Shown piece by piece: positions 1 to 64,000 of a stretch of DNA of 64,000 nt. The translations under genes and the position numbers were made by a program. The stretch is taken from assembly GCA_029225565.1 (NCBI GenBank), contig JAQXWS010000027.1, positions 7,585-71,584 on the forward strand. Reading direction: 5' to 3'. Source of the DNA: Eubacteriales bacterium. GTDB taxonomy: Bacteria > Bacillota > Clostridia > Oscillospirales > Acutalibacteraceae. Positions within the stretch are counted from its first letter, which is position 1; each line of letters begins with the position of its first letter. The notes under the pieces are model-generated. The model was not told the DNA's origin. It worked only from the letters and a program-made list of their open reading frames with translations, and did no database searches.

Positions 1-512
1 ACGCTTATCCTGACAGGAATATCGTTTTGGTTGCCGCAGATAAGCCCCCGGAGGACCCCGACAGCAACGCAGTTGCAAATTTTGGTATGGCTGTAGAGCA
101 TTTGCTGTCCGGTGGTCAGGGCGTGTATGTGTCCTATGACAGATTAATGCCGGCACTCTGTGTTACAAGCGCAGGTATTGACGACAAATTTTTGGCATTG
201 GATTCTACCTTGCCTCCGGTTAACAGTCGCAATATTATCGCCAAGAATGTGTTGATTGCGAATGCCTATGTCAATATGGATTGCTGTAATTACTGCCTTG
301 ATAATGTGGATGCTGTGCTGATTGGTATGTTTCACAGTGCCACGGTTCCACAAGGGGCAAAGGATTTGGCACACAGGGCCAAGAGTATGGGTATTCCTTG
401 CTGCTTTGTGACCCACAGGTTATCTGCGGATTACGCCACAGCAAGGGGTATTGACAATATCCTGACGGGCTGTACTATGGAAAACGCTTATGCAAGAATG
501 TTGCTGGATTAG
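1..512 (+). CDS. Asparaginase-domain protein, C-terminal part (5' truncated by window edge)
   Basis: Frame is open from the window start (AYPDRNIVLVAADKPPEDPDSNAVANF...). The 'DAVLIGMFHSAT' segment resembles the C-terminal half of clostridial asparaginase-like proteins. Confidence 0.55.
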   Translation, partial: AYPDRNIVLVAADKPPEDPDSNAVANFGMAVEHLLSGGQGVYVSYDRLMPALCVTSAGIDDKFLALDSTLPPVNSRNIIAKNVLIANAYVNMDCCNYCLDNVDAVLIGMFHSATVPQGAKDLAHRAKSMGIPCCFVTHRLSADYATARGIDNILTGCTMENAYARMLLD

Positions 513-533
513 AACATATTTATGGAGAATTTA

Positions 534-2462
534 ATGGATAAAAGTAGATTTTCGTACCCTGTTCCCCAAAAGAATATTCGTATTACAGACCGGTTTTGGA
601 GCGAGAGGCTGGAGGTGGTAAGGCGTAATGTCATACCCTATCAGTATCAAGCTCTCCACGATAATATTCCCGGCGCAGAAAAGAGCTACGCTATAGAGAA
701 TTTTAAAAAGGCTGTTGCCGTGTTGCGGGACAGAGCTTTGGGCAAATCCGTGCCTGTTTATCCCACCGACAAGTGGTATTACGGACAGGACGCACCTGAG
801 GGCGCTTTTCATGGTTGGGTGTTCCAGGATAGTGATGTGTACAAATGGCTGGAAGCTGTGGCATATTCCTTAATTAATCATTATGACCCCCAATTGTTTG
901 CCCAGGCAAGCGAGGTGATTGACCTTGTATGCTCTGCCCAGATGGATAACGGTTATCTGGATACTTTGTATATTATCAATGACCCATCCCAGGTGTTTAC
1001 CAATCTTCGCGATTTTCACGAGCTGTATTGTTTTGGACATTTGACCGAGGCCGCTGTTGCTTTTTTTGAGGCAACACAGGACCGCAGATTGCTGGATTCA
1101 GCTGTCAGATTTGCAGATTTATTATGCCGGGTGTTTGGAGATAACGGAAAAAAGGGATACCCCGGTCACGAGATAGCCGAGCTTGCTTTAGTCAAGCTAT
1201 ATGGCGTTACCGGAGCAAAAAAATATCTTGACCTGGCAGAGTTTTTTATTTGTCAGCGCGGAACAAAGCCCTACTACTATGATACCGAGCATAATACAAA
1301 AACTGACGGCGAGGGCTACCGTTACAACCAGGCACATTGTCAGCCCCGCCATCAGTATGAGGCTGTGGGACATGCTGTCAGAGGCGTTTATCTTTATTCC
1401 GGTATGGCGGATGTGGCAAGGCTGTGTGACGATGATGGTCTGTATTCTGCCTGCCGTCGTATTTGGGACAATATCTGTAACAGAAAACTATATATTACCG
1501 GAGGTATCGGCGCCACCGCAGACGGCGAGGCATTTTCTTACGACTATGATTTGCCAAATGACCTTGCATACAGTGAGACCTGCGCCTCCATTGGCCTTTC
1601 GATGTTTGCTTGCAGAATGGCTTGTATCAGCCCCGAGTCCAAGTATGGCGATGTTATGGAAAGGGCACTGTATAACACAATTCTGGCATCTATGAGCAGT
1701 GAGGGCACGGAATTCTTTTATGTTAATCCGTTGGAGGTTTTGCCCATCGCTTCTCACTGCGACAGCAGAAAAAGGCATGTAAAACCGGTACGCCAAAAAT
1801 GGTTTGGCTGTGCTTGCTGTCCTCCTAATTTGGCACGGTTTTTGACATCCTTGGGAACATATTGTTTTAGCTGCAGCGAGAATACTTTGTATATTCATCA
1901 GTATGTTGGCGCAGAGATAGATACGGATTTTGGCAATGTGAACATTGACTCAACTTATGCTTCCGATGGCAAAGTGTCCGTCACATTTTCTGCAAGCAGG
2001 CCATGTGAGTTAGCCTTGCGTATTCCCGGTTGGTGCAGAGATTTTTGCATTGATGTTCCATATACCGTTAGAGACGGCTATGCCTATGTTGCCGTAGATG
2101 GTGATATGACTATCAGCATGGATTTTGGTATCAGACCCAGATTGGTTGCCTGCTCCGGCAAGGTGCGTGCCAATGTAGGCAAGGCGGCAGTAGCATACGG
2201 ACCGATGATTTATTGTGCCGAGAGTGTGGATAACGGCGAGGATTTGCATTTGCTGTCCCTGGATGCAACTGCTGATTTGCGATACTGCGACGGTAGGATT
2301 ATCGCCAAGGGCTTTCGCACCGAGCCTCGGGAGGATTTGTATTATGACTATATTCCTTGCGACACTGTGCCGGTGGACATTACCATGATTCCGTATTACA
2401 CATGGGGCAATCGGGGCGAGAACGAAATGACAGTCTATATTTCTGTGGCAAAAAAACTTTAA
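534..2462 (+). CDS. Glycoside hydrolase family 127 (beta-L-arabinofuranosidase-like)
   Basis: Motifs FQDSDVYKWLEA, HELYCFGH, GHEIAELAL, VGHAVR, YSETCASIG and CACCPPN. GGAG SD lies 6 nt before ATG 534; the ORF track starts at 522. Confidence 0.9.
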   Translation: MDKSRFSYPVPQKNIRITDRFWSERLEVVRRNVIPYQYQALHDNIPGAEKSYAIENFKKAVAVLRDRALGKSVPVYPTDKWYYGQDAPEGAFHGWVFQDSDVYKWLEAVAYSLINHYDPQLFAQASEVIDLVCSAQMDNGYLDTLYIINDPSQVFTNLRDFHELYCFGHLTEAAVAFFEATQDRRLLDSAVRFADLLCRVFGDNGKKGYPGHEIAELALVKLYGVTGAKKYLDLAEFFICQRGTKPYYYDTEHNTKTDGEGYRYNQAHCQPRHQYEAVGHAVRGVYLYSGMADVARLCDDDGLYSACRRIWDNICNRKLYITGGIGATADGEAFSYDYDLPNDLAYSETCASIGLSMFACRMACISPESKYGDVMERALYNTILASMSSEGTEFFYVNPLEVLPIASHCDSRKRHVKPVRQKWFGCACCPPNLARFLTSLGTYCFSCSENTLYIHQYVGAEIDTDFGNVNIDSTYASDGKVSVTFSASRPCELALRIPGWCRDFCIDVPYTVRDGYAYVAVDGDMTISMDFGIRPRLVACSGKVRANVGKAAVAYGPMIYCAESVDNGEDLHLLSLDATADLRYCDGRIIAKGFRTEPREDLYYDYIPCDTVPVDITMIPYYTWGNRGENEMTVYISVAKKL

Positions 2463-2480
2463 AATTTTTCAAAAAATGTG

Positions 2481-2509
2481 TTGACACCTATCTAACAATC
2501 TGTTATTAT
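2481..2509 (+). promoter_or_regulatory. Sigma-A promoter of tRNA-Asn
   Basis: TTGACA (2481-2486), 17-nt spacer, TGn-TATTAT (2504-2509). Confidence 0.8.
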
Positions 2510-2537
2510 ATATAAGCACTTGATATGAGTGACACAT

Positions 2538-2613
2538 TCCTCTTTAGCTCAGTCGGTAGAGCACTCGGCTGTTAACCGAGTTGTCGTTGGTTCAAGTCCA
2601 ACAAGGGGAGCCA
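2538..2613 (+). tRNA. tRNA-Asn (GTT)
   Basis: 76 nt. Acceptor TCCTCTT/AAGGGGA, D arm TAGCTCAGTCGGTAGAGC, anticodon arm CTCGG-CTGTTAA-CCGAG, T loop GGTTCAAGTCC, encoded CCA. Confidence 0.97.
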
Positions 2614-2619
2614 AAAAAT

Positions 2620-2651
2620 AAAGCATCTGCAATAGCAGGTGCTTTATTTTT
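2620..2651 (+). terminator. Intrinsic terminator of tRNA-Asn
   Basis: AAAGCATCTGC-aata-GCAGGTGCTTT followed by a T-rich tract. Confidence 0.75.
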
Positions 2652-2653
2652 AT

Positions 2654-2857
2654 CCAATCCGAAGGATTGGTATGTAATCACGCTTCAGCGTGTATGTAAT
2701 CGCCGAAGGCGTATGGCATCACCTTAGCGTATGCAATCCTTCGTATTGATTACATTCATAATTTCATTATGATTACATACGCAATTAAAGTTGCGATTAC
2801 ATTCCGTCTGAAGACGGATTACATACAAGGCTTTGCCTTGATTGGCTTCGCTTGATT
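2654..2857. repeat. Composite branched palindrome: 4 forward and 4 reverse 8-nt linkers separated by variable hairpins
   Basis: Forward linkers at 2671, 2693, 2712 and 2730; reverse linkers at 2749, 2772, 2796 and 2818; hairpins sit between them (see findings). Confidence 0.9.
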
Positions 2858-2880
2858 TGAATTTTTGTTTCTGTTATACT
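2852..2880 (+). promoter_or_regulatory. Sigma-A promoter of the four-helix-bundle gene
   Basis: TTGATT (2852-2857), 17-nt spacer, TGn-TATACT (2875-2880), then GAGGTG SD and ATG 2899. Confidence 0.65.
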
Positions 2881-2898
2881 GTTTCAAGAGGTGAGAAT

Positions 2899-3255
2899 AT
2901 GAAAGAAAACCCTTTGATGAAATATTCGGAACAGTTGGCGGTTGAAATTGAGAAGATGTGCAAGTCTTTAGATAATAAAAAAGACAATGCGAATACAATT
3001 TTGCAAATTCGTAAATCTTCATCAAGTGTATTTGCTAACATTTCAGAAGCACAATATCCTCAAAGTTTACCTGATATGCTTTCTAAATTCAAAATTGCAA
3101 GAAAAGAATGTGTAGAAACTGAAGGTTGGTTAAAGCTATTACATTCTTCTGATGTAATTGATGAAGAAACTTTTAAAAAATACAGAAATATTTGTGGGAG
3201 AATACAAAGAATTTTGACTTCTTCCTGCATAACAATTGAAAGAAAAATCAAATAA
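2899..3255 (+). CDS. Four-helix-bundle protein (23S rRNA IVS protein / TIGR02436-like, Avd-related fold)
   Basis: 118 aa with QIRKSSSSVFANISEA...S..D...KFKIARKECVETEGWL, matching the family pattern Q..RS..S...NI.E...F..KL.IA..E..ET..WL. AT-rich relative to its neighbours. Confidence 0.88.
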   Translation: MKENPLMKYSEQLAVEIEKMCKSLDNKKDNANTILQIRKSSSSVFANISEAQYPQSLPDMLSKFKIARKECVETEGWLKLLHSSDVIDEETFKKYRNICGRIQRILTSSCITIERKIK

Positions 3256-3294
3256 TATGTAGTTTGATTTTCGTTACATAAACACATATTGGAT

Positions 3295-3340
3295 AAATCC
3301 GAACTTCACGTTTTTAGGCGATGGGTTCGGATTTTCTTTT
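3295..3340 (+). terminator. Terminator-like hairpin after the four-helix-bundle gene
   Basis: AAATCCGAAC (3295-3304) pairs with GTTCGGATTT (3325-3334), followed by a T tract. Confidence 0.55.
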
Positions 3341-3494
3341 TTACAAAATCAATATGTGCAATTACTTAACCTTAACATTCATTTTTTGATGCCTAATATT
3401 TATATTTGTGCTATAATGATATAAGAAAATCTTTGACAGAAAACTTAGGGAATATATTCTTTTACTGCTCTATAATGTGAGTGAGGTGAACGGA

Positions 3495-4790
3495 ATGGAT
3501 ATTTTGGAAGAACTGAACCGGGTTTCTATGTATATCGAGGAGCATATAACCGAGGATATAAGCATAGACGAGCTTGCAAAAATCACTTTGCAAAGCAGTG
3601 ACAGCTTTTCAAGATTATTTGGCTATATGGCAGGTATGACAATCAACGAATATATCAGGCGCCGCAAGCTGTCCCTTGCTGTTGACGATTTGCAAGACAG
3701 CGACAGCAAAATTATCGACATTGCTATGAAATACGGTTGGAACAGCTCGGATGCTTTCGCAAAGGCCTTTGTGAATCAGCACGGGATAACACCGACAAAT
3801 GCAAGAAAGAAAATTGGCTCTGTCAAAATATATCCGCCTGTTGCCTTTGATTTGAATATTAGAGGAGCAAAGGAAATGAATTTTAAGATTGTCGATGTAA
3901 GCAGCTTTGATGTGTTGGGATTGTCAAAGCGTTTTGACTGCCAAGCAGGTAATCGATTTAAGCAGGAGAATATTATGTGGTCGGTTGATGCCGAACATTA
4001 TCCCGAAAAAATATGCAATGGATATGACGGCGTTTGGTATGGAATTTTTGACAACGGCTCTTATTCTATTGCAAGGAATCAACAGGATGTTGATTCTCAT
4101 AATCTTGAGAGAATCACCGTACCTGCCGGCAAATACGCTGTGTTCACAACACAAAAGGGCGGCTACGCAGGAACAGAATTGCCCCGCCTGCACGAATTGA
4201 TTTTTAATTCATGGCTGCCCGAAACAAATTATAAAATAAAGAGTGAGTATATCGTTGAAGTTTATCATTTGGCAACGAATAAAGCAGAACGCAGAAAAAA
4301 CAGGTATTACGAAATGTGGATACCTATCGACGACAGCGAGACCGAGATTATTGATAAGCAAAAGCTGATTATTCGTACAGCAAATGCTGACGATGCGGAT
4401 GATATTTGCAGAATTTGCTGTGACGATTTGGGTTATAATTGCACAAGTGCTTTGATAGAACAACGACTGACAGAGCGAGACCTTGGCAGGGAACAGGTGT
4501 TTGTTGCAGAATATGATAACAGTGTGGTGGGCTTTGTTCATGTCGAAGATTATAAAACTCTGTATTTTGAGGAACTGGCAAATCTGCTTGGCTTAACTGT
4601 TTCAAAAAAATACAGACGGCAGGGCATTGCAACTGCGTTGATAAAGCAAGCCGAGTATTGGGCAAAGGAAAAGGGGATAAATATGATTAGACTGAACTCC
4701 GGCTCTGCAAGAAAGGAAGCCCATAGGTTCTATCGAAGCCTCGGCTTCGACAACGAAAAAGAGCAAATCAGATTTATGAAAAAGCTATAA
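3495..4790 (+). CDS. AraC-family regulator with GyrI-like effector domain fused to a C-terminal GNAT acetyltransferase
   Basis: N-terminal AraC HTH (YIRRRKLSLA, IAMKYGW.S.DAF.KAF), middle GyrI-like region (VPAGKYAVF), C-terminal GNAT (VSKKYRRQGIATALI, AHRFYRSLGF). GAGGTG SD before ATG 3495. Confidence 0.85.
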   Translation: MDILEELNRVSMYIEEHITEDISIDELAKITLQSSDSFSRLFGYMAGMTINEYIRRRKLSLAVDDLQDSDSKIIDIAMKYGWNSSDAFAKAFVNQHGITPTNARKKIGSVKIYPPVAFDLNIRGAKEMNFKIVDVSSFDVLGLSKRFDCQAGNRFKQENIMWSVDAEHYPEKICNGYDGVWYGIFDNGSYSIARNQQDVDSHNLERITVPAGKYAVFTTQKGGYAGTELPRLHELIFNSWLPETNYKIKSEYIVEVYHLATNKAERRKNRYYEMWIPIDDSETEIIDKQKLIIRTANADDADDICRICCDDLGYNCTSALIEQRLTERDLGREQVFVAEYDNSVVGFVHVEDYKTLYFEELANLLGLTVSKKYRRQGIATALIKQAEYWAKEKGINMIRLNSGSARKEAHRFYRSLGFDNEKEQIRFMKKL

Positions 4791-4799
4791 AAACCAATC

Positions 4800-4829
4800 A
4801 GCGCCTGCCATCCTCCAGGCGCTATTTTT
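4800..4829 (+). terminator. Intrinsic terminator
   Basis: AGCGCCTG/CAGGCGCT stem plus T tract. Confidence 0.65.
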
Positions 4830-4921
4830 ATTATAATTGTGGTCGCTTTTTGGCGAAAGTTATTTGACATTTGGTGCTTTATAGAATATTATTACATTGT
4901 ACTACTGCTATGGGAGGGTGT

Positions 4922-6100
4922 ATGATGACAAGGGAAAAAGAATATTTTATACACCTTTTGGCCGGGTTTTTGAACGGAGAGGCGTCGAAGCCCATGGCGG
5001 TGGATTGGACAAAAATATTTGAGTTAGCCGACAAACACAGTGTGCAAGCCATTGTGTCCCAGCAAATCAAATCCCTGCCGGCAGAAGCTGCCCCACAGGG
5101 CAAGTTAAAGTCCATGTTCAATCAGCAAATAGGCAGAACTATCCAAGCCTACGACAAAAGGTTGGAGGCTATTGCTGTTTTGGAAAGCTTTTTTTGTGAC
5201 AGCAAAACTGATTATATGTTCGTCAAGGGCGCCTGTATCAGCCGATACTATCCTGTGCCGGAGTACAGAACCGGCGGAGATATAGATGTTATAGTACGGG
5301 ATATTGACTTTGGCAGCGTTGTCCGGCTGTTACGCAATCATTGGCAGGTGAAGGATAACAGCAATGTGGCTGTGCTGACAGTTAATGATGTTGAGGTGGA
5401 GGTTCATTCTGCCTGCAGTATCCGGGGGCAGTATTTTGATGATATATTTGCCCTTGCAGAACAAATCGAAGAGCACAAGTACCAACTGGGTATGTACCAT
5501 CAGCTGTTGTATGTACTGCGTCACATCGGCAAGCACCTGAGCCATAGCGGAGCAGGTGTGAGAATGTTGATGGATGTTGATGTGCTGGTTAGAGCAATTC
5601 CTGATTTTGATAATCAGGTGTTTACCGATATGTGTATGCACGCTGATTGCCAAAAGATATGGAACACAGTCAGCTCCTTGGTGCACCTTTGGTTTGCAAC
5701 GCCTGTGGATTGGGACAGGCAGGTGGTGACAGACTCTGTTTTGATGAGCAAGCTTGAGCGCGTGTTTTTGGACGGAGGGGTGTTCGGCTTAAGCCAATTT
5801 GACCTGGGGGATTATTACATCACCAAGTCCCTTGGTACCGGGCAGCAGGTGACAGCCGGCACAAGAGCGAGAGCAGTGTTGAGGTTTATTTTTCCCGACA
5901 CGGCGGTCCTGTGCAATCAATTCGGTTATGCCAAAAAGCACAAATTCTTGCTGCCGGTAGCTTTTTGCCACAGGTTGTTTCTGGGCGTGTTTGCCCGTTT
6001 CGGACATTCAAAGAATACACTCAATGCCATACTCCGCAACGACAGCGACATTTCGGTGGTACACAGAGATTTGTTGCAGGAGCTGGGTATTACCGAATAG
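4922..6100 (+). CDS. Uncharacterised nucleotidyltransferase family protein (NTP_transf_5-like)
   Basis: FVKGA..SRYYPVPEYRTGGDIDVIV, VEVH, H..KH....G.GVRMLMD. GGAGGG SD before ATG 4922; TTGACA-17-TATTAT promoter at 4864-4892. Confidence 0.8.
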   Translation: MMTREKEYFIHLLAGFLNGEASKPMAVDWTKIFELADKHSVQAIVSQQIKSLPAEAAPQGKLKSMFNQQIGRTIQAYDKRLEAIAVLESFFCDSKTDYMFVKGACISRYYPVPEYRTGGDIDVIVRDIDFGSVVRLLRNHWQVKDNSNVAVLTVNDVEVEVHSACSIRGQYFDDIFALAEQIEEHKYQLGMYHQLLYVLRHIGKHLSHSGAGVRMLMDVDVLVRAIPDFDNQVFTDMCMHADCQKIWNTVSSLVHLWFATPVDWDRQVVTDSVLMSKLERVFLDGGVFGLSQFDLGDYYITKSLGTGQQVTAGTRARAVLRFIFPDTAVLCNQFGYAKKHKFLLPVAFCHRLFLGVFARFGHSKNTLNAILRNDSDISVVHRDLLQELGITE

Positions 6101-6114
6101 ATAGGATAAATATA

Positions 6115-6152
6115 AAAAATGCGACAGAGGAAGTAGCCTCCATCGCATTTTT
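6115..6152. terminator. Bidirectional terminator between convergent genes
   Basis: AAAAATGCGA...TCGCATTTTT with an inner GAGG/CCTC stem. Confidence 0.65.
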
Positions 6153-7109
6153 CTATTTTTCAAAGGGATATACAAGATTCATTTGCCGGCGGCATTCGTC
6201 CATAATCTCCATGCACGCCCGAGTAGAGCTGAAGGGAATGTATGACGATTCCTTTTTGCCCTGTCTGATTTCGTCGGCTACCCGATTGAATTCTGTAAGA
6301 TAGTCGGTTTTGCCCCGGAAAACCCGTTTGCCGTTGTCATTGGTTAAAGTTGCTTTGCCAGCAACATGGAACAGCGGCAGAACGATTTTGCCCCTTGTAC
6401 CGACTATGGTGCATTGCTCCTTTAGGGCGGCCAGGGACATTTTTAGCGTGCATTTTGCATTGCCGTAGTGCAGTACAACTGTTTCGCTGACATCAATACC
6501 GTTTTTTATTACTCCGTCACACTCTATTTTGTCCGGTGTGCCGAACAGATTGTAGCAGTAGGTTATGGGGTATATGCCTATGTCCAGTAATGCCCCACCC
6601 GCTGTTTCGGGGGTCAGAACACGGGAACTCTTGCTCATCATAAGACCCGGAAAAGCGTAGTCAATATCTACTGATACAGGGTCGCCGATTTCGCCGTCGG
6701 CAATCCACTTTTTTACTGTCAGCGCTACATCGCTGAACCATGTCCACATAGCCTCGGCAAAATAAACATTATGTTTTTTTGCATATTCTATCATTGTATC
6801 TACCTGGGCAGTGGTAACGCCTACGGGCTTTTCGCACAGGACGGGCTTGCCCAGCTCCATAGCTCGCAGGGCATATTCCATGTGGCTGGTATGCGGCGTA
6901 GCAATGTACACACCGTCCACATTATCTGCCAGTACGGCGCTGTCATAGTCGGTATATACCTGCGCGTTATGCTTTTTTGCAAAGGCACAGGCTTTGCTGT
7001 AAGTTCTGCCATATACCGCCGTGATTTGGTGGTCGCCTTTGAGTATGCTCCTTGCTGTGGATACGGCTATATTACCGTTACCTACATATAGCCATTTGAA
7101 TTTGCCCAT
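6153..7109 (-). CDS. Gfo/Idh/MocA family oxidoreductase
   Basis: VYIATPHTSH, GKPVLCEKP, EAMWT and GGALLDIGIY motifs. Confidence 0.92.
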   Translation of the reverse strand: MGKFKWLYVGNGNIAVSTARSILKGDHQITAVYGRTYSKACAFAKKHNAQVYTDYDSAVLADNVDGVYIATPHTSHMEYALRAMELGKPVLCEKPVGVTTAQVDTMIEYAKKHNVYFAEAMWTWFSDVALTVKKWIADGEIGDPVSVDIDYAFPGLMMSKSSRVLTPETAGGALLDIGIYPITYCYNLFGTPDKIECDGVIKNGIDVSETVVLHYGNAKCTLKMSLAALKEQCTIVGTRGKIVLPLFHVAGKATLTNDNGKRVFRGKTDYLTEFNRVADEIRQGKKESSYIPFSSTRACMEIMDECRRQMNLVYPFEK

Positions 7110-7218
7110 ATTATCACCTCATTACTTATGCCTTGATTATACCACAAATTATTTGCCGGTCAATACTGTTGCCCCGGCATCTTTATTGTGCTATATTATT
7201 GTTTGTGAGGTGTTGTAT

Positions 7219-7533
7219 ATGAAAAAAGTAAAAATTACGGTTGCCCGTATTACCACCTATCCGGACCTGATAGCAAAGTACGAAAATCCTATATCCCATG
7301 CCTGCTCTATGCAGGAGGGGGATGTGTTCGTTGCCAACGGTTGGCAAAAGCCGTCGGGTTTCTGTGACAGCGCTTGGGAAAGTATATCTCCCTTTGTTAT
7401 GACTCTCGCTCACGGCGGCGGTGATTTTTATGACGGGTGGATGCGCAATCCTTATTCTGCTATGATTTCCTGCAACGACGGCTTCAGACCTGTAAGCTTT
7501 TATCTTGAGACGCTTGATGAGGACGCAGAATAA
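7219..7533 (+). CDS. TIGR04076 family protein
   Basis: MKKVKITV...FCDSAWESI...MISCNDGFRPVSF pattern; GAGGTG SD before ATG 7219. Confidence 0.8.
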   Translation: MKKVKITVARITTYPDLIAKYENPISHACSMQEGDVFVANGWQKPSGFCDSAWESISPFVMTLAHGGGDFYDGWMRNPYSAMISCNDGFRPVSFYLETLDEDAE

Positions 7534-7596
7534 TACGGTGTAGTACGGTATTGATTTTTTGTTGCATTTTCGGCAGTAATGTATTATAATCTTTTT

Positions 7597-7657
7597 GTCA
7601 GTTCGCAAAATCCTGACCAGTCACATGCCCGTGGCTTCTAAAAACAAAACTAAGGAG
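7597..7657 (+). ncRNA. preQ1 class I riboswitch, translational type, with an extra hairpin in L3
   Basis: P1 GTCA/TGAC encloses loop GTTCGCAAAATCC; the tail AAAAACAAAACTAAGGAG overlaps the SD. It lies right after a TTGCAT-17-TATAAT promoter (7562-7590) and before a QueT gene. Confidence 0.75.
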
Positions 7658-7667
7658 AAAATTGAAA

Positions 7668-8201
7668 ATGAACAAAAAGACACTTTTTATTGCACAAACA
7701 GCAATAATCGCAGCAATGTATGCCGTACTCACCTATGCCCAAAACCTGATTTTGCCGGGCACAACATCAATGGCGGTTCAATTCCGGGTATCCGAGGCAC
7801 TTAATGTGCTGGCGCTGTTTACACCGGCTGCAATTCCCGGGCTCACAATCGGCTGTGTGCTATCCAATCTTTACAACATTGGCTCAGGCCTGCCGCTGGA
7901 TATGATATTCGGCTCTCTGGCTACCTTGGGCTCCGGGGTTTGTATGTACACTCTGCGCAATGTTAAGCTAAAGTCGTATCCTGCCTTGGCGATGCTTATG
8001 CCGGCAATTTGGAACGGCGTGGTAGTCGGCTGGGAGATAGAGTACTTTTTTATCGAGGGCGACTTTGAGTGGATTGGATTCTTGACTCAGGGCGGTTTGG
8101 TTGCCTTGGGCGAGGTTGCGGTTATGCTTACTTTGGGTACGGCGGTGTACTGTGTTATGGTTAAGCGCCGCTTGGACAAAAAGCTGTTCCCAACAAAATA
8201 A
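7668..8201 (+). CDS. queT: QueT family queuosine-precursor ECF transporter S component
   Basis: IAAMYAVLT, VQFRVSEAL..LALF, AIPGLTIGC..SN, DMIFGSLAT; hydrophobic throughout. Confidence 0.85.
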   Translation: MNKKTLFIAQTAIIAAMYAVLTYAQNLILPGTTSMAVQFRVSEALNVLALFTPAAIPGLTIGCVLSNLYNIGSGLPLDMIFGSLATLGSGVCMYTLRNVKLKSYPALAMLMPAIWNGVVVGWEIEYFFIEGDFEWIGFLTQGGLVALGEVAVMLTLGTAVYCVMVKRRLDKKLFPTK

Positions 8202-8211
8202 TGTGTATTAT

Positions 8212-8244
8212 CACGGCTACGAAATTTGTAGCCGTGTATTTTTT
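8212..8244 (+). terminator. Intrinsic terminator
   Basis: CACGGCTAC/GTAGCCGTG stem plus T tract. Confidence 0.7.
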
Positions 8245-8367
8245 ATCCCTGCCACGCCGGTTAACAAATACTTTTTGACAGCCGGTACCTTTGTGATGTA
8301 TAATATATATGCAAAGTGTATTGCATATAGATTTAGTAGTATTTTTAATCGAAAAGGGGGATTAAAT

Positions 8368-9051
8368 ATGAAATACGAAATTAAAGGCGGCAATTTTCCC
8401 GTGCTGGTGTGCCAGGTTGAGCCAAACGAGACAATGATTACCGAAGGTGGCGGCATGAGCTGGATGTCACCTAATATGAAAATGGATACAACCGGTGGTG
8501 GCTTGGGCAAAATGCTGGGCAGATTGGTAACCCAGGAGTCAATATTCCAAAACAAATATACTGCAATCGGCGGAGTGGGCGAAATTGCCTTTGCCAGCAG
8601 CTTTCCGGGGGATATTGTTCCGTTAGAAATCGGACCCGGCAAGGAATATATTTGCCAAAAGAGTGCATTCCTTGCATCTACGGCAGGAGTTGACCTTTCC
8701 GTTTACTTCAGAAAAAAGCTGGGGGCAGGTCTTTTCGGCGGCGAGGGATTTATTATGCAAAAGCTTGCCGGCAACGGTATTGCATTCATCGAGATTGACG
8801 GTACCGCAATCAAGTATCAGTTAGCACCCGGACAGCAAATTATTGTTGATACAGGACATGTTGTTATGATGGAGGCTACTTGCTCGATGGATGTTCAGAC
8901 TGTCAAGGGAGCAAAGAATATTTTCTTCGGCGGCGAGGGACTGTTCAATACTGTTGTTACCGGACCTGGCGAGGTGGTTCTCCAGACAATGCCTGTTGTA
9001 AAGCTGGCTGAAGCTATTATTCCTTACATTCCAACCGGCAACTCAAACTAA
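8368..9051 (+). CDS. AIM24 / TIGR00266 family protein
   Basis: EGGGMSWMS, TQESIFQNKY, FGGEGFIMQKL.G.G..F and FFGGEGLFNT..TGPG motifs. Confidence 0.9.
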   Translation: MKYEIKGGNFPVLVCQVEPNETMITEGGGMSWMSPNMKMDTTGGGLGKMLGRLVTQESIFQNKYTAIGGVGEIAFASSFPGDIVPLEIGPGKEYICQKSAFLASTAGVDLSVYFRKKLGAGLFGGEGFIMQKLAGNGIAFIEIDGTAIKYQLAPGQQIIVDTGHVVMMEATCSMDVQTVKGAKNIFFGGEGLFNTVVTGPGEVVLQTMPVVKLAEAIIPYIPTGNSN

Positions 9052-9068
9052 TATATACAGAACGCTCT

Positions 9069-9176
9069 TTAGAACGCTCTTTGCGAGCGTTCTTTTTTGC
9101 GTTTGTGTGGGGTTTTGTCCTTTGCAATGGCGCAGGCCAGTGCGCTTACAGTTATATTCAGCTCGCAGGGATTCAC
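9069..9176 (-). pseudogene. Truncated DUF6774-like small protein fragment
   Basis: GTG start reads MNPCELNITVSALACAIAKDKTP and then runs into the opposite-strand terminator. The start resembles the 'MNPCELT..I.ALA..IA' small protein family (from recall). Confidence 0.45.
9072..9098 (+). terminator. Intrinsic terminator
   Basis: GAACGCTC/GAGCGTTC stem plus T6. Confidence 0.7.
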
Positions 9177-9343
9177 ATTTACACCACTTTTCGTAAATAA
9201 TAAATTAGAAAACAGGGCAAAAAACAGAGAAAAATAAAGAAAAAAAGAGCAATCCCAAATTATTTTAATTTTGTCCTTGACTATTTTGTTCCCTCGTGAT
9301 ATTATATTCCAGCATTGAAAAAGATTTATTGGAGGAAAAGATT

Positions 9344-9772
9344 ATGTCAACATTTATGCCAAAAGCTGACGAAATCCAGCGCAAGTGGTATGTAATCGAC
9401 GCTGCAGACAAGCCACTCGGTAGAGTTGCTGCAGAGGCTGCCGTTCTTCTCAGAGGCAAGCACAAGCCGGTATTCACACCAAATGTAGATTGCGGCGATT
9501 TCGTTATTATCATTAACACAGACAAGGCTGTACTCACAGGTGACAAGCTTAACAAAAAGCTTTATCAGCACCACACCGGATATATCGGTAACCTCAAGGA
9601 GGTAAAGTACGGCACACTTATGCAGGAAAAGAGCGATTTTGCTATGCAGCTTGCTGTTAAGGGTATGATCCCTGACACCACACTGGGCAGAAAGCAGCTC
9701 ACCAGATGCAAGATTTACAAGAACGCAGAACACAAGCACGAGGCTCAGCAGCCTGAAGCTTGGGAAATGTAA
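9344..9772 (+). CDS. rplM: 50S ribosomal protein L13
   Basis: RKWYVIDA..KPLGRVA, GKHKPVFTPNVDCGD; GGAGG SD; TTGACT-17-TATTAT promoter at 9277-9305. Confidence 0.98.
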   Translation: MSTFMPKADEIQRKWYVIDAADKPLGRVAAEAAVLLRGKHKPVFTPNVDCGDFVIIINTDKAVLTGDKLNKKLYQHHTGYIGNLKEVKYGTLMQEKSDFAMQLAVKGMIPDTTLGRKQLTRCKIYKNAEHKHEAQQPEAWEM

Positions 9773-9788
9773 GGGAGGTATATAGATT

Positions 9789-10187
9789 ATGTACGAGACA
9801 AATCCTTATTTCTACGGAACAGGCAGAAGAAAAGAATCTGTAGCTCGTGTACGCGTTTATGCAGGTACAGGCAAGATTATCATCAACGACAGAGACATCG
9901 ACGATTACTTCGGTCTTGACACTCTCAAGCTCATCGTTCGTCAGCCTCTTGCACTTACAGACACAACAGAGAAGTTCGACATCATCTGCAGAGTTAGCGG
10001 CGGCGGTGTTTCCGGTCAGGCCGGTGCTATCCGTCACGGTCTCTCCAGAGCCCTTCTTCAGTATGACGAGTCACTTCGTCCTGCACTCAAGAAGGCAGGC
10101 TTCCTTACTCGTGACCCTCGTATGAAGGAGAGAAAGAAGTACGGTTTGAAAGCTGCGAGAAGAGCACCCCAGTTCAGCAAGAGATAA
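9789..10187 (+). CDS. rpsI: 30S ribosomal protein S9
   Basis: [44 protein letters not shown]. Confidence 0.98.
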
Positions 10188-10204
10188 TCATACTATATTC
10201 ACAC

Positions 10205-10236
10205 AAAGGCACTTCGGCTACGGAGTGCCTTTTTTT
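10205..10236 (+). terminator. Intrinsic terminator of rplM-rpsI
   Basis: AAAGGCACTTCG/CGGAGTGCCTTT stem plus T tract. Confidence 0.8.
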
Positions 10237-10258
10237 ATTGAATATTTGAAAAAATCAG

Positions 10259-10316
10259 TTGACAACTACAGGCGTTGATGTTATTATGTAACTGCAGATA
10301 TGTAACAGGTGTTACA
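10259..10316 (+). promoter_or_regulatory. Sigma-A promoter with palindromic operator
   Basis: TTGACA-17-TATTAT (10259-10287); TGTAAC-aggt-GTTACA palindrome at 10301-10316, with a further TGTAAC half-site at 10287. Confidence 0.65.
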
Positions 10317-10342
10317 CAACATAAACATTGAGGGGTTAATTT

Positions 10343-10972
10343 ATGCCACCAAAAGCAAAATTCACAAGAGAACAGATAATAAAAGCCGCGGTGGATGTTA
10401 CCAGGGAGCAGGGTATATCCGCTGTTACCGCCCGTGAGGTGGGCAAGCAATTGGGAACATCGTCAACACCGGTGTTTGTTGCCTTCGAGAGTATGTCCGA
10501 CCTGAAGCAGGAGGTGTATAACTCGGTAAAAAATGATTTTTATCATTTTTTGTGCCTGGGCTTGGAGCAAACCCCTGCATTTAAGGGCTTTGGTATTCGT
10601 ATGATTGAGTATGCCAGGGAATTTCCGAATTTGTTTGCCGCTGTGCATATGAATTTTACTGCCGACAATATCAACTATGACGATATGACGACGAATATGC
10701 TGGGAGCCGACGAATGTGTTGAGGCCATCAAGAGACAGACCGGTTTCAGCGATGAGGACGCTGTGCGTATGTTCAGGCAAGTGCTTATTTCGGGCTTTGG
10801 TATCTGCTATTTGGTATCGTCAAAAACCTGCGAATTCACTCAGCAACAGTTGGATGAGTATCTTGGGGTGGCCTACGCAGGCTCCCTGATGGCGATAAAA
10901 AAGGGTAATATGCAGCAGTACCATATTCACCCGTCAAGAGAGGAAACGAATGATAGAAAAACTGAAGAATAA
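10343..10972 (+). CDS. TetR/AcrR family transcriptional regulator
   Basis: MPPKAKFTREQII...TAREVGKQLGTSSTPVFVAF HTH. Confidence 0.9.
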   Translation: MPPKAKFTREQIIKAAVDVTREQGISAVTAREVGKQLGTSSTPVFVAFESMSDLKQEVYNSVKNDFYHFLCLGLEQTPAFKGFGIRMIEYAREFPNLFAAVHMNFTADNINYDDMTTNMLGADECVEAIKRQTGFSDEDAVRMFRQVLISGFGICYLVSSKTCEFTQQQLDEYLGVAYAGSLMAIKKGNMQQYHIHPSREETNDRKTEE

Positions 10973-11876
10973 ATTTGTCAATTTTTGTAAATGGGTGTGG
11001 AGCGAATGTAAGGACTGGCACACGCTGGTACTGTTTTTGGTAGTAGTGTTTGTTATGTACACACCGGTTTGGGGCGGGTATCTGCTGCACCTTATATTCA
11101 AAATCAAGTGGGGCTCGGTTGTGGCAACCACCTATCTTGCTTTTTGGGCAGGACCGTTTACGCCATACTTTCCGCTGTGCATTGCTATCACCCTGGGACT
11201 AAAGAAAATTATAGAAAGAGTAAAACACAAAAAAGAAATATCAGAGGATTTTATGAACAAGGATTATATAATCAGACCTGAAAGAAAAGAGGATTACCGT
11301 GAGGTAGAAAACTTAGTAAGAGAGAGCTTTTGGAATGTGTATCGTCCGGGCTGTCTGGAGCATTATGTTCTCAATCAGCTTCGCGACGACAAGGATTTTG
11401 TGCCGGAACTTGACTATGTTATGGAAAAGGACGGCAGGATAATAGGCCAGAATATTTTTGTCAGAGCCACAATCAAGGCAGACGACGGCAGGGATATTCC
11501 CGTTATGGCTATGGGGCCTATTTGCATCACACCGGAGCTTAAGAGACAAGGCTACGGCAAAGCTATTCTGGACTATACCTTGGAAAAAGCAAAGGAGCTG
11601 GGATGCGGCGCAGTTTGCTTTGAGGGTAATATCGACTTTTACGGCAAGAGTGGATTCACCTACGCCGAGAAATACGGTATTCGATATCACGGATTGCCTG
11701 AGGGCGAGGACGCATCCTTCTTTCTGTGCAAGGAACTGATAGACGGCTACCTTGACGGAATAACAGGCGAATACGCTACACCGCAGGGTTATTTTGTGGA
11801 CGAGGCAGAGGCTGAGGAATTTGACAAGCAATTCCCACCAAAGGAAAAGCTGAAGCTTCCCGGTCAATTGTTTTAA
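10950..11876 (+). CDS. Small membrane-protein domain fused in frame to a GNAT N-acetyltransferase
   Basis: aa 1-95 are hydrophobic (FWAGPFTPYFPLC). From M102 (11253) the sequence is a GNAT (IRPE.KEDY.EVENLVRESFWNVYRPGC.EHY, GPICI.PE.KRQGYG, FYGKSGF). Confidence 0.8.
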   Translation: MIEKLKNKFVNFCKWVWSECKDWHTLVLFLVVVFVMYTPVWGGYLLHLIFKIKWGSVVATTYLAFWAGPFTPYFPLCIAITLGLKKIIERVKHKKEISEDFMNKDYIIRPERKEDYREVENLVRESFWNVYRPGCLEHYVLNQLRDDKDFVPELDYVMEKDGRIIGQNIFVRATIKADDGRDIPVMAMGPICITPELKRQGYGKAILDYTLEKAKELGCGAVCFEGNIDFYGKSGFTYAEKYGIRYHGLPEGEDASFFLCKELIDGYLDGITGEYATPQGYFVDEAEAEEFDKQFPPKEKLKLPGQLF

Positions 11877-11893
11877 GTAAACGGAGAGTGGAA

Positions 11894-12208
11894 ATGAAGG
11901 ATTTTACTATGGCGGCATTGCCCTGGCTGATAATGGGCGTTAGTATTGCTGTTGTTTTTGCAGTTTTTAATTGTATAGGACAAGATTTGACAAAAAAGAA
12001 AAAGACCGGTATTGGATTCTTTATTATGTCGCTGGCTATGTATGCTGTTGCTTTAGTCAGTCATTTTGCAACAGTGAGCGCTCAATCCTCCACTGTTACT
12101 TGGGCGTGCCTCGGCTCGATGATGCTCTGCTTTGGAGCGACATTCTATAACAGCGACAAAAAGGCAGAAAATAATAGCGAAGAACAGCAGGAGAGTGAAA
12201 ATGAGTAA
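11894..12208 (+). CDS. Small membrane protein
   Basis: Three hydrophobic segments; GGAG SD. Confidence 0.65.
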   Translation: MKDFTMAALPWLIMGVSIAVVFAVFNCIGQDLTKKKKTGIGFFIMSLAMYAVALVSHFATVSAQSSTVTWACLGSMMLCFGATFYNSDKKAENNSEEQQESENE

Positions 12209-12641
12209 AGCATTATGCGGCGCCGATTGTTCAACTTGCCCGTCAAATAGTATTTGCAAGGGCTGTGAGGCTACCGATTGCAAGCCCTTTGGCAAAAAAT
12301 GCTTTGTGGCAGAGTATATAAAAATGAACAGTATTGAGGAATACAAGGCTTTCAAATCCGGTCTGCTGTGCGAGATAAACCAATTTTTGACAACCATCGG
12401 TATTCCCAACGCAGACGCGCTGTACGAGTTGTCAGGTTCATTTGTTAATTTAGAGTACGATATTCCCAGCGGCAAAAAAGTCAGGTTCCTTGATGACCAA
12501 AGGATATATTTAGGCTGCCAGATTGAGTTTGCAGATATGGGCGTTTGCTATGGAGTTGTAGCGGATTTGGGCTTTATTTTGGTATGCAGCTACAGTGTGG
12601 ACGGCAGTCAGCAGGAGCTGATTGCCTATAAGAAAAGATAA
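12201..12641 (+). CDS. DUF3795-like cysteine-rich protein
   Basis: CGADCSTCP...CKGC...C..C pattern; ATG 12201 overlaps the upstream gene end. Confidence 0.75.
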   Translation: MSKALCGADCSTCPSNSICKGCEATDCKPFGKKCFVAEYIKMNSIEEYKAFKSGLLCEINQFLTTIGIPNADALYELSGSFVNLEYDIPSGKKVRFLDDQRIYLGCQIEFADMGVCYGVVADLGFILVCSYSVDGSQQELIAYKKR

Positions 12642-13330
12642 TGAAAGCAGTAATCATAAATGGCCAGAATCACAAAGGCAGCACCCAACATATTGCCCGA
12701 ATGTTGGCACAGGAGATAACGGAGCAGGAGAATATTACAGAATTCTTTTTGCCCCGGGACCTCAATCATTTTTGCCTGGGCTGTTATTCGTGTATGGATG
12801 ATTTGGAGCGATGTCCGTTTTTTGCCGAAAAAAAGGTGATTGCCGATGCCATGGAGCAGGCCGATTTGTTGATTTTTGCATCACCGAATTATTGTATGAT
12901 GCCGTCGGCGCCTATGAAGTCCTTTATCGATTTGTTTTACCAGTATTGGATACCGCATCGGCCGCAGGCATATATGTTTAGCAAAAAGGCTGTGGTAATA
13001 TCAACAACTGCCGGTGTGGGTGCCGGTAAGGTTTGCAAGGACCTAAAGAGAACCTTGGCATACTGGGGCGTGCCGTACATAAGGAGCTATAGCTTAGCTG
13101 TGCAGGCATCCGGCTGGAACGAGGTCAGCGAAAAAAGAAAGGCAAAAATAACAAAGGACATTACCGCATTGGCAAAGAAAGTGAAGAATGCAAAATGCGG
13201 CGTTCCGTCGCCCTACATACGATTTATGTTCGCTATGATGAAAATGGCAAAAAAGAATGACACCCATCCGGAAGCCGAATATTGGCGTCAGCAGGGATGG
13301 CTGGATAACAAAAAACCATGGAGAAATTGA
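12641..13330 (+). CDS. Flavodoxin-fold / NAD(P)H-dependent FMN reductase family protein
   Basis: INGQNHKGST, FCLGCYSC, LIFASPNYC, KKAVVISTTAG. Confidence 0.85.
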   Translation: MKAVIINGQNHKGSTQHIARMLAQEITEQENITEFFLPRDLNHFCLGCYSCMDDLERCPFFAEKKVIADAMEQADLLIFASPNYCMMPSAPMKSFIDLFYQYWIPHRPQAYMFSKKAVVISTTAGVGAGKVCKDLKRTLAYWGVPYIRSYSLAVQASGWNEVSEKRKAKITKDITALAKKVKNAKCGVPSPYIRFMFAMMKMAKKNDTHPEAEYWRQQGWLDNKKPWRN

Positions 13331-13331
13331 T

Positions 13332-14522
13332 ATGAAAAACAAGTACAATGCTAATCCGTTGCTGCATGCGCTGTTGCCGATATTTGTTACAATAGCGTAT
13401 ATACTGATAGGCACATTTTGTGGCCGTAGAGGTTGGGGATACGGTTGGATTCTGTTCCTGCTGATTCCCATTGCGGAAACCCTGATTAACGCAATCAAAT
13501 TCAGAGACCCGTCAAAGTTTGCATACCCGGTTTTGGTTACTGCCATATTCCTTATACTGGGATTTGCATTCAGCTGGTGGCATCCGGCTTGGGTGCTGTT
13601 TGTTACAATCCCGGCATACTATGCAATATGTGACGCCGTAAAGAAGTCAAAGGCACCGCAGCCACCTCAGTATCAGCCGTCCCGGGAGGGGGCACCGTAT
13701 TATCAACCGCCACAGGACGGCACGCCGAACTATCAATCCACCGTGGAGGGAGCATATCAGCAGCCGCCGCAGGGTCAGCCGCCGCAGTATTATCAGCCCG
13801 CTGCATATCAGGAACAAAAAAATAACACAACCGCTATTATTATTACCGTTATCGTATCGGTTGCCGCAATCATTATTGTTGGTATGTGCCTTGCTTTTTC
13901 CTGGCTCACCGGCAGCGCATTTGATTTTGTTCGTAATGATGACGAAAAAAGTGCTTCTGCCATTGAGGGTAATTGTCAGTTCTCCGCCGATGAGATTGAC
14001 AGCATTGAGGTTAATTGGGTTAACGGCGATGTGGATATTAACTATTACGACGGTGACAAGATTACCGTTACGGAAAAGGGCAAGTCCAACAACAAGATGA
14101 CCTGTGACATTGATGACGGCGAGTTGGTGATTGACGAATTTGCAAATTCACAGAACTTCGGCAATATGTCCACAAAGGACTTGACTGTTCAATTGCCCCG
14201 GGAATTCAGCCTCAAGGATTTGGAGATAAACTCCGTATCATCCAATATAGAGATAAAGGATATTGACGCTGATTCTGTTGAGTTCGAGACTGTCAGCGGC
14301 AACATTGACATTACCTTTTGCGCTCAACCCGGTTATATCGACTGCGAAAGCGTCAGCGGTGATGTAAGAATTATTTTGCCAAAGGATACGACGGGCTATT
14401 CTATTCGGGATAACAGCGTGTCCGGCAATGTTAATTGCGACTCAAAAAATTTCGGCGACGGCTCAACAAGAATTAACCTGGAGTCCGTCAGCGGAAATTA
14501 TACCGTTGACATAGCAGAATAG
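13332..14522 (+). CDS. Membrane protein with Pro/Gln/Tyr-rich linker and C-terminal DUF4097-like beta-repeat domain
   Basis: Four N-terminal TM helices, QPPQY repeats, one more TM, then repeated 'ETVSGNI', 'ESVSGDV', 'NSVSGNV' units. Confidence 0.75.
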   Translation: MKNKYNANPLLHALLPIFVTIAYILIGTFCGRRGWGYGWILFLLIPIAETLINAIKFRDPSKFAYPVLVTAIFLILGFAFSWWHPAWVLFVTIPAYYAICDAVKKSKAPQPPQYQPSREGAPYYQPPQDGTPNYQSTVEGAYQQPPQGQPPQYYQPAAYQEQKNNTTAIIITVIVSVAAIIIVGMCLAFSWLTGSAFDFVRNDDEKSASAIEGNCQFSADEIDSIEVNWVNGDVDINYYDGDKITVTEKGKSNNKMTCDIDDGELVIDEFANSQNFGNMSTKDLTVQLPREFSLKDLEINSVSSNIEIKDIDADSVEFETVSGNIDITFCAQPGYIDCESVSGDVRIILPKDTTGYSIRDNSVSGNVNCDSKNFGDGSTRINLESVSGNYTVDIAE

Positions 14523-14535
14523 CAAAAAATCAGGG

Positions 14536-14575
14536 TATAGCCATCGAATTTTCGGTGGCTATATTTATTTTTTTG
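14536..14575 (+). terminator. Intrinsic terminator
   Basis: TATAGCCATCGA/TCGGTGGCTATA stem plus T tract. Confidence 0.7.
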
Positions 14576-14699
14576 GTATGGTAAGTTTGTTATTATATTG
14601 ATGATTTAGTTGTTGAAATAGCAGTAATACTGTGATATTATTAAAATGATTAAGTACGGTAATTATCGTATTAATTTTCATTTTTGAGAGGTAAAGTTT

Positions 14700-15713
14700 A
14701 TGGAAAAATTGAAGGTAGGCATAATCGGTGCCGGTAGAATCGGCCAGGTGCATGCAAAGTCAATCACCTATCACATCCCACAGGCAGAGATTATCGCAAT
14801 TTCTGATATTTTTGTGGACGGTGCAAGGAAGGTAGCAGAGGAATTGGGTATCCCCAACTACTACGAGGATTATCACGAGATACTTAATAATCCCGACATA
14901 GACGCAGTTCTTATTTGTTCATCAACCGACACTCACGCCGATATTGCTGTTGAGGCTGCTCAGGCAGGCAAGCACATTTTTTGCGAAAAGCCCGTTGACC
15001 TCACTATAGCTAAGATAAAAAAGGTTATCGCCGCTGTAGAAGAGGCGGGAGTTAAGCTGCAGATTGGCTTTAACAGAAGATATGACCACAATTTTGCTCA
15101 CATCAAGGCACTTGCAAATGAGGGCAAATTGGGCAATCTGCAAACAATTAAGATTACATCCCGTGACCCTGAGCCACCTTGTATTGATTATGTTAAGGTG
15201 TCGGGCGGTATCTTCCTTGATATGACAGTACATGACTTTGATATGGCTCGTTTTATCGGCGGCGAGGTTGAGGAGGTATATGCCAATGCAACCGTTATGG
15301 TTGACCCTGCCATCGGCGATGCGGGAGATGTTGATACTGCACTTGTAGCACTCAAATTTAAGAGTGGTGCCATCGGCGTTATCGACAACTGCCGTCAGGC
15401 TTGCTACGGATATGACCAAAGGCTTGAGGTATTCGGCTCCGGCGGTCAGGCTTCTGCGGCAAACGATACTCCTACCAATGTATCTTATATCAACGGCGAC
15501 GGCAATGTTACCGACAAGCCACTTTACTTCTTCCTCGAGAGATATATGCAGTCATTCACCGACGAGATGACAGAGTTCATCAACGCAGTAAAGAATGATA
15601 TTCCCACAAAAACCACAGTCAATGACGGTCTTGAGGCTCTTCGTCTCGGCTTGGCAGCAAAGCTTTCTGTTGCAGAGCACAGACCGGTAAAACTTTCAGA
15701 AATTGAGGCTTAA
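14700..15713 (+). CDS. iolG: myo-inositol 2-dehydrogenase
   Basis: GIIGAGRIGQVH, HIFCEKP, IGFNRRYD, DMTVHDFDMARF, YGYDQRLEVFGS, FFLERY; TTGAAA-17-TATTAT promoter at 14613-14641. Confidence 0.92.
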   Translation: MEKLKVGIIGAGRIGQVHAKSITYHIPQAEIIAISDIFVDGARKVAEELGIPNYYEDYHEILNNPDIDAVLICSSTDTHADIAVEAAQAGKHIFCEKPVDLTIAKIKKVIAAVEEAGVKLQIGFNRRYDHNFAHIKALANEGKLGNLQTIKITSRDPEPPCIDYVKVSGGIFLDMTVHDFDMARFIGGEVEEVYANATVMVDPAIGDAGDVDTALVALKFKSGAIGVIDNCRQACYGYDQRLEVFGSGGQASAANDTPTNVSYINGDGNVTDKPLYFFLERYMQSFTDEMTEFINAVKNDIPTKTTVNDGLEALRLGLAAKLSVAEHRPVKLSEIEA

Positions 15714-15715
15714 TC

Positions 15716-17569
15716 ATGAAAAGAGAAAGACTTACTATGGCCCAGGCTTTAGTAAAATTCCTGGATAATCAGTATATTGAGATTGATGGCGTTGAGTCAA
15801 AGTTTGTGTCCGGTATCTTCGGTATCTTCGGCCACGGCTGCGTAGTGGGCGTTGGCCAGGCTCTGGAGCAGGGAGGACATAACCTTAAATTCTATCAGGG
15901 CAAGAATGAGCAGAATATGGCTCTGGCTGCCGTTGCTTACGCAAAGCAAATGGACCGCAAGGCTATTATTCCTTGCGTATCGTCAATCGGTCCCGGCGCT
16001 ACCAATATGGTAACAGCCTGTGGCTGTGCTACAGCAAACAGAATTCCGCTTTTGGTACTGCCCGGCGACACCTTTGCCTGTCGTCAGCCGGACCCCGTTC
16101 TTCAGCAGGCAGAATTTTTTGACAATTACGGCAGAACGGTAACAGACGCATTCAAGGGCGTATGCCATTACTTTGACCGCATTGTCAGACCGGAACAGCT
16201 GATGACTGCTTGTATCAATGCTATGCGCGTGCTGACCGACCCTGCCGACACAGGAGCCGTATGTCTTGCAATGCCCCAGGATGTTGAGGGCGAGGCTTAT
16301 GATTATCCCGAACACTTCTTGCAAAAGAGAGTTTGGCATATCGACAGACGCCCAATCAGTGCCTCCCAGCTTGACAGAGCAGTTTCTGTAATTAAGAAAT
16401 CCAAAAAACCAATTATCGTTTGCGGCGGAGGCGTCAGATATTCTGCAGCCGAAAAGGAGCTTCAGGCTTTTGCCGAAAAGTATAATATCCCGATTTCCGA
16501 GACCCAGGCAGGCAAGAGTATGATTGACTGGACTCATCCTCTCAATCTCGGTGGTATTGGCGTTACCGGCGGCAAGGCTGCCAATGTAATCGCAAAGGAT
16601 GCAGATTTGGTAATTGGCGTCGGTACAAGATTTACCGATTTTACCACATCTTCCAAGTGGCTGTTTAAGGAAGATAGAAAGGTACTGGGTATTAACATTT
16701 GTCCTTTCGATGCCTACAAGATGGACGCAGAGGCAATAGTAGCCGATGCAAGGGAGGCAGTTTCTGCTCTTACAGATGCGCTGGACGGCTACAAGACAGC
16801 ATATACCACCGAGATTGCCGATGCAAAAAAAGAGTGGGACGCAATAGTTGACGAGTATTATTCCACCGAGCTTCCCGGCGGACTTAACCAAACCTTGGCG
16901 CTGGGTATTATCAACGAGTTTATGGGTGACGAGGATATTGCCCTCGGCTCAGCAGGCTCCCTGCCCGGCGATATGCAGAGATTGTTCCGCCCAAAGAATC
17001 GCGGTACATATCACATGGAATACGGATACTCCAATATGGCGTACGAGGTTAACGGCGCCCTGGGAGCAAAAATGGCAAAGCCCGAGGCAGAGGTATATGC
17101 ATTCTGCGGCGACGGCTCTTTCCTTATGGGCCATAGCGAGCTGTACACCGCCCTCCAAGAGGGACTAAAAATCAATGTTTGCCTATTTGATAATCTTGGC
17201 TGGGGTTGTATCGAAAATCTGCAAAACAATCAGGGTACCGACACCTTTGGCACCGTATTCCGTGCCAGAAATCCGAAGACAGGTATGCTGGACGGTAGGG
17301 ATATGACCGTGGATTTTGCAAAGATTGCAGAGGGCTACGGCGCAAAGGCATACACCTGCCGCACATCCGACGAGCTTCGTGCAGCCCTTGAGGACGCAAA
17401 GACTCAGGACAGAGCAGTCCTGTTTGATATTAAGGTATTGCCCAAGACTATGACTCCGGGATTTGAGTCCTGGTGGCGTGTTGGTGTTGCCGAGGTATCA
17501 AAGAGCGCAACTGTTGCAGCCGCATACAAGGATATGCAGGAAAATATTGCAAAGACATTTGATTATTAA
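15716..17569 (+). CDS. iolD: THcHDO hydrolase (ThDP-dependent)
   Basis: [62 protein letters not shown]. Confidence 0.95.
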
Positions 17570-17589
17570 TATATTGGGAGACTATATTT

Positions 17590-18489
17590 ATGCTAAATCC
17601 AAACAAAGTAAAGCTTGCTATCGCACCTATCGGCTGGACAAATGACGATATGCCCGACCTGGGTGCAGAAAATACATTTCAGCAGTGCATCAGCGAGATG
17701 GCACTGGCGGGCTTCAAAGGCTCGGAAATCGGCAACAAATATCCTGCCGACCCCGACGAGCTGAAGCCATATCTTGACATCAGGGGGCTACAGATATGCA
17801 ATGCGTGGTTTTCTTCTTATCTTACTTCAAAGCCTTATGAGGAGACCATTGAGGCATTCAAGGCTCATTGCGACAAGCTGTACAAGCTGGGCGCCAAGGT
17901 TATCGGCGCCTCCGAGCAGGGCAATTCCATTCAGGGTGATTTGACCAAGTCGATTCTGGACGAAAAGCCGTACTACACCGACCGGCAGTGGGAGATTGTT
18001 GCAAAGGGATTTAACGAGATGGGCGCATACGCAAGGAGCAAGGGTATGTTCTTTACCGTTCATCACCACATGGGTACCGGCGTGCAGACCGTTGAGGAGA
18101 TTGACAAGCTGATGGAGCTTACAGACCCTGAGCTGGTGTATCTTTTGTTTGACAGCGGTCACCTAACTTTTGCGGGTATTGACCCTGTGCCTGTACTCAA
18201 AAAATATATCAACAGAGTCAAGCATGTTCACCTCAAGGATGTCAGACTGGATGTGTACAACAACCTGGTAGTGCCCAACCATATGTCATTTTTGGATGCG
18301 GTGCGCGCAGGCGTGTTTACCGTACCCGGAGACGGAGATGTTGACTTTGCGCCAATCTTCGATATTCTTGCAGAGAATGATTACGAGGGTTGGGTGGTTG
18401 TTGAGGCAGAGCAGGACCCTGCCAAAGCCAACCCCTTTGAGTATGCAGTCAAGGCTCGCAAGTATATTGCAGAGAAGGCAGGACTGTAA
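17590..18489 (+). CDS. iolE: myo-inosose-2 dehydratase
   Basis: [50 protein letters not shown]. Confidence 0.95.
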
Positions 18490-18498
18490 GTGTTACAT

Positions 18499-18527
18499 AG
18501 GGCGTCGAATATTCGGCGCCCTTTTTT
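18499..18527 (+). terminator. Intrinsic terminator of the iol operon
   Basis: AGGGCGTCGAA/TTCGGCGCCCT stem plus T tract. Confidence 0.75.
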
Positions 18528-18572
18528 AATTTTTTGCTTGACTTTTTTGGTGGAGTGTGGTAATATACTCCC

Positions 18573-18682
18573 ACAACGAAGAAGAACACTCGTTCTCCCC
18601 TTCAGCGTTTAGCAAAAAGGGCAATATTTCTTTTGATTTATTGTAGTACGAGCGTTTTGCGTTTCGTGCTTTTATTATTTTA
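18573..18682 (+). ncRNA. L20 leader (ribosomal protein autoregulatory attenuator)
   Basis: Follows a TTGACT-17-TAATAT promoter (18538-18566). GAAGAACACTCGTTCTC can pair with downstream ACGAGCG, which also forms a terminator-like hairpin with a T tract ahead of infC-rpmI-rplT. Confidence 0.6.
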
Positions 18683-18700
18683 CTTAAAGAGGTGTTTTTT

Positions 18701-19219
18701 ATCGGCAAGGATGCTCCACAGCTTAACGGCGAAATTAGGGATAAGGAATTAAGAGTAATTTCTGACACCGGCGAGCAATTAGGTATTATGAGCGCAAAGG
18801 AGGCACAGGCTCTCGCAGATGCAAAGGGCGTTGACCTGGTCAAGATTGCACCACAGGCAAAGCCACCGGTATGCAAGATTATGGATTATTCCAAGTATCG
18901 TTATGAGCAGACTAAGCGTGAAAAGGAAAATCGCAAGAAGCAAAAGACAATCGAAACAAAGGAGATTAGGCTTTCGCTGAATATCGACATCGGTGACTTC
19001 AACACCAAGGTTAATCAGGCAAAGAAATTTCTTGCCAAGGGCGACAAGCTTAAGGTTTCTATTCGTCTTCGCGGTCGCGAGATGGCTCATCCGGAGTTGG
19101 GCGAAACCAATATGCAGCGGTTTGCAGACGAGCTTGCAGAAATTGCCAATATAGATAAAAAGCCAAAGCTTGAGGGCAGACAGATACTTATGTTTATGTC
19201 CCCCAAGGTAGGTAAATAA
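18701..19219 (+). CDS. infC: Translation initiation factor IF-3 (probable ATC start)
   Basis: NGEIRDKELRVI, DLVKIAP.AKPPVCKIMDY, KEIRLS.NID.GDF.TK. GAGGTG SD sits 6 nt before ATC 18701. Confidence 0.95.
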   Translation: MGKDAPQLNGEIRDKELRVISDTGEQLGIMSAKEAQALADAKGVDLVKIAPQAKPPVCKIMDYSKYRYEQTKREKENRKKQKTIETKEIRLSLNIDIGDFNTKVNQAKKFLAKGDKLKVSIRLRGREMAHPELGETNMQRFADELAEIANIDKKPKLEGRQILMFMSPKVGK

Positions 19220-19246
19220 GTTTATTATTATATGGAGGAATAAATT

Positions 19247-19444
19247 ATGCCAAAAATTAAGACACACAGCGGCGCGAAAAAGCGTTTCAAGACAACTAAG
19301 AGTGGCAAGGTAAAGAGAGCACATGCTTATACCTCTCACATTCTCACAAAGAAGACAACAAAGCGCAAGAGAAATCTTCGCAAGACTGCAGTTGCTGATG
19401 TTACAAACCAGAAGCAGTGCAAGAGACTTGTTCCTTACAAATAA
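19247..19444 (+). CDS. rpmI: 50S ribosomal protein L35
   Basis: [15 protein letters not shown]...HILTKK. Confidence 0.97.
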
Positions 19445-19478
19445 GACGAACGACTAATACTTACGGAGGTAAATTACA

Positions 19479-19832
19479 ATGGCAAGAATTAAAGGCGCTA
19501 TGGCGACTCGCAAAAGAAGAAAAAAGGTATTAAAGGCAGCTAAGGGTTACTACGGCTCAAAGCACGCTCTCTTCAAGACAGCTAAGCAGGCTGTTATGAA
19601 GAGTGGCCAGTACGCATATATCGGCAGAAAGCAGAAGAAGAGAGATTTCAGAAGACTTTGGATTACTCGTATTTCTGCTGCTTGCAAGATGAATGGTGTA
19701 AACTATTCAACATTTATGAACGGCCTCAAGAAGGCAGGCATCGACCTTAACAGAAAGATGCTGTCAGAGATTGCTATTTCTGACCCGGCTGCATTTGCAA
19801 CACTTGTTGAGACTGCAAAGGCTGCTCTGTAA
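19479..19832 (+). CDS. rplT: 50S ribosomal protein L20
   Basis: [35 protein letters not shown]. Confidence 0.98.
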
Positions 19833-19840
19833 TCAAATGA

Positions 19841-19871
19841 AAAAGAGCTTGGATTTCCGAGCTCTTTTTTT
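19841..19871 (+). terminator. Intrinsic terminator
   Basis: AAAAGAGCTTGG/CCGAGCTCTTTT stem plus T tract. Confidence 0.75.
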
Positions 19872-19907
19872 GTTGCATAAATACGGTATTTATAATATAA
19901 TAATCCC

Positions 19908-20651
19908 ATGGAATATAATTACGAAAGATTGTCTGACGACATAAGAATTGCTGTTTCTGCTGACCATACCTTCGGTACGGATGCTGTGCTATTGTCCTAT
20001 TTTGCAAAGCCGAAATATAAGGATAAGGCGCTGGATATGGGTACCGGCTGCGGCATTATACCGATGCTGTGGCTCAGGGACGAAAAAATCAAGGGCGTTC
20101 ATTGTCTGGATATACAGGAGAACGCTATTCAGCAGGTAAAAAAATCAATAGAGATTAATAATTTTGGGGACAGATTGACACCGCATCTTTGTGACCTGCG
20201 TTCAATCCAACAGGAGTTCAAGGCAGAGAGCTTTACTCTGGTTACTATGAACCCCCCCTACAAGCCCGTTAACACAGGCATCGAGTCCCTGGGGGAGAGC
20301 GCTCGTATTGCCCGCCATGAGGTGTGCTGTAATATAGAGGACGCCGTCAAGGCCGCCGCATATCTTGTTACATACGCCGGCAGCTTTTGTATGTGCCACA
20401 GACCGGAGCGACTGGTTGACGCGCTGGATATTATGCGTCGTTACAAGTTGGAGCCTAAGCGCCTTAGATTTGTTGTTGACAAGGCGGGAGAGGAACCCTT
20501 CCTATTTTTGGTTGAGGGAAAAAAGGGCGCAAAACCATTTCTTCGGGTTGAGCCAACATTAGTTATTAAAGGCGAGGACAGTCGCTTCACCCCGGAAATG
20601 ATAAGAATATACGGCAGCTATGCCGACGGATATGAGGACAAGATAAGATGA
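19908..20651 (+). CDS. tRNA1(Val) A37 N6-methyltransferase-like (YabB/TrmN6 family)
   Basis: FGTDAVLL, LDMGTGCGII, MNPPY, ARHE, CHRPERL.D motifs. Confidence 0.88.
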   Translation: MEYNYERLSDDIRIAVSADHTFGTDAVLLSYFAKPKYKDKALDMGTGCGIIPMLWLRDEKIKGVHCLDIQENAIQQVKKSIEINNFGDRLTPHLCDLRSIQQEFKAESFTLVTMNPPYKPVNTGIESLGESARIARHEVCCNIEDAVKAAAYLVTYAGSFCMCHRPERLVDALDIMRRYKLEPKRLRFVVDKAGEEPFLFLVEGKKGAKPFLRVEPTLVIKGEDSRFTPEMIRIYGSYADGYEDKIR

Positions 20652-21466
20652 GTGGTAGGTTGTATGTGGTAGGAACTCCTATAGGTAACTTGGGCGATTT
20701 TTCTCCCAGGGCAGTAGAGACGCTGGAAAAGGTGGATTTTATTGCAGCCGAGGATACTCGCGTTACGCTGAAGCTCCTTAATCATTTTGGTATAAAAAAA
20801 GAGATGGTCTCCTACTTTGAACACAACAAGCGTGAGCGCGGCGAGACGATTACCGCCCGGATTCTGGCAGGCGAGGATTGCGCAATATGCACGGATGCAG
20901 GTATGCCTGCAATATCCGACCCCGGCGAAGATTTGGTCAGATTGTGCCATCAGCTGGGCATTGAGGTTGAGTCCGTTCCCGGACCCACTGCCTTTGCCAC
21001 GGCGCTGGCGCTGTCCGGTATGGAGGTGGGCAGATTCACCTTTGAGGGCTTTCTCTCTGTTAGCAAAAAATCCCGTCGTCAGCATTTGGAAGAAATTGTT
21101 GATGAATGCAGAACGATGGTATTTTACGAGGCTCCGCACAAGTTGGTGAACACCCTCAAGGATTTGTACCAATACCTTGGCGACAGAGATATTGCCATAG
21201 TGCGAGAGATAACAAAGCTCCACGAGCAGGTTATCAATACCACTCTTGCTCAGGCTGTGAATATGTACAATGACGACAAGCCAAAGGGCGAGTTTGTTCT
21301 TGTGGTTCAGGGCAAAAAGGCGGAGAACGATGCAATCACCCTTGATGACGCCGTTGATATGGCAAGGGAGCTGGTTGCCAACGGCGAGAGTGTAAATAAT
21401 GCCGCAAAAGCTGCTGCAGCCAAAACCGGCCATAAAAAAAGCGATATATACAGGGCGCTGATATGA
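20648..21466 (+). CDS. rsmI: 16S rRNA (cytidine1402-2'-O)-methyltransferase
   Basis: LYVVGTPIGNLGD, AAEDTRVT, DAGMPAISDPG, FYEAPHKL, VREITKLHE. Confidence 0.96.
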   Translation: MSGRLYVVGTPIGNLGDFSPRAVETLEKVDFIAAEDTRVTLKLLNHFGIKKEMVSYFEHNKRERGETITARILAGEDCAICTDAGMPAISDPGEDLVRLCHQLGIEVESVPGPTAFATALALSGMEVGRFTFEGFLSVSKKSRRQHLEEIVDECRTMVFYEAPHKLVNTLKDLYQYLGDRDIAIVREITKLHEQVINTTLAQAVNMYNDDKPKGEFVLVVQGKKAENDAITLDDAVDMARELVANGESVNNAAKAAAAKTGHKKSDIYRALI

Positions 21467-22332
21467 TTTGTAACCAATGTCCAAGAAAATGTAATATTGA
21501 CCGTGATACAAGCAGGGGCGTTTGTCATAGTCCCCAGGAATTTCGGCTGGCGCGTGCGGCTCTCCACCGTTGGGAGGAGCCTTGTATCAGCGGCAGCAAC
21601 GGCTCAGGCACCGTGTTTTTTTCGGGCTGTAATTTGGGTTGCGTATATTGCCAAAACTATAGGATAAGTCATCAGGATTTCGGCGTGGCTGTTACAGATG
21701 ACAGGCTGATAGAAATATTTGAAAGCCTTGTAAGTCAAGGCGCTCACAATATCAATTTAGTCAATCCGACCCATTATGCTACCCGTCTGACGAGGGTGCT
21801 TGAGAAGTGGCAATCACCGGTGCCGATTGTGTACAATACATCCGGCTACGAGAGTGTAGATACCCTGAAATTATTGGACGGATTGGTGGATATTTATCTT
21901 ACCGATTACAAATACAGCAGGGAAGACAAGGCCCTTAGGTACAGCCGAGCAGGCGATTATCCCGCTGTTGTCAGAGGAGCTATGGCTGAGATGCGTCGCC
22001 AGATTCCACAGGATGTCATCTATAGCGGCATAATGAAAAAAGGCGTTATAGTCCGACATTTGATATTGCCCGGCAATACGAATACCGCCCTGGAGGTAAT
22101 TGACTATATGGCAGACAATATGCCCGATACATATTTGTCGCTAATGGCTCAGTATGTGCCTTGCGGTGACCTAAAAGAATATCCCGAAATAGACAGACCC
22201 ATATCCTTGCGTGAGTACAACAAGGTGGTTGAATACGCTCTGTCAAAGGATATGTCCAAAGTGTTTTTGCAGGAATTGGAGGCTGCCGACAAAAAATATA
22301 TTCCTCCGTTTGATTATACCGGAGTAATGTGA
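21463..22332 (+). CDS. Radical SAM protein (PflX-like)
   Basis: CNQCPRKC, WEEPCISG..GSGTVFFSGCNLGCVYCQN, GAHNINLVNPTHY, IVRHLILPG. Confidence 0.88.
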   Translation: MICNQCPRKCNIDRDTSRGVCHSPQEFRLARAALHRWEEPCISGSNGSGTVFFSGCNLGCVYCQNYRISHQDFGVAVTDDRLIEIFESLVSQGAHNINLVNPTHYATRLTRVLEKWQSPVPIVYNTSGYESVDTLKLLDGLVDIYLTDYKYSREDKALRYSRAGDYPAVVRGAMAEMRRQIPQDVIYSGIMKKGVIVRHLILPGNTNTALEVIDYMADNMPDTYLSLMAQYVPCGDLKEYPEIDRPISLREYNKVVEYALSKDMSKVFLQELEAADKKYIPPFDYTGVM

Positions 22333-22364
22333 TATAATGAAATAAAAAACAAAGGAGAATAATT

Positions 22365-22781
22365 ATGAAAAAGTTATTTTCGGAGTTCAAGGCATTTATC
22401 TCAAAGGGAAATGTTCTCGACCTGGCAGTAGGTGTTATTATCGGCAGTGCATTCGGCTCAATTGTAACTGCGCTGACGGATAACATTATTCAGCCGCTTA
22501 TCAACCTTATCGGCAGCGCAGAGATTCAAGGCAAGATTGCATTGCCAAAGGGTCAGTTCATTGACTATGGCGCATTTATTTCTGCCATTATCAATTTCCT
22601 GATTATGGCACTGGTCATTTTCTTTATTGTAAAGGCTGTGAACAAGGCTATGTCAGTTGGCAAAAAGCCGGAAGAGGCCCCTGCACCCACAACTAAGGTG
22701 TGTCCTTTCTGCAAGAGCGAAATCCATATTGACGCAGTTAAGTGCCCTCATTGCACTTCCGATATTTCTGCAGAGGAGTAA
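22365..22781 (+). CDS. mscL: Large-conductance mechanosensitive channel with C-terminal CxxC..CxxC tail
   Basis: EFKAFISKGNVLDLAVGVIIG.AF, YGAFISAIINF; own TTGATT-17-TATAAT promoter inside the upstream gene end. Confidence 0.95.
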   Translation: MKKLFSEFKAFISKGNVLDLAVGVIIGSAFGSIVTALTDNIIQPLINLIGSAEIQGKIALPKGQFIDYGAFISAIINFLIMALVIFFIVKAVNKAMSVGKKPEEAPAPTTKVCPFCKSEIHIDAVKCPHCTSDISAEE

Positions 22782-22787
22782 TAAGCT

Positions 22788-23714
22788 ATGAAGATTAAAG
22801 AATATAGTTTTCCAAGCGCCTCCGGTATCTGTGATATTAAGGCGTGGCAATGGCTGCCCGATAACGGCGAAGTAAAGGCTGTTATCCAGATGCACCACGG
22901 TATGGCGGAGCATTGCGGAAGGTATAAGAATTTTGTCAAGGCATTTACCGACATGGGGTATGCTGTTTTTATGAACGATATGTTGGGCCACGGCCAATCC
23001 AATGTTGACCGTGATTTGCTGGGCTATTTTGGCGACAAGGACGGCTATCTCAACATCATAAAGGATGCTAAGACTCTTACCGATATTGCCAAGGACGAGT
23101 ATCCGGACAAGAAGTTTATTATTGCAGGTCATTCCATGGGCTCTTTGGTTATGCGTAACTATATCAACGAGTACGGATGTCCCTTTGACGGAGATATGAT
23201 TATCGGCACTGCCGGACCTACTCCCCTTGCCAAGGCGGGTATGCCTATTATTGATTTTGTCGGCAAGATTAAGGGCAAAAAGTATCATTCTCAGTTCATA
23301 AACAATTTGTCTCTCGGCTCATACGACAAGCCGTTTGAGCACAGAACACATTATGACTGGGGCATGCGCGACACCCACCAGGTTGACGAGTATGTTGCCG
23401 ACCCGTTGTGCGGATTTTTGTTTACAGTAGCCGGCTACAAGGATTTGGCTACTTTGACGGTAAAGTGCAACGAGGACCGGTGGTACGGTAATGTTGCAAA
23501 GGATGTTCCGGTGATTCTCGCATCCGGCTCCATGGACCCGGTGGGCAATTATTCAAAGGGCGTTCGCCAGGTGTATAACAAGCTGATTGCTACCGGTCAT
23601 ACCAATGTATCCATCAAGATTTATCCCGACGCAAGGCACGAAATCCTCAACGAGCTGAATAAGGAAGAGGTTTATGCCGACCTTAACAAGTGGATCGAAG
23701 ATAAAGTATTATAA
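22788..23714 (+). CDS. Alpha/beta hydrolase (lysophospholipase-like)
   Basis: HHGMAEH..RY, DMLGHG, GHSMG nucleophile elbow, GSMDPVG, ARHEILNE. Confidence 0.9.
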   Translation: MKIKEYSFPSASGICDIKAWQWLPDNGEVKAVIQMHHGMAEHCGRYKNFVKAFTDMGYAVFMNDMLGHGQSNVDRDLLGYFGDKDGYLNIIKDAKTLTDIAKDEYPDKKFIIAGHSMGSLVMRNYINEYGCPFDGDMIIGTAGPTPLAKAGMPIIDFVGKIKGKKYHSQFINNLSLGSYDKPFEHRTHYDWGMRDTHQVDEYVADPLCGFLFTVAGYKDLATLTVKCNEDRWYGNVAKDVPVILASGSMDPVGNYSKGVRQVYNKLIATGHTNVSIKIYPDARHEILNELNKEEVYADLNKWIEDKVL

Positions 23715-23757
23715 AAAAAGTTCAAGGTTTGCTTTTAGCTAAACCTTGAACTTTTTT
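23714..23757. terminator. Bidirectional terminator
   Basis: AAAAAAGTTCAAGGTTT/AAACCTTGAACTTTTTT stem. Confidence 0.75.
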
Positions 23758-23798
23758 GTTGTTATTTTAGTTTGTACACCTACGCAAAGTAGATAACA

Positions 23799-23831
23799 CT
23801 AACTCCCATAGCCGAAGACTATGGGAGTTAG
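23799..23831. repeat. Long perfect inverted repeat (IS200/IS605-end-like or REP-like)
   Basis: CTAACTCCCATAG-ccgaaga-CTATGGGAGTTAG, 13-bp arms. Confidence 0.7.
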
Positions 23832-23843
23832 TTGTAATATATG

Positions 23844-24293
23844 TTATTTTGACTTTAGTTGGGTGTACTCGCCGGTGAGCAAATCCTTGGATAGTATTGT
23901 ATCGCCGTCGTAGCTGATGTAGTATTCTCCTTTAGTGTCAAATGTGTATGTGGTCTCGCCGTCATTTTGGTGTGGAGTTTTGATTGCGGCAATAACCTTT
24001 ACATAGTATGTATCCTCGATTTTTTCACCGTTTGAGGCAATCAGGAAGGAACATTCCTTGCGCTCTGCGTCATTGATGCCCAACTCCTTGCTGCTGTAGC
24101 TTTCTATAAGGCTGATTGCGTCCTGCTCCTTAACCTTAGCCGAGTCGGTGGTTATTTCCTTTGTGGTTACCAGGGACACCTTTGTGCCGTTTTGTACCGT
24201 GTCTGTGCGGTCAATCCGATTTGACATAACTACTGCAGTTATTGCCGATGCGGCAACAATCAGCGCCATGATGATACCTAATGCTTTTTTCAT
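23844..24293 (-). CDS. Hypothetical secreted or membrane-anchored protein
   Basis: N-terminal signal/anchor MKKALGIIMALIVAASAITAVV; GAAAGG SD. Confidence 0.7.
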   Translation of the reverse strand: MKKALGIIMALIVAASAITAVVMSNRIDRTDTVQNGTKVSLVTTKEITTDSAKVKEQDAISLIESYSSKELGINDAERKECSFLIASNGEKIEDTYYVKVIAAIKTPHQNDGETTYTFDTKGEYYISYDGDTILSKDLLTGEYTQLKSK

Positions 24294-24411
24294 TATTACA
24301 TTCAGCCTTTCTGACTACATATATTGTTGCAATAATTCCTAACCCCTTACTGTAGCCTGATAAGGCGTATTACCGGATTGTAATTGCGACAGTATGATAA
24401 TATTAGTTTTG

Positions 24412-24858
24412 CTATGCGTACAGGTCAATGAGCCTTTGTATTTGGCTTTCGCCAAAAATCATAATATCGTTATCCCTCAGCAACCGGGCTGTTACTCCGT
24501 TTCCGTCCGTCAGTCCGCCGCTGAATGTTCCGTCATATATTGTGCCGTAGCCACAGGAGGGTGACCTCTCTTTCAGTACGGCAGCAGGGGCGTTGCACTC
24601 CTTTGCAATATAGAGCGTATGCTCTGCACCCCGAACAAAATATTCTGTAAGGTCCTCTCCGTCCTTGGACATCACTCTGTCACCGACAATTTCGCTGGGC
24701 ACACGGGGGATATGCAATCCTCCAAAGTACTCGGGACATACCGGCACCAGCTCAAAATATTCCTTTAGCGCTGCAACATTTTCATTTAGGTTGTTGCCAC
24801 CGTTGTACTTGCAATTTTCGCCCAACAAGCAGGCACTAACTATAATCTTTGTTTTCAT
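24412..24858 (-). CDS. DUF523 / 2-thiouracil desulfurase family protein
   Basis: IIVSACLLGENCKYNG, VPVCPE..GGL..PR, LKERSPSCG, GNGVTA. Confidence 0.88.
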   Translation of the reverse strand: MKTKIIVSACLLGENCKYNGGNNLNENVAALKEYFELVPVCPEYFGGLHIPRVPSEIVGDRVMSKDGEDLTEYFVRGAEHTLYIAKECNAPAAVLKERSPSCGYGTIYDGTFSGGLTDGNGVTARLLRDNDIMIFGESQIQRLIDLYA

Positions 24859-24983
24859 AATACGCACATTATATCATATTTTGTTGACACACGCAATTAA
24901 AATATGTTATTCTGGTAACATAGAGGATACTGCATCCTATTTTTATACAGCGAGGTGCAGTAGGAAAGGCCGGTGAATATGTT

Positions 24984-26459
24984 ATGGACAACAAAACCTA
25001 TGTTCCTAAAAAAGAATGGGTGGCTTACTGCGTAGGCGCTTTGGGTCAGGGTATGGTATATGGAATTATGAGCTCCTATATCTCTGACTTTTATTTGAAT
25101 GTACTCAAGGTTACGCCTCTGTTTGTACTGCTATTGATGCTGTTTGCAAGGATTTGGGACGCAATCAACGACCCTATTATGGGTTTTGTGGTGGACCACC
25201 TTAATCCAAAAAACGGCAAGATGAAGCCGTATTTGCTATATACGCCCATACCTGTTGCAATACTGACAATGCTGTTGTTTACGGCGCCGAATTTGGCTGA
25301 CAGCCAAAAGATGATATATGCGGCAATAACCTATGTTGCCTGGGGCATGATCTACACTTCCTCCGATGTGCCGTTTTGGAGTCTGCCTAATGCCTTGACT
25401 CCCAATGCGGATGAGCGTGGCTCCATTATTTCCAAAGCAAGGACCTTTAACGGCGTAGGCTCTGCTGTGCCTATGGCAATGTTTATGATACTTGGCTTTG
25501 TACTGCCCAAGTTTAATCTGTCGGGTACCCAATTGGAGCAGACAAAGTATTCCTTGATGGCACTGGTATGCTCTATTATCGGCAATGTTTTGTTTATTCG
25601 TGTTTACTTTAAGTCAAAGGAGAGAGTGAACATTCCCGTTCCCGCAAAAAAGGAAAAGGGTCAGCCCTCTTCGCTAAAGCTTATATTAACCTGCAAACCG
25701 CTGATGCTTACTGCGATTATGGGTGTGCTGTCAGCTGCCAGGTATATGTTCCAGGCAGGAGCTGTGCATGTTGCCAGATATTCCTTCTATATCGGCAAGG
25801 ACCCTACCGGTCTTACCGGCGCAGAGCTGGAGCAGGCATTACAAGGCAATATTTCCAAGGTATCCATGGTTATGAGCGTTGCCTCTGCAGTGGGTATGTT
25901 CGGCGCAATGATTGCTGTTACGCCTTTAATTAAGAAATTCAGCTACAAGCAGATTATTATTGTATCATCACTAATGGGCGCAGCGTCGTCGCTGGCAATT
26001 TGGTTTATCGGCTATGAGCATTTTTGGGCATGCGTGCCGTTGCTGGTTATTTCTACAATCCCTTGCGGTACAATCAATGTTTGTGCTTACGCCATGGTGG
26101 GCGACTGCCTGGATTATATGGAGCTTAAAACCGGCGTACGACTTACCGGTATGGGCTCGGCAATACAGAGCTTTGTTACCAAGTTCGGCAATGCCATTGC
26201 TACCTCGGCTATTATTCTTATGTACATAGTGGTGGATTTGGATGTAAGCAAGATTTCGGCATCCTACACGGCAAACCCGTTGGATGTTGACCCGGCTGTA
26301 AGGACCGGAATATTCAGCATAGTGTCGCTGATTCCTGCTATATCATTGTTGGTATGTATTATCCCTATGTTCTTCTACAAGATTACAGGCGAGTACCGTG
26401 ACCGTATGGAAGCCCAGCTTGCCCAACAGCGCAAGGACAGAGGAATAGAAATAGAATAA
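24984..26459 (+). CDS. GPH-family (glycoside-pentoside-hexuronide) MFS sugar:cation symporter
   Basis: ARIWDAINDPIMG..VD, GKMKPY, DVPFWSL...LT....ER, DCLDY.E.KTG.R..G. Confidence 0.9.
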   Translation: MDNKTYVPKKEWVAYCVGALGQGMVYGIMSSYISDFYLNVLKVTPLFVLLLMLFARIWDAINDPIMGFVVDHLNPKNGKMKPYLLYTPIPVAILTMLLFTAPNLADSQKMIYAAITYVAWGMIYTSSDVPFWSLPNALTPNADERGSIISKARTFNGVGSAVPMAMFMILGFVLPKFNLSGTQLEQTKYSLMALVCSIIGNVLFIRVYFKSKERVNIPVPAKKEKGQPSSLKLILTCKPLMLTAIMGVLSAARYMFQAGAVHVARYSFYIGKDPTGLTGAELEQALQGNISKVSMVMSVASAVGMFGAMIAVTPLIKKFSYKQIIIVSSLMGAASSLAIWFIGYEHFWACVPLLVISTIPCGTINVCAYAMVGDCLDYMELKTGVRLTGMGSAIQSFVTKFGNAIATSAIILMYIVVDLDVSKISASYTANPLDVDPAVRTGIFSIVSLIPAISLLVCIIPMFFYKITGEYRDRMEAQLAQQRKDRGIEIE

Positions 26460-26477
26460 GAAAAAATGACAGTAAAA

Positions 26478-26503
26478 AGGACAGACGAATTATCGTCTGT
26501 CCT
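26478..26503. terminator. Bidirectional hairpin between convergent transporters
   Basis: AGGACAGACGA/TCGTCTGTCCT, 11-bp stem. Confidence 0.65.
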
Positions 26504-26523
26504 AATATATTTTGGTATTATTA

Positions 26524-27993
26524 TTACTCGTTTGTGCCTCTGCGTTCTGCAAGTGCCTTGGTAATCATCTCTTTCTTTTCGCCTACGATGTCATACTTCA
26601 GCATCGGAAAAACGGAGATAAGCGCCAGTATTCCCGGCATTGCCGTGTAGGCAAAGAATACGATGTCCTTTGTGCTGTTTTGGAATCCGGTAGCAGTTCC
26701 GGCAGTGATTTGTGCCACAGTGTCGCTGTAGCCGGAGAACTGGATGAATACAAGACCCAATGCAGTACCCAGCGCAAGACAAACCTTGATGGTAAGGGTG
26801 AGGATTGAGTATGCGGCACCCTCCATTCTTTTGCCGGTTTCGTATTCGTAGTAGTCAACACAGTCGGCTGTCATAATCATCGGCATAAGCGTTACTGCGC
26901 CAAACTGGAGACCAATCAGGAACAGGGATGCGTAGAACAGGATTGTCAGCACTGTGTTCTTTGGATTTTGGAACCAGAAGTGGCCCACAACGAAAGACAG
27001 AATTGATGCGGCAAATCCATATACAGAAAGCAGGATGTACGCCTTGCGTTCGTCCAGCTTTTTTATCAGCAGCGGGCAAAGCGCCATGCTAATCATTGAG
27101 CCCACCGCCGTTACGATGCCCAGTACCGCAACCAGATTTTGTGAACCCAGCAGTACATTGGCTGCCTGAACCTGGATACCCATAGCCATTTGACGGCCAA
27201 AGCCCAGGAAGTATGACACAATTACCAGCATAAGCGGCTTGTTGTTTTTGAGAGCGTTAAGCATATCCTTTGCGGTAATCTTTTCGTTGGATTCGGTTAC
27301 TACTCTCTCCTTGTTGATTATAGGAATGAGAGCGAACAGGATACAGCCCAGCAGCGCTGTAAGAATTGCCACAAACAGATACTCCGGCGCAATCATCGGG
27401 GTGTCGGTTTCGCCCTTTTTTACGATAACCTTTGAGCCCTCGGGCACGATAAGACATACAATCGGTACGATAACCACACATGCAGAAAATCCAATCTGCT
27501 TGAAGGTGTTGGATATGGACACCACATTAGTCCTTTCGGTAGGATTAGGTGTCAGCGCTGCGGCGATACCCTGGGACGGTACATCGCCCATTGTCATAGC
27601 AATGCTCCATATCAGGTATGTAACAAAAATCCAAATATATGTGAAAATTTTGTTAGACTTGAACGGAACATCAACAAATACTACCGCAGACATAATAAGC
27701 AACGGTGCCAGAGAATATACAATCATTGATTTGAACTTGCCCATTTTGCTCTTGCTTCTGTCCACAAGATTGCCGACTACAGGGTCAGCAACAGCAGAAA
27801 TAATCTTTGCTACCAAAATGAGAATTCCAACAACTGCAATATCCGCACCCAGAATAGAGCTGTCAAATTCTGCCTGGTACGAGTTGAGCAAGCCTACAAT
27901 AGCCTGAAATCCAAAGAGACCCAGACTGTAGGCGGCAATCTCTTTGAAGCTCATGTGCTTTTGTTTGGTGATGTCGGTTGATACATCTGCCAT
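26524..27993 (-). CDS. GPH-family MFS sugar:cation symporter
   Basis: AVADPVVGNLVDR.KSKMGKF, DVPSQG...LTPNPTER, DCVDYYEYETGKRMEG. Confidence 0.88.
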   Translation of the reverse strand: MADVSTDITKQKHMSFKEIAAYSLGLFGFQAIVGLLNSYQAEFDSSILGADIAVVGILILVAKIISAVADPVVGNLVDRSKSKMGKFKSMIVYSLAPLLIMSAVVFVDVPFKSNKIFTYIWIFVTYLIWSIAMTMGDVPSQGIAAALTPNPTERTNVVSISNTFKQIGFSACVVIVPIVCLIVPEGSKVIVKKGETDTPMIAPEYLFVAILTALLGCILFALIPIINKERVVTESNEKITAKDMLNALKNNKPLMLVIVSYFLGFGRQMAMGIQVQAANVLLGSQNLVAVLGIVTAVGSMISMALCPLLIKKLDERKAYILLSVYGFAASILSFVVGHFWFQNPKNTVLTILFYASLFLIGLQFGAVTLMPMIMTADCVDYYEYETGKRMEGAAYSILTLTIKVCLALGTALGLVFIQFSGYSDTVAQITAGTATGFQNSTKDIVFFAYTAMPGILALISVFPMLKYDIVGEKKEMITKALAERRGTNE

Positions 27994-28072
27994 GATATTA
28001 CCTCATTTCTTGTTGAATAATATGAAAAGCAGACCGGTCGGTATTGTACCAATCGGTGCTGCTTTTTGCTAC

Positions 28073-28918
28073 TTAGTCCTCTCTGAAAACATCCTCGAAC
28101 AGGTCAACATTAGCCAGCTTCATAACGCCGCTGAACATAGCAGAGCCTGCAACAGGGAGCAGTCTGTTGAAGATGCTCATTGCGTGAGCGTCGATACCGT
28201 GTACCATCATCGGACGCTGATTCTCGATGCCGAACATAATCATCTTTACCATAAGGTCGCAATCTGTCGAAATCATGTTGATAATCTTTGCGCCCTTGTC
28301 GTTGGATTCTGACTGGTTCTGGTCACGGAAAATATCTGTCTTAGTAAATCCGGGACAAACAAGACCCACATACATCTTGCCGCGGAATTCTGTGCGCAGA
28401 GCCTCGGTGAATCCCTTGAGGGCTGCCTTTGATGCAGAGTACATTGATGTTCCGGCAAGAGTCATCAGCGCTGCCGATGAGTCAATATTGATTATGGCCG
28501 GTGTGCTTGACTCAAGAATCATGGGCAGAAGTGTCTTGGTGGAGTAGATGCAAGAGTAGAAGTTGATGTTCATTGCTCTTTCGATCTCCTCGTAGGAATA
28601 TCTGTCGAATCTCTTGAATTTAGGCAGGATTCCCGCGTTGTTGATGAGTACATCAATTTTTGTGCCGTCTGCCTTTAGCTCCTCTGCAAAGCTTTCCCAA
28701 TTCTCCTTAACCGATACATCGAACAGCTTGTAGGAGAATTTGCTTGCATACTCTGCGCCCAATTCTTCGATAAATTTTAGCATTTTCGGTTCGCTTCTTG
28801 CTACGCCGATTACGGTGCAGCCGTGCTTTTTGATAAGTGTTGCAGCAATGCCTGCGCCCATACCACCTGACGCGCCGGTAACTACAACGGTTTTGCCTTT
28901 AAGCCAACATTCGCTCAT
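28073..28918 (-). CDS. Short-chain dehydrogenase/reductase
   Basis: VVVTGASGGMGA, LINNAGI, YSASKAA (YxxxK). Confidence 0.92.
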   Translation of the reverse strand: MSECWLKGKTVVVTGASGGMGAGIAATLIKKHGCTVIGVARSEPKMLKFIEELGAEYASKFSYKLFDVSVKENWESFAEELKADGTKIDVLINNAGILPKFKRFDRYSYEEIERAMNINFYSCIYSTKTLLPMILESSTPAIINIDSSAALMTLAGTSMYSASKAALKGFTEALRTEFRGKMYVGLVCPGFTKTDIFRDQNQSESNDKGAKIINMISTDCDLMVKMIMFGIENQRPMMVHGIDAHAMSIFNRLLPVAGSAMFSGVMKLANVDLFEDVFRED

Positions 28919-29079
28919 ATTTAAGCCTCCAATATATTAATATACACAAAAATTATACAATAAAAGTTTTGCTTTTACAATATCTTTTTTCTGCTTTTCT
29001 ACATTTTCTGATTTTTGTCTTTGTTGCAAATTTATCCTCAATGTGGTATAATCAACAATATTTACGGAGTTGGAGTGTT

Positions 29080-29610
29080 ATGGATAAGAGGATAATAAAA
29101 ACGAGAAAAGCCATATTCGATTCCTTTTTGGATTTGCTGTCCGAAAAGGATGTTAACAGTATTTCTGTTGTGGAGCTGTGCCGACGGGCAAATATTAACA
29201 AGAGCACATTCTATCTCCACTATACAGGTATCGACGATTGCTACAAGAGATTAGTGGATTCATATTGCGAGCGTATTTTCGGTATTGTGGAGCATATCGA
29301 TTACACTCGGGTAGCCACATCGCCGGAGGATACTGTAGATAGTCTTTTGGTAGAGCTGGAGGGGTATATGGAATATGTGATTAAGTTGAGCAACAGCGTG
29401 ATTTTTGACAATGCCGTGCGCACCCTCAAGCGAAAATTTATTGATGCAATTTGTGCAGCGAACGGGTTGTCCCTGGAGAATAATTATCACCAGGTATTAA
29501 AGGTCACATTTATTGTGGGCGGATGTATTGATATGCTTGAGCAGGCGTTACCGAATTATCGCCATGACGAAATCCGCGACCTTATGGTAAATGTAATAAA
29601 AAGAAGATAG
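29080..29610 (+). CDS. TetR-like transcriptional regulator
   Basis: MDKRIIKTRKAI..SF..LL, ISVVELCRRANINKSTFYLHY; GGAG SD; TTGCAA-17-TATAAT promoter at 29024-29052. Confidence 0.88.
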   Translation: MDKRIIKTRKAIFDSFLDLLSEKDVNSISVVELCRRANINKSTFYLHYTGIDDCYKRLVDSYCERIFGIVEHIDYTRVATSPEDTVDSLLVELEGYMEYVIKLSNSVIFDNAVRTLKRKFIDAICAANGLSLENNYHQVLKVTFIVGGCIDMLEQALPNYRHDEIRDLMVNVIKRR

Positions 29611-29614
29611 ATAT

Positions 29615-29643
29615 TAAGCTGCAAATAATTGCAGCTTATTTTT
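29615..29643 (+). terminator. Intrinsic terminator
   Basis: TAAGCTGCAA/TTGCAGCTTA stem plus T tract. Confidence 0.7.
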
Positions 29644-29706
29644 GTATATTGAAAATAGCCGAATATTATGTTAATATATTATGAAGTATTTTTTTGGGGC
29701 GAAGTT

Positions 29707-29823
29707 ATGGGCAATAAAACAGTTTATCTTGCAATATCATCCGACATTATTCATGCAGGTATCATTAACATTATTGACGAGGTTGCTGTCAAAACTATAT
29801 ACAAACGGATATTTAGACTGTAA
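29707..29823 (+). pseudogene. N-terminal remnant of a cytidylyltransferase domain (PEP-mutase fusion type)
   Basis: 38-aa ORF MGNKTVYLAISSDIIHAGIINIIDEVAVK...; resembles 'KTVY...S.DIIH.GH.NII' with the HxGH motif degraded to HAGI. Confidence 0.55.
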
Positions 29824-29874
29824 TTCGGTTTTACCCTGTTTTATTTTGTAAGTTATAGGACAAAATAATACAGG

Positions 29875-30888
29875 GTGATTTTTTTGAACAAAAAAGGTAA
29901 GACATATTTTTTTGATAGCCCGCCTGTGATTATAGGCAGTGCCGGAGTTGTGGGCAAAAAAGAGGGCGAGGGTCCCTTGCGCAGCGAGTTTGACGCTGTA
30001 TTTGACAATACCGATATGGGAGAGGACAGCTACGAATTGGCGGAGTCCGCAATGCTAAAGGACGCGATTGTCAGAGCTACCCAAAAAGCAGGCGTTAGCC
30101 TTGGAGATGTGGATTTTATTATGACGGGGGATTTGTTGGATCAATGCGTGGGCTCCTGCTTTGCCATCAAGGATCTTAATGTGCCTTTTGTGGGTATGTA
30201 CGGTGCATGCTCCACCATGGCGTTGACCTTGTGCAATTCGGCTATGCTGATTGACGCAGGCGCAAGCCTTTGCGTGGCAGGTGCCAGCAGTCACTTCGCT
30301 TCCAGCGAGAGACAATTCCGTTATCCGCTGGAGTATGGCAGTCAGCGACCGCCAACGGCTCAGTGGACGGTAACCGGCGCAGGCTCTGCCGTTGTCAGCA
30401 GGGATGGCAATGGCGTGAATATTTGTGCAGTTCATATTGGTACGGTTACCGATTTGGGTATAAAGGATGCCAACAATATGGGCGCAGCAATGGCGCCGGC
30501 AGCAGCCCGCACCGTCAGCCAAATGCTGGATGATACGGACACCTGCCCCGACGACTATGATATGATACTCACCGGAGACCTGGGATATACAGGTACCGAG
30601 CTATTGCATCAGCTGTTACGCAAGGATTATAACAAGAATATCAAATCCAAGCATAATGACTGCGGACTGATGATATATAATTTGAAGGAGCAGGATGTGA
30701 ACTCCGGAGGTTCCGGTTGCGGCTGCAGCGCTTCTGTGCTTTGCTCTTATGTACTGGAGCGATTGAGAACCCGGGAGCTGAAGCGCGTGATGTTTGTGGC
30801 AACAGGCGCATTGATGTCCCCGACCTCCAGCAAGCAGGGCCGGAGTATTCCCGGCATAGCACACGGTGTATTATTGGAAGCAAAATAA
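29875..30888 (+). CDS. spoVAD: Stage V sporulation protein AD
   Basis: GKKEGEGPL, GDLLDQC, YGACSTM, ERQFRYPLEYGSQRP.TAQWTVTG, MGAAMAPAA, GGSGCGCSA, ATGALMSPTS. Confidence 0.95.
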   Translation: MIFLNKKGKTYFFDSPPVIIGSAGVVGKKEGEGPLRSEFDAVFDNTDMGEDSYELAESAMLKDAIVRATQKAGVSLGDVDFIMTGDLLDQCVGSCFAIKDLNVPFVGMYGACSTMALTLCNSAMLIDAGASLCVAGASSHFASSERQFRYPLEYGSQRPPTAQWTVTGAGSAVVSRDGNGVNICAVHIGTVTDLGIKDANNMGAAMAPAAARTVSQMLDDTDTCPDDYDMILTGDLGYTGTELLHQLLRKDYNKNIKSKHNDCGLMIYNLKEQDVNSGGSGCGCSASVLCSYVLERLRTRELKRVMFVATGALMSPTSSKQGRSIPGIAHGVLLEAK

Positions 30889-30910
30889 TCGTCCCCCGGA
30901 CGATTATTTT
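30882..30910 (+). terminator. Intrinsic terminator
   Basis: AAAATAATCGTCC/GGACGATTATTTT stem. Confidence 0.7.
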
Positions 30911-31120
30911 TGTTTGTAGCTATTTTGTTGAAGTTTAAATTACAAATCGTAAAATTTTATCGTTAACATGCATTTTTTAGACTACGAGTATAATTCTGTC
31001 AGTGGCTTTGCCCTATTATGTGTTTGATTTATTGACATGGACGATGGTTTGTTATATTATATAATTAATTATAAGTATTAAAATGGGCGTATTGTAACCG
31101 GTTTGTGATTGGGGAGAAGA

Positions 31121-31750
31121 ATGTATAAGTACATAAAAAGATTTTTGGATATAATTACTGCTTCTATAGCAGTGATAGTGCTTTCGCCATTGATGATAAT
31201 AACTGCAATTGCAGTAAGGCTGGAGTCGGAGGGACCTGCATTATTCTTGCAGGACAGAATCGGCCTTGGGGGCAATGTGTTCAAGATATATAAGTTTCGC
31301 TCCATGTGTCAGGGCGCAGAACATATCGGCACCGGTGTGTATAGTGGCGCCGATGATATGAGAGTAACTAAAGTCGGACGGATTATTCGCGCCACAAGTA
31401 TTGACGAGTTACCACAACTTTTCAATATTATCAAAGGGGATATGAGCTTTGTGGGTCCTCGTCCTCCCCTTACATATCATCCGTGGGAATACAGTGAGTA
31501 CACTCCACAGCAATTGCACATGTTTGATGTTCGCCCGGGCATTACAGGCTGGGCACAGGTGCACGGAAGAAAAGATGTAGAATGGCACAAAAGAATCGAG
31601 CTCAACTGCTGGTATGTTGACAATATGTCGTTATGGCTGGATATAAAAATTTTGCTTACAACGGTAATTAAGGTCCTAAAGAATGAGGACAATGTTAATG
31701 TTGGCGCCACTCTGGTAGTTGATGAGGAAAAAGAGACCGAAACGGTATAA
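31121..31750 (+). CDS. Initiating polyprenyl-phosphate sugar-1-phosphate transferase (PglC/WcfS-like)
   Basis: KRFLDII, F.IYKFRSM, IRATSIDELPQLFNIIKGDMSFVGPRP, RPGITGWAQV.GR; TTGACA-17-TATTAT promoter at 31032-31060. Confidence 0.93.
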   Translation: MYKYIKRFLDIITASIAVIVLSPLMIITAIAVRLESEGPALFLQDRIGLGGNVFKIYKFRSMCQGAEHIGTGVYSGADDMRVTKVGRIIRATSIDELPQLFNIIKGDMSFVGPRPPLTYHPWEYSEYTPQQLHMFDVRPGITGWAQVHGRKDVEWHKRIELNCWYVDNMSLWLDIKILLTTVIKVLKNEDNVNVGATLVVDEEKETETV

Positions 31751-31752
31751 TT

Positions 31753-32571
31753 ATGGCTTTAGAATACTTTTACATAACAAACAGCCCCGAATATGCAAAA
31801 GCATGCGAGCGAGCAGGCGTTGATAGAATCTTTGTTGATATGGAATATATCGGCAAGGATGAGCGTCAGGGTGGACTGGATACGGTAAAGAATCATCATA
31901 CGGTTGAAGATGTAAAAAATGTTAGAGCTGCTATCAGCAAGTCAAAGCTCCTTGTTAGAGTTAATCCGATTCATGACGGCTCAAAAGAAGAGATTAAATC
32001 TGTAATTACGGCAGGTGCGGATTATATAATGCTCCCGATGTGGAAATCGGTTGATGAGGTAAAGGAATTTATTCGACTTGTGGGTAAAGGTGCAAAAACC
32101 GTCCTCCTTTTGGAAACCGATGAGGCTCGGATGTGCCTTGACGAAGTGATAAAGCTCGATGGTATTGACGAAATCTATATCGGGCTGAACGATTTGCATT
32201 TGAGCCAGCACAAAAAATTTATGTTCGAGCTTTACACAGACGGAACGGTTGACGAAATTGTATCAAAGCTAAAATCAAAAAACATAAAATTCGGCATAGG
32301 CGGCGTAGGCAAGGTTAATTGCGACAATCTCCTTTCGGCAGAAAATATTTTGTGCGAGCATTACAGACTTGGCTCGTCGATGGTTATTCTGGCGAGAGCC
32401 TTTTGCGATTGGACAAGGTACAGCGTCGCAGAATTTGAAAATATTATGACAAAGGGCATTGCCGAAAACAGGGAGTATGAAAATTACATAGAAGACCAAT
32501 CGATTGATTATTTTAATGAAAAACATAAACAAACAGAGAAGATAATAGAAACAATAAAGGCTAACAAATGA
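31753..32571 (+). CDS. HpcH/HpaI aldolase / citrate lyase family protein
   Basis: GVDRIFVDME..GK..RQ, LVRVNP, IMLPM, LLLET, IYIGLNDL. Confidence 0.8.
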   Translation: MALEYFYITNSPEYAKACERAGVDRIFVDMEYIGKDERQGGLDTVKNHHTVEDVKNVRAAISKSKLLVRVNPIHDGSKEEIKSVITAGADYIMLPMWKSVDEVKEFIRLVGKGAKTVLLLETDEARMCLDEVIKLDGIDEIYIGLNDLHLSQHKKFMFELYTDGTVDEIVSKLKSKNIKFGIGGVGKVNCDNLLSAENILCEHYRLGSSMVILARAFCDWTRYSVAEFENIMTKGIAENREYENYIEDQSIDYFNEKHKQTEKIIETIKANK

Positions 32572-33476
32572 AATTACTTTTGACAGGTGCGTTCGGGTAC
32601 ACAGAAGAGCAAATTGAACATATTAAGTCCCTTGGCTACGAGGTAACCTTCGTTCAAGACGAAAGAGTACCTATTGAATTTGATGTGAGCGATATTGAGG
32701 CTGTGGTATGTAACGGATTATTTCTTTATACTCCTATAGAAAAGTTCAAAAGCCTTAAATTCATTCAGCTAACATCAGCCGGTCTTGACAGAGTGCCACT
32801 TGATTATATCAAGGAGCATAATATAAAGATTTTGAACGCAAGAGGCGTTTATTCTGCTCCAATGGCTGAGTTTGCATTATGCGGAGTCCTGCAACTATAC
32901 AAGCAATCGAGATTTTTCTATAAAAATCAAAAGCAGCATAAATGGGAAAAGCACAGAGGTTTGTTAGAATTAACCGACAAAAATGTACTCATTGTCGGTG
33001 CAGGCAGTATCGGCAGTGAGGTTGCAAAGCGTTTTTCCGCGTTTGACGCAAATGTTATCGGCGTAGATTTGTTCCCAAGTGATAATCCTAATTTTAAAGA
33101 AATCCATCCTATTGATGAGTTAGATAATCTGTTAAAAACAGCCGATATTGTGGTGTTGACATTACCGCTAACAAGTGATAACGAAGGCTTTTTTAATAAT
33201 GAAAAGTTTTGCCTTATGAAAGACAGTTCGGTATTTGTTAATATAGCAAGAGGCAAGCTTGTAAATCAAAACCATTTGGTTTCCGCATTAGAACAATGCA
33301 AAATTGCAGGTGCAGTTCTTGATGTTTTTGAAGAAGAACCACTTGAGGAAAGCAGCAAATTATGGGATTTTGACAATGTGATTATTACACCGCACAATAG
33401 CTTTGTGGGTGAGAATAACAACAAGAGAATGTTTGAAATTATAGTGAATAACACGGAGGTAATTTATGAGCAATAG
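32568..33476 (+). CDS. D-2-hydroxyacid dehydrogenase family protein
   Basis: QLTSAGLD, VGAGSIG, VLTLPLT, NIARG, GAVLDVFEEEPL, ITPHNS. Confidence 0.9.
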   Translation: MKLLLTGAFGYTEEQIEHIKSLGYEVTFVQDERVPIEFDVSDIEAVVCNGLFLYTPIEKFKSLKFIQLTSAGLDRVPLDYIKEHNIKILNARGVYSAPMAEFALCGVLQLYKQSRFFYKNQKQHKWEKHRGLLELTDKNVLIVGAGSIGSEVAKRFSAFDANVIGVDLFPSDNPNFKEIHPIDELDNLLKTADIVVLTLPLTSDNEGFFNNEKFCLMKDSSVFVNIARGKLVNQNHLVSALEQCKIAGAVLDVFEEEPLEESSKLWDFDNVIITPHNSFVGENNNKRMFEIIVNNTEVIYEQ

Positions 33477-35043
33477 ATTTGATGTTGAAAAGATTATCTC
33501 AGAAAATAAAGAGTTACAAAAATACTTATACACAAGAGGTTTTCTATTTACAAATGCAAATGTTAATTATGAATTATTCCCTTTTTATGGTAAATGGAAT
33601 GTTCAAAAAATTGGAAATTATACTTTATCTAATGACAAAAAAGTAAAAGTTTTTAAAGTCAAAACAGAAAAAGAAATAATTATACTGATTGGACATGTTT
33701 ACAATCCCTTTGATGGATTAATTGACGAAAATGAGATTTTGAATAAATATGCAAATAGCAATGATAGAATTTCGTATATGAATGAATGGACAGGCGTGTT
33801 TACTATAATTATAATTAGCGAGAATGGAGTTGAAATTTTCGGAGACTGTGCTGGTATGCAGGCAAATTACTATGGTTTTGTTAGAGGAGATTTTTATTTA
33901 ACTTCTCATTCACAACTAATTGGAGATTTGTGCGAATTAAAAAGATCTAAATATGTTCAGAAAATTACTAAATACCGTTTTTGGCAGATGTATGGTATTT
34001 TTTTACCTGGAGACATTTCACAATTCGATGAAATTAAAAGATTAGTTCCTAATACTTTTGTTCGCGTTAATATGCAAAACAGTCAGTGCGATATTATACG
34101 TTTTTATCCTTCGAGTGATTTAGTTAATAATAGTAATGAAAATGAGTATAACAGAACTATTGAAAAAATTGGTTCGTTAATGAACAAAAATATTGAATTG
34201 ATATCAAAGAAATGGTCTAAACCAGCTATTTCTATGACTGGTGGAATGGACAGCAAAGCAACAGTTGCTTGCACAAATGGGCTATATGATAAATTTAAGT
34301 ATTATAGTTATGTCACAATGGATGGCGATATTCCTGATTCAAAGGCAGCAAAAACAATTGCTGAAAAAATAGGCGTTGAGCATAAAACTTATGTTGTTTC
34401 GCGAAATGATAATGACTTTGAAAATTTGAATAAAATTACAAAGATTATGGAACATAATTTAGGCGATTTAGGTATAGTAAATCCAAACGATGTTAGGAAA
34501 CGAATATATTTTATGGATACTTCAGAATTTGATGTTGAAGTAAAGTCATGGGTTTCTGAGATTGGTAGGGCAAATTACTATAAAAAATTTGGATTAAAAA
34601 AGATGCCAAAACGACTACGTCCTCGTCAAATGACTTCTATGTACAAATTTTTCAGTTATAACAGATATACTGAAAAATTGACAGAAAGGATTTTTAAGGA
34701 GTATATAAATAAAACAAAATTTAACGAAATATATAATTATGATTCAAGCGATATGTATTTGTGGGAATTTCGATATGGTTCATGGGGTGGTTTAGTAATA
34801 ACTAGCGAGCACAGAGTATCTTATGACATTACCATTCCGTATAATAATAGATTGATAATGGAATTATTTTTGTCATTACCTTTAGAGAAAAGAATTAAAG
34901 ACGAACCGCATTATGATTTAATTAAGCACATGAACTCTGATATTGATGAACTTGGTATTACAATAGTGAATTACAACGAAACAAAAAGGAGAATGTATTT
35001 GGAAAAATTTTATTATCTAATTAACAACATCCTTCCTTGGTGA
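33466..35043 (+). CDS. Asparagine-synthetase-like ATP-dependent amide ligase (divergent)
   Basis: G.FTIII...FGDCAGMQANYYG (Ntn-like region without an N-terminal Cys) and PP-loop-like ISMTGGMDSK. Confidence 0.55.
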   Translation: MSNRFDVEKIISENKELQKYLYTRGFLFTNANVNYELFPFYGKWNVQKIGNYTLSNDKKVKVFKVKTEKEIIILIGHVYNPFDGLIDENEILNKYANSNDRISYMNEWTGVFTIIIISENGVEIFGDCAGMQANYYGFVRGDFYLTSHSQLIGDLCELKRSKYVQKITKYRFWQMYGIFLPGDISQFDEIKRLVPNTFVRVNMQNSQCDIIRFYPSSDLVNNSNENEYNRTIEKIGSLMNKNIELISKKWSKPAISMTGGMDSKATVACTNGLYDKFKYYSYVTMDGDIPDSKAAKTIAEKIGVEHKTYVVSRNDNDFENLNKITKIMEHNLGDLGIVNPNDVRKRIYFMDTSEFDVEVKSWVSEIGRANYYKKFGLKKMPKRLRPRQMTSMYKFFSYNRYTEKLTERIFKEYINKTKFNEIYNYDSSDMYLWEFRYGSWGGLVITSEHRVSYDITIPYNNRLIMELFLSLPLEKRIKDEPHYDLIKHMNSDIDELGITIVNYNETKRRMYLEKFYYLINNILPW

Positions 35044-35048
35044 TTATT

Positions 35049-36170
35049 ATGAGTAAAAAAGTATTATTAACTGCAACAGTACAAAGTCATATTGCCCAAT
35101 TCCATAAGCCTCTTGCAAAAATGCTTCATGATAACGGATATGAGGTTCATGTTGCTGCAAGGGACAATTTGGCAGAAAAGAACGGTCTTGCAATGGAATA
35201 TGCGGATAAGGTTTATAATATTCCGTTTGACCGCTCCCCGTTTAGCACAAGAAACATTAAAGCGTATAAAGAGCTTTCAAAGGTGCTTGCAGAAAACGAG
35301 TATGAGATAATTCATACCAATACTCCAATGGGAGGTATGGTAACTCGTTTGGCAGCAAATAAGTATCGTAAGAAGAATGGCACTAAGGTTTTCTACACAG
35401 CCCACGGTTTTCATTTTTATGACGGCGCACCAAAGAAGAATTGGTTAATCTATTATCCGATTGAAAAATCAATGTCACGATTTACAGACACACTCATTAC
35501 AATTACTAATGAGGACTATAAATTAGCAACAGAGAAATTTTATTGCAATGTAGTATATATGCACGGAGTAGGTGCTAATTCAACAAGGTTCTATGTGATG
35601 AGAGATGAGGAAAAGGCTAAGCTTCGTGATGAATTAGGCTATTCACAAGATGCTCCAATAATTCTTAATGTTGGCGAATTAAATGCCAATAAAAATCAAA
35701 AGAGTGTAATTCGAGCAATGAAAAAGGTGGTTGAAAAGCTACCTAATGCTAAGCTGTTGATTGCAGGTAACGGACCGGAACTTGAACATCATAAAACACT
35801 TATTGCTGAGCTTGGACTTGAGAATAATATTGAGCTACTTGGATATACCACAGAGATTTTTAAGTATATGAATATTTGTGATGTTCTTGTAGCTTGCAGT
35901 TACCGTGAAGGCTTGCCCTTAAATCTTATGGAAGCAATGCTTTGCGGAAAACCAATTGTGGCTTCAATTAATAGAGGTCATAAAGAACTTGTTGAAAACG
36001 GTAAAAATGGATTTTTGGTTCCGGTAGAGGACACAGATGCTTATGCACAAAAAATCCTTGAGGTTTTAGATAATCCGCATCCATTTAGTCAAAATGCGGT
36101 AGAACTTGTAAAGCCGTTTACAGATATTAGCGTGTTATGCGAATTAAAGAAATTATATAACTTAGGTTAG
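35049..36170 (+). CDS. GT4 family glycosyltransferase (EpsD-like)
   Basis: IHTNTPMGG...RLAA, YTAHGFHF, S.REGLP..LMEAM..GKPIVAS. Confidence 0.9.
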   Translation: MSKKVLLTATVQSHIAQFHKPLAKMLHDNGYEVHVAARDNLAEKNGLAMEYADKVYNIPFDRSPFSTRNIKAYKELSKVLAENEYEIIHTNTPMGGMVTRLAANKYRKKNGTKVFYTAHGFHFYDGAPKKNWLIYYPIEKSMSRFTDTLITITNEDYKLATEKFYCNVVYMHGVGANSTRFYVMRDEEKAKLRDELGYSQDAPIILNVGELNANKNQKSVIRAMKKVVEKLPNAKLLIAGNGPELEHHKTLIAELGLENNIELLGYTTEIFKYMNICDVLVACSYREGLPLNLMEAMLCGKPIVASINRGHKELVENGKNGFLVPVEDTDAYAQKILEVLDNPHPFSQNAVELVKPFTDISVLCELKKLYNLG

Positions 36171-36178
36171 GAAATAAT

Positions 36179-36982
36179 ATGGAAAATAAACCGCTTGTCT
36201 CCGTAATTATGGGAATATATAATTGCGCAGAAACTCTCGAAGAAGCTGTTCAGTGTATTATTAATCAAACTTACACTAATTGGGAATTAATTATGTGTGA
36301 TGATTGTTCAAAAGATAACACATATGAGGTAGCTTTGAAATTAGCAGAAAAGGATTCTCGAATTATAGTTATTAAGAATGAAAAGAATCTCACATTAGCT
36401 CCTACACTTAACAGATGTATTGATATCGCAAAAGGCGAATACATTGCCAGAATGGATGGTGATGATGTTTGTGATATAACGCGATTTGAAAAAGAATTGG
36501 ACTTTCTTGAAAATAATCCGCAGTATGCCATTGTTAGTTCTTTGATGAATCTTTATGATAAATGTGGTGTTTACAGAACAATAATGTATCGTGAAAAGCC
36601 ATCAAAAGAAAATTTTATTAAAGGTTCTCAGTTTTGTCATGCGGGCTGTATGATGAGAACAGAGGCAATAAAGACTGTTGGTGGATATAGTGAATCAATG
36701 AAATACAAGCGTGTAGAAGATTACGATTTATGGACTCGTATGTATAAGGCTGGTTATGTTGGTTTTAATATTCAAGAGCCGTTGTATTCTATGAGGGATG
36801 ATAGAAATGCAATTTCAAGGAGAACTCTTGAAAGTAGAAAGAACGAAGCGAGAGTTATCAAAAATGTTTATAAGTGGTTTAATATGCCTAAAAAAAATAT
36901 GATTCGTGTTATAATTCCTATAATCAAAGGGTTAGTTCCTAACTGTGTTTATAAGTATATACATAAAACTGGAGATAAATAA
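36179..36982 (+). CDS. GT2 family glycosyltransferase
   Basis: VSVIMGIYN, MCDDCS.D, YIARMDGDD, EDYDLW.RM. Confidence 0.92.
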   Translation: MENKPLVSVIMGIYNCAETLEEAVQCIINQTYTNWELIMCDDCSKDNTYEVALKLAEKDSRIIVIKNEKNLTLAPTLNRCIDIAKGEYIARMDGDDVCDITRFEKELDFLENNPQYAIVSSLMNLYDKCGVYRTIMYREKPSKENFIKGSQFCHAGCMMRTEAIKTVGGYSESMKYKRVEDYDLWTRMYKAGYVGFNIQEPLYSMRDDRNAISRRTLESRKNEARVIKNVYKWFNMPKKNMIRVIIPIIKGLVPNCVYKYIHKTGDK

Positions 36983-38082
36983 TGATAGTATATTACGGTG
37001 TTATAATTGCCGTGCTTGTCTTCGGAACATCGGCACAATTTGTCAACTCACGAGCAATACCAACGGAAAGAGTATCTTCTGATGGTACAATTAGATATAA
37101 GAACCATTACGGTATATTTTACCCAATTTTAGTTTTTATATTTATTTTTGTTGGTGGATTTAGATACTATGTTGGTACTGATTTCGGTGGTTATTATAAA
37201 TTATATAACTATAAGTGGAATGATGTTTTAGAGTCAATAAAAGCATTAGATGAACCTGGACTCAAATTAGTTTCTTTTATTGCGAGATATGTGTGGGATG
37301 ATGGTGTTTCTGTTATTTTGCTTAGTTGTATAATAACAACAGCATTGGTATTTTACGGTATTAGTAAATTTGACAATAATGACATAACGATAATGTTATT
37401 GATATATGTACTAATTGCTGGTTGGACTTTTTCGTTTAATGGTGTAAGGCAAGCTATGGCTGCATCAATAATTTTTGCTTTTGCAAGAGTTAATAAAAAC
37501 AATTGGATATTAAAGTATGTTTTAATATGCTTTATTGCTTTTTTGTTTCATAAATCTGCTCTTATGATGATACCGGTTTTATTATTGTCACATAGAAAAT
37601 TAAATAAATCACAAGTGTTATTATTAGTTATCAGTGCCGTTTTAATACCATTGTTTTTTGATTTTGCTTTTGATTTTATGGGTGCTGACACAACAAATGA
37701 AGACGCATTGGAATATATTGATAGACAAATAAATCCAATTAGAGTAGTTGTTTCTTTCGCTCCAGCTATATTATTAATATTTGTTGAAGATAAAAAAAGA
37801 TTTTTTGAGGACAATGGCTTTGCACTAAACCTGATGTTATTTAATGCAATTTTAACTCTTACTACGATGAATAGTGCATATTTGAATAGATTTACACAAT
37901 ATACGAGTATGTTTTTAATTATTTATTATCCAGCGACCTTAAAAGCGTTAAGCAAAAATATGCGCTTGATTGCAACATTTGCGGTAATACTTTTGTATTT
38001 CTTATACTTTAGATACGAGTTAACAAATGGAGTAGATGAGGTAGTGTGGAACTGGAGTTTCAGCCATTTTGGCGAAGCATAG
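36982..38082 (+). CDS. EpsG-family polysaccharide polymerase (Wzy)
   Basis: Polytopic; GFRYYVGTDF..Y, EPG, FNGVRQAMA, FHKSAL, NRF..Y. Confidence 0.85.
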   Translation: MIVYYGVIIAVLVFGTSAQFVNSRAIPTERVSSDGTIRYKNHYGIFYPILVFIFIFVGGFRYYVGTDFGGYYKLYNYKWNDVLESIKALDEPGLKLVSFIARYVWDDGVSVILLSCIITTALVFYGISKFDNNDITIMLLIYVLIAGWTFSFNGVRQAMAASIIFAFARVNKNNWILKYVLICFIAFLFHKSALMMIPVLLLSHRKLNKSQVLLLVISAVLIPLFFDFAFDFMGADTTNEDALEYIDRQINPIRVVVSFAPAILLIFVEDKKRFFEDNGFALNLMLFNAILTLTTMNSAYLNRFTQYTSMFLIIYYPATLKALSKNMRLIATFAVILLYFLYFRYELTNGVDEVVWNWSFSHFGEA

Positions 38083-38095
38083 TTTTGGAGGAGAT

Positions 38096-39079
38096 ATGAT
38101 TTCTGTAGCAATGGCTGTGTATAACGGTAGTAAATATATTATTAATCAACTTGAATCTATTAGAACACAAACAAGATCAGTTGATGAAGTTATCATGACG
38201 GATGACGGTTCGAACGATGGAACAATTGAACTTGTTGAAGAATATATAAAAAAACACAATTTAGAAAATTGGAAGATTATTAGAAATGAAAAAAATTTAA
38301 GGTTTAGTAAAAACTTTTTTAAAGCAGTTGATTATACACATGGCGACTATGTCTTTTTAGCTGACCAAGACGATGAGTGGCGTGAAGATAAAGTTGAATT
38401 GATGATTGCTGAATTTGAAAAAGATTCCAAATTGATGGCATTATCATCAACTTGTGTGATTATTGATGGAGAAGGAAATGATATTTCAAATTTAACAAAT
38501 GTTCCATTTCCTAATATGTCAGATGGAAAACTTGTTGATCACAGTTATAAAGAACTTGCTTTCAATTCAATTATTAGAGGTTGTACTGTTTGTATTAGAA
38601 GGGAAGTTGTTGAGCAAAATCATAATGTTGAGGTAGGACTATATTTAGGCCATGATTGGTTTTATAATACAGTAGCTTCAATCTTAGGAAAAAATAAAAC
38701 TTTAAATGTGCCTGTTTTTAGATACAGAGTACATGGTGAAAATGCTTCGTTGGGAAGGTATAATAGAAAAAATGCATTAGCAGTAGATCGTCAGAAAAAG
38801 ATTGATACACTACAACAAATTGCAGATGCACATAGATTTTTGCTTAATCAGTACAAGTTTCAAATGTCTCAAGATGATATTTGCTTTACAAATGTTATGA
38901 TATCATTTTTTGATGAACGTGTTAGAATGTATGAGAATAAAAGTCTATATATGTTTATGAAATTAGTAATTAGAGATTTTAAGTATTATGTTAATATCTA
39001 TGGAACGAAAAATGCTGCTTTACATACAATTTTGTCTGATTTTATGTATGCGTTTAATATTAATTTTAAGATAATATAA
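38096..39079 (+). CDS. GT2 family glycosyltransferase (rhamnosyltransferase-like)
   Basis: ISVAMAVYNG.KYI..QL.SI, DDGS.DGT, FLADQDDEW, GHDW, YRVHG.N. Confidence 0.88.
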   Translation: MISVAMAVYNGSKYIINQLESIRTQTRSVDEVIMTDDGSNDGTIELVEEYIKKHNLENWKIIRNEKNLRFSKNFFKAVDYTHGDYVFLADQDDEWREDKVELMIAEFEKDSKLMALSSTCVIIDGEGNDISNLTNVPFPNMSDGKLVDHSYKELAFNSIIRGCTVCIRREVVEQNHNVEVGLYLGHDWFYNTVASILGKNKTLNVPVFRYRVHGENASLGRYNRKNALAVDRQKKIDTLQQIADAHRFLLNQYKFQMSQDDICFTNVMISFFDERVRMYENKSLYMFMKLVIRDFKYYVNIYGTKNAALHTILSDFMYAFNINFKII

Positions 39080-39091
39080 AGAGGAATATTT

Positions 39092-40051
39092 ATGAATCCA
39101 TTAGTTTCGATTATTGTTCCAGTATATAATGTTGGACTATATCTTAACGATGCACTAAATAGTTTAAGAGAGCAAACATATAACAACTTGGAATTTGTAC
39201 TTATTGATGATGGTTCTGAAGACGAGAGTGGTGCAATCTGCGACAAGTTTGCAGAATTAGACAAAAGGTTTTCTGTTTTTCATAAGGAAAACGGAGGGGT
39301 GTCATCAGCTAGAAATATTGGCGTTGAAAAAGCAAGTGGCGAGTACATAATGTTTTTGGATGCCGATGATATGCTTGAAGAAAATGCTGTTGAAAAGCTT
39401 GTTGATATTATTACAAGAGAAACTGCAGATGTAGTGCTATTTGAATATACAGTTGACAGTGCAGATGGTTCATCAGTACCGGTTGTTCATTCAGAGTTAA
39501 ATGGGGAAATAGCAATAAAGGATGCCATTAAGCATTCTATAATGCCAACAAATAGATTTTTGTGGTCAAAAATTTATAAGGCTGAAATTGTTAAAAATAT
39601 TCGTTTTGATACTTCACTACATCTTGGTGAGGATACAGTTTTTGCATGTGAAGCTATGCTTCAAGGAAGCAAAGCTTACTTTTTAGCTGAACCACTTTAT
39701 CATTATGTTCAGTCAGAATCTAGTGCTACAAGAAAGCCATTCTTTGATAAAAGAATATTAAGTGGTAAGGATGCCTATTGGCGTTTGGTTGAAATATGCA
39801 AAGAAAACTATCCGGATTTAGTAAATATTGCAATTAAGCAATATGTTGAATTATTAATGATAATCATTATGGATATGTTTAAAAATCCAAAAGATAATGC
39901 AACTAATATCGAGCTATATTCAAAGGAAGTTAAGAAATATACAAGATCTGCAATAAAATCAGAAGATTGCACTCGTAGCACAATTATAAAATTAATATTA
40001 TGCAATATTAGTCCCAAACTTATGTACAAAGTGAGAAAGAAAATCAGATAA
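39092..40051 (+). CDS. GT2 family glycosyltransferase
   Basis: VSIIVPVYNV, DDGS.D.S, NGGVSSARN.G, FLDADD, GED..F. Confidence 0.92.
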   Translation: MNPLVSIIVPVYNVGLYLNDALNSLREQTYNNLEFVLIDDGSEDESGAICDKFAELDKRFSVFHKENGGVSSARNIGVEKASGEYIMFLDADDMLEENAVEKLVDIITRETADVVLFEYTVDSADGSSVPVVHSELNGEIAIKDAIKHSIMPTNRFLWSKIYKAEIVKNIRFDTSLHLGEDTVFACEAMLQGSKAYFLAEPLYHYVQSESSATRKPFFDKRILSGKDAYWRLVEICKENYPDLVNIAIKQYVELLMIIIMDMFKNPKDNATNIELYSKEVKKYTRSAIKSEDCTRSTIIKLILCNISPKLMYKVRKKIR

Positions 40052-40066
40052 TAAGGAGATTTATAA

Positions 40067-42427
40067 GTGAAGGCTGGAATTGTAACGCTTTTTGATAATA
40101 ATTATGGCAACAAGTTGCAGAATTATGCTGTTCAATATTTGCTTGAAAATAAAGGTTTTGATGTTGAAACCGTAGTTGTAAATACACGGAGTAGGGGTAT
40201 TGTTAAACCCAAAAATACGAAAACTGAGTTAGCAAAATTTTTACCATCATACATGGTTGATGTTTTGCGTTCGAGATTTAAAACTAAATATTTGTACAAG
40301 AATTCAAGAGACGGCATTTTATCTTCTATTAAATTTGCAAAAAAATCAGACTTTAAAGATTTGCTTGTTGCTAAAAGCGAATCATTTGATGAATTTACAA
40401 AAAAGAATTTGCATATTTCTAAAAACGAATTGAACTTTGAAAATGAAAACGATGCTGTTTGGGATAGTTATGACTATTTTATTGCCGGTTCTGATCAAGT
40501 TTGGAATCCCACATATCCAAGTACCTCTCGATTGTATTTTTTGTCATTTGCACCAAAGAACAAGCGTATTGCATTGGCACCAAGTATAGGGCTTTCTGAG
40601 CTTCCTGAATATGTCAAACCTTTGTATACTGAATGGATCAATGGCTTTGAAGCCTTGTCTGTTCGTGAAGAAAAAGGTGCTGCGATTATCAAAGAGCTTA
40701 CAGGTCGTGATGTTCCTGTTCTCGCAGATCCAACTCTTTGTGTTCCAAAGGACGAGTGGATAAGAATAGAAGAAATGCCTAATTTTGATTGTTCTGTACC
40801 TTATGTGTTTACATATTTTTTAGGTAATGAAACAAATAAATACAGAAGGTTCATTGACAAATATGCAAAAGAAAATAACTGTAAAGTAATAAACATTTTT
40901 GATTTGCGTGAACCTGAACATTATGTTGTTAATCCATCACACTTTATTTATTTGATTCATAATGCCAAAATGGTATTTACCGATTCATTTCATGGTAGCG
41001 TATTTTCTTTGATTATGCATACACCATTTGTTGTGTTTGATAGAATTGAAAATGGTGGACAAGGTATGAGTTCAAGAATTGATACTTTGCTCAAAACATT
41101 TTCTATGGAAAACAGACATTTTAATAAAATTGAAAAGGACATTGACAATATTGATTTTTCAAATGTTGATGATGCAATAAAAACTCTTCAACAAAAAACA
41201 GATCATTTCTTAAAAAAATCATTCGATCAATTACCTAAAATCAAGGAAGACAACAAAGTTTCTGGTTTTGTAGATTTTCTGGATGAAAAATCAGATTGCT
41301 GTGGATGTCATGCTTGTTATAACGCTTGTCCTAAGAATTGTATTACTATGGATACTGATAATGAAGGCTTTTGGTATCCAAATATTAATACTGAAGAATG
41401 TATTCATTGCAATATGTGTCAAAAGGTGTGTCCGTCAGTTAATAAAAGTGTAATTGAAAACAAACCAACTTCATATATCGGATATAACAGTAATCAAGAT
41501 GTAAGAAGAAATAGTTCATCCGGTGGTATGTTCACTCCTATTGCAGAAAGTATTATTGCTAATGACGGAGTCGTATTTGGTGCAGCTTTCAATGATGTCT
41601 TTGAAATTGAACATATTAAAATTGATACTATCGAAGAATTAAGTAAACTTCGTGGTTCAAAGTATGTTCAAAGCAAAATAGGAGATACATATAAGCAAAC
41701 TAAAGACCTGCTAACAGCAGGAAATAAAGTTTTGTTTACAGGAACTCCTTGTCAAATTGAAGGTTTGTATTCATATCTTGGTAAGTATATAAATGATAAT
41801 CTGTTTACACAAGATATTATTTGCCACGGTGTTCCTTCACCAAATGTTTGGAATGAGTATCTAAAATATAGAGCAAATGGCGCAGATATCAAGGATGTTT
41901 CGTTTAGAGATAAGAAATATGGTTGGCACTATTTCTCGATGAAAATTGATACCGATAAGAAAAAATATACAAAGCGACTTGATGAGGATCTGTTCATTAA
42001 ATTGTTCCTTGATAACACAATATTGCGTCCATCCTGTTATGCTTGTAAATATAAGAAAGAAATTAGAATTTCTGATTTCACCTTAGCGGATTGTTGGCAA
42101 CCGAATACCGTTAAATCACAATTAAAAGATGATGATAAAGGTTTGTCAATGATTTTTGTGAACACAGAAAAAGGTAAAAAATTATTTGAGGAAATCAAGG
42201 ATAAATATGTCGTTCAAGAAATAGATTATGATTTGGCAATTAAAAGCCAATCTGCAGCTACTTCTTCAGTAAAACCAAATATTCATAGACAGGATTTCTT
42301 CGTTAAGTTCTGTAATAATGATTTTGCATATATTGATAAAAATTGGTATGGTAATGATATTATTACGAATATAAAAAATTCTATGATTTATAAAAAAACA
42401 AAGCTTAATTTAATAATAAAAAGGTAA
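40067..42427 (+). CDS. Polysaccharide pyruvyltransferase domain fused to 4Fe-4S / FrhB-like (F420 hydrogenase beta subunit) domain
   Basis: N-terminal NYGNKLQNYA, GSDQVWNP, SVRE..G, DPT, TDSFHG. C-terminal CCGCHAC..ACP, CIHC.MC..VCP, SSSGG.F, GSKYVQS, GTPCQ, CHGVPS, LRPSCY.C. Confidence 0.88.
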   Translation: MKAGIVTLFDNNYGNKLQNYAVQYLLENKGFDVETVVVNTRSRGIVKPKNTKTELAKFLPSYMVDVLRSRFKTKYLYKNSRDGILSSIKFAKKSDFKDLLVAKSESFDEFTKKNLHISKNELNFENENDAVWDSYDYFIAGSDQVWNPTYPSTSRLYFLSFAPKNKRIALAPSIGLSELPEYVKPLYTEWINGFEALSVREEKGAAIIKELTGRDVPVLADPTLCVPKDEWIRIEEMPNFDCSVPYVFTYFLGNETNKYRRFIDKYAKENNCKVINIFDLREPEHYVVNPSHFIYLIHNAKMVFTDSFHGSVFSLIMHTPFVVFDRIENGGQGMSSRIDTLLKTFSMENRHFNKIEKDIDNIDFSNVDDAIKTLQQKTDHFLKKSFDQLPKIKEDNKVSGFVDFLDEKSDCCGCHACYNACPKNCITMDTDNEGFWYPNINTEECIHCNMCQKVCPSVNKSVIENKPTSYIGYNSNQDVRRNSSSGGMFTPIAESIIANDGVVFGAAFNDVFEIEHIKIDTIEELSKLRGSKYVQSKIGDTYKQTKDLLTAGNKVLFTGTPCQIEGLYSYLGKYINDNLFTQDIICHGVPSPNVWNEYLKYRANGADIKDVSFRDKKYGWHYFSMKIDTDKKKYTKRLDEDLFIKLFLDNTILRPSCYACKYKKEIRISDFTLADCWQPNTVKSQLKDDDKGLSMIFVNTEKGKKLFEEIKDKYVVQEIDYDLAIKSQSAATSSVKPNIHRQDFFVKFCNNDFAYIDKNWYGNDIITNIKNSMIYKKTKLNLIIKR

Positions 42428-42432
42428 TAGAT

Positions 42433-43359
42433 ATGAGTAATCCAAAAGTAAGTTTATTAGTTCCTTGTTACAATATTTCAGATGTATGTGAAAAGTTTTT
42501 TGTATCGTTATTGAATCAAACCTATGATAATTTGGAAATAGTTTTAATAAATGACGGCTCTAATGATAATACAGAAGATGTGCTTCTTGAAAACAAGGAA
42601 AAATTAGAGCAAAGAGGGTATGAAGTAAAATATATTTATCAAGATAACAAAGGTCTCGGCGGAGCAATAAATACAGGGTTAAAGGCTTTTACAGGGGAAT
42701 TCTTGTGTTGGGCAGATCCTGATGATTTTTTCGAACCGAATTCGTTTGAACTTCGCGTTAATTATATGACAGAACATCCAGAATGTGCGATTGTTTCAAG
42801 TGATGCCTACATTTACAATAATAATGAAAAAAGATTGTTGAGCTTATCTTTTCCTCATAATAGTGAAAAAGACCAATTTAAATTGCTATTAAAGAAAGAG
42901 TCAATGTTTTGCTCAGGTTGCCATATGATTCGTGTATCTGCCTTCGAAAAAGTAAATCCTGAAAGAGATATTTATGAATACCGTCGTGGACAAAATTGGC
43001 AATTATTGCTACCAATGTACTATTATTATGAAAGACATTTTTTGAATGTCCCTTTGTATAATTATGTAGTGTATGAAAATAGCATGTCTCATATTAATGA
43101 AACATATGAAGAAAAGATTCAAAGGAATAATGAGCACAAGGATGTTATTATTGAAACTTTAAACCGTATGAAATTGTCTACTGGGGACAAGAAGAAAATT
43201 TTGCAAAACGTTGACAGGATTTATAATAAAATAAATCTAGAGTACTCATATACAGAAAGAAATAAATCTGAGTTTAAAAAATATTATAAGATTTGTAAAA
43301 ATAATAATTCTGTTACACATAGAGATTTTATAAAAAAAATTATGATATTATTTAGGTGA
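42433..43359 (+). CDS. GT2 family glycosyltransferase
   Basis: VSLLVPCYN, NDGS.D.T, N.GLGGAIN.GL, WADPDD, GQNWQLLLP. Confidence 0.88.
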   Translation: MSNPKVSLLVPCYNISDVCEKFFVSLLNQTYDNLEIVLINDGSNDNTEDVLLENKEKLEQRGYEVKYIYQDNKGLGGAINTGLKAFTGEFLCWADPDDFFEPNSFELRVNYMTEHPECAIVSSDAYIYNNNEKRLLSLSFPHNSEKDQFKLLLKKESMFCSGCHMIRVSAFEKVNPERDIYEYRRGQNWQLLLPMYYYYERHFLNVPLYNYVVYENSMSHINETYEEKIQRNNEHKDVIIETLNRMKLSTGDKKKILQNVDRIYNKINLEYSYTERNKSEFKKYYKICKNNNSVTHRDFIKKIMILFR

Positions 43360-43363
43360 AATA

Positions 43364-44920
43364 ATGAGTCCAAATAATAAATCGAGAAAATTAATGGTAG
43401 TGAAAAATATCATTTGGGGATACGGGAATACTATTTTTACTACAATTTTGAAATTTGTATCAAGGTGGGCGTTTATTCATACTATTGGTGTTACTTATCT
43501 TGGAATTAATGGATTATATATGAACATTTTAAGTGTTCTTTCATTAACTGAACTTGGTATATCATCAGCAATGAATTACAGCCTTTATAAACCGGTTTCA
43601 GAAAATGATACTGAAAAAATTAAGTCAATAATGAAAGTGTACAAAAAAGCGTACCGAGTTATTGCATTTGTAGTATCTATTATCGGTGTTATGTTATTGC
43701 CCTTCTTGCAATACTTAATTAAAGATGCAAAGGGTTTAAGTAACAATGAATTAGTTTTTTATTATCTCTTGTTTTTGTTTAATACGGTATCTTCTTATTT
43801 TGTTTCTTATAAATATAGTTTGAACAATGCAGAACAAAAAGGATACATTACTAATAATATAAATACTGTTACTACAATTATTACTACTATTTTACAGATT
43901 ATTGCTCTGTTTGTTTTTGAGTCATTTACTGTATATTTAGTTGTTCAAATTTTGGTTCAATTAATCGGTAAAATTTTTGCTTCGTTGTATATTAATAAGC
44001 TTTATCCTTACTTAAAGGATAAAAATGTAAAAAGACTTGACAAAGAGACGAAAAAGAGCCTATTTGTTAATACAAAATCTTTAATGATGCATAAGCTTGG
44101 AGAGGTTGCTGTTAATCAAACTGATAATATTATTATTTCATCATTTATTAGTGTAAAAACAGTTGGTTTAATTTCCAACTACACGCTTGTTACGGGTACG
44201 GTTGATACATTTTTGTCAATAGTCTTTAATAATATTGTTGGTAGTTTAGGAAACTTATGTGCAACTACTGACAAAGAATATCAGTATAGAATTTATAAGA
44301 TATATGATTTTGTTGATTTTTGGATGTACGGATTTTGTGCAATAGCCTATGTTTCATTAATTCAGCCTTTTTCAGCTCTTATGTGGGGCAATGAATATGT
44401 TGTTGATTTTGAAGTAGTTGTTCTAATAATATTAAATACATATATTGTTGGCCAAAGAATTCCGCTTAATAACATGAAAACCGCTGCTGGAGTTTTCAAG
44501 CAGGATCAATATTTGCCTATAATACAAGCAGTATTGAATTTGGGAATTTCAATTTTATTAGCAAAAAAAGTCGGACTTATAGGTGTTTATATTGGAACAA
44601 TAGTATCGGGTATTATTCCAACATTTATCAGACCTTTATTAGTATATAAACCTTTGTTTGATAAAAATTCAGGTGAGTTTTATTTAATATTTTTTAAACA
44701 TTTGTTTGTTGTAGTAACAATAGGTGCTATAAACTATTATATTACAAGTCTTGTAATGTCCAAACTGAATTGGATAACATTTATGTTTTCGGTTATTATT
44801 ACAGCGATATTACCAAACATATTTATAATTTTGTTATATTTTAAAACAGATGAGTTTAAGTATGTAAAAAATATGATAATTAAAGTATTTAACAAAAATA
44901 GCATAAAAAGCAAATCCTAA
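43364..44920 (+). CDS. Wzx-type polysaccharide flippase
   Basis: About 14 TM helices; [35 protein letters not shown]. Confidence 0.85.
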
Positions 44921-44933
44921 AGGAGATAACAGA

Positions 44934-45026
44934 ATGAAAGGTATTATTCTTGCAGGTGATAGCGGAACAAGACTTTATCCGCTCACAATGATGACATCAA
45001 AGTAATTGTTGCAGAATTATGATAAG
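44934..45026 (+). pseudogene. rfbA: Glucose-1-phosphate thymidylyltransferase 5' remnant
   Basis: AAGGAG SD, then [33 protein letters not shown] replaces the expected Gln codon of SKQLLP.YDK, and similarity is lost afterwards. Confidence 0.88.
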
Positions 45027-45124
45027 TTTCTTCTTGTTTTCGTTAAAGGTGATAATGTTCGTGATTAGTTTTCATTGAAGATTACTGTAGCTTAAAAGTT
45101 AATATATCCCAATTGAGTGCCAAG

Positions 45125-45185
45125 AGTGCCGGGAATGGAAATGACAATGATTATGTCATTTCATCCTGGCACTTTTTTATTTTTT
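45125..45185. other. Long imperfect hairpin (terminator-like or mobile-element remnant)
   Basis: AGTGCC..GGA..GAAATGACA / TGTCATTTC..ATCC..GGCACT followed by a T tract. Confidence 0.55.
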
Positions 45186-45480
45186 TCAATAAGTCAATAG
45201 CCTAAAAAATATTAAAATGTAATATAAAGAAGTGTAAGGATTTTATTATGAAAATCTTTATATATGCTACCAGACCTTTTTGCTGGTGCTGGTGGTATAC
45301 ATAAGGATTTCCTTAAATATTAAAAAATTAAATCTGGTGTTTTTGGACGCGTACAGAAACGACGGATACATAACTGATGGACAAGCTGTATATAGGCTTT
45401 AAGTCAGATTAAGTACCCTCTTTTTTGTTGCGTCTTTTTTTGTATCCGTCTGTCTTGCCAGGACAGAAAGGGATACTCAA

Positions 45481-45675
45481 ATGAAGGTTTTTTATCAATT
45501 TGCTGATGGTACGACATCAATAGTTGAGGTTGATAATGAATTAGGCGATCAAATCAAAGAAATGGAACGCTACGAAGACAAAATACAAAAAAGAGAGCAA
45601 GGGGATATGTCCAAAAGAATGCATAAAATTTTAGCAAGAATTAGGGAATTTGAGAGAGCGCGAAAAGTATTTTAA
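45481..45675 (+). CDS. Small ICE/phage-type sigma-70-region-4-like protein, apparently internally deleted
   Basis: MKVFYQFADGTTSIVEVDNELGDQI resembles the N-terminus of mobile-element sigma-like proteins; SKRMHKILARIREF resembles their HTH exit helix; AAAGGGA SD. Confidence 0.45.
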   Translation: MKVFYQFADGTTSIVEVDNELGDQIKEMERYEDKIQKREQGDMSKRMHKILARIREFERARKVF

Positions 45676-45894
45676 AAATGCAAAGAAAGTTGGATATATC
45701 AAGCCATTAGAAAAATACACAAACAATACGATAATTAAAAAAATAGTAAACCGTTTAAAAAGTATAATCAAGTAACAATATTTATTTTCTATGTGATGTT
45801 GTGTTGAAAATGTTGCAGAAAAATATGTTGCATTGGTATTGATTTGTTGTTATAATGATATCGTCAAAAAAATTCATAATTGAGGAGTAAAATT

Positions 45895-46572
45895 ATGGCA
45901 GACGAAAAGAAAAAAATCAGTCTCGGCGGCATTGACAGTGCCGCAGAGGAAAAAGGCTCATTTATCAAAACTGTTTGGCAGCTTGTCAAGTTTTTGGTAG
46001 TATCCGGTCTTGTTACCATCATTCAGTTGGTACTGGCTAATGTGCTTCCCTTTGTATTTGACAAGGTAACAACACCTGTATGGGGATTTCTTCAGGGCAT
46101 TTTTGACCCGAATGTAGTTTTTGACCCATCCACAGCAGAGGGCGCAAAGCAGGTTGCAAAGTATGTAGTTGATGCAAGCGGTAACCTTCTTGGCGATTCG
46201 GCTATTGTTAACGGTGCTGTTGTTGCCGGCGGTATTGTAACCTTTGGTTACTTGCTTCCGTTCTTCCTGTCAAACCTTATTGCCAACATTTACGGCTTCT
46301 ATCAAAACAAGAAGACAACATTCAAGTCAGACGCTCCATGGTACAACTTTGCAGCATACATTGTACTTATGATAGCTCTTATTCTGTTCTCTACTTGGTT
46401 CCAGGGATGGCTTGTAGGTATTATGGCAAAGATTCCTTGGGCATGGCTGCAGCCTCTTGCAAGAACAATTGCAGGTCTTGCTGCCGGCTTTGTACAGATG
46501 GTAGTTCTCTTCCCGATGGAGAAGTTCGTTCTTCTGAAAGAAAAGAAGGAAGACGCCCCTGCAGAGGCATAA
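45895..46572 (+). CDS. GtrA-like membrane protein
   Basis: WQLVKFLVVSGLVTIIQL, FYQNKKTTFKS, four hydrophobic segments; GAGGAG SD; TTGCAT-17-TATAAT promoter. Confidence 0.6.
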   Translation: MADEKKKISLGGIDSAAEEKGSFIKTVWQLVKFLVVSGLVTIIQLVLANVLPFVFDKVTTPVWGFLQGIFDPNVVFDPSTAEGAKQVAKYVVDASGNLLGDSAIVNGAVVAGGIVTFGYLLPFFLSNLIANIYGFYQNKKTTFKSDAPWYNFAAYIVLMIALILFSTWFQGWLVGIMAKIPWAWLQPLARTIAGLAAGFVQMVVLFPMEKFVLLKEKKEDAPAEA

Positions 46573-46591
46573 TTGAATTATTGCAAAAATC

Positions 46592-46665
46592 AGAGCAACC
46601 CATTGGGTTGCTCTTTTTTTGCGATTACAGTATTAAAGGAGCAGTGCCTTGGGCATTGCTCCTTT
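46592..46665. terminator. Back-to-back terminators of convergent genes
   Basis: AGAGCAACCC/GGGTTGCTCT plus T7 (46592-46620) and AAAGGAGCAGTGCC/GGCATTGCTCCTTT (46635-46665). Confidence 0.75.
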
Positions 46666-46669
46666 GTAG

Positions 46670-48550
46670 TTACATCAGATCGCAGACTGTATCTGCCAAT
46701 CGGGTAGGATTGTCGATTGGCAGTCCTGCGATGAGTCTGGCTTGGTTATACAAAATATCGGTGTACTTTTTCAGAGTGTCGTCGTCAACGACTTTTAGCT
46801 TTTCCGCAATAGGGTGGGTGCTGTTGATTTCCAGTACAAGCTCTGCCTTTACGCTGTCGTTGGCACCGGGCATCTGGGACAGTACCTTTGCCATTTCCAG
46901 ACTGACAAAGCCTTCGGCAGAAAGGCATACTGCATGGGAGCCCAGCTTGTTGGTGAATTTTACCTCCTTTACCTCATCGGAAAGGTAGGACTTCATCTTT
47001 TCCAGCAGGTCTTTTGCATCTTCGTTAGCTTTGTTTATTGCTTCTTTTTCTGCCTCTGTGTCCAGGTCAAGGTCGTCCTTGCAGATGTTGGCAAACTGCT
47101 TGCCGTCATATTCCATCAGCATCTGGATTGCAAATTCATCCACCTCATCGGTAAAGTACAGAATTTCGTAGCCTTTGTTCTTTACAGCCTCGCACTGTGG
47201 CAGCATAGCAATCTTGTCAACATTGTCGCCGCAGGCGTAGTATATTTTTTCCTGCGAGTCCGCCATACGCTCCACATATTCCTTAAGGGTTGTATAGTCG
47301 TCGCCAACGGATGACTTGAACATCACCAAATCCTTTAGATTATCTTTGTTCATACCATAGTCGGCATATATGCCCCACTTGATATTTGTGCCAAAGGTGT
47401 CAAAAAATCGGTTATACTTCTCTCTGTTATTTGCCAGCATTTTTGCCAGCTCGTTTTTTATTTTCTTCTCTATTGCCTTTGCTATAATCTTTAGTTGACG
47501 GTCGTGCTGGAGTACCTCTCGGGAGATGTTCAGGCTAAGGTCGGCGCTATCCACCAAGCCTTTTACAAAGCTAAAGTAGTCCGGCAACAGGTCAGCGCAT
47601 TTGTCCATAATAAGTACACCGTTAGAGTATAGCTGCAGACCCTTTTCGTACTCCTTTGAGTAAAAGTCCATGGGTGCATTCTCGGGTATAAACATGAGGG
47701 CGTCAAAAGTAGCCTGGCCCTCTGTTTTGGTGTGGATTACCAGGGCAGGGTCCCGGTAGTCATAGAATTTGGACTTGTAAAACTCGTTGTATTCCTCATC
47801 CTTAATTTCACTCTTGGATTTGCGCCACAGCGGTACCATGGAATTGAGAGTTTCGTCATTAATCTCGGTTATGTACTCGCCCTCATTGTCGGGGTCGGGT
47901 ACTTGGGATGTCATTTCCATCACGATTGGGTAACGGATGTAGTCGCTGTATCTTTTTACCAGGTCACGGATACGATACTGCTCCAGGTATTCGCTGTATG
48001 ATTCGTCCTCGGTATCTGCCTTGATATGCAGGATTACGGTTGTGCCTACCTCATCCTTTTGGCAGGGCTTGATGGTGTAGCCATCTGCTCCGCTGCTGGT
48101 CCAAATGCCGGCTTCCTCAGCACCCAATGCCTTGGACACAACCTCTATCTTGTCTGCTACCATAAATGCCGAGTAAAATCCTACACCGAATTGACCAATA
48201 ACCTCAATATCACCGGCGTCCTTGTTGTCGGCGTTAGCCTTTTTAAAGTCCAAGGAGTCTGACTTTGCTATAGTACCCAGATTCTGCTCCAGCTCCTTGG
48301 CTGTCATACCGATGCCGTGGTCGCTGATTTTTATGGTTCGGTCTTCCTTGTTCAGGTCGATACGAATTGTAAGCTTGTCCTTGTCTGCGTTGATGCTGCT
48401 GTCGGTCAAGGACTTGAAATAAAGCTTGTCCGTTGCATCACTTGCGTTAGAAATCAATTCTCTCAAAAAGATTTCTTTGTGGGTATAGATGGAGTTGATC
48501 ATCATATCCAGTAGTTTTTTTGATTCTGCCTTAAATTGCTTTTTGCTCAA
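46670..48550 (-). CDS. htpG: Molecular chaperone HtpG (Hsp90)
   Basis: SIYTHKEIFLRELISNASDA, NLGTIAKS, IGQFGVGFYSAFMVA, SADLSLNISRE; TTG start at 48550 after GAGGTG SD. Confidence 0.97.
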   Translation of the reverse strand: MSKKQFKAESKKLLDMMINSIYTHKEIFLRELISNASDATDKLYFKSLTDSSINADKDKLTIRIDLNKEDRTIKISDHGIGMTAKELEQNLGTIAKSDSLDFKKANADNKDAGDIEVIGQFGVGFYSAFMVADKIEVVSKALGAEEAGIWTSSGADGYTIKPCQKDEVGTTVILHIKADTEDESYSEYLEQYRIRDLVKRYSDYIRYPIVMEMTSQVPDPDNEGEYITEINDETLNSMVPLWRKSKSEIKDEEYNEFYKSKFYDYRDPALVIHTKTEGQATFDALMFIPENAPMDFYSKEYEKGLQLYSNGVLIMDKCADLLPDYFSFVKGLVDSADLSLNISREVLQHDRQLKIIAKAIEKKIKNELAKMLANNREKYNRFFDTFGTNIKWGIYADYGMNKDNLKDLVMFKSSVGDDYTTLKEYVERMADSQEKIYYACGDNVDKIAMLPQCEAVKNKGYEILYFTDEVDEFAIQMLMEYDGKQFANICKDDLDLDTEAEKEAINKANEDAKDLLEKMKSYLSDEVKEVKFTNKLGSHAVCLSAEGFVSLEMAKVLSQMPGANDSVKAELVLEINSTHPIAEKLKVVDDDTLKKYTDILYNQARLIAGLPIDNPTRLADTVCDLM

Positions 48551-48750
48551 AATAATCACCTCATACATATTATACAATTTAGTAGAAAAGGTGTATCGTC
48601 AGTAGCACCCATTAAGGCGTGAATGCCGGTGACGAATCATTTTGCACTTTTTCTGCAAAGGGGATTATAGCACATATTGGCAAAAAAATCCATCGATTTT
48701 CCATATTTCTTATGTAAAAAGGACCTGCACCTCGTACAAGTCCTTTCGTT

Positions 48751-49062
48751 TTAGTCCATTGCGTCGGATACTGCGTCTCCTGCCTTGTCAACTGCTCCGC
48801 CAACACCGTCGGCAACATCGTCTATTCCCTCACCGATATCGTCGCCCACACGGTCGGCTCTGTCCTTGGCTTCGGTTGCCATATCGGTGGCAGCCTCTTC
48901 TGCCTTGTTGGTTGTGCCGGATTTGGTTGTAGCGCTTGTTGAAGATGTTGTTGTAGTAGTTGATGTGGTGCTGTTCAAGGTGTTGTTATTACTCTTGCCA
49001 CAGGCCACCATTGTTCCTGCAATTACGCAGATTGATAAGATGCAGATTATTGCTTTTTTCAT
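48751..49062 (-). CDS. Small Ser/Thr-rich lipoprotein
   Basis: MKKAIICILSICVIAGTMVAC lipobox, poly-Thr linker, acidic late-embryogenesis-like tail; GAAAGGA SD. Confidence 0.7.
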   Translation of the reverse strand: MKKAIICILSICVIAGTMVACGKSNNNTLNSTTSTTTTTSSTSATTKSGTTNKAEEAATDMATEAKDRADRVGDDIGEGIDDVADGVGGAVDKAGDAVSDAMD

Positions 49063-49113
49063 ATATATCATCCTTTCAGTGATAGTGTTGTCCGATTATT
49101 TCTTATTATTCAT

Positions 49114-50442
49114 TTATTTTGTAAGGGTGCCGTTATCGGTCTTTAGCAGCAGCATAATATCTTCCTCGTCACCTGTGTCGCAGTTGATATATACCAGAGC
49201 CTCCTCACCGGTGTCGTTACTGCGGCAGGTAAATTCATAACACTGTACCTCCTTGCCGCTTTCTTTTGGTATTACGCACCGCTTTGAGGACAGTACCGTC
49301 AGGTACTTTGATACTCTTTTTTGTGCTTGTGACTTGTTGATTTTCGGTTTTGACGGAGTACGGGGTTTGTGGTTGGTGAGATAGGTATTGGCATCCACAG
49401 TCAGCAAAGCACCGTCAGCCATGGATACGCCCACCTTTATCAGGTCGCTGTAGTAGGTTACGCCGTTCTTTCGGTAAGCACAATTTATGGTGCATACATT
49501 GTTATCTACCGCATAGTAGCTGGTTACCATATTGTCATACCCAATGTTTTTTAGGTGGCTGAGCGCCAGTCCACATGCTTCCTTTTCGGATATTTCGCTT
49601 TTGGTTATACCGCCGGAATACAGTAATTGGCGTATATATCCGCCCTGCTTTGTTACAGATACCGTGTATCGACTGCATTTGTAGGTAAAGCAGGGAATAC
49701 GGCCTTTTTCGTCGGTTTCGTAATTGATTCTTCCGGGATTGATATTCAGCGCCTTGGATACTATACTTTTGCCCCGGTCGGAGGAGATTACAGGACTGTT
49801 GTTTACTAATTCGGATTTTTTGTTCAGCACTTGGTCAGAAAACGGACCGTCGTAAAGCAGAGTGGGGAAGTCGTCAAAAATTTTTGCACCATTGGAGAAT
49901 CCGTCGGATAGGGTTGATATGCTGCGAATGTTTTTTGAGTTTACCTCGCCCGAGGTGATTTCGCCTCCGGCTTCTACTATGCTGACCATATCGTCTATGG
50001 ATTCCTGCAGGCGCTGACAATACTTTAGCAGTGAGTTCAAGCTTTTGTGCTGGGCGTCTGTAATTTTTTCACCCTTGTCAATTTTGTTGCCTATGAATTG
50101 GGCGTAATCCCCTGCCTGGGACAGAAATTTGTAGGTTGCGCCCAACTTCATTTGCTGTGCGGGCAATCGGCTGATTGCATTTTTTGCCGTTGCGCACTGT
50201 GCATACAAGTCTCGGCTTATATCATATATCTCGCCGGCAGAGTTTGAGTACAGCTCCTTTGTCAGGTCGGTGCTGATGGAATCCAGGCTTTCGCTGAGCT
50301 CCATCAGCGATTGTTGATAATTCAGCTCCAGCTCGTTGCGGTAGGTGTTCATATTCCTGGTGTTTATGGCTACCGACGCCATAAGTATTGCCAGTGCAAA
50401 TACGGTATAGCAGGCGATTCTGATGTAACTTCTCTTTGTCAT
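49114..50442 (-). CDS. ypeB: Spore germination protein YpeB (PepSY domains)
   Basis: YQQSL.EL...L..I...L.K, KFLSQAGDYA, FPTLLYDGPFSD, YSDLIKVGV..DG.....DA..YL.NH, YINCDTG.EE.I. Confidence 0.9.
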   Translation of the reverse strand: MTKRSYIRIACYTVFALAILMASVAINTRNMNTYRNELELNYQQSLMELSESLDSISTDLTKELYSNSAGEIYDISRDLYAQCATAKNAISRLPAQQMKLGATYKFLSQAGDYAQFIGNKIDKGEKITDAQHKSLNSLLKYCQRLQESIDDMVSIVEAGGEITSGEVNSKNIRSISTLSDGFSNGAKIFDDFPTLLYDGPFSDQVLNKKSELVNNSPVISSDRGKSIVSKALNINPGRINYETDEKGRIPCFTYKCSRYTVSVTKQGGYIRQLLYSGGITKSEISEKEACGLALSHLKNIGYDNMVTSYYAVDNNVCTINCAYRKNGVTYYSDLIKVGVSMADGALLTVDANTYLTNHKPRTPSKPKINKSQAQKRVSKYLTVLSSKRCVIPKESGKEVQCYEFTCRSNDTGEEALVYINCDTGDEEDIMLLLKTDNGTLTK

Positions 50443-50570
50443 ATTGTCACTCCTTTTTGTGTACAAAATCATTATTGCCATATTGTGTACAAAAATTCAT
50501 TATTTGTTTGCAACGGGATATAGACTGTGTTATAATGTAATTTGGATTATTATAGATGAGGAACTTTTGT

Positions 50571-51359
50571 ATGAAAGAGTTTGAGAAAAAAAGGATTGTA
50601 GTTAAGGTTGGTACCTCCACCTTGACCCACAGTAATACAAAAAAGACCAACATTGCCCGTATGGCAAAATTGGTTTCCGTGCTGGCAGACTTGCATAATA
50701 TGGGACACGAGGTGGTGCTTGTTTCTTCCGGCGCTATCGCTATAGGCGTCGGCAAGCTGGGACTTAACCAAAAGCCCGGCAAGGACAAGGAACTACAAGC
50801 AACCGCCGCTATCGGACAGGGAGAACTGATGTTTTTGTACGATAAGCTTTTCGGCGAATACGGGGTAGTTGTGTCTCAGCTTCTGTTTACTACGGATGCG
50901 TTGCAAAGGGACGAGAGCAGGGGACACCTTATTGATACATTCAACCAACTGTTAGCATACGGCGCAATACCCATTGTTAACGAAAATGACTCTGTGTCTA
51001 TTGAGGAGCTTCGCAACGGCGACAATGACTGCTTGTCCGCTATTGTGTCCGAGCTTATTGAGGCGGATATGTTGATTATGCTCACGGACACCGACGGATT
51101 GTATGACAGTAACCCCAACACAAACCCCGACGCAAAGCTGATTACCTGCGTTGAGGAGATTACTCCGGAGATAGAACGCATAGCAGGCGGCGCCGGCGAT
51201 TTGGGTACCGGAGGCTTTGCCACAAAGATTACTGCGGCGAATATTGCCACCTCGGCAGGTATCCCGGTAACAATTATTAACGGCGAAAAGCCCACAAGGA
51301 TATATAAGATTTTGGACGGCGAGAGTGTAGGCACACTTTTTTTGCCAAGGGAGAAATAG
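50571..51359 (+). CDS. proB: Glutamate 5-kinase (no PUA domain)
   Basis: RIVVKVGTSTLT, LVSSGAI, AAIGQG.L, PIVNEND, GDND.LSA, GTGG..TKI.AA; TTGCAA-17-TATAAT promoter at 50508-50536. Confidence 0.96.
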   Translation: MKEFEKKRIVVKVGTSTLTHSNTKKTNIARMAKLVSVLADLHNMGHEVVLVSSGAIAIGVGKLGLNQKPGKDKELQATAAIGQGELMFLYDKLFGEYGVVVSQLLFTTDALQRDESRGHLIDTFNQLLAYGAIPIVNENDSVSIEELRNGDNDCLSAIVSELIEADMLIMLTDTDGLYDSNPNTNPDAKLITCVEEITPEIERIAGGAGDLGTGGFATKITAANIATSAGIPVTIINGEKPTRIYKILDGESVGTLFLPREK

Positions 51360-51360
51360 T

Positions 51361-52602
51361 ATGACCATTACCGATATGGGCAAAAGCGCAAGGGCGACCA
51401 TGCCCTTTATGTCCCAGGTTACTACAGAAAAAAAGAATATTGCTTTGCTGGCTATTGCGGACGCTTTATTGGATAATAAAGACAGAATCATTGCTGCCAA
51501 TGCCGTTGATATGCAAAACGGCAGGGACGCCGGATTGAGCGACGGATTACTGGATAGGCTGATGCTGGATAGTGAGCGCATTGACGGTATTGCCGACGGC
51601 GTCAGGAATGTGGCATCACTTGATGAGCCTTGCGGCAAGGTGGTGTCCACCTATAACAAGGATAACGGTCTGGTGATAAAAAAGGTTACCGTGCCTATTG
51701 GCGTTATCGGTATTATTTTTGAGGCCAGGCCAAATGTAACCGTTGATGCGGCGGCATTGTGCCTTAAAAGCGGCAATGCAGTTATTCTTCGCGGCGGCAA
51801 GGAGGCTATTAATTCTAATACTGCTTTGGCAGAGGTTATGCGCGATGCCGTGGAGAGCGTCGGATTTCCCGGTGATGTTATCCAGCTGGTTGCCGACACC
51901 AACCGTCAGTCAGCCAATGATATGATGCACCTGGACGATTATCTTGATTGCCTGATTCCTCGCGGCGGCAAGGGACTCATCAAGGCTGTTGTACAGAATT
52001 CCACCGTGCCGGTAATTGAGACCGGCTCGGGCAACTGCCACATATATGTTGATGACAGTGCGGATATTGATATGGCATCAAATATAATATATAACGCAAA
52101 GACCCAGCGTATCAGCGTGTGTAACGCGTGCGAAAGCTTGGTAATCAACAGCAGGATTATCGACAGGGCGTTGCCTGTAATTAAGGCAAGGCTGGACGAA
52201 AAGAATGTGGTAATGGTAGGTGACTGCGCAGCCATGGCTGCCTGTGACGGTATTTTGCCTGCAAGTGAGGAGGATTTTTACACCGAATATTTGGATTACA
52301 AAATCAGCGTAAAAACCGTTGATACACTTGATGAGGCAATATCACATATTAACGAACACTCCACCGGACACAGCGAGGCTATTATTACTTCCAATATGGA
52401 CAATGCCGACAAATTTATGAAATGTGTGGATTCATCGTCGGTGTATGTAAACGCATCCACCAGATTCACCGACGGCGGCGAATTCGGCTTGGGTGCAGAA
52501 ATTGGTATTTCTACCCAAAAGCTCCACGCTCGCGGACCTATGGGTATATCCCAGTTGACTACCACAAAATATCTTATTTACGGAGATGGACAGATTAGGT
52601 AA
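51361..52602 (+). CDS. proA: Gamma-glutamyl phosphate reductase
   Basis: VPIGVIGIIFEARPNVT, LRGGKEA, IPRGG.GLI, VCNACE, NASTRFTDGGEFGLGAEIGISTQKLHARGPMG. Confidence 0.97.
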   Translation: MTITDMGKSARATMPFMSQVTTEKKNIALLAIADALLDNKDRIIAANAVDMQNGRDAGLSDGLLDRLMLDSERIDGIADGVRNVASLDEPCGKVVSTYNKDNGLVIKKVTVPIGVIGIIFEARPNVTVDAAALCLKSGNAVILRGGKEAINSNTALAEVMRDAVESVGFPGDVIQLVADTNRQSANDMMHLDDYLDCLIPRGGKGLIKAVVQNSTVPVIETGSGNCHIYVDDSADIDMASNIIYNAKTQRISVCNACESLVINSRIIDRALPVIKARLDEKNVVMVGDCAAMAACDGILPASEEDFYTEYLDYKISVKTVDTLDEAISHINEHSTGHSEAIITSNMDNADKFMKCVDSSSVYVNASTRFTDGGEFGLGAEIGISTQKLHARGPMGISQLTTTKYLIYGDGQIR

Positions 52603-53873
52603 TGGGACAGGATTACTTTGATAATGATGTGGACATAATGCGTAAAGAGCGCAAAAAAAAGAGAAAAAGAAAAAAAGCTCGCCGAACCCTTTTGTCCGTA
52701 CTTGGCATATTAGTCATCGGCGTAGGTACCTTTTTCGGTACCATCAAGCTGGTTAAGCCGGATTTTGATTTTTCGTTGATTTTGCCGGAGCGTGCCGGCC
52801 AGGTTGTGGCTTTTTTGGAAAACAGAAAGGTCAATGTTGACTCCCCTCAGCAGCAGGACAGCACCACCGTTGCCCCTGTAACAACTACTACTCAGCCCGA
52901 TTATTTTGATTACCTTGACTCGTCAGAGTTCGAATTTTCTGCCGACAGCAAGGGCAATCTTGTGGGTAATTTACTGGGCGGCGGAAGTATTGCTACCAGC
53001 CCGTCGTATATTTACAATTTGGCAAAGGACAGAGGTATATACCGCTTTATTCCCTCCACGGAGGATTTTGCAATCTCTTATCCTACAAAGGATACTCTGG
53101 CGTGCCTTAATCTTGTGGGTGATTACCTGTATTTCGTAAACAAAACGGACGGGTGCTTTTATTCTCTTGAGAGGGGTACCACCGACGCAAAAAAATTGGC
53201 AGATGATGTGGACTTTGCTTATATCTACGGCAATGACGCCTATTACATCAGCGGCCTTAATACTATGTGCTATATGGACCTGAAGTCCGGCGCTTCCAAA
53301 GAACTGTATGACTCCACGGGCAAACTGCAGTTTGTGGGCATATCACTGGATAGAGTGTTTTTTGCAGAGGATAATGGCAGCAAGTATTCTTTTTTAACTG
53401 TGGACAAGCATGGCAGGGACGAGGCGTCCCCATTTATGTCGGATACCTACAGCGACGATATAAGATATATGACTATGGAGGACGGATTCCTCTACTATTA
53501 CCAAAGGCAGAATGACGGCGATTACAATCTTATACGCAAGAAATTCGGCTCTGACAGGACTGTGACCCTGCTTTACAATGTGAGACCCAACGGCTACCCC
53601 ATAGTGGACGCCAATAAGTTGTATTACGCTACCCTGAATGACGGTACATACCGTATGCGGGAGTATAATATGAATACAAAGACAAAAAAGACTATGTTGT
53701 CCGTATCCGGAGTTAAGGAGACAGAGCATATTAATATCTTCCACGGCGGAGAGTACGATTTTATTATAGGCCAAAAGGCAGAGAACGGTGATGCAGTGTA
53801 TATTGCCAGCGGTATGTACACCTCGTCATCCAATGTAATGGGATTTTCTCAGGGCAAGTGGGAGTACCGGTAA
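52602..53873 (+). CDS. Membrane-anchored DUF5050-like beta-propeller protein
   Basis: Basic stretch plus a single TM helix, then repeats such as LNLVGDYLYF and MEDGFLYY. Confidence 0.6.
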   Translation: MGQDYFDNDVDIMRKERKKKRKRKKARRTLLSVLGILVIGVGTFFGTIKLVKPDFDFSLILPERAGQVVAFLENRKVNVDSPQQQDSTTVAPVTTTTQPDYFDYLDSSEFEFSADSKGNLVGNLLGGGSIATSPSYIYNLAKDRGIYRFIPSTEDFAISYPTKDTLACLNLVGDYLYFVNKTDGCFYSLERGTTDAKKLADDVDFAYIYGNDAYYISGLNTMCYMDLKSGASKELYDSTGKLQFVGISLDRVFFAEDNGSKYSFLTVDKHGRDEASPFMSDTYSDDIRYMTMEDGFLYYYQRQNDGDYNLIRKKFGSDRTVTLLYNVRPNGYPIVDANKLYYATLNDGTYRMREYNMNTKTKKTMLSVSGVKETEHINIFHGGEYDFIIGQKAENGDAVYIASGMYTSSSNVMGFSQGKWEYR

Positions 53874-53897
53874 CACACAGATACAGAGGTTTGAGTT

Positions 53898-55328
53898 TTG
53901 GATAAGTATAAAAAACTGGCAGTTAACACAATAATATTTGCAATCGGCACATTCTCATCCAAGGTGTTGAGCTTTTTGCTTATGCCCTTTGTTACCCGTA
54001 TGATGGGTACGGCTGACTATGGCTCTGCAGATTTGGTACAGCAGACGGCAAATGTGCTGATTCCCATTGTATTTTTACAAATCAATAGTGCCGTATTGCG
54101 CTATTCTCTGGACAAAGCCAGCGACAAGAGCGATGTGTTTACCGTTGGTATTCGCACCACCATCAAGGGCTTTGCCGTGTTCCTGCTGTTTGCATATCCG
54201 GTCAGTCTTATTACCATCAATGATTTCAGGCTGGGTGACTATATTGTATTTATATATGTGTTTGTGCTGACATCCGGTACCCGACAGCTGTGCCAGAATT
54301 TTGTCAGAGGCTGCGGCCATGTAAAGACATTTGCCATTGACGGAATCTTGACCACCGCTACCATGCTGGCGTTCAATCTTCTGTTTTTGGGTCCGTTGCA
54401 TTTGGGCGTTAAGGGATATATTTTTGCCATCATTGCTTCCGACTTTTGCTCCATCTGCTTTTTCTTTGTTACCTGCAGGCTGTGGCGATATGTCAAGGTT
54501 AAGGGGGTCAGCAAAAATTTAAAGTTGGAGATGCTGAAGTATTCTATCCCCATGATGCCCACCGTCATTCTTTGGTGGATTGTCAATGTGTCGGACAGAT
54601 ATATGGTTACCGGCTTCATTTCCTCATCTGCCAACGGACTCTATACCGCTGCCTCCAAGATTCCTAATTTCGTGGTTATGTTTTCTTCCATATTCATAGA
54701 TGCGTGGCAGTTGTCCGCTGTGGAGGAGTACGACAGTGACAGCAGAGCCACATTCTTTTCCAAGGTAATCAGAGTGTATTCCGGCGGAATTTTTGCTGTG
54801 GCGTCAGCCCTTATTCTTTGCTGCCAGGTGATAACAAAAATACTGGTCGCCCCCTCATATTTTGAGTCGTGGCAGTATGTTCCGATTTTGATTATTGCTA
54901 CTTCTTTTTCGTGCTTTGTCAATTTTTTGGGTTCAATCTACATGGCGGAAAAAAAGTCGGTTATGGCTATGGTAACCGCATTGGCTGGCGCCGGTACAAA
55001 TGTTGTGCTTAATTTGATATTGATACCTCGCATCGGTGCCAACGGCGCCGCTATTGCCACAGTGGCTGCCTTTGTGGTGGTATTTGTTGCGCGGGCAATT
55101 CATACCCGCAAATATATTGAGGTAAAGCTGAATCCTCCTTTACTTATATTACAGACTCTTATTTTGGCTTTGCAGTGTGTTGTAATGCTGTATTTCAAGT
55201 CGGGTGTGGCAATGTATGCCATCGAGGCAGGATTGTTCCTTGTTATGGTTGCAGTCAATCTTGGCCCAATTAAGGAATTGGCAATGCTTGTTTTGGGCAA
55301 ATTTTTGAAAAAGGGACGCAAATCTTAG
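53898..55328 (+). CDS. Polysaccharide flippase (Wzx/MATE-like)
   Basis: KYKKLAVNTIIFAIGTFSSKVLSFLLMP, KYSIPMMP...WW..N.SDRY, ANGLY.AASKIP. Confidence 0.88.
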   Translation: MDKYKKLAVNTIIFAIGTFSSKVLSFLLMPFVTRMMGTADYGSADLVQQTANVLIPIVFLQINSAVLRYSLDKASDKSDVFTVGIRTTIKGFAVFLLFAYPVSLITINDFRLGDYIVFIYVFVLTSGTRQLCQNFVRGCGHVKTFAIDGILTTATMLAFNLLFLGPLHLGVKGYIFAIIASDFCSICFFFVTCRLWRYVKVKGVSKNLKLEMLKYSIPMMPTVILWWIVNVSDRYMVTGFISSSANGLYTAASKIPNFVVMFSSIFIDAWQLSAVEEYDSDSRATFFSKVIRVYSGGIFAVASALILCCQVITKILVAPSYFESWQYVPILIIATSFSCFVNFLGSIYMAEKKSVMAMVTALAGAGTNVVLNLILIPRIGANGAAIATVAAFVVVFVARAIHTRKYIEVKLNPPLLILQTLILALQCVVMLYFKSGVAMYAIEAGLFLVMVAVNLGPIKELAMLVLGKFLKKGRKS

Positions 55329-55432
55329 TATTTATTCGTTATTATATATTGCAAAATGGCATATTTTAGTGTATAATGTACAAACAATACATCAAAAATT
55401 AATAAATAAGCACTATATTTTGGAGGATTTGT

Positions 55433-57940
55433 ATGAAATCTACAATTTCTGTAACACAAGCAAAGAAGCTTATCACTGACAAGCTGTCTCATTTTTTCGG
55501 TGTATCTGTAAAGGACGCAACCGATGAGCAGTTTTACAAGGCAGTGTCCATGATAATCAGGGACCGTATGTCCCAGCAGAACAGCGAGTTCCGTACCGCT
55601 GCCGAGGGACAGGATTCCAAGCAGATTTACTATCTCTGCATGGAGTTCCTTATGGGTCGCTCCCTGAAGAACAATCTTTACAATTTAGGTCTGACAGAGA
55701 TTTTTGACCAGGCTCTTGACTCAATGGGTGTTGACCTTGACAAGCTGTACGAACAGGAACCCGATGCAGGTCTTGGCAACGGCGGTCTGGGCAGATTGGC
55801 AGCTTGCTATCTGGACGGACTTGCTACCAACGGATTTCAGTCCATGGGTTATTCTCTGCGTTACGAGGCCGGTATTTTTAAGCAAAAATTGTTTGACGGC
55901 TGTCAGACAGAGCTGCCTGACTTCTGGCTTCCCGGCGGTGATGTATGGCTTGTACCGCGTGAGGAGCGTGCAGTGGAGGTCAAGTTTGAGGGCTATATTG
56001 AGGACAGCTGGGACGGAGATTATCACCAGGTGAATCATAAGGACGCTAATGTGGTTGTTGCCATTCCGTACGATATGTATGTGTCCGGCAAGGGCAAGGG
56101 CGTTGCCCGTCTTCGCCTGTGGGCAAGCAAAAAGCCCGAGCTGGATATGGCTCTGTTTAATCAGGGGTCATATATCAAGGCTATGGAGCAGTCTGCTATG
56201 GCAGAGGCTATCACAAAAATTTTGTATCCTGCCGACAATTCGCCGGAGGGCAAGTCCCTTCGTCTTCGTCAGCAGTACTTCCTGGTATCATCATCCATCC
56301 AGGATATTATTCAGCGCCACCTCACAAAGTACGGTACTCTGGACAATCTGCCCGACAAGGTGGCAATTCATATCAACGACACCCACCCCACTATGGCTAT
56401 TCCCGAGCTTATGCGTATTATGCTGGATGAGTGTGGCTACGGCTGGGATGAGGCTTGGTCAATTGTCACTCGCACAGTCGCTTATACCAACCATACTGTT
56501 ATGAAGGAGGCTCTTGAGTGCTGGAGCGAGGAGCTTTATTCCCGTCTTCTCCCTCGTATCTACCAGATTACCAAGGAGATTGACAATCGCTTCCGTGCTT
56601 ATGTATGGTCTGCAACCCACGATGCAGACAAGGTGGAGCGTATGGCTATTGTGTCCAGCGGCGTTGTTCGTATGGCAAACCTTTGTGTTGCCGGCTCCCA
56701 CAGCGTCAACGGCGTATCGGCTCTTCATAGCGAGATACTCAAGGATACAGTATTCAACGATTTTTATACCCTCACTCCGGAAAAGTTTTGTAATGTAACA
56801 AACGGTATTGCATTCCGTCGCTGGATTTGTCAGGCAAACCCATCACTTACGGAGTATATTACCTCCTTGATTGGAGACGGTTTCATCACTCAGTCTGACG
56901 AGCTTCTCAAGCTTCGCGATTACAAGGATGACAAAAAGGTGCTTGCCGACCTTGCTCGTATCAAGCACGAAAACAAGGTTAGATTTGCCAAGATTATCAA
57001 GAAGAGAAATGGTGTTGATATTAACCCCGACTCCATTTTTGATGTACAGGTTAAGCGCCTGCACGAGTACAAAAGACAGCAGCTCAATGTGTTAAATATT
57101 ATTGCCGAGTATCAGATGCTCAAGGCAAATCCTAATGCCGAATATTACCCAAAGACATATATCTTTGCATCCAAGGCAGCTCCCGGCTACTATATGGCAA
57201 AGAAAATTATTGAGCTTATCGACGCTCTGTCCAAGGTTATCAACAACGACCCGGATGTAAACGACAAGCTTAGGGTTGTGTTTATGGAGGACTACAATGT
57301 ATCCTTGGCAGAGGTGCTGATGCCTGCTGCCGACATCAGCGAGCAGATTTCTCTTGCCGGCACAGAGGCTTCCGGTACCGGTAATATGAAGCTTATGCTC
57401 AACGGCGCAATTACTCTGGGCACAATGGACGGCGCCAATGTTGAAATTTATGACGCTGTTGGAGAGGATAATATATTCATCTTCGGTATGAAGACTCCCG
57501 AGGTTGAGAACCTCAAGCGCCGTGGCTATAATCCCCAGGCATATATCAACAACAATGAGGTGCTGGCTAATGCAATCTCGTTTATTCGCGAGGGTATCAA
57601 CGGCAAGAGATTTGACGAGGTTTACTCATCACTTGTTAACAGTGACCCATATATGGCACTTGCGGATTTTGAGGATTACCAGGTGGCTCAGCGCGCTGTT
57701 TCCAAGGCTTATGCCGATACCGAGAGCTTTACAAAGATGTCACTTATGAACATCAGCGGAGCCGGTATATTCTCTGCGGACCGTTCTATCATGGATTATG
57801 CAAACGGCATTTGGCACACAAAGCCCATTCAGTTTGAGCAGGAAAAGCCTAAGACCGCAAAAAAGACCGCCCCTATGGCCCCAACAGCTCAAAAAGCTGC
57901 AACAAAAAAGGCTGCAAAGACAACCAAGAAATCTAAGTAA
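55433..57940 (+). CDS. glgP: Glycogen/starch phosphorylase
   Basis: MEFLMGR, DAGLGNGGLGRLAACY, INDTHP, YTNHT...EALE, VQVKRLHEYKRQ, EASGTGNMK; TTGCAA-17-TATAAT promoter at 55349-55377. Confidence 0.97.
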   Translation: MKSTISVTQAKKLITDKLSHFFGVSVKDATDEQFYKAVSMIIRDRMSQQNSEFRTAAEGQDSKQIYYLCMEFLMGRSLKNNLYNLGLTEIFDQALDSMGVDLDKLYEQEPDAGLGNGGLGRLAACYLDGLATNGFQSMGYSLRYEAGIFKQKLFDGCQTELPDFWLPGGDVWLVPREERAVEVKFEGYIEDSWDGDYHQVNHKDANVVVAIPYDMYVSGKGKGVARLRLWASKKPELDMALFNQGSYIKAMEQSAMAEAITKILYPADNSPEGKSLRLRQQYFLVSSSIQDIIQRHLTKYGTLDNLPDKVAIHINDTHPTMAIPELMRIMLDECGYGWDEAWSIVTRTVAYTNHTVMKEALECWSEELYSRLLPRIYQITKEIDNRFRAYVWSATHDADKVERMAIVSSGVVRMANLCVAGSHSVNGVSALHSEILKDTVFNDFYTLTPEKFCNVTNGIAFRRWICQANPSLTEYITSLIGDGFITQSDELLKLRDYKDDKKVLADLARIKHENKVRFAKIIKKRNGVDINPDSIFDVQVKRLHEYKRQQLNVLNIIAEYQMLKANPNAEYYPKTYIFASKAAPGYYMAKKIIELIDALSKVINNDPDVNDKLRVVFMEDYNVSLAEVLMPAADISEQISLAGTEASGTGNMKLMLNGAITLGTMDGANVEIYDAVGEDNIFIFGMKTPEVENLKRRGYNPQAYINNNEVLANAISFIREGINGKRFDEVYSSLVNSDPYMALADFEDYQVAQRAVSKAYADTESFTKMSLMNISGAGIFSADRSIMDYANGIWHTKPIQFEQEKPKTAKKTAPMAPTAQKAATKKAAKTTKKSK

Positions 57941-57945
57941 TATTT

Positions 57946-57977
57946 GTATGGACGGCCAGGGGTCGTCCGTACTTTTT
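57946..57977 (+). terminator. Intrinsic terminator after glgP
   Basis: GTATGGACGGCC/GGTCGTCCGTAC stem plus T5. Confidence 0.7.
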
Positions 57978-57985
57978 ATAATGCT

Positions 57986-59845
57986 ATGACAGTTTTTAAT
58001 TCTCGAAAAACTGAATATAAGGACAAGATTAGAGCCATTGCCACCGACGAGCCTGTAAAGCTTCGCATCATCGTTCCTCGCTCAATGAATTGCAGCTGTG
58101 CCGTTCTTTGGGTTGCCAAGGAGAACGAATCGCCAACATATTACAATATGTTCTGGGCAGGTATGTGTGGCAACGACCACGAGTATTGGGAGCTTCATTT
58201 TTCTGCCACAACGCCGGGACTTTACTGGTATCATTTTGAACTTGATACCCCTTGGGGAAAAAGCTTTGTTCGTAATGTAGGGCACGGTATCGGTGACTTT
58301 GCACCGGACGGGGACGACTTTCAGCAGACTGTATATGACAGTTCTTTTGTAACTCCCGATTGGCTCAAGGGCGGCATTATATACCAGATTTTTCCCGACA
58401 GATTTTACAATTCCGGTAAGAAAAAAAGAGGAGTGCGCTCAACCAGAGTTATGCGTCCCTGGGGCGAGGAGCCCTATTGGCGTGAGGAACAGATGAACGG
58501 CATCTGGAACAACGACTACTTTGGCGGAGACCTAAAGGGCGTGGAGGAAAAATTGCCTTATCTTGCCGATTTAGGGGTTAGCTGCATATACCTGAATCCT
58601 ATATTCGAGGCTAATTCCAACCACAGATATGACACTGCCGACTATGAGCGTATTGACCCTCTGCTGGGCACTCAGTCCGACCTTAAGCATTTGTGCAAGG
58701 TGGCAGGGGAGGAATATGGCATTTCTGTCATATTGGACGGCGTGTTCAGTCATACGGGCTGCGACAGTAAGTATTTCAATCTATACGGAAATTATGATAC
58801 TGTCGGTGCGTATAACAGCAAGAGCAGTCCGTATTTCGATTGGTACAAGTTCATTGATTATCCGGACAATTACCATTCCTGGTGGGGAATCAAGCTGTTG
58901 CCGGAGATTGTAGAAGAGAACGAGAGCTATCGCCGGTATATCTGCGGCAAGGACGGCATATTGCGCAAATGGATGCGCTGTGGAGTTGCCGGTTGGAGGC
59001 TCGATGTTGCTGATGAATTGCCGGATATATTTCTTGATGACTTGCGCAAGGCGGTCAAGGAAGAAAATGAGAATGCCATCATAATCGGCGAGGTTTGGGA
59101 GGATGCTACCACCAAATTTGCCTACGGACAGCGCCGTAGGTACTTTATGGGCGACCAGCTGGATTCGGTTATGAATTATCCCTTTGCCGATGCAATTCTC
59201 AATTATGTCCGACTGGGCAATGCCGACGCGTTTTTTGATGCGGTAATGAGTATTGTGGAGAATTATCCTCCCCAGGTTACCGATGTGTTGATGAATCATA
59301 TCGGCACTCATGATACCCAGCGCGCTATCACCCGTCTTGCCGGTGAGAATGCAGACGGCTACGGCAGGCATTGGCAGTATGAGCATAATAGGTTAAGTGA
59401 GCAAAATTATCTAAAGGGCGTTTCGATGATGAAGATTGCTTCGCTTTTGCAATATACCTTGCCGGGTGTACCGTCTGTCTATTATGGGGACGAGATAGGT
59501 ATGCAGGGTATGAAGGACCCGTTCAATCGTGCTTGTATGGATTGGGAGCACCCCAATACGGAGCTTCACAGGTGGTACAGACGCTTGGGCGAGATTAGGC
59601 GTGGCTGCCATGTGTTCGCTCAGGGCTCCTTTGAGCCTGTATTCTGCCGTCACAAAACAGTTGCATACATCCGTAGCGACGAAAACAGTATGGCTTTGGT
59701 TGCCGTCAATCTGGACGATTGTGCTGTGGATATTCCTGTTGGTCGGGAGTGGAACGGAGCATACACCTTCTTTGGCGACAGTATCACTGACGGCATTATT
59801 CATCTGGAGCCCTATCGGTATTCAATGCATACAGTGGTAAAGTAG
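57986..59845 (+). CDS. GH13 neopullulanase/amylopullulanase-type glycoside hydrolase
   Basis: IYQIFPDRF, GGDLKG, YLNPIF.A.SNHRYDTADY, LDGVFSHTG, GWRLDVADE, IGEVWED, MNYP, GTHDT.R. Confidence 0.92.
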   Translation: MTVFNSRKTEYKDKIRAIATDEPVKLRIIVPRSMNCSCAVLWVAKENESPTYYNMFWAGMCGNDHEYWELHFSATTPGLYWYHFELDTPWGKSFVRNVGHGIGDFAPDGDDFQQTVYDSSFVTPDWLKGGIIYQIFPDRFYNSGKKKRGVRSTRVMRPWGEEPYWREEQMNGIWNNDYFGGDLKGVEEKLPYLADLGVSCIYLNPIFEANSNHRYDTADYERIDPLLGTQSDLKHLCKVAGEEYGISVILDGVFSHTGCDSKYFNLYGNYDTVGAYNSKSSPYFDWYKFIDYPDNYHSWWGIKLLPEIVEENESYRRYICGKDGILRKWMRCGVAGWRLDVADELPDIFLDDLRKAVKEENENAIIIGEVWEDATTKFAYGQRRRYFMGDQLDSVMNYPFADAILNYVRLGNADAFFDAVMSIVENYPPQVTDVLMNHIGTHDTQRAITRLAGENADGYGRHWQYEHNRLSEQNYLKGVSMMKIASLLQYTLPGVPSVYYGDEIGMQGMKDPFNRACMDWEHPNTELHRWYRRLGEIRRGCHVFAQGSFEPVFCRHKTVAYIRSDENSMALVAVNLDDCAVDIPVGREWNGAYTFFGDSITDGIIHLEPYRYSMHTVVK

Positions 59846-59905
59846 TGTACCGGTTATGTTGGCGGAGCAATCCTGTCTATGCCAAGTGATTTGACAATAG
59901 TTACC

Positions 59906-59937
59906 AAATATCCTGCGAGAAATCGCAGGATATTTTT
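59906..59937. terminator. Intrinsic terminator
   Basis: AAATATCCTGCGA-gaaa-TCGCAGGATATTT. Confidence 0.75.
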
Positions 59938-60059
59938 GCATTATTCTATAATTTATATAAAATAAATATTGTATTTTATGTGTATTGTATGCTATAATAC
60001 ATAGCGTTAATGTGGATTTTTGTATCCACCGGAGAATTTGCCGAAAGGATATTAGAGTT

Positions 60060-61814
60060 ATGGCATACAGAACACATAATTGTAATGAGCTTACACTGGA
60101 TAATTTGAACGAAAGAGTGCAACTTGCCGGTTGGGTTGCCACAATCCGTGACCATGGCGGCGTTGCCTTTATCGACCTACGGGACGAGTATGGCGTTACA
60201 CAGGTAGTTGTTAATGACGGCGACCTTATCAATCACCTAAAAAAGGAGAGCGTTATCTCTGTAGAGGGCGTTGTAGTAAAGCGCGATGATGATACCGTAA
60301 ACGAGAAGATTGCTACCGGAAAGCTTGAGGTTAAGGTTGATACGCTGACTATTCTCAATCCCTGCACAGAGAATCTTCCTTTCGAGATTGACGAGAGCAG
60401 GGATACCAGAGAGGACCTTCGTCTTACCTATCGTTTTTTGGATTTGCGCAACAAGGCTGTGCACGATAATATTATTTTCCGCAGTCAGGTTGTTTCTTTC
60501 CTTAGAGAAAAGATGACATCCCTCGGTTTTACCGAGATTAACACCCCTATTCTTACCTGTTCATCACCGGAGGGTGCCCGTGACTACATTATCCCGTCCC
60601 GTAAGCACGAGGGCAAGTTCTATGCTTTGCCCCAGGCTCCGCAGCAGTTTAAGCAGCTGCTTATGACATCGGGATTTGACAGATATTTCCAGATTGCGCC
60701 TTGCTTCCGTGATGAGGACGCCAGAGCAGACCGTTCACCCGGCGAGTTCTATCAGTTGGATTTCGAGATGGCATTTGCTACACAGGAGGATGTGTTTGAG
60801 GTTGCGGACGATGTACTTTATGACACATTTACCAAGTTCGGTAACGGCAAGTATGTTTCACCGAAGCCCTTTGTCAAGATTCCGTTTGAAGCGGCTATGA
60901 TGAAGTACGGTACCGATAAGCCTGACCTTCGTAACCCGCTGGAGATTGTTGACCTGACAGAGTTCTTTAGCGATGTTGAGTTTAAGGCCTTCAAGGGCAG
61001 ACCCGTTAGAGGTATCAATGTTCCGGGTTGTGCAAAGCAATCCAAGGGTTGGTTCGAGAAGATGCTCAAGTACGCTCTGGAAATTGGTATGAAGGGCCTG
61101 GGATATATCGAAGTGCTTGAGGACGGTTCATACAAGGGCCCTATCGACAAGTTCTTGCCTGACGAAAAGAAGCAGGAATTGAGAGAAATATTCAATTTCC
61201 AAACAGACGATACTCTGTTCTTTATCTGTGATACACCAAAGGTAGTCAATGAGCTTGCCGGACAGATTCGTACAGAGCTTGCCAATCGTCTTGACCTTAT
61301 CGACAAGGACAGATACGAGTTCTGCTATATCACCGACTTTCCTATGTTCGAAAAGGACGAAAACGGCAATCTTGCATTCACCCACAACCCGTTCTCCATG
61401 CCTCAGGGCGAGATGGACGCGCTTGAGAATCAGGACCCACTCACCATCAAGGCATATCAGTACGACATTGTCTGCAACGGCGTTGAGCTCTCCTCCGGAG
61501 CTGTTCGTAACCACAGACCCGATGTTATGGTTAAGGCGTTCAGTATGGCAGGATATGACGAGAGCGTTGTTAAGGAAAAGTTTGGCGCATTGTACAATGC
61601 TTTCCACTACGGCGCACCGCCTCATGCAGGTATGGCGCCGGGCGTTGACCGTATGATTATGCTCCTTAAGGATGAGGAAAATATCAGAGAGATTATTGCA
61701 TTCCCAATGAACAGTAACGCGCAGGATATGCTCCTCGGCGCACCGAACACTGTTACGGAAATGCAGCTGCGGGAGACCCACATCAAGCTGCGCAGACCGG
61801 TAGAAATAAAGTAA
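60060..61814 (+). CDS. aspS: Aspartyl-tRNA synthetase, probably non-discriminating
   Basis: YRTH.C, RDHGG..FIDLRD, SPEGARDY, ALPQAPQQFKQLLM, CFRDED.RADR, GAPPH.G.A.G.DR; followed directly by gatCAB. Confidence 0.96.
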   Translation: MAYRTHNCNELTLDNLNERVQLAGWVATIRDHGGVAFIDLRDEYGVTQVVVNDGDLINHLKKESVISVEGVVVKRDDDTVNEKIATGKLEVKVDTLTILNPCTENLPFEIDESRDTREDLRLTYRFLDLRNKAVHDNIIFRSQVVSFLREKMTSLGFTEINTPILTCSSPEGARDYIIPSRKHEGKFYALPQAPQQFKQLLMTSGFDRYFQIAPCFRDEDARADRSPGEFYQLDFEMAFATQEDVFEVADDVLYDTFTKFGNGKYVSPKPFVKIPFEAAMMKYGTDKPDLRNPLEIVDLTEFFSDVEFKAFKGRPVRGINVPGCAKQSKGWFEKMLKYALEIGMKGLGYIEVLEDGSYKGPIDKFLPDEKKQELREIFNFQTDDTLFFICDTPKVVNELAGQIRTELANRLDLIDKDRYEFCYITDFPMFEKDENGNLAFTHNPFSMPQGEMDALENQDPLTIKAYQYDIVCNGVELSSGAVRNHRPDVMVKAFSMAGYDESVVKEKFGALYNAFHYGAPPHAGMAPGVDRMIMLLKDEENIREIIAFPMNSNAQDMLLGAPNTVTEMQLRETHIKLRRPVEIK

Positions 61815-61831
61815 TCAGTAGGAGAAATAAA

Positions 61832-62119
61832 ATGCAAATTACTCCAGAATTAATAAAATATTTAGAGTCACTTGCCCGAATCACTCTTACCGAAGAGGAG
61901 GAGAGCAAGGTGGGCACCGAGCTTCAGGATATACTGACCTACATCGATATGCTCAACGAGTTGGATACCGACGGCGTGGAGGCTATGAGCCATTGCTTCC
62001 CGGTAACCAATGTTATGCGTGAGGATGAGGTTCAGCCGTCCATGACCCCTGACGAAATCACAGCCAATGCTCCTGAGAGCCAGGACGGCTGCTTCGTAGT
62101 GCCTAAGACAGTTGACTAA
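61832..62119 (+). CDS. gatC: Asp/Glu-tRNA amidotransferase subunit C
   Basis: LARI.L..EE, L.ELDTDGVE, NVMREDE, NAPE..DG.F.VPK. Confidence 0.95.
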   Translation: MQITPELIKYLESLARITLTEEEESKVGTELQDILTYIDMLNELDTDGVEAMSHCFPVTNVMREDEVQPSMTPDEITANAPESQDGCFVVPKTVD

Positions 62120-62130
62120 GGAGGGCTATT

Positions 62131-63594
62131 ATGGAAATTTGTGAGATGACAGCCCTTGAGGTTGCAAAGAGAATAAAGGACAAAGAGATTTCTGCCGTTG
62201 AGGCTGCAGAGAGTGTAATGGCGTCCATTAGCGCCAAGGACGGCACATACGCCTGCTACACCACTCTGGACGAGGATGCCGTTATTACTCAGGCAAAGGA
62301 AGTTCAGGCGCGAATTGACGCAGGGGAGAGCACATCACCCCTTGCCGGTGTGCCTATTGGCATCAAGGACAATATATGCGAAAAGGGCAGGATTACATCC
62401 TGCGCCTCCAAGATTCTATATAACTTCCGTCCGCCCTATGACGCCACAGTTATCCGCAAGCTAAAGGAGGCGGATATGGTTCCATTGGGAAAGTTGAATA
62501 TGGACGAGTTCGCTATGGGCTCTACTACAGAGACCTCATATTACGGCTGTACCAGGAATCCATGGGACATCAATCGTGTGCCCGGCGGCTCTTCAGGCGG
62601 CGCTGCGGCATCGGTTGCCGCAGGGGAAAGTGTTGTGGCTCTCGGCTCCGATACCGGCGGCTCAATCCGTCAGCCCTGTTCTTTCTGTGGCGTTACCGGA
62701 CTCAAGCCGACCTATGGCGCTGTGTCCCGCTACGGTCTTATCGCATACGCCTCCTCCCTTGACCAAATCGGTCCCATCGGCAGGACAGTTGACGATGTTG
62801 CCGCTGTGTTCAATATTATCAAGGGCAAGGACGCCAAGGACGGCACCTCCATGGAGAGCGAGATTTTTTCTCTTGAGGATATTAAGGCAGACAGCCTTAA
62901 GGGCATTAAGGTGGGCATCCCTACAGACTTCTTCGGCGAGGGTATCGACGGACAGGTTGCCGATTCAGTAAAGGCGGCGGCCGACACACTTAAGTCCCTG
63001 GGCGCAGAGATAGAAGAATTCTCAATGCCTATAGTTAAGTACGCCATCCCCACCTACTATATAATCGCCTGTGCTGAGGCTTGCTCCAATCTGTCCCGAT
63101 TCGACGGTATCAAGTACGGCTTCAAGGCCGAGGATTGCGACAGCCTCCATGATGTGTATTTTAAGTCCCGCAGCCAAGGCTTTGGTATGGAGGTCAAAAA
63201 GCGCATTATGCTGGGCAACTTTGTGCTATCCAGCGGCTATTTTGACGCTTATTACAAAAAGGCATTGCAGTCCAAGGGCCTTATTTGCAAGGCGTTCAGC
63301 GATGCTTTCGAGAAGTATGATTTTCTTCTGGGCCCTGTGGCACCAACTACAGCCCTCAAGATGGGCGAGGGCCTGTCCGACCCTCTTGCTATGTATCTTG
63401 GCGATATATACACAGTTATGATTAATATTGCAGGACTGCCGTCGTTGGCATTGCCATGCGGCTTCGATAATGACGGTATGCCCATCGGTATGCAGCTTAT
63501 CGGCAAGCCCTTTGACGAAAAGACGATTCTCACTGCCGGCAATGCTTTTCAGACCGCTACTGATTTTCATCTTCAGCAGCCAAAATTAGTGTAA
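62131..63594 (+). CDS. gatA: Asp/Glu-tRNA amidotransferase subunit A
   Basis: GIKDNI, GKLNMDEFAMGS, PGGSSGG, LGSDTGGSIRQP, YASSLDQIGP. Confidence 0.97.
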   Translation: MEICEMTALEVAKRIKDKEISAVEAAESVMASISAKDGTYACYTTLDEDAVITQAKEVQARIDAGESTSPLAGVPIGIKDNICEKGRITSCASKILYNFRPPYDATVIRKLKEADMVPLGKLNMDEFAMGSTTETSYYGCTRNPWDINRVPGGSSGGAAASVAAGESVVALGSDTGGSIRQPCSFCGVTGLKPTYGAVSRYGLIAYASSLDQIGPIGRTVDDVAAVFNIIKGKDAKDGTSMESEIFSLEDIKADSLKGIKVGIPTDFFGEGIDGQVADSVKAAADTLKSLGAEIEEFSMPIVKYAIPTYYIIACAEACSNLSRFDGIKYGFKAEDCDSLHDVYFKSRSQGFGMEVKKRIMLGNFVLSSGYFDAYYKKALQSKGLICKAFSDAFEKYDFLLGPVAPTTALKMGEGLSDPLAMYLGDIYTVMINIAGLPSLALPCGFDNDGMPIGMQLIGKPFDEKTILTAGNAFQTATDFHLQQPKLV

Positions 63595-63608
63595 GGGGGT
63601 AGTTCAAT

Positions 63609-64000
63609 ATGGATTTTGTTACTGTTTGCGGTCTTGAGGTTCATACTGAATTAGCCACCAAGACTAAGATTTTTTGCAACTGCTCCACCGAGTTCGGCGG
63701 CGAGCCCAACACCCATGTGTGCGAGATTTGTTCCGGTATGCCGGGCACCCTCCCCGTGGTCAACAAAAGAGTAGTGGAGTTTGCTGTTAGGACCGGCCTC
63801 GCCCTTAACTGCGAGATTACCCGGTACAACAAGTTCGATAGAAAAAACTATTTTTATCCCGATTTGCCAAAGGCATACCAAATCTCACAGCTCTATTTGC
63901 CCATCTGTCGCAACGGCTGGGTAGAGATTAACGATAGCATCAACGGCGGCAAAAAGAAAGTTCGTATCCACGAAATTCACATGGAGGAGGACGCCGGCAA
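63609..64000 (+). CDS. gatB: Asp/Glu-tRNA amidotransferase subunit B (3' truncated by window edge)
   Basis: [61 protein letters not shown]; absent from the ORF track. Confidence 0.97.

Follow-up and report, generated by a model that had tools for sequence, protein, structure and literature searches.

A 64-kb stretch of DNA from a Eubacteriales bacterium of the Acutalibacteraceae (genome 91% complete), referred to here as the window, carries a tRNA-Asn gene that is followed by a composite palindrome and by a small gene for a four-helix-bundle (4HB) protein. The question raised by this locus is whether the palindrome and the gene are parts of one mobile unit that settled at the 3′ end of the tRNA gene and, if so, what the two parts have to do with each other. 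The features of the locus are listed in Table 1.

A cassette inserted after the tRNA-Asn gene

The segment 2614–3284 is a cassette that was inserted exactly after the CCA of the tRNA-Asn gene and before the tRNA's own terminator. The block comprising the promoter and the tRNA-Asn gene (2451–2616) was kept across the genomes of the same genus. In one of them (L013), the tRNA-Asn ran straight into a homologue of 3292–3341, which represents an empty site; in another (L006), the same two points were filled by a different cassette of 950 bp. Homologues of the flanking GH127 and AraC protein genes were absent at the empty and refilled sites, so that the comparison of sites is one of the promoter-tRNA-terminator block only. 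In the pig gut metagenome X3, the cassette was covered at 15x and its flanks at 95–99x, and in metagenome X2 the values were 14x and 27x, respectively; both samples held both alleles at tRNA-Asn. The GC contents were 28–36% in the cassette, 28–31% in the 4HB gene and ~46% in the flanks. Close homologues of the 4HB gene (72–81% identity) were found in other families, and they were absent from 35 of the 36 same-genus genomes. The preliminary description had proposed a two-part non-autonomous element at a tRNA 3′ end, and the empty site, the refilled site and the depth in X3 bore this out.

Besides a replacement terminator, the cassette contributes a 205-bp array with two arms, an outward promoter and a transcribed gene for a basic PF05635 protein. 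An identical copy of the terminator at 2614–2651 follows tRNA-Gln in another species (L019), which indicated that this terminator is part of the repeat unit rather than of the tRNA. In L013, the counterpart of the terminator at 3295–3340 followed tRNA-Asn directly, and in L007 it followed a copy of the tRNA 3′ end. The hairpin downstream of the 4HB gene had been regarded as the gene's own; judging from these relatives, it is most likely the original terminator of tRNA-Asn, displaced by the insertion.

The unit of about 0.7 kb that had been described as free of integrase, transposase and RT measured 671 bp. The flanking ORFs encoded a GH127 glycosidase and an AraC/GyrI/GNAT fusion (Pfam), and thus these enzymes were absent at the locus. 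A scan of 2000–4000 against Rfam at E ≤ 1 returned only the tRNA and one chance sRNA match. The two junctions of the cassette had only CA in common, and no copy of the tRNA-Asn 3′ end was present at the right junction (...ACATAAACACA/TATTGG). The 3′ end piece GTAGTTTGATTTTCGTTACATAAACACA was shared with the L006 cassette from 3269 and with the X3 major allele from 3259, and it resembled the ...TTTTGAG...ACA/CCA ends that precede other arrays. This piece may be part of the cassette or of the site.

A joint of 2611 to 3285 was also seen in metagenome data, with short sides of 23–26 nt. Its value as a true empty site was downgraded, because the arrangement in G001 of the same genus, where a 19-nt copy of the tRNA end stands directly before TATTGG, would give the same joint. 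In G001, a different small insert is flanked by direct repeats of these 19 nt from the tRNA-Asn 3′ end. Another small element in the genome studied here is bracketed by tRNA end repeats of 18–19 nt.

Table 1. Features at the tRNA-Asn locus (positions within the window)
Feature	Position	Strand	Basis or remark
tRNA-Asn promoter TTGACA-17 nt-TATTAT, 11/12 consensus positions	2481..2509	+	promoter scan
tRNA-Asn (GTT), CCA encoded	2538..2613	+	ARAGORN and Rfam, 69.8 bits
Inserted cassette, 671 bp, between tRNA-Asn CCA and native terminator	2614..3284	+	same-genus comparison, depth, GC
Cassette-borne bidirectional terminator: A-run, 17-bp arms, T-run	2614..2651	.	inverted-repeat and fold analysis
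Two-armed array, 205 bp, 4x GTATGTAATC + mini-hairpin, then 4x GATTACATAC + mini-hairpin	2652-2858		
Left end hairpin CCAATCC-GAA-GGATTGG, asymmetric marker	2654..2670	.	kept in 78/140 arrays of other genomes
Left arm: GTATGTAATC (2670, 2692), GTATGGCATC (2711), GTATGCAATC (2729), mini-hairpins between	2670..2738	+	
Centre CAATCCTTCGTATTG, inverted copy of end hairpin	2734..2748	.	93% complementary to 2655-2669
Right arm: GATTACATTC (2748, 2795), GATTACATAC (2771, 2817), mini-hairpins between	2748..2826	+	
Last hairpin AAGGC-TTT-GCCTT, then truncated units GATTGG...TTGATT	2827..2857	+	conserved right end AAGGCTTCGCCTTGATTT
Outward promoter: -35 TTGATT 2852-2857, TG 2872-2873, -10 TATACT 2875-2880	2852..2880	+	promoter scan
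4HB protein gene, 118 aa, pI 9.1, RBS GAGGTG 2889-2894	2899..3255	+	PF05635, TIGR02436
Cassette 3′ end piece GTAGTTTGATTTTCGTTACATAAACACA, last bases CA	3259..3284	+	common to L006 cassette and X3 major allele
Native tRNA-Asn terminator, hairpin 3295-3334 + T-run, now serving 4HB gene (most likely)	3295..3340	+	L013, L007 comparison

The array and its family in gut Oscillospirales

The array comprises constant 10-nt linkers and variable, perfect mini-hairpins. The right-arm unit GATTACATAC is the complement of the left-arm unit GTATGTAATC, and the spacers are short and self-complementary. With one mismatch allowed, the 64-kb window contained 12 unit matches, a number reached by none of 100 shuffles of the window, and seven of them fell in the 157 bp spanned by the units (2670–2826). 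A palindrome directly behind the tRNA terminator had been described, and these units lie in it. As RNA, the array stretch folded far better than its shuffles (z -7.2), and as ssDNA the two strands gave z values of -7.25 and -7.58. The array itself was confirmed; the four-way "junction ladder" into which it had been drawn is one of several near-equal folds, since in the predicted minimum-energy fold of this copy the two outer pairs of units zip up, together with their spacers, into one long imperfect stem. The units were spaced by 19–27 nt, and this spread weakened a reading as helically phased dsDNA iterons. After the 4HB stop codon, there was only a weak relic, TATGTA..TACATA. Inverted unit cores inside the ORF (3138–3158) looked non-random; they were absent from 27 homologous genes and are not a feature of the family.

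The last bases of the array had been read as the -35 box of a promoter, and the scan agreed with this. The promoter consists of TTGATT, a 17-nt spacer and TGtTATACT, with the -35 box inside the last truncated unit. The pattern TTGATT-17-TATA(A/C)T was found at a fixed offset, 11 nt past the last unit, in 34 of 74 copies (46%) against 4.7 expected, and about half of the array copies had no promoter. Metatranscriptome contigs of this copy covered 2885–3046, 2917–3098 and 3134–3341, so that 4HB mRNA was seen from ~2885 to 3341, the first contig starting at 2885 and the last ending at 3341. None covered 2720–2789, although contigs do not prove absence. Faint, low-depth contigs containing arrays of other copies also occurred in metatranscriptomes. 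A minus-strand ncRNA with its own promoter was considered and rejected, because the conserved "TATAGCAT" box is the reverse complement of the plus-strand -10.

The palindrome had been viewed as a local oddity. Instead, the module of terminator and array belongs to a large family of repeats in gut Oscillospirales. Among genome contigs, at least 120 stretches from MAGs of gut Oscillospirales had the same array grammar, and the array pattern was present in 30 of 401 genomes of the order, whereas the reversed control pattern had zero matches. The docking points were the CCA of many tRNAs, tmRNA, 5S rRNA, copies of tRNA 3′ ends and the ...CA of a preceding cassette. Among 78 oriented copies, a tRNA end lay 46–59 nt ahead of the first unit in 39, with 12 amino-acid identities represented; one copy was located behind tmRNA and one behind 5S rRNA.

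The family multiplies within genomes. The complete 1.8-Mb genome G040 contained ~11 array copies behind at least seven different tRNAs (tRNA-Gly, Arg, Asn, Leu, Gln, Cys, and Tyr). These copies had near-identical terminators and genome-specific spacers, their tandem units restarted after ...GCACA, and one array was chimeric. The cassettes were complete and stereotyped in many genomes (~0.2–0.7 kb), and the array was always positioned between terminator and promoter. No pair of arrays enclosing a gene was found in the loci examined. The plasmid collection gave no cassette match. Among viral contigs, there were 12 pattern matches, of which one (L148) was a true array and the rest were simple tandem repeats or chance singles, which makes a phage vehicle unlikely.

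A probable DNA-level site, Gut-1 and the proposed 4HB partner gene

In 173 distinct spacer hairpins with 830 pairs, 797 were Watson-Crick pairs (96%), 12 were G-T, 12 were A-C and nine were others; thus G-U pairs were not in excess over A-C mismatches. Left-arm loops had the form C-GNA-G and right-arm loops its mirror image, C-TNC-G. The lack of G-U bias, the mirrored loops and the equal folding of both strands favoured a DNA-level site over an RNA made from one strand. It had been suggested that the 4HB protein may bind or chaperone the structured RNA or ssDNA; of these, the one-strand RNA is disfavoured by the pairing counts.

The array in the window is a sequence subfamily (unit GTATGTAATC) of an architecture that is half-modelled in Rfam as the orphan motif Gut-1 (RF01706). 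Gut-1 was rated a likely RNA on covariation and described as "human gut, likely ncRNA" (Weinberg et al., 2010; PMC2864571); the literature searched on it did not mention a tRNA, cassette or 4HB context. The window array and Gut-1 share a repeated, constant, short linker word with a variable mini-hairpin, and at their loci the same context of tRNA-CCA, terminator, array and promoter ccgcttttatgctataat. They differ in the linker word, which is GTATGTAATC in the window array, and in extent, the model covering a single arm and the real element consisting of two arms in mirror symmetry. The model had no match at E ≤ 1 in 2000–4000 of the window, where nothing reached its gathering score of 50 bits. 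The two arms of a sibling array in the same genome scored 41.6 and 38.1 bits on opposite strands, and the gathering score was passed, with 50.8–74 bits, by arrays of L045, L048, and L056 that have other units.

The AT-rich gene for a four-helix bundle of 118 aa was confirmed by PF05635 (73.7 bits, cut-off 33.8, residues 6–107) and TIGR02436 (76.8 bits, cut-off 24). The protein was related to the solved five-chain entry PDB 2RLD (E 6e-13) and had no known catalytic motif. To our knowledge, this very large family has no assigned function beyond its occurrence in rRNA intervening sequences (IVSs) and as Avd in diversity-generating retroelements (DGRs).

The association of palindrome, 4HB gene and tRNA that had been proposed held very strongly for the tRNA and in part for the 4HB gene. 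Of the ORFs downstream of arrays, 15 of 52 (29%) encoded 4HB proteins, compared with one to few such genes per genome. An array was located upstream of all 25 close 4HB homologues found in the loci, the very point on which the preliminary description had wished orthologous genes to be checked. A generic array finder detected three real arrays with three different units in the genome studied here, each directly before one PF05635 gene, and these three were all of its PF05635 genes. On the 4HB tree, the unit type changed three times against a mean of 9.4 after shuffling (0 of 200 shuffles as low); such co-variation of a gene with an adjacent array is expected from linkage alone. More distant PF05635 genes in the same loci (L024, L124, and L130) had other short-repeat arrays in an inverted arrangement.

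However, ~70% of the array copies were solo, and 11 of the 30 array-bearing genomes in the 401-genome sample had no 4HB gene at E ≤ 1e-25. A palindrome occurring apart from four-helix genes had been named beforehand as an outcome that would speak against the association, and this is in part what was found. The mean number of pattern matches per genome was 7.1 with and 3.4 without a 4HB gene in a small sample. G040 had a second array type (unit ATATCAC) and yet one PF05635 gene, and G038 had five GTATGTAATC arrays, whereas the unit type linked with its closest 4HB (61% identity) was a different one. The other downstream genes were diverse, including those for GNAT, metallo-beta-lactamase fold proteins, ferredoxin, esterases, and small membrane proteins.

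Comparison with known systems and competing explanations

No recombinase gene was found in or beside the cassettes, and Pfam scans of 21 downstream ORFs revealed neither recombinase nor transposase. RVT_1 had no match in the whole genome at its 91% completeness. RT was present in five of eight carrier genomes, in a retron-like context in G040, and was absent from this genome, G272, and G371; a role of RT as general partner was rejected. The integron integrase model TIGR02249 reached at most 74 bits (cut-off 265) in the eight carrier genomes, and the Y1/HUH transposase PF01797 had no match in five of these eight (G000, G040, G149, G371, and G287).

Several known systems resemble the cassette. 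The 23S rRNA IVSs of Leptospira and Coxiella (S23p) encode proteins of the same PF05635 family, and both systems are tied to a stable-RNA gene and to inverted repeats, have short tandem repeats just 5′ of the ORF, and are suspected of mobility by a mechanism that is not known. The Coxiella IVS ORF is preceded by three to four GACAGAT heptamers in variable number (PMC4990558). However, the cassette lies behind tRNA-Asn and a terminator rather than inside an rRNA helix, from which RNase III excises IVSs, both of its arms are upstream of the ORF (2670–2826) whereas IVS arms bracket it, its gene is expressed separately from its own promoter and RBS, and copies of its array without the ORF occur as well.

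DGR Avd is known to bind nucleic acid as well as a reverse transcriptase. The cassette protein belongs to the same fold family and is likewise basic, but there is no RT adjacent or in this genome, and no template or variable repeats exist. The fold family of Avd is mentioned in PMC10053308.

Like REP/REPIN-RAYT, BOX and Correia elements, the arrays are multi-copy, intergenic, modular and hairpin-forming with genome-specific sequence. Further likenesses are one repeat-flanked partner gene per genome (~11 arrays and one 4HB gene in G040) and outward promoters on some copies. In contrast to RAYT systems, five of the eight carrier genomes, among them G040 and this one, have no Y1/HUH transposase, and the proposed partner is a helical bundle of 118 aa. 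Stable-RNA genes are targeted exactly at their 3′ ends, and it is the linkers that stay constant and the hairpins that differ, the opposite of what REP elements show. As with integron attC sites, small promoter/gene cassettes line up head to tail at one fixed place in the chromosome, and their palindromic separators are conserved in structure rather than sequence and plausibly act as folded ssDNA. Unlike integrons, there is no IntI and no attI/Pc platform, any tRNA may serve among many docking points, and the promoter is part of the array, which occupies the 5′ portion of the cassette. The cassette was not a typical MITE, having no target-site duplication (its junctions share CA) and no transposase in flanks or downstream ORFs; nor a typical tRNA island, its distal junction having no tRNA 3′ repeat and the cassette itself no integrase.

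Four other explanations were weighed. The array could be a selfish MITE/BOX/REP-like repeat that targets tRNA ends, with the 4HB gene a passenger on a portable promoter and no interaction between them. The solo copies, the array genomes without a close 4HB gene, the highly diverse other downstream genes and the second array type of G040 without a second 4HB gene agree with this; the share of 4HB among downstream ORFs, the array at every close 4HB gene, the three-to-three match across three unit words, the inverted short-repeat arrays of the distant PF05635 genes and the heptamers before the same-family Coxiella ORF (PMC4990558) do not, and we consider it unlikely. It is less probable still that the array is an ordinary chromosomal operator for a 4HB autoregulator, or a barrier between tRNA and promoter, spread by conservation and tRNA-flank recombination. 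Such a role would fit the -35 box within the last unit, the fixed-offset promoter and the constant place between terminator and promoter, but it is at odds with presence, absence and alternative fillings at the same tRNA-Asn point, with copies behind at least 12 tRNA identities and a co-repeated terminator, with the tandem units and chimeric array of G040, and with the lack of a promoter in about half of the copies.

A comparably low probability is given to a structured Gut-1-type sRNA, made by tRNA read-through or from its own promoter and bound by the 4HB protein. The covariation rating of Gut-1 (Weinberg et al., 2010), the very stable fold, the many compensatory variants in the hairpin stems and the low-depth array contigs in metatranscriptomes are on its side. 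Against it are the equality of G-U and A-C (12 vs. 12), the mirror-imaged loops, the Gut-1 matches of the two arms on opposite strands, the equal folding of both strands, the strong terminator before the array with the only promoter behind it, and the RNA contigs of this copy, which begin at 2885 and leave 2720–2789 uncovered, even if contigs do not prove absence. The 3′ ends of tRNA genes are classical targets of integrases. The cassette might accordingly be a decayed tRNA-integrating island or prophage that lost its tyrosine integrase, and the tRNA end repeats around the G001 insert (19 nt) and around the other small element of this genome (18–19 nt) agree with such an origin. It is very improbable nonetheless, given that the tRNA 3′ end copy is absent at the right junction, that complete cassettes of stereotyped build, ~0.2–0.7 kb long, occur in many genomes, and that viral contigs yielded one true array among 12 matches and plasmids none.

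The explanation that we favour, at about even chances, is that the array is the DNA-level cis site of a non-autonomous docking element, that the 4HB protein is its cognate partner and that the enzyme comes in trans. The array would function at the DNA level, folding as ssDNA or into a cruciform, rather than as a one-strand RNA. The 4HB protein would recognise the repeated linker words, and this recognition would control the array-built promoter and/or assemble the array for copying, while the strand-transfer enzyme would be supplied in trans. The array (2652–2858) and the gene (2899–3255) form a clonable pair, and the second pair of the same genome, with another linker word (GTATATCATC-type array, contig C13), is a natural specificity control.

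A bolder proposal, which we regard as doubtful, is that PF05635 4HB proteins and linker-hairpin arrays constitute a class of mobile cassettes without a recombinase. In the folded DNA array, the repeated linker words would be read by an oligomer of the 4HB protein, which would also bring in a host enzyme for insertion, and the class would recognise the 3′ CCA of tRNA, tmRNA, copies of tRNA ends and its own ...CA ends, the last of which would explain the tandem stacking. If true, a single mechanism would link the orphan motif Gut-1, the rRNA intervening sequences that carry an ORF and the large orphan 4HB family. The Gut-1 motif and the PF05635/TIGR02436 family, two long-standing orphans, become testable together. 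The cassettes follow a targeting rule of insertion directly after the CCA of many tRNA genes, with no cassette-encoded recombinase. If this rule holds, it would represent an undescribed way of recognising the ends of stable-RNA genes, and widespread portable terminators and promoters would be reshaping the expression of accessory genes in gut Clostridia.

The cassette behind tRNA-Asn

The tRNA-Asn, terminator, palindrome, TTGATT -35 promoter and four-helix-bundle (4HB) gene reported in the preliminary description were all confirmed in the window. The composite palindrome (205 bp) comes after the terminator hairpin, and its units, which are clustered far above chance expectation, are separated by short, self-complementary spacers. 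In the computed minimum-energy fold of this copy, the outermost two rungs, together with the spacers between them, were fused into one long imperfect stem. The 4HB protein is basic (pI 9.1) and related to PDB entry 2RLD, an entry of five chains. An inverted pair of unit cores within the 4HB ORF (ATTACAT-N7-ATGTAAT, 3138-3158) had a locally non-random look; it is probably due to chance, because it was not found in 27 homologous 4HB genes.

Features of the tRNA-Asn locus (window coordinates)
Feature	Position	Remarks
GH127 beta-L-arabinofuranosidase gene	522-2462	ordinary flank
tRNA-Asn promoter, near-consensus	2481-2509	upstream of tRNA; promoter scan
tRNA-Asn(GTT)	2538-2613	
Terminator hairpin, 17-bp arms	2614-2651	directly 3' of tRNA CCA; A-run and T-run either side
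End hairpin CCAATCC-GAA-GGATTGG	2654-2670	start of palindrome
Four GTATGTAATC-type units	2670, 2692, 2711, 2729	
Palindrome centre	2734-2748	end hairpin copy, inverted
Four GATTACATAC-type units	2748, 2771, 2795, 2817	
Last hairpin AAGGC-TTT-GCCTT		3' of GATTACATAC-type units
TTGATT, final letters of the truncated units	2852-2857	palindrome end
Promoter of 4HB gene	-35 TTGATT, 2852-2857	17-nt spacer; TG-extended -10 TATACT
4HB gene, PF05635/TIGR02436	2899-3255	profile matches
AraC HTH, GyrI-like effector domain and GNAT acetyltransferase, three-part fusion	3477-4790	ordinary flank

Three same-genus genomes had both the tRNA-Asn block with its promoter and the 3295-3340 terminator, and the content between the two differed. 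The block joined the terminator with nothing between in G027 (L013), while G033 carried a different 950-bp cassette at the same site (L006:552-1500), with its own terminator, promoter and ORF. On visual inspection, the ORF (MNDNKVFLTE...) resembles a repeat protein of the Sel1/TPR type, and the right end of this cassette, ...AATAAACACA and then TATTGG, was the same as that of the window cassette. In G001 (L007), there was an insert of ~150 bp, behind which the last 19 nt of the tRNA were repeated. The non-autonomous insertion at a tRNA 3' end that had been proposed was thus borne out by one empty site and two alternative fillings, and the window cassette is an inserted unit that carries a terminator, an array and a promoter of its own as well as an expressed 4HB gene. 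The flanking protein genes of the window were not shared by the same-genus relatives compared at tRNA-Asn.

In two pig-gut metagenomes, coverage of the cassette was 15x vs. 95-99x for the flanks (run X3) and 14x vs. 27x (run X2). The major X3 allele at this site (~72-100x) had yet another filling, which begins with AAAAAATCCGTTCACGA.AGTGGACGGAATTTTT and comes back to the window sequence at 3259. A joint of 2611 to 3285 in two metagenome runs was not taken as proof of insertion, because its sides were short and it may be a G001-type junction rather than an empty site. The GC content of the cassette was low, and 4HB genes 72-81% identical were scattered over other families and a close homologue was missing from 35 of 36 same-genus genomes, which is consistent with horizontal arrival.

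A repeat family and its 4HB genes

The window palindrome belongs to a large repeat family, of which it is a single copy. The pattern GTATGTAATC-N6-20-GTATGTAATC had matches in at least 120 stretches of a contig set with one genome per species; almost all came from gut MAGs of Acutalibacteraceae, Oscillospiraceae or 'Clostridia'. It was present in 30 of 401 genomes sampled evenly from the order, and the reversed control pattern had no match in any of the 401. The collected loci contained 140 arrays, 78 of which had the asymmetric end hairpin and could hence be oriented like the window copy. The anatomy of the oriented copies is stereotyped: behind the 3' end of a stable RNA (...CCA) come an A-run, the terminator hairpin, a T-run and ATCCAATCC-GAA-GGATTG; 3-5 GTATGTAATC units with hairpins, the centre and 3-4 GATTACATAC units with hairpins follow, and the right end is AAGGCTTCGCCTT and then TTGATT. 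A TATA(A/C)T box lay exactly 17 nt past TTGATT in 34 of 74 copies vs. 4.7 expected from shuffles. The terminator is part of the repeat and not of the tRNA, since the identical sequence lies behind tRNA-Asn in the window and behind tRNA-Gln in another species, and one type was common to every copy in the complete, array-rich genome G040.

Chimeric arrays were observed in G040 (L141 ~1000-1150; L142 ~880-1050 and 2940-3100), where a GTATGTAATC-type right arm passes straight into a GTGATAT/ATATCAC-unit array. One array variant in metagenome X4 had 2756-2850 replaced by 83 other letters. Four viral contigs (L153, L154, L158, and L159) contained GTATGTAATC or its complement in simple tandem repeats with a period of 15-20 nt; these lacked the hairpins and the second arm and are unrelated to the family.

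An array was found upstream of all 25 close 4HB homologues in the loci, and the array unit type mapped onto the 4HB protein tree; more distant PF05635 genes had other short-repeat arrays in an inverted arrangement. A unit-agnostic array finder detected three real arrays in the whole genome of the window (units GTATGTAATC, GTATATCATC, and GATGAAATC), each directly upstream of one of its three PF05635 genes. The preliminary description of palindrome and gene as a two-part element held for the close 4HB genes but not for most arrays: the majority of arrays in other genomes were solo, 11 of 30 array-bearing genomes had no close 4HB gene, and G040 had ~11 arrays of the GTATGTAATC type plus a second type, yet only one PF05635 gene, which argues against an obligatory partnership. 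The mean number of pattern hits was 7.1 with and 3.4 without a close 4HB gene, in a small and phylogenetically clumped sample. As for the neighbours anticipated earlier, 4HB homologues made up 15 of 52 ORFs downstream of arrays and tRNAs adjoined 39 of the 78 oriented copies; the remaining ORFs were diverse and a Pfam scan of 21 ORFs found no recombinase.

The second cassette of the same genome (C13:1-372 joined to C34:42937-43232; L134, L135) was ordered as tRNAs Val-Asp-Phe-Gly-Cys, terminator, GTATATCATC/GATGATATAC-unit array, promoter and 4HB gene. This gene, 64% identical to the window 4HB gene, was split across two contig ends and had an in-frame TAG at codon 11 (MSKNYLLIYS*QLAT...); either gene decay or a fault in the assembly could account for this. 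The third PF05635 gene (38% identity; C34:22400-24400, L136) lay behind the Gut-1-like GATGAAATC-unit array, which was preceded by a tRNA-like 3' end (...ccgccggcacca) uncalled by ARAGORN. The L136 block was flanked by direct repeats of ~45 nt (L136:401-447 and 1181-1228).

Level of action and known analogues

Selection on one RNA strand should give G-U pairs well above A-C. Among the spacer-hairpin pairs of 173 distinct hairpins, 797 of 830 were Watson-Crick, with 12 G-T and 12 A-C. The left arm had C-GNA-G triloops, a very stable type of DNA mini-hairpin, and the right arm had the mirror C-TNC-G; both array strands folded equally well. The unit spacing varied from 19 to 27 nt, a spread more in keeping with extruded hairpins than with phased sites in a duplex. 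The array lies 3' of a terminator and 5' of a promoter, and metatranscriptome contigs of the window copy (2885-3046, 2917-3098, and 3134-3341) left it uncovered, although contigs cannot prove the absence of RNA. For these reasons, a DNA-level site is favoured over a one-strand RNA.

The closest named system was the Rfam orphan motif Gut-1 (RF01706), for which the papers found give occurrence in human-gut sequences and a probable ncRNA, no more. Its model matched arrays of identical grammar and context in the same loci (linker words GTGAAG, ATGAAATA, and GTGATAT). The window array shares this architecture but not the model score, with no match at E<=1. In the GATGAAATC array, the model matched the left arm on the + strand and the right arm on the - strand, which means that Gut-1 models a single arm of an element with two mirror-symmetric arms. 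The window array is a new sequence subfamily of this two-armed architecture.

The 4HB protein would recognize the linker words in the array of its own cassette, a step to which we give slightly less than an even chance. Neither a reverse transcriptase nor a Y1 transposase was found as a general partner in eight carrier genomes. An integron integrase was likewise missing from these genomes, and no recombinase was found to be encoded by the cassettes. G040 encoded a retron-like pair (C3:107500-114000, L146), a 313-aa reverse transcriptase adjoining a 427-aa ORF without Pfam match, unlinked to arrays. The closest biological analogues are integron cassettes, repeat-gene partnerships of the REP/RAYT type, and rRNA intervening sequences with an ORF; common to the last and the window cassette are the PF05635 family, the link to a stable-RNA gene and, upstream of the ORF, heptamer repeats (PMC4990558). 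However, each of these, and Gut-1, has at least one defining feature that the window cassette lacks. The searchable literature yielded no account of either the docking at tRNAs or the link with 4HB genes.

Docking at stable-RNA gene ends

In the 39 tRNA-adjacent copies, the tRNA end called by ARAGORN was 46-59 nt upstream of the first unit, and therefore the terminator begins right behind the CCA. These tRNAs had twelve amino-acid identities; we estimated that a random intergenic position would lie so near behind a tRNA with a chance of ~0.1%. Other left flanks were tmRNA, the 3' end of 5S rRNA in one case (L057 ~330-400), and, in L024, L109, and L124, a tRNA 3' half (T-arm, acceptor strand and CCA) where no full tRNA was called. 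Another was a weakly conserved segment with ...ACA/...CCA as its last bases, which resembles the terminal part of a cassette lying in front.

A different small element of ~150-170 nt was observed behind tRNA terminators in the window's genome (C38 ~101340, - strand; C52 ~1056, +, in tandem; C69 ~2934, +) and in G001 (L007). Its core was CTCCAAAT-hairpin-ATTTGGGAG and then a GTCCGGTGGAC-type hairpin, with no Rfam match, and the last 18-19 nt of the tRNA flanked it as a direct repeat (tRNA-Thr and tRNA-Met; tRNA-Asn in G001). Hence, tRNA ends in the genus host at least two miniature-insert families.

In G040, arrays were located behind tRNA-Gly, Arg, Asn, Leu, Gln, Cys, and Tyr. Tandem units started anew behind ...GGTTGCACA, and the original tRNA terminator was displaced to a position behind the insert. 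The targets of the array family are ...CCA ends, and its copies multiply within a genome.

Follow-up and report, generated by a model that had tools for sequence, protein, structure and literature searches.

A two-fold-symmetric array of constant linkers and variable hairpins heads a tRNA-flank cassette with a 23S_rRNA_IVP-family gene in gut Oscillospirales

The window, a stretch of 64,000 nucleotides from an Eubacteriales genome of the family Acutalibacteraceae (GCA_029225565.1, contig JAQXWS010000027.1), carries a compact module on its forward strand in which a tRNA-Asn gene, a putative terminator, an array of short repeated words, a putative promoter and a gene for a 118-amino acid protein of the 23S_rRNA_IVP family (hereafter IVP) follow one another in this order. 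The tRNA-Asn (GTT) gene occupies positions 2538–2613 (ARAGORN; Rfam tRNA, 69.8 bits), and the module starts at its last base. An A-tract, an 11-bp hairpin and a T-tract follow at 2614–2651 (inverted repeat I2, 17 nt, 94% complementary); together they resemble a bidirectional intrinsic terminator, and a simple terminator scan gave no score to this segment. The array, which is 190 nt long and lies within 2654–2857, is the core of the module. Downstream of its last hairpin, a promoter-like site with the arrangement TTGATT-17-TATACT and a TG (2852–2880) probably drives the IVP gene. The same arrangement was found in other copies of the array, and in most of them the terminal hairpin contributes the −35 hexamer through its 3' arm and tail, whereas in the window the hexamer comes after the hairpin. 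The protein encoded at 2899–3255 matches PF05635 with 73.7 bits (cut-off 33.8; E 1.6e-20) and TIGR02436 with 76.8 bits (cut-off 24), belongs to the A-type clade of the IVP tree described below, and has a single solved relative, the uncharacterised structure PDB 2RLD (E 6e-13). The cassette ends in a tail, TAGTTTGATTTTCGTTACATAAACACA (3258–3285), with a homologue at another locus (L043), and after this tail the ancestral sequence of the tRNA-Asn flank resumes. The initial annotation had treated the array as an isolated structure; it is instead the non-coding head of a tRNA-flank cassette that also holds a matching protein gene. Two accessory-type genes lie behind the cassette, one for a 437-amino acid fusion of AraC-HTH, GyrI-like/Cass2 and GNAT domains (3477–4790) and one for a 409-amino acid NTP_transf_5 nucleotidyltransferase (4871–6100); both look like integron-style cargo.

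The array is composed of four TATGTAAT-like words followed by four words of the form ATTACAT[AT], with small self-complementary spacers between them. It opens with the first hairpin, CCAATCC-GAA-GGATTGG (2654–2670; inverted repeat I15), which is conserved across the A type. The left half (2671–2737) contains linkers L1 and L2 (both TATGTAAT; 2671–2678 and 2693–2700), L3 (TATGGCAT; 2712–2719) and L4 (TATGCAAT; 2730–2737), all read on the forward strand, with hairpins at 2679–2692 and 2701–2711 and an unpaired spacer at 2720–2729. The centre segment, CCTTCGTATTG (2738–2748), is complementary to the 5' arm and loop of the first hairpin, such that positions 2734–2748 and 2655–2669 constitute an inverted repeat of 15 nt with 93% complementarity (I3). 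In the right half (2749–2825), the reverse-complement words R1 and R3 (ATTACATT; 2749–2756 and 2796–2803) and R2 and R4 (ATTACATA; 2772–2779 and 2818–2825) alternate with hairpins at 2757–2771, 2780–2795 and 2804–2817. The terminal hairpin, CAAGGC-TTT-GCCTTG with an appended ATT (2826–2843), is the most conserved part of both A- and B-type arrays.

All eight words lie exactly, to the base, where they had first been placed. An independent segmentation also recovered the small hairpins that had been listed, each of them perfect except at 2720–2729, and a repeat search returned inverted repeats I15–I17 among them. The spacer at 2720–2729 had been described as weak, and the segmentation found no pairing in it. 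This weakness is a strain-level mutation: in three other pig-gut runs (X2, X6 and X9) a C>T change at position 2728 restores the hairpin CAC-CTTA-GTG. In one contig from X2, 83 other bases substitute for most of the right half (within window positions 2756–2850).

The repeat search grouped the words into direct families D1 and D3 with a spacing of 22–24 nt, and Tandem Repeats Finder reported nothing for the array, the units of which are too dissimilar. The 64 kb contain six exact TATGTAAT words, and four of them fall inside a 155-nt stretch of the array, which is also the sole cluster of seven matches to this word (at most one mismatch) in the 1.76-Mb assembly. Fold z-scores against dinucleotide shuffles ranged from −5.5 to −7.2, whether the array was folded as RNA or DNA and on either strand. 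Chance clustering of words was rejected on account of both the word clustering and the z-scores. The view that the array is neither CRISPR-like nor a simple inverted repeat is borne out: a CRISPR array has direct repeats of 23–50 nt, unique spacers of similar length and a single orientation, whereas here 8-nt words form two blocks of opposite orientation, in which palindromic spacers of 10–17 nt separate the words.

The array in the window represents a single copy of a two-fold-symmetric element that is widespread and essentially undescribed. Every copy has the same grammar, consisting of a first hairpin, n units of linker plus hairpin, a centre, n units of inverted linker plus hairpin, and a conserved last hairpin; left and right linker counts are equal or off by one. 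Both the number of units and their content vary between copies and strains. The linkers are nearly invariant within a type, and the right half is complementary to the left in every type, among them A (TATGTAAT), B (TATATCAT), C/D ((G)ATGAAAT), E (GTTATAT), F (GTGAAG) and many more, with ATGAAATC listed as another type word of the family. Conservation among copies is confined to the linkers and the two end hairpins, and the stems drift. That the hairpins change in sequence and keep their pairing, as had been noted for the window, holds throughout the family, since 91–95% of the mirrored positions in 206 unique spacers are Watson-Crick. Covariation was also detected by RNAalifold in 21 B-type copies, where 20 of 55 consensus pairs show double compensatory changes, and compensatory variants of the terminal hairpin were observed as well (CAATGC..GCATTG and CACGGC..GCCGTG). 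The longest complementary run between the centre and the first hairpin has a family mean of 9.9 nt versus 5.7 nt in the control, and this pairing covaries too. The loops are mirrored: on the top strand, those of the left half read G..A and those of the right half T..C, which makes the units true inverted copies. The spacing of the linkers is continuous between 19 and 29 nt and has no helical phasing, which favours looped-out spacers over a rigid array bound as duplex.

Nested pairing of the linkers (L1 with R4 through L4 with R1) had been proposed to give a ladder of stacked four-way junctions. Such a ladder is the RNAalifold consensus of the 21 B-type copies, and it is the minimum free energy structure predicted from the single sequence of one copy (L046), as RNA and as DNA and for both strands. 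It is not the predicted optimum for the copy in the window, for which a long imperfect hairpin was computed at −67.7 kcal/mol compared to −48.9 kcal/mol for the ladder as RNA (the hairpin being about 19 kcal/mol more stable), and at −42.1 compared to −32.0 kcal/mol as DNA. The long hairpin wins in this copy because two opposite spacers are partly complementary by chance. The pairing of the first hairpin with the centre is a further competitor of the ladder and prevails in some copies. The nested register itself is not singled out by the sequences, as left-right complementarity is equal in every register: all combinations of left and right linkers are about 0.9 complementary, and Fisher tests on the variant positions were not significant. 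The predicted ladder is a well-supported possibility at the level of the family rather than a demonstrated structure.

The 19-mer at the right end of the array, CAAGGCTTCGCCTTGATTT, has exact matches in more than 120 contigs of gut MAGs from Oscillospirales, with labels such as Acutalibacteraceae, Oscillospiraceae, Ruminococcus and Faecousia. When two mismatches were tolerated, the element was found in 59 of 401 Oscillospirales genomes, which belong to 36 of 178 genera, with 1–10 copies each. At least 12 copies were found in a related genome (G040) behind different tRNAs, some of them in tandem with the terminator included, several copies occur in other genomes, and copy number differs greatly between congeners. 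A tRNA gene on the same strand ends directly in front of 68 of the 94 copies that have enough upstream sequence, and these tRNAs represent 16 isoacceptors. In all, 72% of copies stand directly behind a tRNA or tmRNA gene, the latter in one case, and some of the remaining copies come after a tRNA 3' fragment or another array. Identical terminators recur behind different tRNAs across genomes and are repeated along with the array in tandem copies, which indicates that the terminator is part of the element. Phage and plasmid collections gave no blastn match and IMG/VR contained no exact right-end 19-mer; an origin from a phage or plasmid was rejected on these grounds.

All open reading frames within 3.5 kb of 120 loci were clustered, and the IVP gene was the sole recurrent neighbour, starting about 43 nt past the right end at 32 of the loci (27%); no recombinase or transposase was recurrent within this distance. 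Each of the ten array-rich genomes tested encodes IVP. Together these ten genomes have 25 IVP genes, of which 17 are preceded by a tRNA and 20 by a dyad word array, with many different words in use. Three IVP genes are present in the genome of the window (G000) behind three array types, A, B and C; in each case a tRNA or a repeat of a tRNA 3' end comes first, then a terminator and then the array. The second of these genes, behind tRNA-Cys and the B-type array, is split between the start of contig C13 and the end of contig C34, which abut inside it; the assembly breaks at this repeat-associated locus. Among IVP genes outside the order, taken from a sample of the phylum, a tRNA is found upstream of 1 in about 27, and most have neither tRNA nor array; the dyad-word score has a background of about 25% and is a weak detector when used alone.

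The linker type of the array corresponds to the clade of the protein. In the IVP tree, 12 of 12 A-type IVPs fall into one clade with a support of 100/100, and types C–F belong to a separate deep clade. When the linker types were mapped as labels on this tree, 8 changes were needed compared to 17.5 for shuffled labels, a value matched by none of 200 shuffles. Linkers that are constant within a type, spacers that vary and a protein that diversifies along with them are the hallmark of a protein and its cognate site. The correlation could also arise from linkage alone, that of type with clade, as the array is adjacent to the gene and co-inherited with it. To our knowledge, this 118-amino acid helical bundle has no DNA- or RNA-binding or catalytic activity assigned to it. 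The family is called uncharacterised in the papers searched, none of which ties IVP to tRNA flanks or repeat arrays.

Our preferred reading, held tentatively and with somewhat less than even confidence, is that the array is a folded cis-element that the IVP protein recognises as its cognate ligand, in a tRNA-flank cassette that is semi-mobile. The array would be the cis-acting head of this small cassette, which occupies the 3' flank of Oscillospirales tRNA and tmRNA genes. Once looped out of the duplex, as either DNA strand or possibly as a rare read-through RNA, each variable spacer would close on itself, and the constant 8–10-nt linkers of the left half would be free to pair with their right-half counterparts. 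Four-way junctions would connect the short helices into a compact rod. With respect to the form of the array, we lean towards looped-out DNA. The fixed and mutually exclusive linker types would serve as recognition sites for the cassette's own IVP/Avd-like four-helix-bundle protein, and the promoter of its gene would start in the last hairpin. Protein and array may act as a cognate pair in the manner of RAYT and REP or Rep and iterons, most likely for maintenance of the cassette or its spread to other tRNA flanks. Such spread would leave gene-less 'solo' arrays behind, and the pair may also control the adjacent promoter. We infer binding of IVP to the array, activity of the folded form and movement of the cassette.

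Several known systems share parts of this organisation, and REPIN-RAYT would be the nearest functional analogy. REP and BIME (REPIN) elements are likewise dispersed extragenic palindromes that follow terminators and form inverted pairs, and they come in several sequence classes per genome, each with its own single-copy protein gene beside a cognate copy. In contrast to the window family, in which only the linkers are conserved in sequence, REP hairpins are sequence-conserved; RAYT is an HUH Y1 transposase rather than a four-helix bundle, and the element described here is specific in its position to tRNA and tmRNA 3' ends. Membership in REP/RAYT was rejected because the Y1 transposase family (PF01797) has no match in the genome of the window or in G040, the most copy-rich genome, the stems vary (206 unique spacers), and the only recurrent neighbour is IVP. 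Integron attC sites were rejected as well, given that no GTTRRRY core was found among the conserved positions, that the array lies 5' of the gene, and that no recombinase recurs within 3.5 kb.

Intervening sequences that carry an open reading frame are found in the 16S and 23S rRNA genes of Leptospira and Coxiella. They have also been described in CPR bacteria (PMC11270868). These sequences have in common with the cassette a 23S_rRNA_IVP protein, an inverted-repeat structure and attachment to a stable RNA, but they sit inside an rRNA helix with the open reading frame in the stem loop, whereas the element in the window follows a tRNA and a terminator and has its open reading frame outside the dyad. 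As the element has its own terminator and promoter, nothing implies that it is cut out of a precursor by RNase III-type processing. Plasmid iteron origins and parC-type centromeres resemble the array in having short words spaced by about 22 nt in direct and inverted sets, with an adjacent gene for a small protein (Rep or ParR) whose specificity co-varies with the word. Unlike in those systems, spacers in the window family are self-complementary and variable in length, many chromosomal copies are located behind tRNAs, and replication and partition genes are absent.

An alternative that we regard as unlikely is that the array works as duplex DNA. The linkers would be operators for IVP or another transcription factor in a control region upstream of the cassette promoter, the array would insulate this promoter from the strong tRNA promoter, and the palindromic spacers would be incidental or would stop read-through. 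Repeated words in a dyad array are a typical feature of operators and iterons, and the array always lies between the terminator and the promoter, with the −35 hexamer in or just after the tail of the last hairpin. Moreover, at 15 of the loci on genome contigs the same promoter and an operator-like palindrome precede diverse cargo genes. The palindrome, CAAATAAGAATTTG, is located right after the −10 box of the array, about 40 nt past the array in for example L046, L069 and L110, and looks like a shared operator; the cargo genes that follow it encode unrelated GNAT, methyltransferase, Zn-ribbon and XRE proteins. Nevertheless, a duplex operator needs neither the strong selection for self-pairing of the spacers nor the stable loop types that were observed. 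The spacing of 19–29 nt without helical phasing also argues against this explanation, as do the solo copies in G040, which have neither a −10 box nor a gene behind them.

We think it quite improbable that the array functions as a structured non-coding RNA related to Gut-1, made either as a read-through product of the tRNA gene or under a promoter of its own, and acting, with or without IVP, as a sponge, scaffold or 3' trailer. The closest described object is Gut-1 (RF01706; Weinberg et al., 2010, PMC2864571), presented in the text consulted as an orphan non-coding RNA known from environmental sequences only, and its authors consider it 'certainly RNA'; this text makes no mention of two-fold symmetry, tRNA linkage or an IVP gene. 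Gut-1 resembles the arrays in having three small covarying hairpins and a constant short linker, (G)UGAAAU, and it is found in the same organisms and behind tRNA genes. Sister arrays with the UGAAAU linker score 50–66 bits against the Gut-1 model (gathering score 50), and within the superfamily Gut-1 corresponds to arrays of the C/D type, namely to their left half. It differs from the array in the window in its linker, which is TATGTAAT in the latter, and the published motif covers one half only. A permissive Rfam scan of window positions 2000–3600 (E up to 10) returned only the tRNA and noise, with no Gut-1. The window type has no Rfam match, and the novelty claimed in the initial annotation is lessened by the orphan Gut-1, which is the left half of a sister type. 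The array in the window is a new, strongly constrained linker type of a poorly known family.

Other findings bear on transcription. The loop types are GNRA-like, and metatranscriptome contigs contain family members, in study P12 with a moderate summed depth of 20–300 compared to 0–10 for the downstream gene, these data being assembler contigs that carry no strand information and may include DNA. In two cDNA-based runs, however, the depth of the array was only about 2, versus 400–10,000 for tRNAs. The terminator-like hairpin in front of every array and the promoter behind it place the array in a transcriptional gap, which disfavours an RNA, and the mirrored asymmetry of the loops between the two halves is not explained by a single transcript. 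As an indicator of the active strand, G-T mismatches were compared with A-C mismatches. The counts were 25:12 for the left half, 6:8 for the right half and 10:6 in a second count per hairpin; neither comparison was significant.

It is just as improbable, in our estimation, that the array is a cluster of recombination sites or a non-autonomous mobile element for which IVP is merely frequent cargo. The recombinase would be encoded elsewhere, either as a tRNA-targeting integrase or as a single-strand DNA enzyme of the kind that acts on integron attC or in IS200/IS605. The 3' ends of tRNA and tmRNA genes are classical integrase targets, the distribution of the element is patchy, and it occurs in tandem copies and in stacked cassettes, such as those in L043, where a second cassette follows the homologous tail. 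Short inserts were found behind tRNA-Asn and tRNA-Leu in G001 (L170, contig C61) and in the genome of the window (G000, contig C34, 22700–23000), bracketed by 18–20-nt direct repeats of the tRNA 3' end. Judged by their sequence, these repeats are what site-specific integration into the two tRNA genes leaves behind, and at both loci they suggest conventional integrase activity instead of a process driven by IVP. With regard to a possible origin of the array as a remnant of integrase arm sites (attP), there was no integrase and no phage or viral match, and neighbouring inserts do have degenerate or clear tRNA 3'-end repeats. On the other side, no recombinase recurs near the 120 loci, the Y1 transposase is absent from both genomes in which it was sought, phage, plasmid and viral collections contain no matches, and the element stands behind a dozen different tRNAs in a single genome, which is not the behaviour of a sequence-specific integrase. 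A recombination-site cluster also leaves the match between linker type and IVP clade unexplained.

Comparison with related genomes provided further information on mobility. The orthologous tRNA-Asn gene has no cassette in G001, G033, G063, G013 and G009. In G001, a repeat of the tRNA 3' end is joined directly to the sequence that begins at position 3286 in the window, and in G033 a different gene occupies the orthologous flank. Empty sites were also sought in the genus of G040, where the assemblies of relatives break at the repeat or lose synteny. No target-site duplication was seen, and four pig-gut DNA runs contained no excision or inversion variants of the array; they did contain point variants and one strain with another right half.

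If the arrays are ligands of IVP, as our preferred reading of a cognate pair holds, a binding assay with matched and mismatched types would give the family its first biochemical handle. Two orphans would become testable together, namely Gut-1, which has been without a function since 2010, and the 23S_rRNA_IVP/four-helix-bundle family. This family includes Avd of diversity-generating retroelements and the proteins encoded in rRNA intervening sequences. The element would be a natural nucleic acid built almost wholly of stacked four-way junctions, and it could partly explain why small accessory-gene cassettes accumulate at the tRNA flanks of gut Clostridia. A broader proposal, which we put forward as speculation with a low chance of being correct, is that IVP/Avd-like bundles read junction-ladder nucleic acids in a sequence-specific manner. 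Such bundles and their arrays would then make up an unrecognised class of selfish cassettes that home to the ends of stable-RNA genes, to tRNA and tmRNA flanks in the present case and to rRNA helices for classical intervening sequences, with no conventional transposase or integrase.

Two individual copies have additional features. In G040 (L028; contig C9, 20600–22000), an insert of about 330 nt splits an array just past its first linker; this insert is bounded by inverted repeats of about 20 nt, GGCAGAGCA(A/G)ATTC(A/G)AAC, and looks like an unrelated miniature transposable element. At locus L057, a DUF3800-XI RNA motif (RF02975, 54 bits) was detected at positions 3870–3917, about 170 nt downstream of a B-type array.

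Follow-up and report, generated by a model that had tools for sequence, protein, structure and literature searches.

The window, the whole 64,000-nucleotide stretch analysed, contains three genes for enzymes other than glycosyltransferases immediately after the gene for an initiating transferase (PGT), as the initial annotation had described. Its calls of aldolase, dehydrogenase and PP-loop ligase were upheld by Pfam and NCBIfam profile matches. The relevant genes are as follows:

31109..31750, + strand: small monotopic PglC-like PGT, 213 aa, PF02397
31753..32571, + strand: divergent HpcH/HpaI-type (PK-like) TIM barrel, 272 aa, PF03328
32568..33476, + strand: D-isomer-specific 2-hydroxyacid dehydrogenase (2-HADH), 302 aa, PF02826, NF041369
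33466..35043, + strand: Cys-less AsnB-like PP-loop enzyme, 525 aa, PF00733, TIGR01536
35037..36170, + strand: GT4 glycosyltransferase of the Glyco_trans_4_2 type, PF00534, PF13477
40067-42427: pyruvyltransferase-FrhB fusion

A gap of 2 nt separates the PGT and HpcH-like genes, the HpcH-like and 2-HADH genes overlap by 4 nt, and the 2-HADH and AsnB-like genes overlap by 11 nt. The three genes are translationally coupled behind the priming PGT of a surface-polysaccharide locus. No ThDP enzyme appeared among the Pfam matches for the 13 genes at 31109-46572.

The PGT matched PF02397 at 226 bits in Pfam, and its closest solved structure was PglC (8e37; E 2e-48, residues 3-193 against 3-188). Its Bac_transf core, about 200 aa long, and its similarity to PglC over the full length show the protein to be of the PglC type. 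PglC acts on a C-4-modified 6-deoxy-HexNAc. The GT4 matched the NCBIfam models for BshA, PglJ and PglH, each below its cut-off, and was syntenic at 50-61% identity in seven other loci (L001, L002, L005, L015, L016, L039 and L065); it is probably the second-sugar transferase and the conserved end of the cassette. A complex prediction for the PGT and the HpcH-like protein scored 0.00, which we counted neither for nor against contact.

The HpcH-like protein matched HpcH_HpaI in Pfam at 38.8 bits (cut-off, 25) over residues 6-151 only. Its family profile matched YfaU at E 9e-7, and the significant matches of the sequence profile were HpcH/HpaI aldolases only. Residues E121 and D147, both invariant across 33 HpcH-like sequences, lie opposite the YfaU metal ligands E153 and D179. 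R69 is likewise invariant; the HMM alignment sets it two residues before the YfaU catalytic Arg (R70/R74) and places N71 opposite R74. In the D-x-E-H motif, here D29-M-E31-Y32, Tyr replaces His. The AF2 model (pLDDT 94) is a (beta/alpha)8 barrel of the PK-like superfamily. Comparison by Foldseek and VIA gave HpcH aldolases at Z 18.1-18.7 (rmsd 2.5-2.8) and pyruvate kinase at Z 19, a tie that also extended to the PEP-binding domains of enzyme I; the lowest rmsd and highest identity belonged to the HpcH/HpaI family. Because structure searches could not separate an HpcH aldolase from a pyruvate kinase or PEP-binding domain, PEP is possible as a donor. By sequence, a G-x-N-D-L motif resembles that of PEP-utilisers, and a G-x-G-G-x-G loop conserved in the family may be a phosphate site. 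A protein-atlas look-up returned the family's own name and nothing more. A PEP mutase or phosphonate route was set aside, as PEP mutase and isocitrate lyase folds were absent from the matches listed and no phosphonate genes were seen. From its sequence profile and model, we propose that the protein is a pyruvate C-C bond-forming enzyme.

The dehydrogenase has both of its domains (PF02826, 2-Hacid_dh_C, 184 bits; PF00389, 45.6 bits; NF041369, 208 bits), and alignment with 1wwk and 3hg7 showed the catalytic Arg (NIARG), Glu (FEEEP) and His (TPHN) to be intact. On these sequence features, 2-HADH is the proposed reductase of a 2-oxo group. The enzyme encoded after the HpcH-like gene varied by locus, being 2-HADH, the non-homologous Ldh_2, or a class IV or DegT aminotransferase with an Orn/DAP-type PLP decarboxylase. 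All of these enzyme types act on alpha-keto or alpha-amino acids, and their interchange strengthens the case for an alpha-keto acid as the HpcH-like product. We rejected a role for the barrel as a keto-sugar epimerase and for 2-HADH as a sugar 4-ketoreductase, because the alternative partners (Ldh_2, class IV aminotransferase, PLP decarboxylase and AsnB-like enzyme) need an alpha-keto acid, an alpha-amino acid or a carboxylate.

The AsnB-like protein scored 23.3 bits with Asn_synthase (PF00733; cut-off, 21) and matched TIGR01536 at E 1e-11. Its PP-loop, S256-x-x-G259-G260-x-D262-S263, is invariant in the family. The initial annotation had noted that the Ntn Cys is missing, and indeed the protein, lacking this glutaminase nucleophile, begins MSNRFD, in an unconserved N-terminus that starts with MC in one of 49 homologues. 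A PDB sequence search returned nothing meaningful, so the enzyme was placed by fold search only. Structure prediction, suggested earlier as a check, gave an AF2 model of pLDDT 95 whose best Foldseek matches were carbapenam synthetase, beta-lactam synthetase, TsnB9 and AsnB; the two-domain fold matched AsnB 1ct9 at E 1e-11, and also human ASNS. We propose on sequence and model that the protein is an ATP-dependent amide synthetase. The gene has a GC content of 28.8%, against 37% and 36% for its neighbours, and is an optional, very low-GC insert in the cassette.

The order PGT, HpcH-like, 2-HADH, AsnB-like and GT4 recurs across Clostridia genomes and metagenome contigs. A contig scan by narrow peptide patterns yielded five loci, and wider sampling came from genome and encoding-contig searches. 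The PGT gene adjoined the HpcH-like gene in 23 out of 25 loci, and PGT-HpcH fusion proteins were many (for example, L081). In other proteins, the HpcH-like domain was fused to DegT, a PglD-like hexapeptide acetyltransferase, GT4 or Wzy_C, or to the CoA_binding_3 membrane module of PglF-like dehydratases (L073, L075 and L080 are the loci cited for these domain fusions). Six among 399 Clostridia genomes carried the AsnB-like gene, and all six (6/6) carried an HpcH-like gene, against a background of 22/399; the co-occurrence that had been set as a check of the earlier proposal was thus borne out. PGT, HpcH-like and 2-HADH genes occurred together in 12 out of 14 intact AsnB-like loci, a three-gene co-occurrence far above chance, and the AsnB-like gene was usually wedged between those for 2-HADH and GT4. 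Many loci had HpcH-like and PGT genes without any ligase. The three enzymes therefore do co-occur, as the initial annotation of a trio implied, but their standing differs: the HpcH-like gene is linked to the priming PGT, the second enzyme is interchangeable and the AsnB-like enzyme is optional. Homologues number in the thousands and were carried by about 5% of sampled genomes, with Terrisporobacter glycolicus and Faecousia intestinalis CLA-AA-H192 as cultured carriers. Literature searches found no paper describing the cassette.

A PglF-like dehydratase gene lay directly upstream in six loci (L039, L058, L063, L065, L074 and L080) and, in L077, some 1.4 kb upstream of the PGT gene of the cassette, with wzz and a tyrosine-kinase gene in between. 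All 22 HpcH-positive genomes had such a dehydratase (22/22) compared with 292/399 overall (73%); for so common a gene the co-occurrence carries only moderate weight, and related genomes do not count as independent. The source genome has one PglF-like UDP-GlcNAc 4,6-dehydratase, an orphan at 6365-8269 of contig C59, between a surface protein gene and trkH. No partner aminotransferase for it was found in that genome, so its 4-keto product needs a consumer. Nor did the source genome contain a convincing DegT (best match, 45.9 bits, partial); a new amino sugar is therefore not expected, and the acyl transfer to an amino sugar suggested earlier fits poorly. DegT was present elsewhere in the genomes of the five other AsnB-like carriers. 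Among the other loci, L058 and L063 had DegT with ATP-grasp ligases, and L039 and L074 had the dehydratase without an aminotransferase or reductase. L073 had DegT and a PglD-like enzyme beside the HpcH domain, a gene set just as compatible with an ordinary 4-amino sugar. No UDP-sugar 6-dehydrogenase (PF03721) scored above the cut-off in the source genome (G000, 91% complete), G048 (97%) or G143 (98%), so no uronic acid would be available there, contrary to the suggestion that a uronic acid is amidated. In L013, L014 and L078, the AsnB-like gene sits between a UDP-sugar 6-dehydrogenase and an epimerase gene; WbpO/WbpS/WbpP form a comparable dehydrogenase/AsnB-type/epimerase arrangement.

The evidence on the cassette covers families, folds, catalytic motifs, synteny, fusions, partner interchange and the genome-level presence or absence of partner genes. 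Our leading reading, to which we give slightly less than even confidence, is that the repeat unit starts with an acidic, C-branched sugar made by the cassette, which would add pyruvate to C-4 of a UDP-4-keto-6-deoxy-HexNAc, reduce the 2-oxo group and amidate the carboxylate. The orphan PglF/CapD-like dehydratase would supply UDP-2-acetamido-2,6-dideoxy-hexos-4-ulose, and the HpcH-like enzyme would add a pyruvate enolate to the C-4 carbonyl to give a 4-C-(CH2-CO-COOH) branch. 2-HADH would convert the 2-oxo group of the branch into a 2-hydroxy group, and the Cys-less AsnB-like enzyme would adenylate the carboxylate and form an amide, most simply with free ammonia. The PglC-like PGT would then transfer the sugar phosphate to undecaprenyl phosphate, and the GT4 would add the next sugar. 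The chemical logic proposed at the outset (a pyruvate-type aldolase, 2-oxo reduction and adenylating amide formation without a glutaminase) is retained, although the adjacency of the HpcH-like gene, its fusions and the dehydratase co-occurrence favour a side chain assembled directly on the nucleotide sugar over the free acyl group first envisaged. This route would yield a reduced analogue of shewanellose, 2-acetamido-2,6-dideoxy-4-C-(3'-carboxamide-2',2'-dihydroxypropyl)-D-galactose, from the O-polysaccharide of Shewanella putrefaciens A6 (PMC4052302).

Several observations argue for this branched sugar. The HpcH-like gene adjoins the PGT gene and its domain is fused to enzymes of nucleotide-sugar or lipid-linked glycan metabolism; the enzymes encoded after it handle alpha-keto or alpha-amino acids; and the PGT is closest to PglC, with its C-4-modified substrate. 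The AsnB-like enzyme keeps its PP-loop, lacks the Cys, has a synthetase-like fold and was seen only in HpcH-positive genomes, and without a UDP-sugar 6-dehydrogenase the branch acid would be the sole cassette-encoded carboxylate in the source genome. Shewanellose shows that the same skeleton with a carboxamide exists in nature. Against the branched sugar stand the offset of R69, the Tyr in the D-x-E-H motif, the structural tie with pyruvate kinase and PEP-binding domains, the gene set of L073, the three dehydrogenase-epimerase loci and the ketone acceptor, which is atypical because HpcH-type aldolases usually use aldehydes.

An aldolase that instead joins pyruvate to a small free aldehyde, followed by reduction to a 2,4-dihydroxy acid and N-acylation of an amino sugar or amidation by the ligase, would suit the enzyme families, and published routes to acyl-branched sugars do make free 4-hydroxy-2-oxo acids with pyruvate aldolases (PMC9306805). 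The DegT and ATP-grasp genes of L058 and L063 are what N-acylation predicts, and DegT in the five other AsnB-like genomes agrees with it. The source genome, however, lacks a convincing DegT, the cassette has no deacetylase or aminotransferase, and many loci have no ligase. A free acid also leaves unexplained the near-obligate HpcH-PGT adjacency, the fusions (to PGT, dehydratase N-module, GT4 and Wzy) and the unconsumed 4-keto sugar in L039 and L074, and we regard it as unlikely. A barrel that is not an aldolase seems to us quite unlikely. Such a barrel would use a Mg-enolate site for PEP-dependent transfer or oxaloacetate-type decarboxylation, supplying a different alpha-keto acid unit for tailoring downstream. 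The weak, partial Pfam match, the structural ties, the PEP-utiliser-like motif, the missing catalytic His and the possible phosphate site would fit it, whereas the profile significance, the best rmsd and identity, and the retention of both metal ligands all point to HpcH/HpaI aldolases.

The AsnB-like enzyme might also act separately from the HpcH-like and 2-HADH pair and amidate a different carboxylate in the polymer, that of a hexuronic acid, in the manner of WbpS/WbtH, or of a pyruvate ketal or lactyl group installed by the pyruvyltransferase-FrhB fusion. Its low GC content suggests an independent insert, its position in L013, L014 and L078 fits uronate amidation, and pyruvyltransferase genes occur in the AsnB-like loci of the window, L004, L012, L039, L078 and L079. 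By contrast, the three genomes lacking a UDP-sugar 6-dehydrogenase, the confinement of the gene to HpcH-positive genomes and its usual position before GT4 speak for a link with the pair. The dehydrogenase-adjacent copies interleave with the others and form no clade, and tblastn with the window pyruvyltransferase gave no match in the retrieved parts of L001, L002, L005 and L013-L016. We consider a separate role very unlikely.

Extended beyond this locus, the branched-sugar reading would make the HpcH-like family a new nucleotide-sugar C-branching class that adds pyruvate to the 4-keto group of UDP-4-keto-6-deoxy-HexNAc, the hub from which gut Clostridia diversify their sugars in a widespread system, and the missing genetic basis of shewanellose-type sugars; we advance this extension tentatively, as a possibility falling short of even odds. 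From such a hub, the keto-acid branch would be reduced, transaminated, decarboxylated, N-acetylated or amidated. If true, a common gut-Clostridia gene set supplies surface polysaccharides with acidic, C-branched sugars at their base, and modular tailoring by reduction, amination, decarboxylation and amidation shapes the antigenic diversity of commensals. The family would also provide the first genes for a shewanellose-type branch and, alongside the ThDP route, a way to branched nucleotide sugars by a metal-dependent aldolase.

Parts of the cassette resemble known systems. WbpS and WbtH are AsnB-family enzymes of polysaccharide loci that convert a sugar carboxylate to a carboxamide (GalNAcAN hexuronamides), and they share dehydrogenase and epimerase neighbours with the AsnB-like gene in three loci; they keep the glutaminase Cys that the AsnB-like enzyme lacks, and their pathway needs a UDP-sugar 6-dehydrogenase, which was not found in three carrier genomes. 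Beta-lactam and carbapenam synthetases, Cys-less paralogues of asparagine synthetase that are the top structural matches yet only 10-12% identical, have the same two-domain AsnB fold, in which the N-terminal domain is inactive, and use a PP-loop to adenylate a carboxylate for amide formation. They serve antibiotic pathways, where an amine of the substrate itself closes a lactam ring, whereas the AsnB-like gene lies in a glycan locus. The bacillosamine pathway (PglF-PglE-PglD-PglC in Campylobacter pgl; EpsC/N/M/L in B. subtilis) similarly has a membrane-anchored UDP-GlcNAc 4,6-dehydratase, C-4 tailoring, a small PGT of the PglC type and a GT4 as its second transferase. In the cassette, the HpcH-like barrel, 2-HADH and AsnB-like enzyme replace the aminotransferase and acetyltransferase, and the dehydratase is unlinked in the source genome.

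The acyl-branched sugar pathways with the ThDP enzymes YerE, ErwE and MMAR_2332 employ pyruvate aldolases (ErwI and MMAR_2331), among them a member of the aldolase/citrate-lyase family (PMC9306805). There, too, a pyruvate aldolase helps to build the branch at C-4 of an NDP-4-keto-6-deoxy sugar, with a reductase acting afterwards. Those routes need a carboligase that decarboxylates the keto acid, whereas the cassette locus has no ThDP enzyme and would keep the carboxylate as the proposed target of AsnB-like amidation. Shewanellose, for which we found no assigned genes, is known by structure alone, and the cassette belongs to a Gram-positive gut anaerobe. Shewanellose has a hydrated 2'-keto group where 2-HADH predicts a 2'-hydroxy group in the cassette product; the predicted product would otherwise share the shewanellose skeleton, a 6-deoxy-HexNAc with a three-carbon, pyruvate-shaped branch at C-4 that ends in a carboxamide.

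The window belongs to a contig (C27) of a gut Clostridia MAG of 1.76 Mb that is 91% complete. Its polysaccharide operon, of falling and mostly low GC content, follows spoVAD (29875-30888) and spans 31.1 to about 45 kb. This locus begins directly after spoVAD, and we found no Wzz or tyrosine-kinase genes in it. The main features are as follows:

31109-31750, Bac_transf priming phosphoglycosyl transferase (PGT), 213 aa, first in the operon
31753-32571, + strand, HpcH-like barrel (gene 1)
32568-33476, + strand, 2-hydroxyacid dehydrogenase (2-HADH, gene 2)
33466-35043, + strand, asparagine-synthetase-like (AsnB-like) ligase (gene 3)
downstream of gene 3, one GT4, four GT2s and an EpsG-type polymerase
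40067-42427, single fusion ORF of 786 aa: polysaccharide pyruvyltransferase, 2x[4Fe-4S] ferredoxin, FrhB-like domain
43364-44920, hydrophobic protein of 518 aa without a Pfam family

A gap of 2 nt separates the PGT gene from gene 1, whereas genes 1 and 2 overlap by 4 nt and genes 2 and 3 by 11 nt. The 518-aa hydrophobic protein is possibly a flippase; a counterpart of 521 aa closes a similar locus, L065. In two AsnB-like-bearing loci (L078 and L079), the pyruvyltransferase and ferredoxin/FrhB parts are separate adjacent genes. Across 31109-36170, GC content is 43.5% for the PGT gene, 40% for HpcH-like, 37% for 2-HADH, 28.8% for AsnB-like and 36% for GT4. In other samples, the HpcH-like protein has relatives of 96% identity, and the best relative of the AsnB-like protein is 68% identical. 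The stepwise GC fall and these unequal identities suggest a 5' end that is conserved and, joined to it, a serotype region that varies and recombines.

The initial annotation had treated genes 1 to 3 as a single pathway. Their co-occurrence was borne out: the order PGT, HpcH-like, 2-HADH, AsnB-like, GT4 recurs widely, in Faecousia intestinalis, three other genome records, Terrisporobacter glycolicus and several metagenome contigs (AsnB-like identity, 32-63%), and among 399 sampled Clostridia genomes, HpcH-like was present in 22 and AsnB-like in 6, all 6 of which also carried HpcH-like. The bonds within the trio are unequal. In gene-order maps of 27 loci, a small PGT adjoins the HpcH-like gene in 23 of 25, and the neighboring enzyme varies: 2-HADH in 14 loci, an unrelated Ldh_2 reductase in its place in L055, L056 and L068, and, in L057, L064, L066 and L074, an Orn/DAP-type PLP decarboxylase together with an aminotransferase of class IV. 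In this last variant, the PGT and aminotransferase follow HpcH-like and the decarboxylase, and the keto-acid unit would become an amine, not a hydroxy acid. The decarboxylase is fused to the HpcH-like domain in L074 (9001-12670) and is a separate adjacent gene in the other three. An ATP-grasp ligase or Acyl_transf_3 is a further occasional partner. The backbone of PGT/HpcH, 2-HADH and GT4 occurs without AsnB-like in L065, L075, L080 and L081; together with the GC dip at gene 3 and its more distant relatives, this indicates that the AsnB-like gene is an optional insert in an older starter module. At L012:3200-6697 (G199:C22), a Cys-less AsnB-like gene adjoins a canonical glutamine-dependent asparagine synthase (631 aa, with GATase domains), near genes for a GT10 fucosyltransferase and a Wzt-type ABC transporter and 26 kb from a PGT/HpcH pair on the same contig.

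Gene 1 matches HpcH_HpaI weakly in Pfam (38.8 bits, residues 6-151 only). Its confident structure model (pLDDT 94) places it in the pyruvate/PEP-binding TIM-barrel superfamily: HpcH/HpaI aldolases were closest by rmsd (2.5-2.8) and by identity, with Z 18.1-18.7; pyruvate kinase equaled them on Z, followed by enzyme I and malyl-CoA lyase. The family profile matched only HpcH-type aldolases significantly. In the YfaU profile alignment, E121 and D147 fall on metal ligands, assignment of the catalytic Arg is ambiguous and a Tyr takes the place of the motif His. A ketone would be an unusual acceptor for an HpcH aldolase; PEP could be the donor. Gene 2 is clearly a D-2-hydroxyacid dehydrogenase (184 bits, Pfam) with Arg, Glu and His in position when aligned with 1wwk and 3hg7. 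Gene 3 lies just over the Asn_synthase cut-off (23.3 bits, Pfam). A confident model (pLDDT 95) shows the two-domain AsnB fold, with carbapenam synthetase and beta-lactam synthetase (Cys-less paralogues) as best matches, then TsnB9 and AsnB. As noted initially, it lacks the Ntn Cys: of 49 homologues, only 1 begins MC and the N-terminus is unconserved, and PP-loop residues S256, G259, G260, D262 and S263 are invariant.

Two end uses had been proposed for these enzymes. Amidation of a uronic acid found no support here, as no UDP-sugar 6-dehydrogenase was detected in this genome or in two other carriers (G048 and G143). In three loci, the AsnB-like gene is indeed flanked by such a dehydrogenase on one side and an epimerase on the other; in a tree, its copies there are intermixed with those from other loci, which makes it unlikely that a uronic acid is the conserved substrate. 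A free dihydroxy acid could N-acylate an amino sugar, but this genome offers no amine source for that reaction, and such a role leaves the tie of HpcH-like to the PGT and to a 4,6-dehydratase unexplained.

That tie takes several forms. Searches for longer relatives revealed HpcH-like domains fused to PGT, DegT aminotransferases, hexapeptide acetyltransferase, PLP decarboxylase, GT4, Wzy_C, Acyl_transf_3 and CoA_binding_3, the membrane module heading PglF-like dehydratases; most of these partners act on nucleotide sugars or lipid-linked glycans rather than free metabolites. In L039, L058, L063, L065, L074 and L080, the gene immediately upstream encodes a PglF/CapD-like UDP-GlcNAc 4,6-dehydratase; in L077, the dehydratase gene is located about 1.4 kb upstream of the cassette PGT. 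All 22 HpcH-positive genomes carry this dehydratase, versus 73% of the sample (0.73^22, or about 0.001, if genomes were independent, which related genomes are not). At L080:4907-9815, a PglF-like dehydratase precedes an HpcH-like domain bearing the dehydratase-type CoA_binding_3 module, and another lone CoA_binding_3 gene lies upstream. The source genome has exactly one full-length dehydratase of this type (634 aa, C59:6365-8269, L072), an orphan far from any glycan locus, flanked by a gene for a 1907-aa Listeria-Bacteroides-repeat surface protein and by trkH/trkA. PglC is the closest match of the window PGT. We found no convincing DegT aminotransferase in this genome (best match partial, 45.9 bits); variants that contain DegT are open to other readings.

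From these fusions, the dehydratase link, the PglC-like PGT, the lack of a convincing DegT and the need of the partner enzymes for an alpha-keto acid, alpha-amino acid or carboxylate, we infer that UDP-4-keto-6-deoxy-HexNAc is the acceptor of the barrel, which would add pyruvate at its C-4 carbonyl. In the window locus, reduction and amidation of the branch would follow. We found no description of the cassette in the literature searched. The closest published parallel, the ThDP acyl-branch scheme (PMC9306805), requires a carboligase that the window locus lacks. The published structure of shewanellose has exactly the predicted skeleton, with a carboxamide (PMC4052302).
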